DNA from: Epithemia pelagica
Taxonomy: Eukaryota; Protista; Bacillariophyta
Assembly (NCBI GenBank): GCA_946965045.2
Contig: OX337238.1
Span: 2,604,001-2,668,000, forward strand
Reading direction: 5' to 3'
DNA: 64,000 bases
Below the pieces are notes generated by a model, which saw nothing but the letters and a program-made list of their open reading frames with translations, was not told the DNA's origin and made no database searches. Numbering within the stretch: the stretch's first letter is position 1; every line of letters starts with the position of its first letter. Of the stretch, positions 1-64,000 are shown one piece after another. The translations under genes were made by a program, and so were the position numbers.

Positions 1-1322
1 GCGTTGGGGTTGTATGTGACCCGACGGAAGGCGGCACTGATATCATCGGCGCTGAGCAGTATGTCTTCCGAGGGATGGTCAATACGCAGATTGTAGATGT
101 ACCGCAAAAAGCGTAGGAAAGCCGTGCCGTAAGCCACCGCGGGGTTACAGTCATCGTCATGTCCAGCATCTGGAATTTGGGCATTGGTGTTGCCGTCATC
201 AGTGTCTGTGATTTTGGAGCTTGGATCGATGCACAAGCGGCCGGTGTCGCCGATGCGGTGGGGTTTGGGCGCTACCCAGTTAATGAGTGAAAGGAAAAGA
301 CCGGGGAGGAACCGCCAGATAATTCGGGGAAGGAAAAGATGATACTGTAGCTGTTCCTCTTTCTTGAACTTTTTGGTGATTTCCTCTAAGTTTTCTTGGA
401 CCCCGGGGTAGTTGTCAAGGAGGTTGCGTTGGGAAACGGCAACGCGACTACAGGAATAGTGGCCTGCGAGAGGGGCGCCCAGGTGAAAAAGTTGCCAAGT
501 GCGGGCATAGTCCAACCGTGGATAGTCCGGTGGGGGCTCAAAAGCTTTGACGCGGTCAATGATGTCGAAGGTGTCTGCCAGGCGTCTGTGATGATTATTG
601 TAGATTCCGCCAAGCCAGCGGTACATGTCCGCATAGACAAAGTTTGCGCGACAAAGGGCAACGGCAAGCAGAAAAGCCTTACGGAATGGAAGGGGTTGGG
701 ATTTGTCTTCGCAGGGGGGTATGCGACAGACAGCAAGAGAGGTGCCATGAGCAGCAGCAACGCGGAGACGATGATAGAAGTGGAAGCTTGGCGAGGAGGC
801 GACTAGGTTTTGTTGGTCCTGTGGGGACAAAAAATCCCATGCGTAGTGGCCGAGCAATTCAGGGGAAACAACATGGGGTGCGGTTGCCGCAAGGGGAGTG
901 CCGTCAGGAGCAGCATGGGATGTGCCGACGTTGAGACGGTCAGGACCGAAACCAATTCGTTTGCGATGGTGTGTGAACGACCAGAGAGGGAACAGGGGAA
1001 GAATTCCCCAGTTGGGCACCAAGGAGGAAGAGGCAAGGAGGAGTTGGGAGCGATCGGCGTCGGTCAAAAAGGGGTTGACGGTGGTTAACACCGTGTGCAA
1101 CGTTGGCAACTCATAGGAGACCCGAGAGGGGGCAGCACGTGGGTGAGAAGGAAATACTGGTAGTTTGGGGACAGTAGGGACAGCCTCAGTAGAGGGAGCG
1201 GGAAGGGAGAGGAGAAGATCTGCCGTAGAGGTGGGATAAAATTTCTCTGGTGAAGTGGGAGGCATTTCATCAGACCACGGCGAACGGGCGCAAGTCGAAC
1301 CTGGGCGATGATGTGCCGGTAG
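1..1322 (-). CDS. pol: Reverse transcriptase (pol) N-terminal part, open to the left window edge; absent from the ORF track
   Basis: Hand translation of 1322->2 has no stop: LPAHHRPG...MPPTSPEKF(ATG 1265)...ANFVYADMYRWLGGIY...PPDYPRLDY...GAPLAGHY...RNLLDNYPGV...GRLCIDPSSKI...DILLSADDISAAFRRVTYNP. Confidence 0.8.
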
Positions 1323-3434
1323 TCACGACGAGGGCGGGGGTTGTTGAGGGGCGTTTGGACGGTTCGGACGGTCTGAAGCCATGTGGGCTGCAAATTCCGG
1401 TGTAGGTTGGAGAAGGTGGCGAACGCGATCATGGTGACAGAACTCCCAGAGCGGTTTAAGGGAGGATTGGGGCCAGTTGGAGATAGCCTGGGGAGAAAGG
1501 CAGACGTGGTGTCGATTGCATTGCAACGGTTGGCCTTCCGAGTTTGTGCGTGAACGATGGGGACCGGTGCACCCGACAACAGAGTTCTTGTCGATGTACA
1601 TAAAGCAATATTGCTTTTGGTCGAAACGGGGAATGGTGAGGGAAGACGCGAGGTCGGCAAGGAGCTTACCTGAGTGGGTATAACGTTCCTTCCCTGCCGC
1701 GGTGAGGGTGACAAGCGGGACGAGAGCTTTTTGGCCAGGGCGACGCTGGGGTTGAGCGGAGTCAGAACGAGCACGCTTGGGCGGTGGTTGGTCGGCAGCA
1801 CGGTCAGGAGGACGGTCCGAGGGAGAGCGACGCCGTTGGGCACGATCGTAGCGTTCAAGAGGAGAACGAGAGTCACCCCGGTGATCAGGACGAGATGGTA
1901 GGAGATAGTTGGGGGTGGAGCGGCAAAACAAGGGTGACATGGAGTTGGTGTGTTGGTGGGAGAGTATTGTAGGAGCCGTAAATAATAGGGTAAAGGTGGA
2001 TCGCCAATCCAAACAGTAGGTGAGATTTGAGTCGGTTGAGTGCGGGCTCACATCGTAGATGAGAGTGCACTGGGGAACAAAGCCTTCAGGGTCTGCGGTG
2101 GCAGGGCAAGCTATTTTGGTACGATTCTGGGCGCCCCAGCGGAGGAATTGTTGAAACAGGTCACAGGTGTGATGGAGAAGGGCCTGAGACAATTGTAGCG
2201 TGTGACTGGGTTGCGAGGAAGCCAATGTCGACCATGCATCTCGAGTTTGAGCTTGATCAAACTGATGAGCTGCCCAAAGCAATTGACCGGCAAGGGGACC
2301 GCGGAGAAGAAAGGGGCTAAATCCTGGAGGGAATTGGGGGAAGGAGTCGTCGTTGGTGAGTACCGTGTTTAAGAAAAACACAATATGATGGAAGAACAGC
2401 TTAAACTGGGTGCAGGAGAGACCTTGTTGCGGGAGGCGACCCTCTGGGGACAAGGGGATGGACCATAGGAAGTGCCAAGGAGTAAGGGATAGATATAATG
2501 ACTTAGGGTCGTCGAGATGAAGAGTCTGACCTGCGTTGATTCGGAATGTTCTCAGTGCTTTACGCGGGGCTTCTGCGTGAAGGAAAGACTGAGAAAAATC
2601 GACGCGGAACGGAGCCACCGGGTATTTGGAAGCTTCGATGGCGGCGGCGAGGAGGTCAATGGCCGCTACCTCGGCGGCAGAGCTGCGATGATCAGCGCCT
2701 GCGTAGGGCAGAACTTGGCGCAGCCAATCGTTGTTGAGATGGCTGGGGGTATGGAGAAGCTCGTGGGAATAGGAGGGACGTCTCGTGGTTGTGGGCAAGT
2801 TGGGGTCAACCAAACGTAGATCAGTAGGTAGAGCAACGATGCCCAGGAAGGCCCATTGGACTACATGAGGTGGGAGTTGGTCTGTGTCCTGGAAAATAAA
2901 GCGGTCAAAAGTAAATTGACCGCGCTCTTCCATGGTGCGTCGGATGAGGGGAAGATACGCGGAGGAAGCCAAGGTGGAATGCACATATTTGAGCCTTGTG
3001 CTCGTAAACCAAGTTGGGTTGTCAACCGGGAGATACCAGGGTGAGGTAGTGGTGGAAACCAGGGGTGCGTCCCAGGCCTGACGTTGGTGCGCCAAGGGGT
3101 TGAAGGATTGGGAGTGGTAGGACTCCATGGCTGGAGAGGCTGGGTGATAATGAGTGGGTCGACGTGGTGGGTTGTGGGGTGCATGAGGAGAGGCGTTGGA
3201 GTAGGCATTGGCTGTAGAGGTGGAAGGAGATCGCTGGAGGTGGGGGGGAGGAAGGGGGGGGAGGAAATGCTCCTGTCGCGAGGGAGGACGAGGCGGAAGG
3301 TGCTGAAAGGAGGTTTGGGTGGGAAACGACGGTGGGTCCGGACCGACGAGGAGACGATTCTGATGGGGTTGAGGTGGCGGCTGCTGTGGTTCCAGCTGCT
3401 GAGGGGGTGGAGGAGCACGCTGTTGTGGTTCCAT
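1323..3434 (-). CDS. Gag-like ORF2 of the DIRS-like element (703 aa; Pro-rich N-terminus, C-terminal Cys/His finger)
   Basis: ORF track. C-terminal YCFMYIDKNSVVGCTGPHRSRTNSEGQPLQCNRHHVCL follows an Arg/Asp-rich basic patch. Ends TGA-CTA in frame with pol. Confidence 0.65.
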   Translation of the reverse strand: MEPQQRAPPPPQQLEPQQPPPQPHQNRLLVGPDPPSFPTQTSFQHLPPRPPSRQEHFLPPLPPPHLQRSPSTSTANAYSNASPHAPHNPPRRPTHYHPASPAMESYHSQSFNPLAHQRQAWDAPLVSTTTSPWYLPVDNPTWFTSTRLKYVHSTLASSAYLPLIRRTMEERGQFTFDRFIFQDTDQLPPHVVQWAFLGIVALPTDLRLVDPNLPTTTRRPSYSHELLHTPSHLNNDWLRQVLPYAGADHRSSAAEVAAIDLLAAAIEASKYPVAPFRVDFSQSFLHAEAPRKALRTFRINAGQTLHLDDPKSLYLSLTPWHFLWSIPLSPEGRLPQQGLSCTQFKLFFHHIVFFLNTVLTNDDSFPQFPPGFSPFLLRGPLAGQLLWAAHQFDQAQTRDAWSTLASSQPSHTLQLSQALLHHTCDLFQQFLRWGAQNRTKIACPATADPEGFVPQCTLIYDVSPHSTDSNLTYCLDWRSTFTLLFTAPTILSHQHTNSMSPLFCRSTPNYLLPSRPDHRGDSRSPLERYDRAQRRRSPSDRPPDRAADQPPPKRARSDSAQPQRRPGQKALVPLVTLTAAGKERYTHSGKLLADLASSLTIPRFDQKQYCFMYIDKNSVVGCTGPHRSRTNSEGQPLQCNRHHVCLSPQAISNWPQSSLKPLWEFCHHDRVRHLLQPTPEFAAHMASDRPNRPNAPQQPPPSS

Positions 3435-3590
3435 GTGCTGGGGTTGCAGAGGAGCACGAGAGACAGGGACTGGTGCAGGAAACCGTGGCGAGGGGTCCAG
3501 GGCTGCTGGTGAGGGAATGCGAGCCGTTGGAGGGTGAAAGGCTGTAGGACGACGAGAGAGGCTTTCTGCGGGAGGTTCCAGAGGGAATGG

Positions 3591-5291
3591 TCAAACTTCC
3601 GGTGTCTGGGGAGAGGAAGGAGGGTTTTTTTGCGAGGGTTTGTCCGGGGAATCGACATTCAAACGGGTAACCGTGTTGGGTTGGGGTGGGTTGAGGGACG
3701 AAGATGGTGACCGCTCTTGTGGGGTGGATATGGCGCGTTGAGCGAGATGATCGTTTGGGAGGTGATTCAAAAAATCCGGAAGGTATTTTTGGACATCAAA
3801 GGAAGAAAAGGATTTGAAACCGTAGGAGGTGGACCACGACTGTGTTTGAGGGCGAAAGAGGAAAGGAACGTATGTGTGGGTGTTGTCCACGTGAGGGATG
3901 TTTTGAGGGAGGAACAGGTCGACGTCTTGGGAGGATAGCATGGTTGCTTTCTCCCGAAAGAAAGTGAAGAATTTGGTTCGCATGGTATGGGACGGATTGT
4001 TTTGGAGGAGTGCATCCGAGAAAAGCTTGGTTGTAAGGGAGAAGAAAGGATGCACAAACAGGGCTTCATAAGGGTGGATACGAGCCGGATAAGAACGGGG
4101 AAGGTTGGTAGAGATGGGGACGTTCTTGAGGGTGGTGAGGTCGGATGCTATCTGCTTGGAAGTGTGCCAAACAGTAGCAAAGTCGTCGGCGCGTTGACTC
4201 ACGGTGAGGAGCCAATCGTTGACAAAAGGGACGTCAAGCCAAGAGAGAGTTGTTGCCAAGTCTTTGAGATGGGAAGAACGAGTGGCTGGCATCGGGTTGT
4301 AGGTTTGATTCCAACCAAGAATAGTGTTAATTAAACTGGCGGAGTCAGGAATGGAGGCAGGATCGAAAAGGAGACCAATAGGAAGATGATGATGACGAGG
4401 AAGGGGAAGGGCGGAAAGAGCAATCCAGGAGCCCTCGATAGGAGAAGTGTTCTCAACGGGAATTGTGAGAATGGGTTCGTCGACGCGATGGAGGCGCGAG
4501 AAAATTTGATGGGCATGTGGGGGGGAGTCTTGGGAGGGGATCCAAAGAGAATGCCACGGGTCGTCAGGCGAGTGGAGGCGTGACGTAGACTGTTCAAGGA
4601 TAACAGTGGAAAATAGGGCTCGGTGAGCACGGAGGGAGGCCAGTATGGAACTGGGGTGGGAAGTAATCCACGAGTAAGGGTTAAGTTGTGAAATGGATTG
4701 GGGACGGATGCCCGATTGGAAAGCGAACGCAGGGGCAATTAACGTTGTAGGAAAACGAAACTGCGAGGAGCTGATTTTCTGGGGGGTATCGGAAAATACA
4801 TGTGCTTGCAAGCCTTTTCCGTTGAAGGCAAACGCCGTGGGCCCGAGGACAACCAGGTAAGGGCCGGATGGGGGTGGGATTTTGGAGGAAAGCTTGCTGG
4901 GATCGGTGGTGGGAGCCGAGTCAAGCTGGACAACGGCTAGGAAGCCGGCAATAGTAGGTGAGTCTGCAGCCAGGGCATACTTGGCAGGGGAAGTAACTAC
5001 GGTAGCGTCGGGAGAGGAATTATTTGGCCCAAAATTCAAGGAAAGAAGATTGGCCAAAAATTCCTTCTGGATTTCCTTGGATTTTTCTTCAGGGGACAAG
5101 AAAATAAAGTCTTTAGAGTTTTGGAGATCGGTAGGGTGAAGAGGAGACATGCCGGAGAACTGATTTGGATAGGTTGTGGTGGATGCCACAGGCTTGAACA
5201 AACCAGAGGGGGAAAACGAAAGGAACGACTGGGTCGTATCGGGAGAGATTAATCCGCGAAGGGTAGGATTAATAGCGAAAGATAACGACAT
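3591..5291 (-). CDS. ORF1 of the DIRS-like element, unknown function (~566 aa from first ATG)
   Basis: Long ORF (track 3591..5354 uses TTG); first ATG at 5291. Same frame as ORF2, separated by TGA-CCA and 52 sense codons. No domain recognised. Confidence 0.6.
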   Translation of the reverse strand: MSLSFAINPTLRGLISPDTTQSFLSFSPSGLFKPVASTTTYPNQFSGMSPLHPTDLQNSKDFIFLSPEEKSKEIQKEFLANLLSLNFGPNNSSPDATVVTSPAKYALAADSPTIAGFLAVVQLDSAPTTDPSKLSSKIPPPSGPYLVVLGPTAFAFNGKGLQAHVFSDTPQKISSSQFRFPTTLIAPAFAFQSGIRPQSISQLNPYSWITSHPSSILASLRAHRALFSTVILEQSTSRLHSPDDPWHSLWIPSQDSPPHAHQIFSRLHRVDEPILTIPVENTSPIEGSWIALSALPLPRHHHLPIGLLFDPASIPDSASLINTILGWNQTYNPMPATRSSHLKDLATTLSWLDVPFVNDWLLTVSQRADDFATVWHTSKQIASDLTTLKNVPISTNLPRSYPARIHPYEALFVHPFFSLTTKLFSDALLQNNPSHTMRTKFFTFFREKATMLSSQDVDLFLPQNIPHVDNTHTYVPFLFRPQTQSWSTSYGFKSFSSFDVQKYLPDFLNHLPNDHLAQRAISTPQERSPSSSLNPPQPNTVTRLNVDSPDKPSQKNPPSSPQTPEV

Positions 5292-5386
5292 GACAAAGGA
5301 AGCAAAGGCAAAGACAAGAAAGAAAGAAGAAAGGAAGAAAAACACCAACAGCAAACTTGATAGAGATTGCGTTGCTCCAAAAACTC

Positions 5387-5455
5387 ATGCCACAGCGCCA
5401 AATTGCCAAAATTCACTCCCCATCGGAACGTTCCAAAAACTCTCTAACAACGACA
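5387..5455 (+). repeat. Copia 5' LTR remnant (last 69 bp)
   Basis: ATGCCACAGCGCC...CTAACAACGACA is identical to 11762-11830. Confidence 0.92.
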
Positions 5456-5469
5456 GGTTATGAGCCCAA
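5456..5469 (+). promoter_or_regulatory. Primer-binding site (copia-type, internal half of tRNA-iMet)
   Basis: GGTTATGAGCCCAA directly after the LTR CA; resembles the Drosophila copia PBS GGTTATGGGCCCAG. Confidence 0.75.
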
Positions 5470-5575
5470 GCGTTATCACTGGAGTCTGGTACTAATACTT
5501 TCATACTGTCTCATGTCACAGTTTCTGAGAAACAGTTTACTTAAGCCTCTAATCGTGTTGCGACAGAATGCTATT

Positions 5576-6541
5576 ATGCCTTCCGCATCAACCCGAACCC
5601 TTACCGCCTCCTTCAAAGGCAAGTGGGAGTCAACTTCTTCGGTCTCCCAAAAGACGAGAGGACATCTTTCGTGGTTCTCACAGTTTCGTTGCACGAATCC
5701 TGTTGAACGAGTTCACATCCCCTCGAAGCCTTTGACTTACCTTTTCCCTTTTCGACCTTTGACAATGACTGAAGCCGATAGCACGGAGACTGGCATTCCT
5801 GCCACCCCTGACTCGAAGAGCTCTTCCGGCGGGATGACCCCTCTCTCCACGGGTCCGTCGCCTGGCGATTCTGGATTCCTTAAGACCCCGATTCAAACTC
5901 CGACCCTCAAAGATGTGACTATGAATGGGATCACCTTTACCAAGAAGAAGACGCGTACTTTCGAGTTGGGCGCATTTGCCAAATTTCTCAGTCTCTTGGA
6001 GGCTTTCGAGAACACCGATGCACCCATTTTGTCCGACTTCATGCTCCTTCGTGAACGCGTCATCAAGAAATATAACGATCTTCTTCTTGCGAACAAGTGG
6101 CTTCCTACTACGATTGACCACGCCAGTTCGTCCTTCCAGAGCAAGAGTTCTTCTCCACAAGGCAAGTCTGGTGATTCTGGTTCTGGCGGTCGTCGCTCCT
6201 TTCTGATTGACACCACACCACCGGCTGATGGTGCAGCGAATTGGCGTCCTCACCCCGGCAACCCATCCAAAAAGCAATACTGGTGTGGTTTGTGCCCTAA
6301 TGGTCTTCCCAACGGGCTTGGTCGTTGGGGTAACCATAGCACGGACCGCCATGATCCGAACAAGGTCAAACAGCGTACTCGCACCACCGCCAACCGTACT
6401 TCTACTACACCCACTCCGACAACAACGACTGCACCCAACACTTCGACTTCATCTGTGTCCGACGACACTGCCGCCGATGATTCAAACACCGGTACTACTG
6501 CTTCCGTTGCGTTGCTCTCCTCTTTGCGGGATTTTTCTTAG
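5576..6541 (+). CDS. gag: Copia gag (start uncertain: ATG 5513, 5576 or 5765)
   Basis: In-frame ORF after the PBS with a C-terminal W..HPG..K.YWCGLC...GRWGNHSTDRH Cys/His motif; ends GAT TTT TCT TAG. Confidence 0.7.
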   Translation: MPSASTRTLTASFKGKWESTSSVSQKTRGHLSWFSQFRCTNPVERVHIPSKPLTYLFPFRPLTMTEADSTETGIPATPDSKSSSGGMTPLSTGPSPGDSGFLKTPIQTPTLKDVTMNGITFTKKKTRTFELGAFAKFLSLLEAFENTDAPILSDFMLLRERVIKKYNDLLLANKWLPTTIDHASSSFQSKSSSPQGKSGDSGSGGRRSFLIDTTPPADGAANWRPHPGNPSKKQYWCGLCPNGLPNGLGRWGNHSTDRHDPNKVKQRTRTTANRTSTTPTPTTTTAPNTSTSSVSDDTAADDSNTGTTASVALLSSLRDFS

Positions 6542-6570
6542 GGCGGACATCCCTCCAATGTTCCACTGCC
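6529..6570 (+). promoter_or_regulatory. Putative -1 ribosomal frameshift signal at gag end
   Basis: G GAT TTT heptamer in the gag frame (6529-6535), 5-nt spacer, then stem-loop GGGCGG-ACAT/ATGT-CTGCCC (6541-6570). Confidence 0.55.
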
Positions 6571-7334
6571 CTTTTACCGCTCAGATTGGAGATCTTTTTT
6601 CTTTACATATTTGTTGGATTGTTACTTGGATGATGTCCCTTTGGTTGTCGATGTTGGCTGCTTCGTGTTTTGGTTTTGACTCTTTACCGGTTTACTGTTT
6701 CCCTTTTACTTGGCCGTGTGTATACTCTTTCTGCTCGCGCTTTTACGTTTTCTTCAAGATTCCTTGGTGGCAATTTCAATGGTCCTTCGGTCGTCTCAGT
6801 TGTCGGTTGTCGCGCTCTCACGTATTCGGTTCCTTCTTCTGGCTCTGGTATCTCTTCTGTGGCGTCTTCGATTCTACGTTGATTGTTGGTTGTCACGCTT
6901 TGCGACTTGGTCGGCACTCCTCTCCCTTACTGGATCATTTGGATAAACTTGACTCGGACTCGCTTTTACCCACTCGCTTCCCTCCCAGTGGTTTTGATTC
7001 GCGTCTTGGTTTGGGTGCTCATGTTGTCAACTTGACCTCTTTGTCTCGGCTGATTCTCCACCACCGACTGACTGTGTTTGGATCTGCTGCAGATCCGCTC
7101 CGTACTCCGTTTCTACCTACACGGCTCTGGGGCGAGAATTTTGGTCGACGACGACGCAGACGATTCCAGCCATCGACTGACCTCTACCTTAGCTACCTCA
7201 AGGGACTCGATGATGACAGTATTTCCAACTTAGTCTTGATGGCGTTCCTAACACCTGTTGACGATTGTTGCTTTTGGGATCCTGTGTTATGGGACAAGTT
7301 TTCGGACGGACTGGGATTCGAGCTCTAACCACCT

Positions 7335-10300
7335 TTGAACACGTTGTCACCTCTTTGGACACCAACTTACGATATCTCACCCATCTTAGACTACTGGTAC
7401 GACTCTACCTTCGTACGACACCAAGCTGCACACGACCGTCACGCTAACGATCTTCGACTCGGAGAATTGGGACACGACTTTAGTAACTTGCTGCGTTGCT
7501 CGAGCGAGACTGTACGACAAACTTGTCATCATACTGCCTTCCGATTCGATCCTACCGTCTTTGCCAACACGAACAAAGACCAGACACGTAAAGAAGACCC
7601 TTTACTTTCAGTGATCTTGGACACAGGAGCTTCACACGGGCTGACCATGAGTGCCGAAGACTTAATTGAACTTACATATGGTAACTTCGGGTCAATGTCA
7701 ACCGCAGCGTCAAACAACCAGTTTCCTATCATTGGATCCGGTATCGTTGCATACGACGCAATAAGCGAAAACGGAGAAATTCAACGATGGACTTACCCAG
7801 CCAATCTCTGTCAAGCGGCCGGAACTCGACTCTGCTCTCCTCAAGTCTGCGCTGACTACCTGAATCTAGATCGACGATATCCCAGTTTTGAAAGCAACCA
7901 TGTTTTTGCAAGTCTCCAAACAAGTTCCAAAACTGATCGCCTTACCGTACCAATCGATCATGAAACAAATCTCCCGATCGTGAAGGTCAAGCATCACCGT
8001 CCTGAAAAACACACGAGGAAACGGCCTTCGCACTGTCGATGTGGTTCGACTCGATGGTGTCGATGCGTCTCAGCTGAGTCCATGAGCGTACCATCTCAAA
8101 CGATTAGTCAGATGCTGAACGCACACCCAATTCCAGACTTGATGACTGACGAAAATCGAAATTTATCCAAGGCACAACGGCAATTGCTTCTGGATCATCA
8201 ACGAATGGGTCACATCGGAATGCGACATGTACAACGTCTTTATTCTCCTCTCGGGTCCGGTGCACCGACTACACACAACGAAAATGGTGACTCATGTCTG
8301 TTACCACGTTTCCAATCGTCCACCAGCTGCGAGATTCCCAAATGTGAAGCATGTCTTTTAGCTAAGGCTCGACGTCGTCCCACACGCGCAACAACAAAAG
8401 TTCCAAACAAGCAGAGTCGACCGATACCTCCCACAACGGACTTGAAACCAGGGGATCTCGTCTCAATCGATCATTTCGAATCCTCGGTACGCGGTAGATT
8501 GTTGCATACACGCGGGCGAGAATTGCCACAACATCGATATTGCGGTGGAAGTCTGTTCTATGACCATGCATCTCAGGCCATCTTCACATACCCCCAGGTC
8601 TCTTTAGCCAGTAGCGATACCATTCGCTCGAAAGAGTCCTTTGAAGATCTCGTCCGGCAGTTGGGCCACTCAGTTCGTCACTACCACACTGACAATGGTG
8701 TCTTTACGTCGGACGCTTTCCGTCAGTCACTCAGTCAAGATCGCAACCAGCACCGCCCTTTGCACACTCGATCCGGTACAGGCGCCCACCATCAAAATGG
8801 GAATGCACAGCGAGGCATTCAAACCGTCACCCACATGGCCCGAACGATGATGCTGCAGTGTCATCTCCGTTGGCCTGAAGCCTTTTGTCCGACACTTTGG
8901 CCTATGGCTCTTTCCTACGCCACGTGGATCTACAATCATGTCCCTTCCGACGCAACGACCTTATCACCGATGGAACGCTTCACCGGAAGCAAGATGAACT
9001 GTGAGTATCTCCGACGACTGCGAGTGTGTTGTCCGGCGTATGTGCTTCACGCTCGTCTCCAAGATGGGAAGAAGCTGCCCAAATGGAATTCCCGAGCTAA
9101 ACGCGGACAGTTTCTTGGTTTTTCGCCGTCTCATTCGACCACGATTGGACTCATCCGCAACTTGGAAACGAACAACATCACTCCACAATTTCATGTGGCA
9201 TACGACAAACAGTTCCACACTGTGGCTAGCTCGTGGACACCGCCGCCGACCGACTCTCCGTTGCCCGACCTTTTCACTTGTGATTTCTACTTGGACGGCT
9301 ATGACGAGACGCTCGACGGCCCCTTGCCCGAGCTTGACTCGGAATGGTCTCTCGACGACGAACCATCTGCTCCTGCTTCGAGGCCACCTCCGATCCGTCC
9401 TGATGTTCCTTCGATTCCCACCATGCCGGAGGGCGAGAACGCACCACCCGCTTCTCCGTCCAGTCCACACTTACCGCACTTCCCACCTGTGAGCACTCCT
9501 GCCCGCGAACTTTCCCAAGAGCCGGGCGAGCCACCGTTGGACGTCCCTCTTGCACCAGACTTCGAAGAACCGGGCGAGCCACTTTTGGAGCCATCTGTCG
9601 ACGAACCGGGCGAGCCACCGTTGAATCCACCCGCTGACGAACCGGGCGAGCCACTGTTGGACCAATCTCCCGTTCGTCCACGTCGTCAACGCCATGCTCC
9701 ACGCCGTCTCCCCGACCCTGATCGACACGCACGTTTCCAACTGCCACCAACTGAAAGCCAATGGGACAACACAACGCGAAGCTTGAACCACTCTCCGCAT
9801 TGTCTTGGATTTCACATGAACCAACTCGACTGGACAGTGCCTCCAGATCCTACCTCTGACACTGTGGCAGCTCATTTCGAACAGGTGTATCACCGACAAG
9901 CAACAAGTACTCTCGGGTTGATTGATGAGTGGGACCCCCGTTTTCTCGCGGCCAAAGCCTTCGACGCCGACGCACCCTCAGTCTTTGAAGTCCGTCACAT
10001 GTGCGAAGAGGAACGAACCAAGTGGTACATTGCTATGGACAAAGAACTAAATGAACTCGAAGCGAAAGGAACTTTCCGTCTGGTCCCACGTTCCAAGGCA
10101 GCCGGCAAAGAAATCGTCGATACCATGTGGACGCTTAAACGCAAACGTCTTCCTGACGGCACCATCTCACGTTACAAAGCGAGACTTGTCGTCCGCGGTG
10201 ACCAACAAAAGGCAACATTCGACAAGGAGGACACTTTCGCACCAGTCATCGACTGGCCAGCCGTCAGACTCATGCTCATCCTCTCACTCCAACATAACCT

Positions 10301-11543
10301 TACCACAGTCTCGATCGACTTCAAAAATGCCTTCGTTCAGTCCAGCTTGCCGGAACCCATCTTTGTGAACCTACCAAAAGGATACGGCGGAGGCCACACA
10401 GACCGAATACTCGAAGTAACCAAGAGCCTATACGGCGACTGCAGAGCCCCACGGCTCTGGTATGACCATCTCAAGGCCCAACTATCGAAGCTCGGACTGA
10501 AACCCGACGGGTCCGACCCATGCCTGTTCTGTAAAGAAAACGTGGTGTTAGTCACGTATGTCGACGACGCCATCATCTGCGGCACGGACCAAGACGCTGT
10601 CAATGAGATTTTGAACGGACTTAAAAAGTTAGACATGGACTTCGATCATCTCGGCGACTTACCCACTTACCTGGGTGTGCAAATTACCCGCCATGAGGAT
10701 GGCAGCATGGAGTTGAAACAACCTCACTTGACCGAAAGCATCATTGCAGCGCTGGGACTGACCGACAGTCGGGCAAAGGGAACACCAGCCTCTCGCACAA
10801 TCGGTAAGGAGACAGACAAGCCACCTCTTGACGAAGGGTTCAACTACCGCTCCGTGGTGGGCATGTTATTATGCTTGGGCAATAACACACGCCCAGATTG
10901 CGCCTTCGCTATACACCAAGCGGCACGGTTCAGTAATAACCCTCGCCAACCCCACGGCAAAGCCCTGAAACGAATTGGCCGCTATCTACAAGGCACCCAA
11001 GACAAAGGCCTCATCTTGCATCCATCAAAGGACATGACGTTGAATTGTTACGTGGATGCGGACTTCGCTGGAATCTGGGGCAACGAAGACCCTCATGACT
11101 CAACATCCGTGCGTTCACGCACCGGATTTATCATCACACTCGGAGACTCACCGGTGACATGGTCCAGCAAGCTTCAGACCGAAATAGCACTCTCAACGAT
11201 GGAAGCGGAATACATTGCCGCAAGCACAAGCATGAGAACCTTGTTACCATTGCGACGACAACTCTTAAAACTCACCCAGTTGCCCGACACATCCATCGTA
11301 AGCATTGTTTGGGAAGACAACCAAGCCGCCCTGAATCTCTCCACCAAAGATCCACCTCGCATGACACCGCGGTCCAAACATATCGCAATCAAATATCACT
11401 GGCTCAGAGAGAAACTATCACCAGGCAAACATGGAATCAAGATGCGCCCAATCGCCACAGACGATCAACTTGGCGATTGTTTCACGAAACCCCTCGAACT
11501 CGGACCTTTCGAAACCGCACGGAAGAAGATCCTCGGCTGGTAA
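7335..11543 (+). CDS. pol: Copia pol polyprotein (protease, GAG-pre-integrase, integrase, RT, RNase H); integrase catalytic Glu appears mutated
   Basis: LDTGAS protease; HQRMGH...CEAC zinc finger; DLVSIDHF...TDNG...QNGNAQRGI (Q where E is expected); RYKARLVVRG, DFKNAFVQ, YVDD; YVDADFAG...LSTMEAEY...WEDNQAA...DCFTKPL. Confidence 0.97.
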   Translation: MNTLSPLWTPTYDISPILDYWYDSTFVRHQAAHDRHANDLRLGELGHDFSNLLRCSSETVRQTCHHTAFRFDPTVFANTNKDQTRKEDPLLSVILDTGASHGLTMSAEDLIELTYGNFGSMSTAASNNQFPIIGSGIVAYDAISENGEIQRWTYPANLCQAAGTRLCSPQVCADYLNLDRRYPSFESNHVFASLQTSSKTDRLTVPIDHETNLPIVKVKHHRPEKHTRKRPSHCRCGSTRWCRCVSAESMSVPSQTISQMLNAHPIPDLMTDENRNLSKAQRQLLLDHQRMGHIGMRHVQRLYSPLGSGAPTTHNENGDSCLLPRFQSSTSCEIPKCEACLLAKARRRPTRATTKVPNKQSRPIPPTTDLKPGDLVSIDHFESSVRGRLLHTRGRELPQHRYCGGSLFYDHASQAIFTYPQVSLASSDTIRSKESFEDLVRQLGHSVRHYHTDNGVFTSDAFRQSLSQDRNQHRPLHTRSGTGAHHQNGNAQRGIQTVTHMARTMMLQCHLRWPEAFCPTLWPMALSYATWIYNHVPSDATTLSPMERFTGSKMNCEYLRRLRVCCPAYVLHARLQDGKKLPKWNSRAKRGQFLGFSPSHSTTIGLIRNLETNNITPQFHVAYDKQFHTVASSWTPPPTDSPLPDLFTCDFYLDGYDETLDGPLPELDSEWSLDDEPSAPASRPPPIRPDVPSIPTMPEGENAPPASPSSPHLPHFPPVSTPARELSQEPGEPPLDVPLAPDFEEPGEPLLEPSVDEPGEPPLNPPADEPGEPLLDQSPVRPRRQRHAPRRLPDPDRHARFQLPPTESQWDNTTRSLNHSPHCLGFHMNQLDWTVPPDPTSDTVAAHFEQVYHRQATSTLGLIDEWDPRFLAAKAFDADAPSVFEVRHMCEEERTKWYIAMDKELNELEAKGTFRLVPRSKAAGKEIVDTMWTLKRKRLPDGTISRYKARLVVRGDQQKATFDKEDTFAPVIDWPAVRLMLILSLQHNLTTVSIDFKNAFVQSSLPEPIFVNLPKGYGGGHTDRILEVTKSLYGDCRAPRLWYDHLKAQLSKLGLKPDGSDPCLFCKENVVLVTYVDDAIICGTDQDAVNEILNGLKKLDMDFDHLGDLPTYLGVQITRHEDGSMELKQPHLTESIIAALGLTDSRAKGTPASRTIGKETDKPPLDEGFNYRSVVGMLLCLGNNTRPDCAFAIHQAARFSNNPRQPHGKALKRIGRYLQGTQDKGLILHPSKDMTLNCYVDADFAGIWGNEDPHDSTSVRSRTGFIITLGDSPVTWSSKLQTEIALSTMEAEYIAASTSMRTLLPLRRQLLKLTQLPDTSIVSIVWEDNQAALNLSTKDPPRMTPRSKHIAIKYHWLREKLSPGKHGIKMRPIATDDQLGDCFTKPLELGPFETARKKILGW
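9518..9670 (+). repeat. Four imperfect in-frame repeats encoding EPGEP(P/L)L in the INT-RT linker
   Basis: GA(A/G)CCGGGCGAGCCAC occurs four times at ~36-48 bp spacing. Confidence 0.85.
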
Positions 11544-11555
11544 CTTGGCTCCGTC

Positions 11556-11564
11556 GAGGGCGAG
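11556..11564 (+). promoter_or_regulatory. Polypurine tract
   Basis: GAGGGCGAG immediately before TGTCAC, the LTR start. Confidence 0.75.
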
Positions 11565-11830
11565 TGTCACGGTACGACAAAGAACCGCCTCCTTTCATTC
11601 CAATCCAACTCACCAAAATTTATCGCACCAAGAGATCGACCTCACCAAATCACCTTAGTTTAGCAAACATAACTTTCAGAACAACAAAATTTACATACAA
11701 CACAATGATTCACCTTTACACGCACCTCGACAATGGCGTACGGAACATTCGGAAATTTGGAATGCCACAGCGCCAAATTGCCAAAATTCACTCCCCATCG
11801 GAACGTTCCAAAAACTCTCTAACAACGACA
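11565..11830 (+). repeat. Copia 3' LTR (266 bp, TG...CA)
   Basis: Starts TGTCACGG after the PPT and ends AACGACA, the same end as the 5' remnant. Confidence 0.9.
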
Positions 11831-12276
11831 CTTGTTCGTGATATGGTGTTTGCAATGGGAAAAAACTCTATGGACTGCGACCAATACAGGCCCCGGGGCG
11901 AGTGCTTGGCGCAACGAAGGACGGGCGTCGCGCCGTCCCGTACTTCTGGCCAAAAGAGCGCGTGACGAGCCTTCATACGGGACTCGCTTCTCGATGAGAA
12001 CACACACCACCACGAGTAGAGGACAGAATCAACAAGACGCGCCCCGGGGGTGTGTCGATCATTCGTTGAGTGTCTAATTTTTCGATTGGTTGTTTGGAAC
12101 AACAAAACGCAACAAACAAAAGGGCGAATCGTCGTTGTGTTCCCGCCGATGCCTTTCGTGTCGATCACCCAAAAGTAGAACAACAACCGTCACAAACAAC
12201 AAGCTTCCTCTATCGACTCGTCCTAGTTTGATTGGGTGTCGCAAATCTTTGAAACATCGCAGAAATCACACCCAGA

Positions 12277-14025
12277 ATGCAACGTCGTGCTCCTTCTACA
12301 GTGGCGGCCGCAGCGCCCGGTCTCACCCACGAGGCATCATCGTCCACGCCCACCGCTTCGAGTACAACTTTGCGTCGCAAAAAGCGAAAGGGTCTGTTGA
12401 GTTCCAGTCGCCGTTCGTCGTCGTTGTGGGACGACGATGGCTTGTTTTTTGTCTTGGTGGGTGCCATGGGCTGTGGTTTGGCCCTCTTTCTCGTGGCACT
12501 AGCCGTTCGATTGGCCCACCAATGGAACTGGTCAGCCAAACTAATGCATGGTAGTGGTCGCATGGCTCATGTCGGAGACTGGAATCCGCATCGCAAAAAG
12601 GCCGGTCATCATGGTGCGGCGCATCACAACCAAAATCATGGACTTGGTGCGGACGATGGCGGCAATGAAGAAGACGATGAATTGGAACCCCTTCCCTTTA
12701 ACCGCATTTATCGCATTCCCGAGGCCATGGAAACCATGGGCGATCGGAGTTCGCACTATGCCGACTTGCGCAAACGCTACGATACGGAACTTTTACCCAA
12801 GGACGATCAGCGGAGTCTCGACTTTATTCGCTCGGTCACCAAGGCCGTCCCACCCTCCTTTTTGTCGTCTTCCAGTAGTAGTACAATTCATCATTCCGAT
12901 CAAGTGCATCACGACAAGAACAATCCGGAGGCCTCCTATGACATTACCAATTGTCCGTACGAACCACCGCAGAATTATCCTCGTCAATGGAAGTTGGTCG
13001 ACGAGGTGTTGGACAATTGGCCGACCGATCAAACGGAATTGCCCACGAGGGGCATTCATCAAGGTTTGTGTCAATTTGATTATACCAAGGAGTATGACAA
13101 GGCCTTGCACTACCGTGAATTGGAACTGCCCTTTGTCGTTGTCAACGATCCGCAGGTCGCTCGTACGGCCGAACGATGGAATGAACCCGATTATGTCAAT
13201 CAAATGGTGGGACCCAATGTGATGCATCGCGCCGAATACAATACCAACAATCACTTTTTGTATCACATGCCCTCGGGACCCAATGGTGGCGGTGGCGGCG
13301 GACGAAATGGACGACGAGGGTTGGGTGGAGGACGACACGGAACTGGCGAACATGGTGGCGGTTTGCGAGATGCGCAAGGTCGCAAGGCGGAATTGCAAAA
13401 CAAGGACGCCATTCCGGAAGCCTTGCGCATGACCTATTCCGATTGGTTGCAAAAGGCCAATGTGACGGCCGATCATGCCTCGCCGACTATGGAACATTGG
13501 TATTATCGCTTGATTGGATGCGGATACATGGGTGCCGATGGCAGTTGCGACAAGGGGTCGACCGAAGCCTTGTATGACGAATTGCCCTTTTTTCAACCCA
13601 CCCATGACAATCCCTTGTACATTGGCGATCCCGACGAACAAAAGGGGATTCATTGTCGGTTCGGTATGAAGGGTGTCATTGCGGAAAATCATTTTGATGC
13701 CAGTCGTAATGCAATTGCTCTCTTTTACGGCCATCGCCGCTACATTTTGTCTCATCCCGATCAATGTGGCAATTTGGCTCTCTTGCCCAAACAACATCCC
13801 AGTGCTCGTCATTCCGCTGTGGATTATACCCATCCCGATTTGGATCGGTATCCGGAATTTGCCCAAGCGATGGGCAATGAAGTGGTGATGCAACCCGGAC
13901 AAGTCTTGTATTTGCCCACCAATTGGTTCCATTACATTGTCTCGCTCGATTTGAATTATCAATGCAATACGCGATCGGGTGCGACCCACCAGTATTGGGA
14001 TCCCATTCATCAATGTGGATTTTAA
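12277..14025 (+). CDS. JmjC/cupin_8-like 2OG-Fe(II) oxygenase with N-terminal transmembrane anchor (582 aa)
   Basis: TM segment LFFVLVGAMGCGLALFLVALAV; AENHFDASRN (HxD); EVVMQPGQVLYLPTNWFHYIVSL (distal His). Confidence 0.85.
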   Translation: MQRRAPSTVAAAAPGLTHEASSSTPTASSTTLRRKKRKGLLSSSRRSSSLWDDDGLFFVLVGAMGCGLALFLVALAVRLAHQWNWSAKLMHGSGRMAHVGDWNPHRKKAGHHGAAHHNQNHGLGADDGGNEEDDELEPLPFNRIYRIPEAMETMGDRSSHYADLRKRYDTELLPKDDQRSLDFIRSVTKAVPPSFLSSSSSSTIHHSDQVHHDKNNPEASYDITNCPYEPPQNYPRQWKLVDEVLDNWPTDQTELPTRGIHQGLCQFDYTKEYDKALHYRELELPFVVVNDPQVARTAERWNEPDYVNQMVGPNVMHRAEYNTNNHFLYHMPSGPNGGGGGGRNGRRGLGGGRHGTGEHGGGLRDAQGRKAELQNKDAIPEALRMTYSDWLQKANVTADHASPTMEHWYYRLIGCGYMGADGSCDKGSTEALYDELPFFQPTHDNPLYIGDPDEQKGIHCRFGMKGVIAENHFDASRNAIALFYGHRRYILSHPDQCGNLALLPKQHPSARHSAVDYTHPDLDRYPEFAQAMGNEVVMQPGQVLYLPTNWFHYIVSLDLNYQCNTRSGATHQYWDPIHQCGF

Positions 14026-14477
14026 GTCTACAGGTAGTTGGAACGATACGAGAAAAAAGTATCCAAAGATGCAACGGAACCAAGTCACTCGCATATGGGA
14101 TATATGGATCAACACACGCGTTCCACGACAACAACAACTCTCTAGATTCCCATCAGGGCGCCGTACACACAGCAGGTTAACACTATATAAATCAACAGGG
14201 TTCGAGACTCGTCTTTACCAAAGAAAAACCGTTGGCGGATTGTAGGAACGGCCCTTGCCCGAAAGGGCTACGACCAGGTAGCTCCTTGTCGAACGAACTC
14301 AATCGTTTTCCGGTTTGGGTGCAACATACAGTCCATCCGTTGATTCCTCGTCGATCCGTCCGCCGTTCGTCATATGTTTTTTCAGGTTTTGTGGAGAAGG
14401 ACCAATCCTTGGTGCGTTGTCCATTCCTTTCCTTGTTGCCACAAAAATCTCTACGAGCACCAGTTCGTTTGGTAAAC

Positions 14478-15685
14478 ATGACGACACTGCAACAGCTTGC
14501 GCAGCAATCTGGACTGGTCTTTGCCAATAATGTGTCGCAATGGAATGTCAATGACTGGCCTCCCCTTTTAGATGAGGCGCGGGAGGGCCATGCTTCAGTC
14601 GTGCTCGACGATCCCGAACAGCATGACAGGGCACAGACGGTTGTAGTTTTGGGAGGATTTAAGCACGGCTTCAAAAATCAGTTCTGCTATTGGATTTGAC
14701 AGAAGAAAACAAGCAATGGCGTAAAGGACCGCTTTTGAATGACGACCGTGCCTGTCATGCTGCGGTGGTTTGTAACGGAGGAGTGTATGTGATTGGAGGA
14801 TACAATGAAAGTTCATCGTTTAATAGTATCGAACGAATGGATGTTGAAAATTTGTTAATAGGGGCATCGGTACGCACCACCAGCAACCAATGGAGGACCC
14901 TGACTTGTCGATTGTCTACGAGAAGATATGCATGTTCGGCTGTTGCCGTCTCCAATCGTTACATTGTCGTGATTGGTGGATACAACGGAAACAATTTGTC
15001 GTCGGTTGATATTCTTGATACAGCTGTGCACAGCAACCACACTGTGATTTCAGGGCCATCCATGACGGTTCCTCGACATGGTTGTGCAAGTGCTGTCATT
15101 GGCAACCGTATCTTTGTTGTTGGAGGCTTTGCAAATGGAACAGCTCTCAAATCAGTGGAGTATTTGGAGTTTCATGATCCTTCGGGCAATGAAACAAAGA
15201 ACACAACAAATAACGTGTTTCCCTGCTCTTGTCGTTGGACGAGTCACAATGAGCTTGAGATTTCCGTCCCTCGGAGTAGTTATGCAGTCGTATCTGTTGG
15301 ATCCTGTCTAATTGTTATTGGAGGTTTCACGGCTACGACATACGGAGAAGTCTTGGATACTTGTCGTAACACTGTGTGGATCATTCCCCAGCAAACAGGA
15401 TTACGTTCAGGTGGTGCCTGCCCTGCTGTGGTTCACTCAAAGGGAATCGCAGTGATTGGTGGAAGTGGCAATGCTTCTTGTGAGACACTATCGTTGATTG
15501 ACAAGAAGACGTGGTGTTTTCGTCGACTCACTGAGCAGGTGCCGAGTACAATCTTTGGGTCAAGAACAAACTCACTGGGATTAGCACCGGATTGTGCTAC
15601 AGTATTGCAGGAACCGAATGAGCGCCCCAAGAAGAAGTTAGCAACTGGCAAGAGTGAAAGGGAGAAAGTGTCGAGTGAGAAATAG
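14478..15685 (+). pseudogene. Kelch gene K1, 1-bp frameshift at ~14673-14677
   Basis: MTTLQQLAQQSGL...DWPPLL N-terminus continues in another frame into GG-containing Kelch repeats. AAAAA stands where paralogs have 6 nt (ACCAAC); may be a homopolymer sequencing error. Confidence 0.8.
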
Positions 15686-17280
15686 AAATAGTAGGACTGC
15701 ATCTAAGCCATGAGAATAATGAGTACAAGGTTTCGAACTGTCTGGTGTTCAAAATACTGGGAGAAATGCACTTCACACGAAAGAACGACAGCAAACATCG
15801 TTCAAACTCACCTTAAGGCAATGACCAAGTGATTCTTTGTGCTGTTGCGACGATATTGTGGCACGAGGAATGATCCATTCGGGCTATATAATAGAGCAGT
15901 CTTACGGCAGGTCATGCATTCACAAATCATCTCCATACCTCGATTCCGTCGCTGTCTTTGGCAGCGATATGCGAGTATGTCGCAGTCTTTTGTGATAGTC
16001 TCCGTCCATGATCCCTTCTCTTTTGGTCATCTTAATCAAGAATGATCGCGTCACACCAACTCCATTACGCTACAAATTACAAATGCATGTCTTTCACCGT
16101 TGCGTGTTTTGTCTCGCTTGGTATGGCTGTGCAAATTTGGTTTCGTGGGAGGACTCTTTTCTCGTTCGATCGTGGAATATCTTGTGATAGTCGAATAGCC
16201 TTGCTTAATGCACCAATAATCATATGAAGCCATCGCCGCGACTTTGTTTCGACAACGCACAGGGGCAAAACACTGACAACAGCATTTGGATATTCATCTT
16301 GATAACTTTGCTGCTTCATGAGATACCATATTACATTGGAATCACTTGCCAGTAACCAGTTGCAGGTCTCGTCATCCACGGATGGAATTGTAGTGAGGCA
16401 ACAATGTCAACACAAACAACTGCGATTGTGTCATACACGAGAAATAGAGTCAACAACGGATCAAGCAAATGTGGGATATCAACAGTGCTGATTTGTGCTT
16501 CTTTTTCATATTGTAGAATCTCGTTCTCTTTCTGTGTGAACATCTGGCTAGCATGACTTTGAATGATCCATCCCGAGCATACGCAATGCAGGTCATCTCA
16601 ATAATGATCGCGTCCCACCAACTCCATCAGAACTTTGTCTTCAAATGGATATCTTTTTCTTTCTTTACGGACAGCTTCTCCTCCCATACTTTTCTCTTCG
16701 TCCTCTGGTTCGTCTTTTATCTCTTGCTTTGCAAAACTTGTTTTGTGAAGGAGCCTCTCTCGCGTTTTCTATTGTCGCGCGTGGCGCAGTCTCTCGTGCC
16801 GATCAAGCCGGCCATGACTTTGCCCGCGCATTCTCCAGCTTCTGGCGCGCACAAACGACCGAGACCTCATTTTTTCCTCTCGCCGTATGCAGAATCGATG
16901 GGAATGCGAGCGACAATGGTGCTCCTTTTGGCTGTGCATGCGGAGAGCGTTGGGTGATCCTGCAGCTTTCTGTGTGTAGGACCACACAAAGCCATGCGCA
17001 ATCTTGCGGAAAGCCGTGACGAAAAATGTATCAAGCTGAATATGCAAGATAGGAAGCAAAATCTGGAATGGCAACAACACAGCAACAACCAGGGGCTGTT
17101 GTACCAAAAATGAAACAAGAAGGGAGACTCCACGGTGACTCACCCAGCTCGATATGTCGAAAGATATCATAATTTCTGGATGAATGGATTGCCATGTCTT
17201 CAACCTCGCATTGTTCTGCAGTTTGTACGAAGCAATTTATCATGTTTGCTTGCTATGGGTCATGATAAACACGGGGATGA

Positions 17281-17515
17281 AGAAGTTTTGGATATTTACC
17301 GGAACTTGGTGTGGAAGCTCCCGAGAGTACCAGCTGAATATTGGTGTTGCAGTGCTGTGACTTTCTTGAATGGAATTGCCGTGATTGGTGGATCAGGGAA
17401 TGATGCGACACTGCCCTTGATGGACAAGAACACGTGGTGCTTTCGTCGACTCTGCAACATGGAGCCAAACGGATGGTATCGCTTGGGTTCCAAGAACGAC
17501 TTGACATTGGCATAA
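17281..17515 (+). pseudogene. Kelch gene K2, 3' fragment only
   Basis: EVLDIYRNLVWKLP...GIAVIGGSGNDATLPLMDKNTWCFRRL matches the family C-terminus; no N-terminal part upstream. Confidence 0.75.
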
Positions 17516-19319
17516 GCTCAAGAACGTGGGACGACTGATTCAGACAATGATCATGAAGGTTGACTTATCGAAATGTGTTACATTCAACAACAGGGATACT
17601 ATAGCATTGTTGGTTTGGTTTTTCCTCTCGAAGAATTGAATCTTTTGTTAATGACATTAGTATACCTCTGGAGATGTGGTGAATGTTTTCGTACATTCCT
17701 CTTGTCACGAGGGTCTTGCTGTTGTCCAAAGAGTCAGAATTGTCAGTTATGTCGATCGTTGGCGGCTTTTCCCACTGGAGCCCGAACTGGCGGTTTATAG
17801 TCCTCCTATTGTAGTTCGTAACTCAAAATAGAACTCGAATATGGTCTTGCTATTACTGACCAGTACTTGCATTAAATCAGAAGGACAATAACAGCAAAGG
17901 ACCAAAGTCTCAAAATGGTTTGAATGCATCGACCATGGTTGGCCATTGATGAAAAAGATCCACACGAGATCCGCGGGACCTCCACAACGATCGTCGATGG
18001 GTCGCATATAAAGAGGGATTGGGTCGCGGAACGATTCCATGCCAGAGGAGACGCAGCCACGGTGGTTTTCTTCCTTCTTGAACTTGGAATGACCCACCAT
18101 GACGAATGGAACGAGACACGAGAGATAAATGTGGCGTTGTCTCCGTAAATCTGCCGACCGCGTCTCGGTTGTCCAGGAGAGGGAGGCCCTTTGTTCTTCA
18201 CGCAGTTGACACCAGCGAAAGCTCGGTAGACGACAAGAGAGAATCTCATGTTCGAGCATCATGGAGTTGTTCGCGTCGCCTGGTACAATTCCAATGGGCC
18301 TGTCATTTCTCAAACCAGTGGCGAACGCGTATCACGAAATGCGAAGTGTTTCCTCTGGAGAAGTCCAATTGTGGCCTTTGTGTTGTCTAAGCCCTGTTGT
18401 CTCATTCAACACACACAGTTGGCTGAGACTAGCCGTTAGAGGAAACAAGTTGAAGAACCAGACAAAAGAAAGTCAAAATGTTACAAATGAAACCAGAACA
18501 ACCCGTTATATTACCAGCACTACGCAACAATGGTTGCTCTTTATCATGGCTGATGTGCTGTGGGGTTCCATATGTCGTCAAGTATAGATTGGTACGGTTC
18601 TGACAAGTGTGCGATGCAACCATGTGTTTGGCATGTGTATTGGCAACTGAAATGGCAACAATATCCATGGGCTCTCTTCATGGCTCTCTTCCTCGTGCAT
18701 CTTGGCGTTGGCGAGTGTGGGGTGCCCATGTGATCCATGCACGGACATGCGTCATGCTTGGTTTCTTTTGCATTGGATGGGGCCTTTTGGATGAAACAAG
18801 GACTGGTTGGCTTCGTTGGGATTGAGAACACAAAAGAAGCAACAACCGAAGCGAACGCTACAATCGACGACGTTGGACAAGAAACAAGAGTGAATCGACT
18901 CTCATTGTGGTCATTGTGAATCCAACAGAACATTGGGTTGTGAGTGCCACACTTCTCTCGGGATTCTTCTCTACGAGATCCATCTCTCTCATTGTCTTTC
19001 AAGATTGAGACGGAGACACAATGCCTCATGCACCCTGGGCGATGAAAGAGCGTTTGGCTGCGATGTTGGAGTTTGCAAAAGAGCGAGGAGGAATCTAGGG
19101 CCTCACGACTGCAACGGACAAGGATTACCAACGGAGACACGAGTTCCTGTGATAGCGACTAGGAGCTTCCGTCTTGAAGTGGGATTGCCAGCGTGGAATC
19201 CCTGGTTTGGGCGAGGGTGACTTGTTTTCGTGGATGGTTTTGGACCCGTTCATCTGTCCAAGGTCATCAGATGAAGGATGACAATCGCCGCCGTGGAGGT
19301 CTTTCTGTCGTCTTCTGTT

Positions 19320-19866
19320 TCCGAGAATCAAGATGACAGCCACTTCAATGTTCTCCTCACTTGTATCCAAAAGCCGACCCATGGTCGATGGAAGACGCCG
19401 ATGACGGCATGGACACTGTTCGCCGCAAGATCATAATTTTGCCGTAGTTGGGCGGCGGATACCACGACTCTTTCACCAGCAGCCGCCATTCTGGAGACGT
19501 CGTCACCTTCCCAATCGAAAACGACGACGATGATAACCAGAATCAAGAGAACGTTACTCAATCCTCCATCATTGCCTCCACTGAGGCCAAGCTTCCTCTC
19601 GAAATGAGCGTTCGTGGAATCTTTGCTGGAGTGGCTTTTTTCGTGGATGGTTTTGGACCCGTTCATCTGTCCAAGGCCATCCATCCGATGAAGGATACCA
19701 TGATCCATGATTGAAATCGCCGCCGTGGAGGTGCTGCCGTCTTTCGTTCCGGTTTTGGTACAAACGGTCCAGAATATTCAGTCCATTCGTTGAGTCCCAC
19801 ATTTCCGTATTTTCTGAGAGGTTTTGAGGAAAAAGACGAAGACTCCTTGGTGTTGCTGCAAGTACC
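19320..19866 (+). repeat. Kelch upstream spacer repeat (partial, inverted relative to the copies at 47.2, 55.9 and 59.8 kb)
   Basis: Near-identical by eye to the reverse complement of 47230-47790; 19222-19300 additionally duplicates 19634-19735. Confidence 0.85.
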
Positions 19867-21084
19867 ATGACGATGACACTGCAACGACAAGCAGAGCAAT
19901 CCGGGCTTTGCTTTCTGGACAGTGAAAATAACAGTAACGAGCCACATTGGAATACCAATGACTGGCCTCCCCTTTTAGGTGGGTGGCGTCAGTATCATGC
20001 TTCAGTCGTGCTCGACCATCCTGAACAGGATGACAGGGCACAGACGGTTGTTGTTTTGGGAGGACGCATACAAAATCAAGGCTTCACCAACTCAGTTCTG
20101 CTGATGAATTTAGCAGAAGAAACTAGGCGATGGCGGGAAGGACCGCCATTGAACGACAAGAGAGGACTTCATGCTGCGGTGGTTTGTGGCAGAGGAGTTT
20201 ACGTGATCGGAGGATGGAATGAAAGTTCACCATTGGATAAAATCGAACGGATTGATGTTGCAAAGCTTTGCTCAGAATCAATTGAAAGCTCTACCAGCAA
20301 CCAATGGACGACCCTGACTTGTCGATTGTCTACGAGAAGAAATGGATGTTCGGCTGTTGCCGTGCACAATCGCTATATTGTCGTGATCGGTGGATCCAAT
20401 AGAGACCCTTTGTCGACGGTTGACATAATCGATACAGCTGTGCCAAGCAACCACGCTGTTATTGCAGGGCCATCGATGACAGTTCCTCGTTGTGGTTGTG
20501 CAAGTGCTGTCATTGGTGATCGCATTTATGTTGTTGGAGGCTACAATAGGCACAATGAAGAAGTGCTCCAATCAGTGGAGTATTTGGAGTTTCATGATGC
20601 TTCGGGCAATGAGACAATGAACACAGCAAATACAGTGTTTCCATCCTCTTGCGGTTGGACAAGTCACAACGATCTTTCCGTCCCACGGTGGATGCATGGA
20701 GTTGTAGCTGTTGGATCCTGTCTGATTGTTTTGGGAGGTTTCACGGAGGCTTCCACTGCAGAAGTCTTGGATACTCGCCGAAATACTGTATGGACCCTTC
20801 CACGATCATCAGGGTTGCGTTTTGCCTGCTGTGCTGTGGTTCACTCGAAGGGAATTGCAGTGATTGGTGGAAGTGACAATGCTTCTTGTGAGACACTATC
20901 CTTGATTGACAAGAATTCACGGTGTTTTGGTCGACTCATGGAGCTCGCGCCGAGTACAATCTTTGGGTCAAGAACAAACTCACTGGGATTAGCATCGGAT
21001 TGTGCGAAAGAATTGAAGGAACCGAATGAGCGCCCCAAGAAGAAGTTAGCAACTGGCAAAAGTGCAACGGAGAAAGTGTCGTGA
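19867..21084 (+). CDS. Kelch-repeat beta-propeller protein K3 (405 aa, intact)
   Basis: Repeated V(Y/V)VIGG...S.VE..D...W Kelch units; family N-terminal QQSGL...DWPPLLGGWR and C-terminal DKNxxCFxRL. Confidence 0.92.
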   Translation: MTMTLQRQAEQSGLCFLDSENNSNEPHWNTNDWPPLLGGWRQYHASVVLDHPEQDDRAQTVVVLGGRIQNQGFTNSVLLMNLAEETRRWREGPPLNDKRGLHAAVVCGRGVYVIGGWNESSPLDKIERIDVAKLCSESIESSTSNQWTTLTCRLSTRRNGCSAVAVHNRYIVVIGGSNRDPLSTVDIIDTAVPSNHAVIAGPSMTVPRCGCASAVIGDRIYVVGGYNRHNEEVLQSVEYLEFHDASGNETMNTANTVFPSSCGWTSHNDLSVPRWMHGVVAVGSCLIVLGGFTEASTAEVLDTRRNTVWTLPRSSGLRFACCAVVHSKGIAVIGGSDNASCETLSLIDKNSRCFGRLMELAPSTIFGSRTNSLGLASDCAKELKEPNERPKKKLATGKSATEKVS

Positions 21085-22980
21085 GAAATATATGAATAGT
21101 AGGAATACTCGTCAGTCATGAGAATAATGAGTACTAGGTTTCGAACTGTGTTTTGTTCAATATACTGGGAGAAATGCACTTCGCGATAGTCACGCAAAAG
21201 AACGACAGCAAACATCGTTCGAATTCAGCTTAAGGCAATAACCAAGTGATTCTTCGTGCTGTTGCGACGATCTTGTGGCACAAGGAATGATCCATTCGGG
21301 CTATATAGAGCATACTTATGGCAGGTCATGCATCCACAAATCATCTCGATGTATCGATTCCGTCGCGGTCTTTGGCAACGATATGCGAGTATGTTGCAGT
21401 CTTTTGTGATACTCTCCGTCCATGTTCCCTTCTCTTTTGGTCATCTTAATCAAGAATGATCGCGTCACACCAACTCCATTACGCTACATATTTATGTCTT
21501 TTACCTTTGCGTGTTTTGTCTTTTGTCTTTTGCAAATTTGGTTTTGTGGGATGACCTCGATCTTCGATCGTCGGGCCGTCTCTCGTGCCGATCAGGCCGG
21601 CGCAATGAGCAAACTTAGGCGCACAAAAAAGCGATGGCTCTCATTTTTTGCTTTATCGATGCGAGCGACAATGATGGTACCCGGCCGGTACCCCTGCCAT
21701 CATCAGCATTCTGTTCGTGTGAAGAACCGGAGCCATGTACAACCTTGTGGAAAGCAGTGACGAAGAACGTTTCAGCAAGGTTTGAACGGAAGCTGGACTC
21801 TGGAATAGCCACAACAGAATGGACGGCTGGTTCGAAAATCAAACAAGAAAGAAGTCACCACGTTGACTGAGCTTTTTCAAGGGGGTCAGACGAAATCAAT
21901 CATGTCTGAAGAGGCATCCAATGGAAAATGGGTTGCCATCAGTCTTCCATTGCTCAAAAGGACGACATCGATTGCCTTCCGTCGAGGCAGACCACAACAC
22001 ACAAGTCTGGACAAGAGCCGATTTCTGACATTGCATCAGAATGTCTATTCAAGATCGTCATGTGGAAGTAAACGTTCTGGAATCCACCAAAGAGGGGGAA
22101 ATTTGGGTGATCGAACAGACATCTCATTTTTCTGCGCTCAACCAGCCCATTAACACAGCGTCGGAGATTCGATCAGTGATCCGTGACAAGAACAAGAGCG
22201 TGCTCCTACTCGTCTCCTATCTGGAATTGTTTCGTGCATCGAGCAATTGTACTCTACGATGCATCATATGATGAAGCGCATGTCTTCATTGCATCTTTTT
22301 GCCTGTTCCATTAACAACGGCGTTTCGGTGCCCTCGGCCAGGGCATGACAGGAATCAGTTTCGCATATCTTTCGAGTTGCCCGACCATATTTTCCGAGCT
22401 ATCCGACTACTCTAACAATACGGGCAACAAGATCATCAATGCCATATACCCTGTTACAAACGATCGGTCATTTTTGTTTCTTGTCGGAAGTGGATACCGT
22501 TGTCGGAACTGGATGCCGTAACGTCCATTGTTGCAACTCGGGACGACTTGCGCTTTGGATCCGACAATGTCATGGGAACGGGATACTGCACTTCACATGG
22601 ACTGCTTCATTGCATTGCATGGCTGCACGATTATCGACGGTCCCAACTTTGCCGTCATCTCTTGTGATGCATGCACAGCATTCCTTGGGAAAAATTGTGC
22701 TGTGGTGTTCGAAACAAGACACAGCGTTCCAAGCGCCAGTGATCATCAATCGGGACTTGCCCTAGGACATCATAGAGGACATCACTTTGCCCCGAAAGAT
22801 GATTCTGTTTTTTGTTTGAGCCGTTGATTGGCGTTGGTCCGTCCGTCGCTCGTCAATGAAGACCTCGTTTTGTTTCGGGTTTTGAGGAGAAGCATCAGTG
22901 GTCGTTTTGTTTCGGGTTTTGAGGAGAAGGATTAATATCTGAAGCTGCTGCCATAAAATCAACAAGGCTGTTTTGGAATC

Positions 22981-24198
22981 ATGACGACACTGCGGCAGCA
23001 AGCTCAGCAATCTGGTCTTACCTTTGTCGACAGTGACAATACCAGTGATGAGCCGCAATGGAATGAAAATGACTGGCCTCCCCTTTTGGATGGGATGCGG
23101 CCTTTCCATGCTTCAGTCGTGCTCGACAATCCCAAGCTGGATGACAGTGCGCAGACAGTTGTAGTTTTGGGAGGACACAAACAAGGTCAAGGCTACACCA
23201 ACTCAGTGTTGTTGTTGAGGTTGGCAAAAGAAAACTTGCAATGGCGGGAAGGACCGCCGTTGAACAACAGTAGAGCCTTACATGCTGCGGTGGTGTGCAA
23301 CGGAGGAGTTTATGTGATTGGAGGATACAATGGAAGCTCATGCTTGGATACTATTGAACGGCTTGATGTTGATAATTTGTGTTCAGAATCAATGGAAAGC
23401 TCTACCAGCAACCAATGGACGACCCTGAATTGTCGACTGTCTACGACAAGACAGGAATGTTCGGCTGTTACGGTCTATAATCGCTATATCGTCGTCATGG
23501 GTGGATACAATGGACAATCTTTGTCGTCGGTTGATATAATCGATACAGCTGTGGAAAGCAACCACACTGTGATTGCGGGACCATCCATGACAGTTCCTCG
23601 GTTTGGTTGTGCTAGTGCTGTCATTGGTCACCGTATCTTGGTTGTTGGAGGCGGCGAGGATGGAACAGATCTCAACTCAGAAGAGTATTTGGAGTTTCAT
23701 GATGCTTCGGGCAATGAGACAGTGAACACAGTTAATGCAGTGTTTCCCTCCTCTTGCCGTTGGACGTATCACCACGAGTTCTTCGCCGCAAACAGGAATC
23801 ATGCAGTTCTAGCTATTGGATCATGTCTGATTGTTATGGGCCGTTTCGCAAGTCCGACCATTCCAATTGTCTTCGATACTTGCCGAAATACGGTGTGGAC
23901 CCTTCCAGGATCATTATTGTCAGCTCATGGCTGCAGTGCTGTGGTTCACTCAAAGGGCATTGCTATGATCGGTGGATGTAACAATATCTTTGGATGCGGC
24001 AAGGCTCATTGTGCGACACTATCGTTGATTGACAAGAATACGTGGTGTTTTCGTCGACTCATCGAGCAGGGGCCGAGTACAATGTTTGGGTCAAGAAACA
24101 AAGCTGCTCCAGAACGTGCTACAGTATCGAATGAGTCCGATGAACACCCCGCCAAGTTAGCAACTGAAAACTTCTGCAACGAAGAATGTGTCGAGTGA
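22981..24198 (+). CDS. Kelch-repeat protein K4 (405 aa, intact)
   Basis: Same Kelch units and family motifs as K3. Confidence 0.92.
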   Translation: MTTLRQQAQQSGLTFVDSDNTSDEPQWNENDWPPLLDGMRPFHASVVLDNPKLDDSAQTVVVLGGHKQGQGYTNSVLLLRLAKENLQWREGPPLNNSRALHAAVVCNGGVYVIGGYNGSSCLDTIERLDVDNLCSESMESSTSNQWTTLNCRLSTTRQECSAVTVYNRYIVVMGGYNGQSLSSVDIIDTAVESNHTVIAGPSMTVPRFGCASAVIGHRILVVGGGEDGTDLNSEEYLEFHDASGNETVNTVNAVFPSSCRWTYHHEFFAANRNHAVLAIGSCLIVMGRFASPTIPIVFDTCRNTVWTLPGSLLSAHGCSAVVHSKGIAMIGGCNNIFGCGKAHCATLSLIDKNTWCFRRLIEQGPSTMFGSRNKAAPERATVSNESDEHPAKLATENFCNEECVE

Positions 24199-25472
24199 GA
24201 AATATAAATAGTAGTAGTACAACAACGTTATGAGAATGAGTACAAGGTTCCAAACTATCTGGTGTTCTACATACTGCGAGAAATGCACTTTGCGTGTCAC
24301 AGAAAAGAACGACAACAAACATTGTTCGAACTCACCATAAAGCAATCACCAAGTAATTCTTTGTGTTGGTTGTACAACTTTTCGGCATTCTGAACAATAC
24401 ATCCACGCGAGCAAAGAATGCCAGTCGGAATTCGGAATCCTCGAGTTTGCGCATTTCGTTACTTCTTGTAGAGTTTTTGTCCGATGGAACGATCAACGAG
24501 TCTTTTACATCCGTACCCTCTAAGGCTCCATCTACTTTGGTATTTTCCGTGGTCACGTGTGAACGAGAAACAATTCACGCGTCAGTCTCCTTTTCCTCGA
24601 GCGCCGCGCTTCATCTTTATTTTGCAGGTTCATTTTCGACAAGGATGAGAATGAGGCGCGATGACACATGGACTGGATGACGTATACAACATTTGTTATT
24701 GTTGTTAGCAGATTCACCGTACAAGTAAAGGTTGCAGCATTCTACACCGTGTTGATTGTGCGAAACATTTCTTGCAAGTTCGATCCAATTTTTTTGAGCT
24801 GGTCAACGGTCTTGCTTTGCATGGCCACACTGCGTTGCCGAAGCAGGTATGGTAAAAGTCCACGGAAAGGGTGAATTGTGTCCCCTGTATTCTGTGAGTT
24901 CCTCGTATGTGGAATGGCGTACAACGGTGCATGTCCGTGTCTGGTTGCGATGAATTACAGTGGAACCGAGCATGCCATGGAAAGACAACATTGGACAGCG
25001 CATCGACTGATTCATTGCATTCCTCGGCTGCACAATCAATAGCCATATGTATGTACGGACTTTCGTGCAACCGTCATCTCTGTTGTTGGATGGCCTCCAT
25101 TCGTGAGGTAATATATTGTGCTGCGATGTTAGAACTAGAGACAGCCAGTAACAGTATCTTCTGGTTCCAAGCAGCTGCGAACATGATCTTGGAGGCCGTC
25201 GAAAGATGAAGCGGTCCACCCGTCCGTCGTCCGTCATTTAACATTGAAGGCCACAGGATCGTTTTGTCTGGGGTTTTGAGGAGAATTACAAAATCTGGCA
25301 AGACACCATGTTTTGCACCAGTCACCCCGATTTACTCCCCCGCCTCATCCTCATGGCACAATTCATCCGGAGAACGCCCCACTCCTCTGCGAACTAACCG
25401 CTTAGGATCACAGTATCATAGAAAGTAACTTCTATCCGCTATGTAATGGTCAGAAGATTTTGTGGATCTACG

Positions 25473-26321
25473 TCTATCCTACGTAGCCCAGTACCAAAAG
25501 CCTGGTCATTTCTGGTCAATTTGGTCATTCCTGGTCAATTTTAGACGAGGCATGGCGTGCGCGGGCACGGACACTCAGGCATAAAAGTGACTGTCGCACG
25601 ACAACGTGAGCCGATCAGACCATCTCGCCGAGCCCCACCCATAAACAAGAACCCAAAATGCTATCTCTCGATTCTCATTTGTCTCATTTTCTTTCCGAAG
25701 AACAAAGAAAGCAAACCCTGGGGATGGATCCAATACATGCAACAATCAAACAAAGCTGTCAACACTCCTTTATAAGGTAGAAAATGAGGACATCCTGTTA
25801 CAAAGGATCCTGCATCCTGCATGGAAAAGCGAAAACTCTTGACCATCTATTCTACTTGGGATTGTAGCCTCTCGGCTTGGCTACCTACAAAAGATGGGCT
25901 AAGGTAGATCGTCACAGTTCATGCAATAAAATATGGATCCATCCACGTCCACAACAAGCTGGAATGTGTGAATTGGAAACTGGTAGCTTTTCCCTTTCCA
26001 GTTTCCAATCAATAGATATAGCTAATGCTACTGGTCGTCTCTAGCTAGGAGTACCTAGCTAGTTTATCCTTTACCTAGCTAGATGAGCCTAGTATAGGTA
26101 GCGATCCTGAGTCCCGTATCGTAGTACCGGAGTATACATACTCGTACTCGTAGGGGTCAGAGTCAGAATGGTTGGGACGGGATCCCAATCCCAGGTGGGG
26201 GGTAGATCGGCTTAAATAAAATCCCGCCTACGCGGAAAATGTCGGCGCGCTCTATAATGGCCTCTCCGACTCTAACCTAAAAAGTACAAAAAATTGACCA
26301 GAATTGACCATCGCCAGAATA
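25473..26321. mobile_element. Putative non-autonomous DNA transposon inserted upstream of K5
   Basis: 9-bp direct repeat GGATCTACG at 25464-25472 and 26322-26330; inverted subterminal arrays (C)TGGTCA(A/T)T on the left and AATTGACCA on the right. Lies in a ~1-kb block absent from paralogous Kelch upstream regions. Terminal inverted repeats are poor. Confidence 0.45.
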
Positions 26322-26392
26322 GGATCTACGCACAATCAAGAAGGATCATTCAGAGGTGCATTTGGTGTTGCCATAAAATCTACAAGTGAGAT

Positions 26393-27612
26393 ATGTTGAC
26401 ACTGCAACAGCAAGCACAGCAATCCGGGCTTACCTTTGTCGACAGTGACCATAACAATGATGTGCCGCAATGGAATGTCAATGACTGGCCTCCCCTTTTG
26501 GGTGGGTGGCGTCTGTGGCATGCTTCGGTAGTGCTTGACCATCCGGGTAAAGACAATCCACAGACGGTTGTAGTACTGGGAGGAGACAAACAAGGTCAAG
26601 GCTACTCTACTCAGTGTCGTTGTTGAGTTTGGCAGAACAAAACAACCAATGGCGAGAAGGACCGCCGTTGAACGAAAACAGAGGCTCACATGCTGCGGCG
26701 GCTTGTAACGGAGGAGTTTATGTGATTGGAGGATGGAATGGAAGTTCATGCTTGGACAGTATCGAACGAATAAATGTTGAAAATTTGCTGACAAGGTCAT
26801 CGGCAGTCTATACCAGAAACCAATGGACGACCTTGAATTGTAGATTGTCTACGAAGAAAGGGAAATGTTCAGCTGCTGCAATCTACAATCGTTACATTGT
26901 CGTCTTGGGTGGATACCGCGGAAAAGTAAATTATTTCTCCTCGCTTGACATAATTGATACAGCTGTACTAAGCAACCACACTGTGATTGTGGGACCATCC
27001 ATGACAGTTCCTCGGTGCAGTTGTGCTAGTGCTGTCATTGGCCACCGCATTTTTGTTGTTGGAGGCTACAATGGAAAAGATCTCACCTCGATGGAGTATT
27101 TGGAGTGTCATGATCCTTCGGACCAAGAGACAATGAACACAGCAAATACAGTGTTTCCATTCTCTTGCCGTTGGACGAGTCACGAGCTCGAGCTCTCCGT
27201 CCCACGGAGTGATCATGCAGCTGTAGCTGTTGGATCCTGTCTTCTGGTTCTGGGAGGTTACGCGACTAACGAAGAAGTCTTGGATACTCGCCGAAACACT
27301 GTGTGGACCATTCCACGATCAACAGGGTTACGTTATAGCTGCAGTGCTGTGGTTCACTCAAAAGGAATTGCTGTGATTGGGGGACGTCGCGATTCTTCTT
27401 GTGCAACACTTTCGTTGATTGACAAGAATACGTGGTGTTTTCGTCGACTCACTGAGCAGATGCGAAGTACAATCTCTGGGTTGAGAACAAATACACCGGG
27501 ATTAGCTCTGAAGCGTGCTACAGTATTGAAGGAGTCCGATGAGGGCCCTAAGAAGAAGTTAGCAACTGGCAAAACTAAAACGAAGAAAGTGTTAAGTGAG
27601 AAATATAAGTAG
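26393..27612 (+). pseudogene. Kelch gene K5, 1-bp frameshift at ~26606-26610
   Basis: MLTLQQQAQQSGL ORF stops at 26626 while Kelch repeats continue in another frame; TCTAC replaces the 6 nt of paralogs. Confidence 0.8.
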
Positions 27613-27771
27613 TATGAGTAAAACACAGTCATGAGAATGATTGACAGGCTTCGAATGGTTTGGTAATAATGACGGTATGAGATCTTTGCCCCCTCCTTGA
27701 TTTTCCGTATAACTCACTTCGGTTTGTTTATTGCCATAAAAGTTCACGTTCAAAGCCGAGGCCTAGCTAGG

Positions 27772-27890
27772 TAGACACCTGTGGCGTCTGAGACAGTCAG
27801 CACGACAAATTCTTGCAAGGAATCGCCGGCTTGTGCTGTTTGCAACGTTTGTGTGTCGGGAAAGACAAAGCGAAATTCCACACCCGTGAT
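27772..27890 (-). pseudogene. Degenerate 5' fragment of the alpha-arrestin gene (ATG->ACG)
   Basis: Reverse complement reads ATCACGGGTGTGGAATTTCGC...CAAGCCGGCGATTCCTTGCAAGAATTTGTCGTGCTG, matching 39661-39800. Confidence 0.8.
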
Positions 27891-28081
27891 GAAAGGTTAC
27901 TTGGTTTCGATGAAAGATGTCTTCCTCGTGAGATTGTGTTTGCGTGTGCGTGTGTCCAACTAAAAGAGAATCAATCTTTTGTACATGGTATCGACCATCA
28001 AAATACGGATCATATAATGAGCCTGTTCGTGTTTTTGTGCCATGCAGCACAACAGAGACGGGAATGATATACGGTTTTGGG

Positions 28082-31000
28082 TATAGGTATCAAGTTTCAT
28101 CGCCGAAGTTTCTCCGCCTAAACTTCGGCACCTAAGTTTCTCCGAAGTTTCATGACGCTGCTTTGGCCTTACCTAAGTTTCGGGTGGCCCTTTAAATATT
28201 TAGCCTATGTATTGAATCCTGTCTGTGAACGTTGGTGTCAACGTCCATATCTTCCGAGTGGTCTTTCGTGTGGATGTCCATTCTGCCAACCAAACATGAT
28301 CTGCCGTCTCGAATCGACAGGAACCATGTACCATGTACCCGCCTCCATCTTCATCCAACAACCAAACAAAAGTCGTGATTGCTGCTGTGGTGATCACTGA
28401 CGAGCATTGATAACCATCATGGACAACCTTACGGAGGTTGAGCAGGACGTTGGTACCTCCCCGTCATTTGCCAATATATCTCCATTGACAGACGACCAAC
28501 AGCAGATGTTGGAGGCGCAGACGAACCAAAACGATGTCAACGAGGTGGTTGCAGAGGATGTCGAAGAAGTGGCAGAAGTGCAAGTGCTGGTGGGAGCAAA
28601 GCGAAAGGTCAATCCTCCCAAAAAGAAGGCCAATCAACTTGTCCGAGATCAATTCAAGATCGGGCCAGACCCCAACCGACAGGGGTATCTGGCCGTTGTA
28701 TGCGTGCATTGTAAAGAGTTCCGATCCTGGAAAACATTCAACGCGAGTGTTGCCTCCAACCACATTATCCACAAGTGTCGTAAAGTTCCTGCAACCATCA
28801 AAGACAGTTGTGAAGACGCGACACAAGCTTCAAAGCGGGCCAAGAAGCAACTCGGGTTGATTGTTGGTGGTCCATTGAGTCAAGAGTCGTCGGCTTCTGT
28901 CAGCAACAGCAGTGGCAGTGGTGAGAATGTTGTCAGCAATGGTAGTAGTTCCCGTAAGGCTCCATCCACCATCACCACCACCAAGAAACAGTCTTCGTCA
29001 CAGCAATCATCCATGCTGCAGTTTGGCCACATTGTCAACGAAGTGACTGCAAACAAGGCAATCACAAAGTCCGTCGAAACGATGCTGGCACGTTTCGAAC
29101 CACTCAACAGGGTTAGTGACCCATTCTTCCAGGACGAGATGGTGTCACGTTGGGGAAAGGCTATTCTTCGACACCTTCCCAACCATCAGGATACTGTATA
29201 CAAGCGATTTGTTCTCCCCATTGATAGAAACTGTCGTGAGGAGCTGAAGCAAATGTTGCACAAGATTCAGGGTGGACTTACCATTGCTGCTGACGGTGTG
29301 ACAGCAAATGGTACGAGTACCATTCTGTACACAGTCTCCAAGGGTCCAGTCACTATGTTTTGTAGAGCCACGAGACTTCGAAACGAAGCACATGTGGCTG
29401 ATGCAGAGGTGGAGGACATGGTGGATTTTATGGAGACAGCACGTCGCGACTTTGATACATCAGTGGTTTGTGTTGCTTGTGACAACGCAGCCAACAATAT
29501 TGTTAAAGGAGCATGTGAGAAGTACAGAGAACGCAACAAATCAGAACCTAGTATTCTCCATAACCGAGACTGTGCACACTGCATTGATCTGGTGGCCAAA
29601 GATCTGGCAAAGGTTCCATGCATTGAGTCTGTCCTGACCGATGCTCAGTTACTCATGGAGTTTTCCACAACAGACAACATCGATGGCATCCGGCACGAGC
29701 TTGTGCGAACTGGAGAGCTCCCTCGGTCTTGTGGTCATGTGACCAATTACTCCGACACCAGATTCAACAAAGTCGGCATGACACTCATGTCTATAACCAA
29801 ACAGAGGCAGTTCTACGAGTGGTGCTGTAACAATCCACCTATGTTCATGCAGTACTACAATACGAGGAACAAGAAGCGTCAGGAGAAGCTTGATGCTGCT
29901 CTCCGATTGGTCAATCGCGATTTCTGGGCGAAGCTTCATGTCCTAACTCAACTATTCCAAGTCATTGAACATGGAACGAAGCTGGTATCAAGTGAGAAAT
30001 TCCCACTGTCAGCATACTACCCACTGGTTGTGGCAATGAGGAACGAGATTCACCAAGTCATGAAGAACAGTAGTGGAACACGATCTTTTGATTCTCTGTT
30101 TGCAGTGCCTGGGGCAAAAGAATCAATTTTGGACAGTATTGATGTCCGCTTCAACTTCGCTGGTGTCCAACCCAATGGAAGGAAAGTTGGGCTACTTGAC
30201 AAGTACCATGTGTGGGCGTATATTGTTGACCCATTCCGCCCAATGATCCCATTCCGTCCGTTGCTTCCCTCCCTTGCTCGTTCTGTCCGAGAAGCAATCG
30301 ACTTCTTTGTCCACGAGGATGGCTCAGCAACTCCAACAAACTCAGCAACTCCTCCTCCAGCTCCAGGTCCACCTCAATACAACCCAAACTATGACTATGG
30401 GGATGAAGATATTGCTGAGGTCCAACAAGCAATCCGTGAAATTGAGCGAGAATTGGAACCATCACAGAGCAACAAGACTGTTGTCGACAGGGAGCTTCGG
30501 TCGTACCTAGGTCGTTCTGGAGACTGGATTGACCTGTTCCACAAAGAAAAGGCACGGCCATCTATGGACAAGAATGCAGAAGAGTGTCAGCTGACCATTG
30601 AAATGGTTACCAAATGGCTCGAAGACACGGGATGGTATCAAGGACGGATGGAGTTCTTCAGCATAGCACCGTCCACAAAGGTGTTTCCATTGCTGATTGA
30701 ACCACTCCTATCTGTCAGGGCAACAGGGTCAATTTGTGTCGAGAGAGTTGCTAAACCTCTGAAAAATAATATTTGGAATAAACTTCGTGCATCGCTTGGC
30801 CAGGACAAGGCTGAGGTTTGCCTCAGGGTTGGGCTCAACCTACGGTATCTGCTGAACGTGCGGTCAAATATCCGCCAAGCAACCCATGAGCAATACCTTG
30901 ATTGTGATCTCTTTGGATCTGTGTAAGTCAATCAATGGTTTACCTTTGATATAGACGAGGACCTGTTGTGTTGTTGGTCTTTATTACGTCTTACGAAAAA

Positions 31001-31120
31001 ATGAGGGAAGGAGCCGTATTTCATAGCTACCTAAACTACCTAAACTTCAAAACCTAAGTTTCACCTAAACTTCTTTAGAAACTACACTAAAAATCTGAGT
31101 ACCTAAGTTTGATAGCTATA
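28082..31120 (+). mobile_element. hAT-superfamily DNA transposon, full length (3,039 bp)
   Basis: 8-bp TSD GTTTTGGG (28074-28081, 31121-31128); imperfect TIR TATAG(G/C)TATCAA (11/12); subterminal CCTAA(G/A)(T/C)TT repeats; uninterrupted paralogous sites near 39490-39510 and 51045-51065. Confidence 0.92.
28419..30926 (+). CDS. hAT transposase with BED zinc finger (~835 aa)
   Basis: VVCVHC...NHIIHKC (BED); LTIAADGVT and CDNAANN (catalytic Asps); RDCAHCIDL (CxxH); SDTRF; ICVERVAK...RASLGQDK (catalytic Glu and dimerisation domain). No stops. Confidence 0.9.
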   Translation: MDNLTEVEQDVGTSPSFANISPLTDDQQQMLEAQTNQNDVNEVVAEDVEEVAEVQVLVGAKRKVNPPKKKANQLVRDQFKIGPDPNRQGYLAVVCVHCKEFRSWKTFNASVASNHIIHKCRKVPATIKDSCEDATQASKRAKKQLGLIVGGPLSQESSASVSNSSGSGENVVSNGSSSRKAPSTITTTKKQSSSQQSSMLQFGHIVNEVTANKAITKSVETMLARFEPLNRVSDPFFQDEMVSRWGKAILRHLPNHQDTVYKRFVLPIDRNCREELKQMLHKIQGGLTIAADGVTANGTSTILYTVSKGPVTMFCRATRLRNEAHVADAEVEDMVDFMETARRDFDTSVVCVACDNAANNIVKGACEKYRERNKSEPSILHNRDCAHCIDLVAKDLAKVPCIESVLTDAQLLMEFSTTDNIDGIRHELVRTGELPRSCGHVTNYSDTRFNKVGMTLMSITKQRQFYEWCCNNPPMFMQYYNTRNKKRQEKLDAALRLVNRDFWAKLHVLTQLFQVIEHGTKLVSSEKFPLSAYYPLVVAMRNEIHQVMKNSSGTRSFDSLFAVPGAKESILDSIDVRFNFAGVQPNGRKVGLLDKYHVWAYIVDPFRPMIPFRPLLPSLARSVREAIDFFVHEDGSATPTNSATPPPAPGPPQYNPNYDYGDEDIAEVQQAIREIERELEPSQSNKTVVDRELRSYLGRSGDWIDLFHKEKARPSMDKNAEECQLTIEMVTKWLEDTGWYQGRMEFFSIAPSTKVFPLLIEPLLSVRATGSICVERVAKPLKNNIWNKLRASLGQDKAEVCLRVGLNLRYLLNVRSNIRQATHEQYLDCDLFGSV

Positions 31121-31618
31121 GTTTTGGGTCTGTGTGTTCTTCCGAATTACACACTTCCCTTTTATCGTCCTGTTGTGTGCTGCTGGGGGAACAAAAGGAC
31201 TCATGAACAACAACAACACACCAACACCGAAAGCGGTAATGGACACGATCCGCACCATGCTATGTCTACGCCACATAGCCAAGGCACGGGTTGTTTGTTC
31301 CCGCACAACAAAGGGAAATCTGACGAGTCGCATATGGATCGCCGTGGAGTGTTTGTCGATTGTCGGCACGCACACCTATCTTGCTCTTTGGACGGCGCGC
31401 GATCGTCTCCAACGGATTTCTCACACACGCGCCAAGTAGTGCCCCATAGTCAAAGACGTTCTGTGGACGAGATGTACTCCCTTCTTCCATGGCTTCATGA
31501 GCGCATGGCGAGATTCCAACGACCAACGACCGATTCGGAACCTGATATCAAGGTTGTGAGCGATCCAGCAAAAGGGGAAGCATTCGATTCATCTCTATAT
31601 GGAAACAAAACAACCAAG

Positions 31619-33395
31619 ATGGCGGCACCAGGACAATGGCACTACTGTCGGTGGCTACTCTCGCTCGTTGGGATTGGCTTGACAGGTGCAACGACTCCAT
31701 TACCATCATCATCATTGGATCCGCACACGGCTGCCCAGCGCCTCATCGAGGCACTGAGTGTCGTCGCACGAGGCGAAGCAACTCAAGTGAAAGATGATGG
31801 TAGTCTCGACCAGGAGATGCAACTCGTCTTTGGTTCAGAATGGTCGCAACAACAAAAACAAAAACAACAGCCAATGAAGCACGACGAGAACGACAATCAG
31901 AACGACTCGACCATTGACACTCGACTGTTCAAGGACCGAGATGACACGTTTTATGCCGATCGCTATGTGGCGGACATGCTCGAAATCCTCCACGATCCCG
32001 ATTGTATGAGTGGATCGTTGGATGCCTCGTCGGCTGACTTTGACAAGCAACAAGTCGTTCAACGTTTGAAAAAATGCGGCTTGGTCCATGTGCAACATGC
32101 CATTTCCCGGCAGATTCTGGAACCCTACAAAAAGAATGTCACGTCCTACATGAAGGGTCTCATGAATGGGCGTATTTCGAGCCAGGGAAAGACCACGTTT
32201 GGGGAAAACTACTTTATTCACGAAACGAGTCGGCATCGCTACGATCTTTGCTTTCCACCCGATTTATTGAATGAAGACGTCATGGCTCACCCCCTCATTC
32301 TCGATGTCGTGTCAGATCGGCAAATGATTGGGTACGTATCTGTGTGCAATGTCATGACATGGTAAGCTATTTCTGGTAATGACTTGCCTTATTTTACTCT
32401 TCCGTTTGATTTGCAGTGAACATGTGATTATGCAGGATTTTGGAGCCGTCGTATCGGAGCCTGGTTCGGAATTGCAGCATTGGCATGTCGACGATGAAAT
32501 TTTTGAATCTCTCTTTGATACCCACGGTTTGGCCGGTCACGATCTGCCACCCTTTTCGATTGGTGTCATGATTCCCCTCTTGAATACCACGATTCGACAT
32601 GGACCCACCGAATTTTGCATGGGTCGAAATGCCGTGAATCGCATCCACAAGTTTCCCCAGTTTCGCAACCAAACCCTCCGACAAGTCTACCTCGATGCCC
32701 TGGCGTATTGGAATCGTGAAGATTGTCCCCCTCGATTTTTACGAACACCGTTACCACAGTTTGGAGACATGCTCTTGTTCTTTTTCAATACCATGCACCG
32801 TGGAGGGGAAAATTTCAGCCCCGACGTTCGAACTGTCTTGTATCAAACCTATGTCCAACCCTGGTTTCGCGATGACAATTTCAATCATGAAACTATCAAA
32901 GAGTTTGGATCCGATCCCTATTTGGAAGACTTGTTTGCTCATGTTCGAGCGGCCGTGCCGGATCATTACAGGATGGACGAGGAGTCAGAGGAACCAGAAG
33001 ATGCGTCATTAGAGTACCAGTTTGACGATTTGGAACGCATGGGAACCTTTGAACCCCCCGGTGGTCACGCCGCAGAGGACAACACCAGCAATTCCACCCA
33101 CAAACGACATGAAATCATGGTGAGCAATGTCAATGTCGAATTGCAACACTTGAAACTGTGTTTTGTATCGCCCATCCAGAATAGTAGTAGTATCCACCCA
33201 ACCAACAAGACTGAAAGTGACGACAAGGAAGATTGTTTGGAGGCTCCTCCCCTCGGGCATGGCAGGCTAGTGAATGCGTACGCAGGAGAAGTCATGCAAG
33301 TGGTACAACATCATCCCGAGCATGTTATTCTCAAATCGTGGACGATTCAAGGCAGTGAACAACTCTTTCTCGCCTACATGTACTTCGACCAGTGA
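31619..33395 (+). CDS. PhyH-like 2OG-Fe(II) dioxygenase, two exons join(31619..32331,32417..33395); start uncertain
   Basis: GG|GTACGT...TTGCAG|T intron (85 bp) joins the two ORFs in frame (...RQMIG-EHVIMQD...). QHWHVD, GPTEFCMG, GDMLLF...HRGGENFS..RTVLY motifs. The ATG at 31619 opens a signal-peptide-like stretch; an in-frame ATG at 31262 is an alternative. Confidence 0.8.
32332..32416 (+). other. Spliceosomal intron
   Basis: GTACGT donor, pyrimidine tract, TTGCAG acceptor; removal restores the frame. Confidence 0.85.
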
Positions 33396-34056
33396 CATGA
33401 GGACGACGCCGAGGACCCAAACTGTCGGTCCATGATGGTGTCATCACAAGGCAGATAGATAATCCTAACGACAACATGTCCATATAAAGAAACGTCTTCG
33501 ATAGAAAGTCCATTGCGGATTGTGGACACCATGCGCGGTGGTGCTGCGCTGTGACGGAGATCGTTCTTGTTTGTACGGGACAGGTGACAGTCTATGGAAA
33601 TGAAGGTAGCTTTTTCCCAGAGGAGAGCGCCTCTCCGTGTCAAGTGCTCGTCCAGTCCTTCTGTGAGTCGTCCACGCTCGTCGATTCTCGACCCGAAACA
33701 CACTCCATGCCTACCTTGTACCACGAAAAGGGAACGTCGATCATGATACAACCATGTATTCTGTATCCCTAATCTCTTCCTTTGTAGATTCGTTAGGACC
33801 GTATGTATATAGGTAGTTTATTGTAAGAATCTCGCTACTCCCTGCGAACTATGGTGTTGGTATCGTCCCCCTATTCTTTGGCTCTATTCGGCATGTATGT
33901 ATGTATGTATGAAAAAATCCCCTGGTTTCAAATATCTATTGTTACCCATGGACGCACGTTCACCCACACCCTGCGAAACGGACCGATTGGTGCCTCATTT
34001 TCCCCGATTCGTGTGCTGTGTTGTGGATGCTGCTGGTTGGTGGCAGTTGTATAGTT

Positions 34057-34676
34057 TTACATGGACGCTCGTCGTCGTTGTTGTCGTCGCAGACTATCGT
34101 GGTGGCTGCTGCCGGGACTGTGGCCCTTGAGAATACCAGCCAAGGCATTGGTCAAGATATACTTGTTGCTGGGCAAGGGTTTGAGCATAAAGGCATGGGC
34201 CCCGGCCATTTCAAATTCTTCTTGCAACCACTGCGACGACAAGCCACACACGATTGTTTGTTTCGTGTTGTTGTTGTTGTGGTTGTGGTGATTGCGCAAG
34301 AGGAGATCGTGCAACTGCGGGACCGTTTCAATGCCGAGCAATTTGCGATCGGCCGAACTGCTCAAGTATTGATCAATCAAAATCAAATCAAAGGGACGGC
34401 TGTTCTTGGCAACCGTGGATGATTGGTGGGCGGCGGCCGCCACCAAGTCAAGGGCCGTTTCCCCATCGGGAGCTTCCTTGATTTTCCATGTGGGTTCGAC
34501 GTTTTTGAGTAAGCGTTTCATGAGTTTGCGCAACAAGTCATCACTTTCCACCAACAAGACATGGAGGTGTTGCGGCAAGGGACTATTGCTAGTGTTGTTG
34601 GTATTGGGGTGGTGGTGGTCCGAGGATGGAGAATTTCCCACTGGCAGGGTGGGTGTACTCGATTGTTGTTGTTGCA

Positions 34677-34733
<57 letters not shown>

Positions 34734-35060
34734 GGAGTTTGCGATGTTGATTGAAATCTGGACACTGGGAGACGATTTTGCCCACTCGTGGTGGGTGTTG
34801 GTGTTGGCGTCGTGGTTGTTCGGGCAAGTCCGCTTGGGAGGTGGCATGCTTCTGGTCTCCCCACAGCAAAAAGGACGAAGACGAAGAAGTAGTGGTAGTA
34901 CTACTACGAGTCGTACTGGAACTGAACACTGTATCGACCGTTTCCTTGGTGGCGGTAGAAGTGGGCGACAAGGACCCTTCGTGCGATTGCTGGTGTTGTT
35001 GTTTCCAATTGGATCCCATGGAGGCCCTCCGTTGTCGTCGTGATGGTTGTGGTGGTTGAA

Positions 35061-35099
<39 letters not shown>

Positions 35100-36081
35100 A
35101 TGGTAATGAGGATTCGTCCTTGTCCAAACTTGAACAAGTGGTGGACCCGATGGAGACTTGGCGAGCTCTTGGTCGTCGTTGTGGTGGTTCGGATGGAGCA
35201 GTATTTGGTACGGTTGTCAATGGTGACGATGATAATGATACTGTTTGGGTGTGGTTGTTTTGGTGGTCCGGATTCGTGTCTTGGTGCTTGGATGCCCAGA
35301 CAGGATTGGTCATGGTAGTGGTGTTGGTGGGGAAACAGGATCCCATGGAAGCTCTTCGTCGTGGTTGTCGTCGGCTCGTGGTTGTCGTGGTGGTAGCAGT
35401 AGCAGTTGTGGTGGTGGGTGTCGGTGGCAACGTCGAGGATGCAGCGTTGCAATGGCCGGGACTTGGAGGAGGAGAATCCTTGGTGGATTGGTTACTACTA
35501 CTACTAGTATTGTTGGTTCGGTCCACCAGAGGACGGGAGGAGGAGGAGTGGCTTGTGGTGGTGGTAGTAGTGGTAGTGGCTTCACGAGGTGACGTCCACA
35601 CGGAGAAGGGCGAAAAGCACGATATGGTAGAAGTGTTGGTGGTAGTGGTGGTTCCCATGGATCGTCGTCGAGGAATGCGTCGTCCTGGTGTTGTGGTTGT
35701 TGTTGTTGTGGTTGGTGTTGTTGTTGTCGTTGGTGGTGGTGGTCGTGGTGGCAACAAGAGGGATGAGGACGACACTGAGGGAGTCGCAGATGGATTCGTT
35801 TCTTGTTGTTCCGTCCGTTCGATACTGGCAATGCCCACACCACTGCCATGCATGGAAGCTCGTCGACGGCGTTGTCTTCTTGGAGATGATGATGATTGCT
35901 GTGACTGTGGTTGTTGTGGTTGTGATAGTTTGGGATCCATCGAGGAAGAGGATTTGTGGCGCCAATCCAACAACCAGGAAGCGGTCGTCGTCGTTTCGCT
36001 GCTAGTGTTATTGTTAGTTTCGGTTGACGACAAGAACTTGCGTCGTTGGATGCGTGGAAATCGTTGATGAATCATCATCAT
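34057..36081 (-). CDS. Response-regulator receiver-domain protein with long low-complexity N-terminus and repeated RRxS(M)G motifs (674 aa)
   Basis: C-terminal HVLLVESDD...APDGETAL...FDLILIDQYL...GIETV...VCGLS...AGAHAFMLKP is a receiver fold with the phospho-acceptor Asp and Lys present; poly-Q/N/T tracts. Confidence 0.85.
34666..34733. repeat. (GTT)n microsatellite encoding poly-Q; a second tract at ~35061-35098 encodes poly-N
   Basis: Directly visible trinucleotide runs. Confidence 0.95.
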
Positions 36082-36321
36082 GGTTGGGTTTGCCTCGATT
36101 CTCTCTATTGCAAAAACAAACGACCAACCAATGAATGAGTCCAGACTGTCCCTACAAGTTTCCCCGCTCGGTTAGTGAAGGTCCAAAACTGTCCGGCCGT
36201 CGGGTCATTTGTCTGGTACGAATTGGAAGCAGTCATTTATTTTCTATAGTAGTGTACTGATTCGTACTTACAATCGTTTTAATCGTAGAGACCATTGACA
36301 TTTTTTGGTGGCGTGGGACTA

Positions 36322-36434
36322 TACCCCCTAGCGTAAGGATGAGTCCTGGTCGTGAATGAGAGAGGGTGCATTCTGAGTAACAGATTGCACACACCGTCAT
36401 TCACGACCAGGACTCATCCTTACGCTAGGGAGTA
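36322..36434. mobile_element. 113-bp hairpin MITE (Mutator-like geometry)
   Basis: 38-bp TIRs with one mismatch (34-bp perfect core 36326-36359 / 36397-36430); flanking 9-bp direct repeats GTGGGACTA / GTGGGACCA. Confidence 0.75.
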
Positions 36435-36849
36435 GTGGGACCACAGATTCGTTCCCCCCAAAGATTCTCTGCTACCTGCTACCTGCTTCTACGATGACAA
36501 CAACATAGTACTCCTAGCTCCTAGCTACCAAACAACACACCAACCAAACAACCACACCAACCAAACAACCACACCACACAGCAAACCGCAGAACCAAACA
36601 CCACCCACAACAAAAGAACGGACCGTCCACATACGAACAAGGTCGTCTCCCACGCACGACACAACACAACACAACACGACAACCACATCATCCTATTAAT
36701 CCAAGAGAATACTAAAAATACTAGGATGGTGCGGACACGGTTCGATTCTTCGGTCCTGGTACACCGTGGTTGAGAGCGATTACCGAAAAGTCTGAGATTG
36801 CAGCGACCGACGACGATTCACAAACCACCCACAAATCGCACCACCAACC

Positions 36850-38158
36850 ATGCCACGAGGACGCAAAAAGGCACCACCCCCCGCATCAGTACCACCACCA
36901 CCAGCCGTCAACCAGTTGGCCGTGCTGCAACAAGCGGCCGCCTCGGGTCTCGTTGTGGGGCATGGTGACACGGATTCCGCCGTTGTCACGTGGAACCGCA
37001 CCGACTGGCCACCCCTGTTGGGTGGATGGCGTCGATGGCATACCTCCGTCGTGGTGCACCATTCTCCTTCGGAACAAGCACCACAAACCTTTGTGGTGGT
37101 CTTGGGTGGTACCAAACAATCCGAAGGCTGTTCCAGTTCCGTCTTGGTCTTGCCGGTTCCAACGACGACACCACCACAACGACCGCAACACTGGCGTCTC
37201 GGTCCGTCGCTCGCCACACGACGCGCCGGTCATGCCGCCGTGGTGTGTCGCAATCACGTCTATGTCGTTGGTGGTGAATCGGGATTTGCTCGCATGGCCA
37301 GTTTGGAATGCATTGCCATTGCCGACTTGGTATCCGATGAGACGCAGGCAGCACCTCCCCCACGTCGTCGACGACGACGACGAGGTCGACCCAACTCCAC
37401 CGTCGTTCCCGTGGCGCAGCATGAGGACGACGACGATTCCGACTCGTCATTATCGTCGTCGTCATCATCGTCAACCCTCACCACGTCGAGTACTTTACGG
37501 CCCGGCTGGACGACCTTGTCGTGCGCATTGACGACGAAACGCTTGGGCTGTGCGGCGGCGGCCGTCTTGGATCGCTACCTGGTCGTGGCCGGAGGCATTG
37601 ATCAATTGTATCTGTCGAGTGTCGAACTTGTCGATACCCACACCCACACCATTTATCCGGGACCCGCACTCCAGTATGCCCGGTGCAGCAGTGGCATGGC
37701 CGTCGTCGACGACTGCCTGTACATGGTGGGAGGCGTGGGCAATGGATTCTTGGCCTCGGTGGAATCCTTGCAATTGAATACCACCAATCCCCACAATTCA
37801 AACAATTCGACGACCATTTCATCCATCTTTTCCAATCCGTGGCGCCTTCAAGTGGGTTGGACCTTGCCCATTCCCCGCAACGAACATGCCGTGACTCGTC
37901 TCGGATCGTGCATCATTGTCGCGGGCGGTTTTGAAAAACGCGAATCGCCGTCGTCGACCGTCGTCGTCTTGGATACCCAGCGACGCGTCGTTTGGGAATT
38001 GCCGTCCCTTTCCATGCCCCGCTTTCGCAGCAGTTTGGTGGCCGTGGCGGGTCAATTGGTGGTGTTGGGTGGCAGTACCCAAGCCTCGTGCGAAACCTTG
38101 CCCATTGGCTGCCAAAACGAACAACAAGGAGACGCAATAACAACCACGACAGGAACCC

Positions 38159-38190
<32 letters not shown>

Positions 38191-39042
38191 GGACGGGCAT
38201 CCTCCCTGGTCACGCACCACCATCCAGACAACGACGACAACGACTTTGCTCCGCAGTCCCTACTTCCTCATCCCCACACGACCCCGAAACGCCGAAAACG
38301 ACGCTTGCCCCTTACCACTGGTACTGGTACCCACGCGCAGGACCATGCGGGGGAACCGAATCCCCGCACGGGACACGAGGACCCCATTCGCATTCCAAAT
38401 GCCACAACAACCACTCCAACCACAACAACCACCAGACCACGACGGCACTCGGTGCCGCCGCCGCAACCCATGGAACCCGTGCGGCAAAATGACAACGACG
38501 AAAACGACGAGGACGACGACGAGGGCACTGGTGGGACCAGCAGGACGGTGATCCCTCTAGGAACCAGCACACTCCCACCACCACCATCACCCCCTCCAGC
38601 CGGAGGAGGAATCCATCCAGTACCACTGGAACCAATACCACTGGTGGTGGACGAACAACAAGACCAGAAGCCACATGCGGCATGTGCCCCCCATCATCCT
38701 CCTCCTCATGACACGACTCCCCTGGCCGGCACCACAGAAGGACTTGTTGTGGAACGAGGAGGAGAAGCCACCACCACTGCCGATGCCTCCGTCGTGCAAC
38801 GATTGCAACGCGTAGAGTCACGGTTGGATCGTCTCGAACAACAAGTGGCCAATTTGATTCAAATGGTTCACGACCAGGAATCGTCCCACCAGCACAGTGG
38901 GGAACTCGTCATGGAAAACCTCATCATTTTGAATCAGCAACTGCAGCAAGGCGTCTTATGGAACAACGACGCTCCCCGCACCACCAATACCACAAGGACG
39001 ACGAATGGCAACAACCATAAGACCAATACGAGGGACTCGTAG
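36850..39042 (+). CDS. Divergent Kelch protein K6 with low-complexity inserts and C-terminal coiled coil (730 aa)
   Basis: LQQAAASGL...WNRTDWPPLLGGWRRWHTSVV family motif, Kelch repeats, poly-Q/T/D, C-terminal VVQRLQRVESRLDRLEQQVANL heptads. Confidence 0.88.
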
Positions 39043-39166
39043 AGTGTATACGATACCGAACGAGGAGCGGATACTATTCCATGAGTGGGGGGAATGGGTA
39101 TCCATTCCTACTGCCTAGTATAGCAGAGGTTGGTTGCACCGAGAGGATGGAACTCTGCTTCTAAGA

Positions 39167-39663
39167 TCATCATGGTTGCGCGCCTAAAACACTACTCCTA
39201 GATACTCCTACTACTACTAGGAGTACCACAAAACTAAACAACGTGTTTTACCACATTGGGTAGACAACCTAGCATGGCGATCCATCTGCGACCTAGAAGA
39301 TTTTCGGTTCTTCTTCCGAATGGCGAACAACCCGTGCCTTCGCAATGGCGTGTCTATGTGGATCGTATCCATTGCCGTTTTGGGTATTGTTGTTGTTGTT
39401 GTTGTGGATCACACTCCTTTTTGTTCCCCCAGGAGTAGCACACACCAGGACAATACAAGAAGGCAAGTGTGTGTGATTCAGAAGAACACACAAACCAAAA
39501 CCGTATATCATCCGAGACTCTCGTCTCTGTTTTGCTGCATGGCACTAAACCACGAATAGCCTCCTATACAAGAGATTGATTCTCTTTTTTGTTGGGCACA
39601 GGCACACAAAAACAGTCTCACGAAGAAACCACAACTTTCATTCAGACGAAGTAACGTACAATC
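39167..39663. repeat. Kelch-to-arrestin intergenic segment, paralogous to 27890-28081+31121-31370 (inverted), 49755-49894+50890-51070 and 62345-62475
   Basis: Shared blocks CCACATxGGGTAGACAACCTAGCAT, GATCCATCTGCGACC, TTGTTCCCCCAGGAGTAGCACAC, GTATATCATCCGA. Confidence 0.85.
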
Positions 39664-41478
39664 ATGGGTGTGGAATTTCGCATTCTCTTTCCCGACAAGC
39701 CAACGTTGGAAACACCACAACAACAACCACCGCAAGTCGTTGTGCAAGCCGGTGAATCCTTGCAAGGATTTGTCGTGCTGATTGTCACAGACGACAAGGG
39801 TGTCAAGGCCTCGGCTTTGGATGTGACCTTTTACGGCAAGGAACAAACTGAAGTGCGTTATACCCAAACGGAAGGAACGGGCAAAGATTCTCGTACCGTC
39901 ACCAAGACGGCTTATTCTCATCGCCGTATTTTGAAAAGCAAATTGCCCATGGCATCCCTGGCATCCACCATCTTTGAAACTGCCCAAAATGATGGCGAAG
40001 AAGAGGACGAGGAGGATGCCATGCAGGAAAGCAATACGGGAATGAAAAACAAAATTCGCATCCCTCCTGGCAAGTATCTAATTCCCTTTGCCTTGGAACT
40101 ACCCGAATCGATCCCTGGCAGCTTTTGTTACGACGACCCTTCGGACGGGAAATGCGAAATTCGTTACTACTTCAAGGTGATTCTCAAAGGATCCGGTCGA
40201 ATGTGGAACTACAATACGGAAGAAACCGTTCATGTCAAGAGTCGCAAGCAAACGAGAAATTCTGCAGACAAGCAACAAGACACCATTCCCTACGATGCAC
40301 CACCCGTGAATGAAACCATTCGATCGTGTTGTTTTCCCATGGGAAGTATCTCTCTCGGGGCACGGTTAGACGATACGCAAGTCCACAAGGGTCAAGAATG
40401 TCGCGTCAATGTTTCATGTCGCAATCACTCTGCGGCTGAGATTGATTCAGTACGGGCCACCTTGCGACAAGAATTCAAATGGAAAGCCGGGAGTCATCGA
40501 GCGCGAGGGATGCAATCCATCTTATCCATGGACTTTACCCAACCGTTGCTCCTACAAGGCAGTTTGGCGACACAAAGCAAGGCTTTGCGACAAACTCAAG
40601 ACATTTCATCGGAATTACGAGAAATGTTTCGCGAAGTCAACAAGGCTCAGAATTCTGCAACCTTTACCATTCCCCGCGAGTACGGCGAATCTGCCATGAG
40701 CAACAACAATAAGGCTGTACGAATGTTGTGTACCTACTCTAGTGGCCTTATCACCATATCACATCGTCTGGAACTGGAAGTATTAACATCTGGTTGTTGT
40801 GTTACGAATCCATCTCTCCTCATTCCCATGTTGGTAGAAGAAGAACCTGCGAATCAAGATGCAGCGCAAGTCGAGGCAGAAGTGGAAGTTGACCCTTCCG
40901 GACAAGCTTCGTATGTTCCACCACAATATGAAGATGCCATTCAAGCGCCTGTCATTTATGTTCCAAGTTCCCATGTGACCATGGGTGGTACCAAAGTAGA
41001 TGGTGCCGCCGAAGATCCAGACATTGAAGTAGATGTACAAGTTCCATCGGATGTTGAGGCACAGCCACCTTCTCTGAAAATACTACTCAAGGAAATGTCG
41101 GAATCCGTGGCCGATTGGGATATCATTCAACGCAAACTCCAGGATCCCGACTGGGATACCATTTTTGCCACACTCACGCCCAATCACTACGCCCTCGTTT
41201 TACAGCAGGTGGCATTGGATTTCGATCAACCCAAAATTGCCGCTTCTCTTGCACAAACACTACAACAACAAGGTGCCGATTCTTCAGGCTTTACCTGTGC
41301 CCATGTGGTGGCTGCGTTGAACGTGGCTTCGGAATGGAATCGAGCGACAGTGGTAGAAAAAACCATTTCGTATTGTTCCGATTTGGTAACCAACCATGAT
41401 CAGATTCTTTCTCAGTTGACAGACTGGGAGAAGTTGGTGACCGAACGTGCCTTTGCCAAAGCATTAGATGAAAACTAG
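39664..41478 (+). CDS. Alpha-arrestin-like protein (Arrestin_N/C folds, PPxY motif, extra C-terminal helical domain; 604 aa)
   Basis: QAGESLQGFVVL...VTFYGKEQTEV; PPGKYLIPFALELPESIPGSF...EIRYYFKV; ITISHRLELEV; YVPPQY. Confidence 0.88.
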   Translation: MGVEFRILFPDKPTLETPQQQPPQVVVQAGESLQGFVVLIVTDDKGVKASALDVTFYGKEQTEVRYTQTEGTGKDSRTVTKTAYSHRRILKSKLPMASLASTIFETAQNDGEEEDEEDAMQESNTGMKNKIRIPPGKYLIPFALELPESIPGSFCYDDPSDGKCEIRYYFKVILKGSGRMWNYNTEETVHVKSRKQTRNSADKQQDTIPYDAPPVNETIRSCCFPMGSISLGARLDDTQVHKGQECRVNVSCRNHSAAEIDSVRATLRQEFKWKAGSHRARGMQSILSMDFTQPLLLQGSLATQSKALRQTQDISSELREMFREVNKAQNSATFTIPREYGESAMSNNNKAVRMLCTYSSGLITISHRLELEVLTSGCCVTNPSLLIPMLVEEEPANQDAAQVEAEVEVDPSGQASYVPPQYEDAIQAPVIYVPSSHVTMGGTKVDGAAEDPDIEVDVQVPSDVEAQPPSLKILLKEMSESVADWDIIQRKLQDPDWDTIFATLTPNHYALVLQQVALDFDQPKIAASLAQTLQQQGADSSGFTCAHVVAALNVASEWNRATVVEKTISYCSDLVTNHDQILSQLTDWEKLVTERAFAKALDEN

Positions 41479-41681
41479 TTTATTTTGTTATACTTGTTCT
41501 TTCCGTAATATTGCCTCATGCACAATTATAACTGTCTTGGATGGAATTGGAGTGTGATGAAGTTGACGATGGAACTATGTCCACAGTGCTTTTCATCTTT
41601 GGACTAATTCTGTTCTTGGTCACTGTCATTGGTCACTGTCAATCACTGGAAGGTCTCGATTGCAGGCCGTGACATAATCTG

Positions 41682-53009: not shown

Positions 53010-55902
53010 TTAATCTGTGCAGCCAAGCAAGCCCTCCAATTTGCACATACGATGCTCCAATTGTTCAAATATGCGCTTCAGTTCATCGACTTTCGATGAA
53101 ACGGACTCTTCCAGTCCTGTAAATCGTTCGACTATGGACGTGGCATGACCACCTCGCATCGTTTCCATTTCTTCCAGCGATGAAACGGCCTCTTCAAGTC
53201 GAGACATTAGTTGAAGTAATGACGGGGCTTGACCATCTCTCGCTGTTTCAGTCAACCAAGATGCCGAAGTGGTCTTATTGGATGCTAAAGGACTAGTCTC
53301 AAGGATTTTCGTCGTCATGGCAAAGGAACTCTTTCCACCCGAAAGACTCAAAGGGCCCTGTCTTGTATTCATGATAGTGGCATGTTTTCCGCCAACGTTC
53401 TGACGACTCGGGACATTCTGTTCGCGGTCAACCGATTCCATCCCCGCTTGTATTATTTTGGTCGTGGCTACCAACGCCAATACACTGATTGCCTCGGCTT
53501 TCTTTGGCATATCGTCCGCATCACGAGTCCATTTCATTACTTCATTGGCAAAATGACCAATCACAGTCGCCAATACACTGCTTCCAGCTCTTTCGTTCTC
53601 TCCACTCGTTTTGTCGTCGCTCTTTAAAGCCAACTGCTTTAAAGATCCTTCGACAATGGCAATGCCCTGTTGAACAGCATTTTGCAACTGTTCGTTACCA
53701 CTGTGATCCACGACCAAACAAATATGATTCATGTCTCCAAAGTCAACAATCTCATCAAGCAAAGAAGAGACGGCGATTTCAGACGAAATCCCTCCGAATA
53801 TACTTGGGCCGAATGACAACGCATTCAAAATAGAGCAAATGGCCGCAGTGGACGCTCTGCTACCATCATTGGCTTCAAGTGCAGCATATAGCTCGTTCAG
53901 AGATCTCCCCAAAGCTTGCGCCTGTGCAAGAACAACACGATGGTCAATGCTAAAGTTATGAGTGTTTGCCGTCGCCTGCAAAACAGCTGCGGTTCGGGGA
54001 AGGACTTCTCCGACTCGAAATTCAATCATGGCCAGATCGTTCGCCCAAAAAGACACTGGCTCCGTACTAGCTCCCGTATGATCTGGGTTATGGTCACCGA
54101 AGCCAGAAATAAGAACTCCGTCCTCCTGACACTTCTCAACAATCTTCTCTTGGATTGTGATGACTTTGTTGTCACTCTTAGATATAGTCTTGTTTGTCTC
54201 CTGTATTGCTTTCAATGTGCATCGTTGCCGATCATCCTTTGATATACGTTTGGCACGGTACAGGTGATTCAGAAACGTATAAAACACTTTCATTCGATGC
54301 ACATCAGACACCAGACGCGCCAAGTCGTGGACCTTGAAGGCAATATCGTCAGAATCAGCTTCCACAAGTTTCCAGTAAAAAGGATCCTCCAAAACACCAG
54401 AATCGCCGTCTCCCGTCAAACCGACAGAGCGACCAGCAGCCTTCCTGTCATTATCGGTGACCCCATTCAGTTCAAGAAGCGACTTCAAGTATTGAACTTT
54501 CCTGCCCATTGGAATTCTGTCTTGAATGACTTCCGTGTTTTGAATTCTAGCGGTAAGCCGATAAATCTCCTCTTGAATTTGTTCCACTGACCAGAATTTT
54601 CATCGTCAAACAGTGATTCCAAGAACGGAAGAACGGATTGTGCTTTTGCACCCTCTTGCAACACCATCACATCTTTTTCGCTGTAATCAACAACTGTCTT
54701 TGCCCGTTCAATCGCATTGCTGAGCTTCTCCATTTCCGTTTCTAGTTCCGTGCGACACGAATACAGGTTCTGCAATATACAAACGGTAAGATTCCAGATA
54801 GTGTCAAGCTGTCCCGAGTGCGCAGAATAGAACGAACCTTGAGTTGTTGTTTCTTGTCAATCAACAATAGTGTCTCACATGAATCCACATTTTGTCCACC
54901 AATCACAGCAATGCCAGTTTTGAAGGCCACCATGCTAGCATAATTACGTCCCGTGATCAAGTGTGGAAGGCTCCATACAATGCCACGGTCCGTATCCAAA
55001 ACCTCCACCGTAGCGATCGATCCACTGCAATTTCCTGACACAATGATACTCGATCCAACTGACACAGCTGCATGAAGATTACGCGCGTTAGATAGAGCTA
55101 GGTCTGTGCAATTTGTCCATACGGACGACGAGGAAAAGACTTTCGCAGCAGTCGTCTTGGTCGCATCATCAGAAATCTCCTCGAATCGCAATGACTCCAC
55201 CGAAGTCAACGCATTACTACCATTGTATCCTCCAACAACAAAGATGCGGTGGCCGATGACAGCACTAGCACAACCATAACGAGGACCTGTCATGGATGGC
55301 CCCGCAATCACAGTGTGGTTGCTTTCCACAGCTGTATCGATTATATCAACCGACGACAAAGAGTTTCCGTTGGATCCACCCATGACGATAATACAACGAT
55401 TGTCGACGGTAACAGCCGAGCATCCACGCCTTGCCGTAGACAATCGACAACTCAAGGTTGTCCATTGGTTGCAGGTAGAGCTTGTCAATGACCCTGAACA
55501 CAAATCTGCGACAGCAAGGCGTTCCACACTATCCAAATTTGACTTTCCATTGGATCCTCCAATCACGTAAACGCCTCCGCTACAGACCACGGCGGCAGGA
55601 TACGCTCGGTTATTGTTCAACGGCGGTCCTTCCCGCCATTACTTATTTTCTTCCGCCAAATTCAATAGCAAAACTGAGTTGGTGGAGGCTTGACCTGGTT
55701 TGCTTCCTCCGAGCACTACGACCGTCTGGGCATTGTCGTGCGGATGGGAATGGTCGAGCACGACTGAAGCATGGTACCGACGCCACCCAGCCAAAAGGGG
55801 AGGCCATTCGTTGGTATTCCAATGTGGCTCGTTACTGTTATTTTCACCGTCCAGAAAGCAAAGCCCGGATTGTTCTGCTTGCCGTTGCAGTGTTGTCGTC
55901 AT
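53010..55902 (-). pseudogene. Kelch (K9) + unknown helical domain fusion, copy 2; CAA->TAA at 55639-55641, 1-bp loss in an A-run ~54597; 5' end is K8-type
   Basis: Paralog of 41682-44594 with intron 54770-54837; first ~30 codons and upstream spacer match K8/K3 rather than K7. Confidence 0.82.
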
Positions 55903-56989
55903 GGTACTTGTAGATTTTATAGCAACACCAAGGAATCTTCGTCTTTTTCCTCAAAACCTCTCAGAAAATACGAAAATGTGGGAATCAACGAATGGACTGA
56001 ATATTCTGGACCGTTTGTACCAAAACCGGAACGAAAGACGGCAGCACCTCCACGGCGGCGAATTTAATCATGGATCATGGTATCCTTCATCGGATGGATG
56101 GCCTTGGACAGATGAACGGGTCCAAAACCATCCACGAAAAAAGCCATTCCAGCAGAGATTCCACGGACGATTGAGTTCGAGGGAAGCTTGGCCTCAGAAG
56201 TGGAGGCAATGATGGAGGTTTGAGTAACGCTCTCTTTACTCTGGTTATCATTGTCGTCGTTTTCGATTGGGAAGGTGACAACGTCTCCAGAATGGCGGCT
56301 GCTGGTGAAAGATTCGTGGTATCCGAAGCGCAACTACTATACGGGCAAGACTATGATCTTGCGGCGAACAGTGTCCATGCCGTCATCGGCGTCTTCCATC
56401 GACCATGGATCGGTTTTGGAATGCAAGTGAGGAGAACATTGAAGTGGTTGTCATCTTGATTCTCGTAAACAGCTCCAGAATCCAGAACGGCAACGACAAA
56501 GAGCAGCCACCATGGCATGTCATTGGTAAGAATGATTCCCCATCGACTTGAAGGGACTCGGACTTCGGACTATTATTGTGGGTCCACAGGCTCGCGCGGG
56601 CTTTTGAACTTCACGGGCCCCTGCTACCAGTGCTATGTGGTGAGTATCCTCGAGCAATCGCAACCCCGATCTATCTACATAGCCTATTACTCCTCTTATG
56701 ACAAAGCCTTTGGCTCCTGACAGTCCATGAGCAAGTTTCTACCATCCATTGACGCCATCTGAACAAGGACTCCTTCTTCGGACACTTCTTGAAACCAAGT
56801 TTGGTGTGGTTCGTAGCTCGTACTCTAGCTAGCTAGTGAGGGTGAAAAACGAGCCAGGTCACGATACGATTATCCGTCAGTCCGTCCGTCAGACACCGAA
56901 CGCCAAGATCAACAAAACACTGCCCACAAAAGCCAAAAGAACGACGAGTGACAGACACGCCGTTGTCATGCGATAAGAGTGAATGCACC
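55903..56989. repeat. Divergent-Kelch spacer, copy 2
   Basis: Paralog of 47230-48290. Confidence 0.9.
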
Positions 56990-58189
56990 ATGAGCCTGAC
57001 ACTGAAAGAACAAGCATGGCAGTCAGGCCTTGTCCTTTTCGACGAGACGGCAGCATGGAATGAAAACAACTGGCCTCCTCTCCCGGGGGGATGGCGTCGC
57101 GATCATACTACAGTCGTACTTGATCATCCTGATACGGACAACGACAAAGACAACAAGAGACAACAAATTGTCGTCGTGTTGGGCGGATATGGTCAAGGCG
57201 AGCTCGATTCCATTTTTGTATTGAATTTATCAGACCCAAACAAACAGTGGCGAGAAGGTCCGCCCATGAGCAAGAAACGTGACGAACTTGCCGCTGTTGT
57301 CTGCAATGGAGGCATTTACGTGGTGGGAGGATACAGTGAAGGTTCATGTTTGAGTTGCATGGAGCGGATTGATGCCAATGATTTGCTGCAATCATCTTTA
57401 ACAAACAGCAACACAAATGAGAGCCATTGGACGACATTGAATTGTCGCTTGTCAACGCGACGAAGAGCATGTCGAGCTGTTGCGGTTCACAACCAATACA
57501 TTGTTGTAGTGGGTGGCTACAACGATCGTTATTTGTCGTCGGTGGATATTATTGATACCACCAGGAACCACACTGTCACTGCGGGACCATCCGTGACTGT
57601 TCCACGACGATGGTGTTCCAGTGCGGTCGTTGGTCAACGCATCTTTGTCGTTGGAGGCCATAACGAGGATGACTATCTTGACTCGGTGGAGTATTTGGAC
57701 TATGCAACACCCTGTGACAATGATGAGATCAAAAGGGAGACTGGTTCGACATTCATTTCTTTCTCGTCCACCTGGATGACTCATTCTGATTTGATGCTTT
57801 CCAATGCACGAAGCTCTTGTGCAATGGTTGCCGTGGGATCTTGTCTGGTGGTGGCGGGAGGAAGAGGTAATTCAACCGTGGATGTATTGGATACGTACCG
57901 CAACCACATGTGGAATCTCCCGCTATTAGAAAATTACCGTGATGGCTGCAGTCTAGTGACTGTTGCCAATCAAGTTGCCGTGATTGGTGGTGGCAGCAAT
58001 CCGTCCTGTGCGACATTACCACTACTAGACAAGAATTCATGGTGTTTTCAGCGACTCTGCAACCAGCCTCGGATTGAATGGTATCATTGTCATGGAAGAT
58101 CGGGTAACGGAGACGTTAATGTAACATCCTGCACTATCTCGTCGTCGACTCTTAAACGATTGAGGGCCCTTGATTATCGTGATTTTTGA
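56990..58189 (+). CDS. Kelch protein K11 (~399 aa; stop codon supplied by the adjoining arrestin fragment)
   Basis: Body nearly identical to K13, tail divergent; TGA at 58187-58189 lies inside arrestin-derived TTTGAAACTGCCC. Confidence 0.85.
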   Translation: MSLTLKEQAWQSGLVLFDETAAWNENNWPPLPGGWRRDHTTVVLDHPDTDNDKDNKRQQIVVVLGGYGQGELDSIFVLNLSDPNKQWREGPPMSKKRDELAAVVCNGGIYVVGGYSEGSCLSCMERIDANDLLQSSLTNSNTNESHWTTLNCRLSTRRRACRAVAVHNQYIVVVGGYNDRYLSSVDIIDTTRNHTVTAGPSVTVPRRWCSSAVVGQRIFVVGGHNEDDYLDSVEYLDYATPCDNDEIKRETGSTFISFSSTWMTHSDLMLSNARSSCAMVAVGSCLVVAGGRGNSTVDVLDTYRNHMWNLPLLENYRDGCSLVTVANQVAVIGGGSNPSCATLPLLDKNSWCFQRLCNQPRIEWYHCHGRSGNGDVNVTSCTISSSTLKRLRALDYRDF

Positions 58190-59172
58190 AACTGCCCCAA
58201 ATGATGACGACGAAGAGGACGAGGAGGATGCCATGCAGGAAAGCAATACGATAAAGAAGGACAAAATTCGCATCCCTCCTGGCAAGTATCTAATTCCCTT
58301 TGCCTTGGAACTACCCGAATCAATCCCTGGTAGCTTTTGTTACGACGACCCATCGGATGGGAAATGCGAAATTCGTTACTACTTCAAGGTGATTCTCAAA
58401 GGATCCGGTCGAATGTGGAACTACAATACGGAAGAAACCGTTCATGTCAAGAGTCGCAAGCAAACGAGAAACTCTGCAGACAAGCAACAAGACACCATTC
58501 CCTACGATGCACCACCCGTCAATGAAACCATTCGATCGTGTTGGTTTCCCATTGGAAGTATCTCTCTTGGAGCCCGGTTGGACGATAAACAAGTCCACAA
58601 GGGTCAGGAATGTCGCGTCAATGTGTCATGTCGCAATCACTCTTCGGCCGACATTAATTCAGTACGGGCCACCTTGCGACAAGAATTCAAATGGAAAGCG
58701 GGGAGTCATCGAGCGCGAGGGATGCAATCCATCTTATCTTTGGACTTTACCGACGGTTGCTCCTACAAGGCAGTTTGGCAACACAAAGCAAGGCTTTGCG
58801 ACAAACTCAAGACATTGCTTCGGAAATGAAAGAAATGTTTTGCGAAGTCAACAAGGCTCAGAGTTCTGCAACCTTTACCATTCCCCGCGAGTACGGCGAA
58901 TCTGGAATGAACAACAACCATGAGGATGCACGAATACTGTGTACCTACTCCAGCGGCCTTATTACCATATCACATCGTCTGGAACTGGAAGTATCAACAT
59001 CTGGTTGTTGTGTCACGAATCCATCTCTCCTCATTCCCATGTTGGTTGAAGAAGAACCTGCGAATCCAGATGCAGCGCAAGTCGAGGCCGAAGTGGAAGT
59101 TGACCCTTGCGGACAAGCTTCGTATGTTCCACCACAATATGAAGATGCCATTCAATCCCCTGTCATTTATGT
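58182..59172 (+). pseudogene. Alpha-arrestin internal fragment (copy 3), frameshifted ~58750
   Basis: Aligns to ~39970-40965; truncated at both ends. Confidence 0.88.
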
Positions 59173-59784
59173 TGTCATGGATGGCCCCGCAATCACAGTG
59201 TGGTTGCTTTCCACAGCTGTATCGATTATATCAACCGACGACAAAATGTTTCCGTTGGATCCACCAATCACGACAATATAGCGATTGTGCACGGCAACAG
59301 CCGAACAACCTTCTCTTGCCGTAGACAATCGACAATTCAAGGTTGTCCATTGGTTGGTGGTAGAGCTTGCCAATGACCCTGAAGACAAAGTTTCAACATC
59401 GATACGTTCAATACTATTCAAGTATGAACCATTGAATCCTCCAATCACATAAACTCCTCCATTACAAACCACCGCAGCATGACAGCATCTCCTGTTGTTC
59501 AACGGCGGTCCTTCCCGCCATTGCTTATTTTCTTCTGCCAAATTCATCAGCAGAACTGAGTTGGTGTAGCCTTGACCTTGTTTCTTTCCTCCCAAAAATA
59601 CAACCGTCTGTGCCCTGTCATCCTGTTCAGGATGGTCGAGCACGACTGAAGCATGATACTGACGCCACCCACCTAAAAGGGGAGGCCAGTCATTGGTATC
59701 CCAATGTGGCTCGTTACTGTTATTTTCACTGTCCATAAAGCAAAGCCCGGATTGCTCTGCTTGTCGTTGCAGTGTCATCGTCAT
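59167..59784 (-). pseudogene. Kelch gene K12, 3'-truncated by fusion to the arrestin fragment
   Basis: MTMTLQRQAEQ... ends at IAGPSMTT where the sequence switches to arrestin (TGTCATTTATGTT|GTCATGG). Confidence 0.85.
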
Positions 59785-60845
59785 GGTACTTGCAGATTTT
59801 ATAGCAACACCAAGGAGTCTTCGTCTTTTTCCTCTAAACCTCAGAAAATACGAAAATATGGGAATCAACGAATGGACTGAATATTCTGGACCGTTTGTAC
59901 CAAAACCGGAACGAAAGACGGCAGCACCTCCACGGCGGCGATTTCAATCATGGATCATGGTATCTTTCACCAGTGGATGGCCTTGGACAGATGAACGGGT
60001 CCAAAACCATCCACGAAAAAAGCCACTCCAGCAGAGAATCCACGAACGCTGACAATCCCATTTCGAGGGAAGCTTGGCCTCAGAAGTGGAGGCAATGATG
60101 GAGGTTTGAGTAACGTTCTCTTGATTCTGGTTATCATCGTCGTCGTTTTCGACTGGGAGGGTGACAACGTCTCCAGAATGGCGGCTGCTGGTGAAAGAGT
60201 CCTGCTATCCGCCGCCCAACTACGGGCAAGATTATGATCTTGCGGCGAACAGTGTCCATGCCGTCATCGGCGTCTTCCATCGACCATGGATCGGCTTTTG
60301 GAATGCAAGTGAGGAGAACATTGAAGTGGTTGTCATCTTGATTCTCGTAAACAGCTCCAGAATCCAGAACGGCAACGACAAAGAGCAGCCACCATGGCAT
60401 GTCATTGGTAAGAATGATTCCCCATCGACTTGAAGGGACTCGGACTTCGGACTATTATTGTGGGTCCACAGGCTCGCGCGGGCTTTTGAACTTCACGGGC
60501 CCCTGCTAGTGCTATGTGGGGTGTGAGCAGTAAGTATCCTCGGAGCAAGATCTATCTCCATAGCCTATTACTCCTCCTTTGGCTTCTGAGAACGTGAGCA
60601 AGTTTATACCATCCATTGACACCTTTTGAACAAGGACTGCTTCGGACACTTCTTATATCCATTCAAACCAAGTTTGGTGTGGTTGTCATTGCTCGTACTC
60701 TAGCTAGAGAGGGTGAGCACACGAACTAGAGAGGTAGGTAGATACGATTTTCCGTCAGTCCGTCAGACACCGAACGCCAAGATCAACAAAACACTGCCCA
60801 CAAAAGAACGACGAGTGACAGACACGCCGTTGTCATGCATGCACC
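59785..60845. repeat. Divergent-Kelch spacer, copy 3
   Basis: Paralog of 47230-48290. Confidence 0.9.
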
Positions 60846-62117
60846 ATGAGCCTGACACTGAAAGAACAAGCATGGCAGTCAGGCCTTGTCCTTTTCCACG
60901 AGACAGCAGCATGGAATGAAAACAACTGGCCTCCTCTCCCGGGTGGATGGCGTCGCGATCATACTACAGTCGTACTCGATCATCCCGATACGGACAACGA
61001 CAAAGACAACAAGAGACAACAAATTGTCGTCGTGTTGGGCGGATATGATCAAGGCGAGCTCGATTCGATTCTTGTATTGAATTTATCAGACCCAAACAAA
61101 CAGTGGCGAGAAGGTCCGCCCATGAGCAAGAAACGTGACGAACTTGCCGCTGTTGTCTGCAATGGAGGCATTTACGTGGTGGGAGGATACAGTGAAGGTT
61201 CATGTTTGAGTTGCATGGAGCGGATTGATGCCAATGATTTGCTGCAATCATCTTTAACAAACAGCAACACAAATGAGAGCCATTGGACGACATTGAATTG
61301 TCGCTTGTCAACGCGACGAAGAGCATGTCGAGCTGTTGCGGTTCACAACCAATACATTGTTGTAGTGGGTGGCTACAACGATCGTTATTTGTCGTCGGTG
61401 GATATTATTGATACCACCAGGAACCACACTGTCACTGCGGGACCATCCTTGACTGTTCCACGACGATGGTGTTCCAGTGCGGTCGTTGGTCAACGCATCT
61501 TTGTCGTTGGAGGCCATAACGAGGATGACTATCTTGACTCGGTGGAGTATTTGGACTATGCAACACCCTGTGACAATGATGAGATCAAAAGGGAGACTGG
61601 TTCGACATTCATTTCTTTCTCGTCCACCTGGATGACTCATTCTGATTTGGTGCTTTCCAATGCACGAAGTTCTTGTGCAATGGTTGCCGTGGGATCTTGT
61701 CTGGTGGTGGCGGGAGGAAGAGGTAATTCAACCGTGGAAGTATTGGATACGTTTCGCAACCACATGTGGAATCTCCCGCTATTGGAAAACTACCGTGATG
61801 GTTGTAGTCTAGTGACTGTAGCCAATCAAGTTGCCGTGATTGGTGGTGGCAGCAATCCGTCCTGTGCGACATTACCACTACTAGACAAGAATTCATGGTG
61901 TTTTCAGCGACTCTGTGAGGAGCCTCGGAACGAATGGTATCAGTTTCGGGAAGGCATGGGTATCGGAGATGCTGATATTTCACGCTTTTGCACCTCGACA
62001 TCCTCTCGTAAAGGAGCAAAAGGCCCAAGACGCGCCCTGGTGATTAAGGAAAACATGAATCCAGAAATGTGCAGTACTCCTACATTGCATTTATGTCCTG
62101 CAATGGAGAAGCTATAG
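60846..62117 (+). CDS. Kelch-repeat protein K13 (423 aa, intact)
   Basis: MSLTLKEQAWQSGL...NWPPLPGGWRR, Kelch repeats, DKNSWCFQRL. Confidence 0.92.
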   Translation: MSLTLKEQAWQSGLVLFHETAAWNENNWPPLPGGWRRDHTTVVLDHPDTDNDKDNKRQQIVVVLGGYDQGELDSILVLNLSDPNKQWREGPPMSKKRDELAAVVCNGGIYVVGGYSEGSCLSCMERIDANDLLQSSLTNSNTNESHWTTLNCRLSTRRRACRAVAVHNQYIVVVGGYNDRYLSSVDIIDTTRNHTVTAGPSLTVPRRWCSSAVVGQRIFVVGGHNEDDYLDSVEYLDYATPCDNDEIKRETGSTFISFSSTWMTHSDLVLSNARSSCAMVAVGSCLVVAGGRGNSTVEVLDTFRNHMWNLPLLENYRDGCSLVTVANQVAVIGGGSNPSCATLPLLDKNSWCFQRLCEEPRNEWYQFREGMGIGDADISRFCTSTSSRKGAKGPRRALVIKENMNPEMCSTPTLHLCPAMEKL

Positions 62118-62797
62118 CATAATCATTTTGTTTTCCAACACTTTTCTTGTTTTTTATGACATCGTTAACTATTGAGATATCATGTATTCGTTGTACTACC
62201 TACAAAAAAATGAAATGTTACAGCGTCTGGCATGACACTGCCATCCTCCGCAAACAGGAGTGGAGCCTGGCTCTTGGGTGCATGTCCATGGTACCATGCC
62301 TCTCTGTACTATTGAATGGGTCGAGTTATCGTGCTGTGGAACATCATGGTTGTGCGCCTAAAACACAACTCCTACATACTCCTACCAAAACTAAAGACAA
62401 GGTGTTTTACCACATAGGGTAGACAGCCTAGCATTTAGATCCATCTGCGACCACCTAAAAGATTTTCGGTTCTTCGACTGAGTTCAGCCTTTGAAAGTGC
62501 GACCTCAATGTGCGACCTCAATTCTGATAGATCGATCAACTGGCTCAACACTTGGCGACCTGTTATACTTCGGTCTGCTTCTTCCCCGTGATTTCTTACA
62601 TTTTTCAGTCCTCGCCTAGACTCCTAGGCCAGGCGCGTCGGTCGACGGCACCCTAGCGGGTCCGCGCGGCAGCGTTAAAATAGACTGTACCTTTTCTATT
62701 TCAGCTGCCGCGGTTCATCTCCATGTTGAAAGAAGAGTTAGACTTGATCGTAGAGAACCTTTCTTTATAAGAGAATCGCCTTGGCAGCTATATTGTC

Positions 62798-63616
62798 ATG
62801 GCAGATCGTCATCGCCTTGATGAAGACGCCGAGGGCTTCGAAGAGGATTTCGATGACGCAGACGACGAAGCATTCCCTCATATTCAACAGTACTACGCAT
62901 CGTTGACTCCAGATTTGCGAGATGGATCCTTCGATACTCGCCTTGCCAACTTTCACGAAGGCGTGAACCTGCCGGAAGAGCGATATTTTTGCTCTAGACC
63001 CAAGTCACTAGCCTACCTCAACGATGATCCCCGAAAGACTCCAGCAGACCACCCGCTGCGAGCGATCGCTTGGGTCCTTGAATCTGCTCCGCCCCATTCG
63101 GTGGTGCGAGTTTTTTGTTACTCGCTGACCGATCCGATAGCGATCGATTTGATTGTTCATGCCGGATCGTCGCGTGAGGTCAAAGTTATCCTTCATCCAA
63201 ATAACAAAAGTAAAAGAGCACTGGAAGAATTTGTCGATCAACATGGCAAAAGCGCCTTTCTCGAAAACGTGGAAATGCGTCTGGCAAACCTAATCGGTGC
63301 CGATTGTGAATCAAGCCAGGTCCAAATGCACGACAAATCAATTATTACGGAAACCTACTCCGTTTTTGGCAGTTACAACCTGTCAAGCTTTGCTCGTGTG
63401 GGCAATTGGGAGTCGGTGTGTGTGGTTGATACACCTGCCAAATGTCAGGTAACCTTTGACAGCATCTGGGACAACATTTCCCATCGACAAGTCGAAAACT
63501 ACTACACCAATTTGCAGAGCTCAGTAATCGGACCTCGACGACGAGCTCGTGCATCGGCGCGAGAAGCAGAGGATGCGCGGAGACGACAAGCTGCAAGAAG
63601 CCGTGAAGATCTGTAG
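62798..63616 (+). CDS. Single-domain PLD/Nuc-family (HKD) putative nuclease, copy 2 (272 aa)
   Basis: Near-identical to 50032..50850, intact HDK...GSYN. Confidence 0.85.
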   Translation: MADRHRLDEDAEGFEEDFDDADDEAFPHIQQYYASLTPDLRDGSFDTRLANFHEGVNLPEERYFCSRPKSLAYLNDDPRKTPADHPLRAIAWVLESAPPHSVVRVFCYSLTDPIAIDLIVHAGSSREVKVILHPNNKSKRALEEFVDQHGKSAFLENVEMRLANLIGADCESSQVQMHDKSIITETYSVFGSYNLSSFARVGNWESVCVVDTPAKCQVTFDSIWDNISHRQVENYYTNLQSSVIGPRRRARASAREAEDARRRQAARSREDL

Positions 63617-63803
63617 AAAATTGTTGAAATGACTTACAGGATTGCCAAATTTCCTCATGTTACAGCAATTTCTCAAGAGATAATGCGCTTGTGTCCTTTG
63701 ACAGTAGTTGCTATGGGTTTCGCTAAAAAGCCATCGAAATTATGGGATATCAGTTACATGTCGCATCTTCTAAAAGCTATCACTGCACGACGCAAAAGTG
63801 GAA

Positions 63804-64000
63804 TGGTTGTTGTGTCACGAATCCATCTCTCCTCATTCCCATGCTGGTAGAAGAAGAACCTGCGTATCAAGATGCAGCGCAAGTCGAGGCCGAAGTGGAA
63901 GTTGACCCTTCCGGACAAGCTTCGTATGTTCCACCACAATATGAAGATGCCATTCAAGCGCCTGTCATTTATGTTCCAAGTTCCCACGTGACCATGGGTG
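63804..64000 (+). pseudogene. Alpha-arrestin internal fragment (copy 4), continues beyond window
   Basis: TGGTTGTTGTGTCACGAATCC... aligns to ~40791-40987. Confidence 0.85.

Follow-up and report, generated by a model that had tools for sequence, protein, structure and literature searches.

A conserved in-frame UGA between ORF1 and pol is a candidate readthrough site in an Ngaro-like tyrosine-recombinase retrotransposon of a diatom

In the retroelement DIRS-1 the terminal repeats are inverted and accompanied by an internal complementary region, and a methyltransferase domain follows the RNase H. Context-driven readthrough of UGA-C and UGA-CUA is established for alphavirus nsP3/nsP4, for plant-virus type II motifs and for mammalian UGA-CUAG genes. 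To our knowledge, how the ratio of structural protein to polymerase to recombinase is controlled in tyrosine-recombinase retrotransposons is essentially unstudied, and we found no account in the literature of gag–pol stop readthrough in DIRS or Ngaro elements, an absence that is weak evidence. Ngaro elements, which belong to the DIRS order, have been described in the stramenopile Cafeteria burkhardae, where they are ~6 kb long (PMC8547959).

We analysed a stretch of diatom DNA of 64,000 nucleotides, called the window below. Its minus strand between positions 3 and 5291 translates into 1,763 codons with exactly two stops: a TGA at 3593-3591 followed by CCA (stop 1) and a TGA at 1325-1323 followed by CTA (stop 2). 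Stop 1 is separated from the ATG at 3434 by 52 codons, every one of them sense, and translation confirmed the original prediction of one minus-strand frame broken solely by TGA-CCA and TGA-CTA. The frame that begins with the ATG at 5291 leaves the window and ends at a third TGA, giving a total of 2,292 codons. This length is far beyond chance expectation, because pN/pS among genomic copies is 0.07-0.35 in all parts of the frame. The features of the window are as follows, all on the minus strand, with their basis in brackets.

1..1322, minus strand: first 440 codons of pol (RT-RNase H, 969 codons) (motifs and fold search)
18..59, minus strand: RT motif A, LLSADDISAAF (pol motif alignment)
1320..1325, minus strand: in-frame TGA-CTA at the ORF1/pol junction, candidate readthrough site (copies and lineages)
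1326..5291, minus strand: ORF1, 1,322 codons in intact copies, in gag position (ORF comparison among copies, homology)
1506..1607, minus strand: CCCH-type Cys/His motif, C-x11-C-x16-C-x3-H, near the ORF1 C terminus (alignment, translation checked)
3591..3593, minus strand: private nonsense mutation CGA>TGA, a CpG transition, in the window copy only (copy comparison and contigs of runs X1-X3)
5292..5343, minus strand: 5' untranslated leader, from A1 to the ORF1 ATG (direct sequence reading)
5344..5386, minus strand: last 43 bp of the A1 terminal repeat (self-BLAST and copy BLAST)
5387..5456, minus strand: 70-bp repeat of a neighbouring repeated unit (window 5387-11830), outside the element (repeat comparison)

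The genome holds ten other copies with 97.5-99.6% identity, which we compared pairwise, keeping the more distant paralogues C7:3209079 and C18 outside the comparison; in the tblastn query the stop codon was entered as X. The full element is ~10.4 kb long and runs A1, ORF1, TGA, pol, YR (the tyrosine recombinase ORF), ~1.7 kb of further sequence, and then B1-A2-B2, with repeat A spanning 140 bp and repeat B 174 bp. A2 comes directly after B1, which reproduces the junction of the 3' end with the 5' end. Of the 140 bp of A1, the window copy is missing the first 97; the remnant (ref 1515-1557) equals ref 11547-11589 in A2. The missing 97 bp are present in other copies and absent from the rest of the window. 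Its truncated 5' end adjoins the 70-bp repeat, which recurs at window 11762-11830; the sequence after the repeat there also follows the element 3' end. The flanks of full-length copies carry no matching short repeat that would mark a target-site duplication, and at the irregular ends of the truncated window copy 5 bp (GGCAT) match. Thus, window 1-5386 is the 5' half, on the minus strand, of one decayed copy of an Ngaro-like tyrosine-recombinase retrotransposon. The element shows the Ngaro features of split direct repeats in the layout A1-[ORFs]-B1A2B2, the order gag, RT/RNase H, YR, and no methyltransferase, and 'Ngaro-like' is used here as an assignment by repeat layout and ORF order. The original prediction of a DIRS-order retroelement holds, as RT/RNase H and YR are both present and a target-site duplication is absent.

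The pol frame extends 1,585 bp to the left of the window, and extension beyond the window edge, as had been proposed, recovered both RNase H and YR. In the RT, D426/D427 of motif A (DD..AF) and F543-V-D-D546 of motif C are invariant, as are D743, E802, D834 and H877..N883..D887 of the RNase H (D-E-D plus H..N..AD..SR). An AF2 model of pol (pLDDT 61) had the CaMV RT as its best Foldseek match (E 1.5e-4), with Ty3, foamy virus and MLV RT and RNase H1 among the further top matches. The predicted fold and the motifs identify pol as an RT plus RNase H of the LTR-retroelement type. Pfam searches with every ORF piece and 15 pol homologues gave no significant match, a pol sequence profile matched nothing in the PDB, and all 27 homologues that we found are without a Pfam domain or name. 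The RT of this element is too divergent for Pfam, and the earlier label 'RT ORF' draws its support from the catalytic motifs and the fold search but none from Pfam. The protein ends 78 aa past the RNase H HxxxxxNxxAD motif, with no methyltransferase domain. No protease family was matched, but then no part of the element matches any Pfam family, and ~300 aa of pol precede the RT fingers.

The YR ORF lies in the -1 frame relative to pol and overlaps the pol 3' end, by 320-940 nt in 12/12 lineages. Residues R254, K325, H414-x-x-R417, W440 and Y448 are invariant in nine lineages, and a YR profile matched only Cre and the Cre-derived Tre recombinase in the PDB, spanning HxxR..W..Y (E 0.015). None of the nine YR homologues had a significant Pfam match, with weak matches to Phage_integrase in four. 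Judging from these residues, the element encodes a tyrosine recombinase in place of a DDE integrase. In the window family the YR ORF has no ATG upstream of the catalytic box-I arginine; the pol/YR overlap contains no canonical X_XXY_YYZ slippery site in this family and no conserved one across lineages. It is conceivable, if somewhat doubtful, that the whole element expresses nested polyproteins from one RNA, by UGA readthrough followed by a shift into the -1 frame to YR, and that it represents a new clade. If so, this clade of YR retroelements in diatoms and other marine protists would be a deep one that has gone unannotated until now, with Pfam missing its RT, its RNase H and its YR alike.

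ORF1 is a single uninterrupted ORF in copies c11b, c4a, c5, c6 and c7a. What had been read as ORF1, a linker and ORF2 together make one ORF1 of 1,322 aa, and the supposed extra N-terminal domain of ~566 aa is the conserved N-terminal part of this clade-wide protein rather than a separate ORF. ORF1 is homologous over its full length in eight lineages and measures 1,100-1,370 aa across the clade; among copies its pN/pS ranges from 0.09 to 0.46 over the N half and from 0.09 to 0.29 over the C half, and its ATG at 5291 is kept in 11/11 copies. The CCCH motif (C662, C674, C691 and H695) is invariant in nine lineages, and over 12 lineages its three cysteines remain invariant and the histidine nearly so. 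It is likely to be a nucleic-acid-binding zinc finger. An AF2 model of the C half (pLDDT 71) contains a confident helical domain with no Foldseek match in the PDB at E<1; the best VIA matches were generic helical bundles (Z 4.1). Neither Pfam searches with ORF1 nor ESM Atlas look-alikes of both halves returned anything usable. A retroviral or LTR-type capsid-fold Gag was considered for ORF1 and found unsupported, with no match to that fold or to a Gag family; 'gag-like' refers here solely to its position and its CCCH finger.

Stop 1 proved to be peculiar to the window copy. The codon is CGA (Arg) in 10/10 other genomic copies, and contigs from three public runs (X1-X3) also carry CGA, with G at plus-strand position 3593; stop 1 is therefore private to the window copy. 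It is one of 19 private substitutions in this copy, seven of which are CpG transitions, and no relative has a stop at this position, ORF1 being continuous in eight lineages. Stop 1 is thus a private CpG C>T nonsense mutation without function, in a dead, 5'-truncated copy. We are almost certain of this private status and of the element anatomy described above. The finding bears on the original prediction of tandem readthrough, in which both TGAs would be programmed and would yield graded amounts of ORF1, ORF1-gag and ORF1-gag-pol. The window copy does carry two TGA-C stops within one frame, which speaks for that proposal, but the sense codon in every other copy, an outcome named beforehand as refuting it, the unbroken ORF1 of the relatives and the truncation of the window copy leave it next to no probability. 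Random mutations had been thought unlikely to place stops in Pro-rich linkers, which was mistaken for stop 1. Of the two TGA-C codons expected to be kept in all copies, only the second is, with its frame, and an in-frame TGA recurs at its place in eight other lineages. For a single-copy stop in a Pro-rich linker, sister copies should be compared before recoding is invoked.

By contrast with stop 1, the sequence TGACTA stands at the ORF1/pol junction in 11/11 copies. These copies differ at up to 5-10% of synonymous sites, and pN/pS in pol downstream of stop 2 is ~0.1; active lineages therefore carried stop 2. A homologous in-frame TGA is present in L015, L028, L048, L045, L060, L050, L052 and L054. 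In two diverged families from this genome, at 47-60% aa identity, an in-frame TGA-C lies inside an otherwise unalignable Pro-rich linker, and six more lineages, from other assemblies, have an in-frame TGA at 35-60% pol identity. The position of the stop within the linker shifts among lineages, and exactly one TGA is kept. When the pol tree is rooted at its midpoint, lineages with an in-frame TGA fall on either side of the root. Pol follows a single stop directly in frame in 9/14 lineages, and the stop is TGA in 9/9, compared with TAA or TAG in the four out-of-frame lineages (Fisher p=0.005); in-frame lineages number 10/14 against 1/3 expected (p=0.004), and both p-values overstate independence because the lineages are related. 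The codon after the stop begins with C in six of the nine in-frame lineages, reading UGA-CUA in three (the window family, L028 and L048), and the remaining three read UGA-A or UGA-G. Against a background of 38% C, the excess of C at +4 falls short of significance (p=0.08). Folding of 120 nt 3' of the TGA in eight lineages, pseudoknots being outside this search, gave no stable or conserved structure (z -1.7 to +1.7), and a search of the whole element against Rfam gave no match, neither SECIS nor a known recoding element. None of the public RNA runs contain the element, and contigs of the three runs that hold it (library type unknown) show no joints and say nothing about strand, expression level or splicing. 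Stop 2 stands as a credible site for the readthrough at TGA-CTA that had been proposed.

Readthrough of this single UGA is the mechanism for pol that the comparisons support best. Ribosomes would normally terminate at stop 2 and release ORF1 protein alone, and a small fraction would decode the UGA with a near-cognate tRNA to give an ORF1-Pol fusion, so that readthrough would set a high structural-to-enzyme ratio like that of gammaretroviral Gag/Gag-Pol. Taken as a whole, the statement that stop 1 is functionless, that stop 2 is ancestral and selected, and that pol is made by UGA readthrough is, in our judgement, probably correct. A different possibility is that pol is translated separately, whether by reinitiation, by initiation at an internal or non-AUG site, or from an RNA that is spliced or subgenomic, in which case the TGA would merely terminate ORF1 and the shared frame would be inherited. 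Pol is in another frame in 4/14 lineages, two of them without any overlap, and the clade can therefore express pol without readthrough. An ATG at which pol may start independently lies 20 codons past stop 2 in the window family, the 3' RNA structure signal is absent, and a YR ORF without a usable ATG hints at unconventional expression generally. Yet the frame opens right after the stop in nine lineages despite indel-rich linkers, and TGA is exclusive to the in-frame lineages. Moreover, in L015 and L050 a conserved N-terminal pol motif, (F/W)YPxS..DL..LP, follows the TGA and precedes the first in-frame ATG, which in L050 lies as far as 257 codons past the TGA. Separate translation is, on these grounds, unlikely.

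Two further readings would deprive stop 2 of a role in readthrough altogether, and both are very improbable. One is that TGA is not a stop here, through a variant host genetic code or selenocysteine. In-frame junctions do show TGA only, but elsewhere in ORF1, pol and YR, ~2,800 codons together, TGA is absent; it terminates pol in the window family, L045 and L050, and Rfam returned neither a SECIS nor any other match. The other takes stop 2 for an inactivating mutation that a dead family inherited and that was copied passively. The close identity of all copies, which stem from a recent common ancestor, would fit such copying, but the pN/pS of ~0.1 in both pol and YR downstream of stop 2 and the same arrangement in the lineages of other assemblies speak against it. 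A UGA kept across lineages that share only 35-60% identity provides a candidate recoding site that can be tested directly in a diatom. Standard domain models miss this whole retroelement branch, a gap that counts when protist genomes are annotated for transposons.

Similar to the Ngaro elements of Cafeteria burkhardae (PMC8547959), the element has split direct repeats in the layout A1-[ORFs]-B1A2B2, a gag-like ORF followed by RT/RNase H and a YR with HxxR and a catalytic Tyr, and neither a methyltransferase domain nor a target-site duplication. It is larger, at ~10.4 kb versus ~6 kb, its ORF1 is 1,100-1,370 aa with a CCCH finger, and ORF1 and pol share a frame across a conserved UGA; the Cafeteria elements were detected by PF00078, PF17919 and PF00589, whereas the RT, RNase H and YR described here fail these models. 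With DIRS-1 and PAT-like elements it shares an LTR-retroelement-type RT, a tyrosine recombinase and overlapping ORFs, but its repeats are split and direct where those of DIRS-1 are inverted, and its pol stops 78 aa beyond the RNase H motif. Like known UGA-CUA readthrough systems, the window family, L028 and L048 have UGA-CUA, and strong 3' structure is apparently unneeded; unlike UGA-C systems, three in-frame lineages have UGA-A or UGA-G. Compared with the gag-UAG-pol junction of Moloney MLV (PMC4178896), the stop is UGA rather than UAG, folding limited to pseudoknot-free structures gave no hairpin signal downstream, and no protease is evident to process a fusion. As in that virus, structural and enzymatic ORFs lie in one frame across a single conserved stop, an arrangement that would, from its sequence, yield a low-ratio fusion protein here too.

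Translation of the minus strand bore out the original prediction in the coordinates and codons of the frame and of both its stops. From 5291 to the edge of the window (G000:C11:2604001-2668000), the frame spans 1,763 codons, just two of which are stops, and only sense codons fill the 52 positions separating the first of these from the ATG at 3434. Using the adjoining DNA to the left (L029), we found that the frame extends past the window edge to a third TGA, giving 2,292 codons in total. The frame of the window family (11 genomic copies) contains no TGA elsewhere and the pol terminator is itself TGA, which argues against a variant genetic code. The features concerned are as follows.

3593-3591, minus strand: stop 1, TGA followed by CCA
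1325-1323, minus strand: stop 2, TGA followed by CTA
L029:5391-6917 (C11:2601391-2602917), left of the window, minus strand: tyrosine-recombinase (YR) ORF, -1 frame relative to pol
L029:3743-5322, plus strand, antisense to the element: two ORFs of 334 and 192 aa, between YR and B1
Element 5' end: A1, a 140-bp repeat, from copy comparison
Element 3' end, in order: B1 (174 bp), A2 (140 bp), 16 bp, B2 (174 bp), from copy comparison

Stop 1 is a private mutation of the window copy. The codon is CGA (Arg) in 10/10 other copies and TGA in this one only, and contigs of three public runs from the same organism carry G at plus-strand position 3593, that is, CGA, while being identical to the window at 1323-1325 (stop 2). 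The tandem double readthrough that had been proposed is thereby refuted; the alignment of copies suggested as its check retained stop 2 in 11/11 copies but not stop 1. Stop 1 arose by C>T at a CpG and is one of 19 private substitutions in the window copy; CpG transitions account for 7 of the 19. In addition, A1 is missing its initial 97 bp in this copy, whose shortened 5' end adjoins a 70-bp repeat belonging to a neighbouring repeated unit; together with the nonsense mutation, these features mark it as dead and irregular. In five intact copies, the segments predicted as ORF1, linker and ORF2 form a single ORF of 1,322-1,325 codons.

The neighbouring unit (~6.4 kb, window 5387-11830) is bounded by the 70-bp direct repeat and adjoins the retrotransposon; it has a second, 99% identical copy at C11:3289063-3296218 and many relatives at 65-75%. 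The sequence following its upstream repeat is the 3' flank of the retrotransposon, which places the latter at the repeat/interior junction of a duplicated unit. The irregular ends of the window copy share a 5-bp GGCAT match.

ORF1 homology spans the whole length of the protein in eight lineages, so the 566 aa described as a separate extra N-terminal domain are part of ORF1. Its C-terminal end bears an invariant CCCH motif, and a confident predicted model of the C half had no fold match; we therefore call the protein Gag-like solely from its position and the zinc-finger motif. Pol matched nothing in Pfam or among PDB sequences, even as a profile. As predicted, it is a reverse transcriptase (RT): RT motifs A and C are invariant, RNase H catalytic residues are present, and its AF2 model (pLDDT 61) matches the RTs of CaMV, Ty3, foamy virus and MLV, and RNase H1. 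Pol ends only 78 residues past the RNase H motif, leaving no methyltransferase domain. The part of pol that precedes the RT fingers, residues 1-300 (minus strand, window 423-1322), has low model confidence in the predicted structure and contains a block, Y183..R299, conserved in 15/15 homologues.

Extension to the left, as originally advised, also revealed the third ORF, with the R-K-H-R-W-Y residues of tyrosine recombinases; the sole PDB matches of its profile are Cre and the Cre-derived Tre recombinase. It overlaps the 3' end of pol by 320-940 nt in the -1 frame in 12/12 lineages. In the window family, the overlap has no canonical slippery heptamer and the catalytic box-I arginine precedes the first ATG; frameshifting, splicing and a non-AUG start are candidate routes to YR. 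The antisense ORFs, which overlap at ATGA, are coiled-coil-like and have no Pfam match; 7 copies retain both intact. With pN/pS values of 0.2-0.5 and 0.2-0.8, versus 0.5-0.8 for the sense-strand ORF in the same DNA, it may be the antisense strand that codes between YR and B1.

The 11 copies in the 60.5 Mb genome (23 contigs) are 97.5-99.6% identical, and all have TGA-CTA at stop 2. They differ at up to 5-10% of synonymous sites, with pN/pS of 0.07-0.15 for pol, 0.07-0.27 for YR, 0.09-0.29 for the ORF1 C half and 0.09-0.46 for its N half, so most of the divergence arose while the lineages carrying this TGA were under selection. The genome also contains two diverged paralogous families in which the Pro-rich linker has retained a TGA in frame (L015, ~60% aa identity, TGA-CCC; L028, ~47%, TGA-CTA). 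Upstream, each has decayed through a lesion of its own, one family by a T7 homopolymer and the other by an 8-bp duplication. When pol was used in a word search, 27 relatives were returned, all of them unnamed and lacking any Pfam domain, and their contigs were used to score ORF1/pol junctions.

ORF1/pol junctions by lineage
In frame, single TGA (next bases): window family CTA; L028 CTA; L015 CCC; L048 CTA; L045 CGC; L060 CTC; L050 AGG; L052 GTT; L054 AGC
In frame, TAG and a second stop 6 codons on: L053
Pol out of frame, TAA or TAG ending ORF1: L051, L046, L056, L059

TGA thus occupies 9/9 single-stop in-frame junctions, eight of them outside the window family, versus 0/4 out-of-frame junctions (Fisher p=0.005), and pol is in frame in 10/14 lineages versus 1/3 expected (p=0.004), both values ignoring lineage relatedness. 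In the pol tree, in-frame TGA lineages fall to either side of the midpoint root and out-of-frame lineages are scattered, two being sisters of in-frame lineages. The position of the TGA inside the linker varies by lineage, yet the count stays exactly one. These sequence comparisons support a conserved single UGA between ORF1 and pol.

Pol would probably be made by readthrough at stop 2, a reading that we hold with moderate confidence. That pol is instead translated independently of ORF1 seems less likely. In L015 and L050, the first in-frame ATG after the TGA comes only beyond a conserved motif of the pol N-terminus, and in L050 this ATG is 257 codons downstream. The window family does have an ATG 20 codons past stop 2, a weakness of the readthrough reading. 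Readthrough is further weakened by the lack of the element in any RNA run searched for it, of a folding signal 3' of the stop in 8 lineages and of an Rfam match for the element, and by a +4 C whose excess, given the C-rich background, is not significant (p=0.08). The four out-of-frame lineages evidently express pol in some other way, which also counts against readthrough. In two related lineages on metagenome contigs (L046 and L056-L058), TAG or TAA ends ORF1 and pol opens 12-31 nt later in a different frame with zero overlap; one of these is probably intact, being identical in three separate metagenomes.

Copy comparison bounded the element at ~10.4 kb. Immediately after the terminal ...GGATTG of B1 comes TGTGCGTC..., so that the 3' and 5' termini of the element adjoin there, and flank comparison found no target-site duplication at full-length copies. 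Copies at C6:1834000-1848856 and C7:2613000-2630000 stop right after B1, without A2-B2, the form expected from a circle opened at the B|A junction; these two copies may bear on the integration mechanism. The element belongs to a divergent Ngaro-like clade: its layout is that of the A1-[ORFs]-B1A2B2 split direct repeats that define Ngaro elements (PMC8547959).
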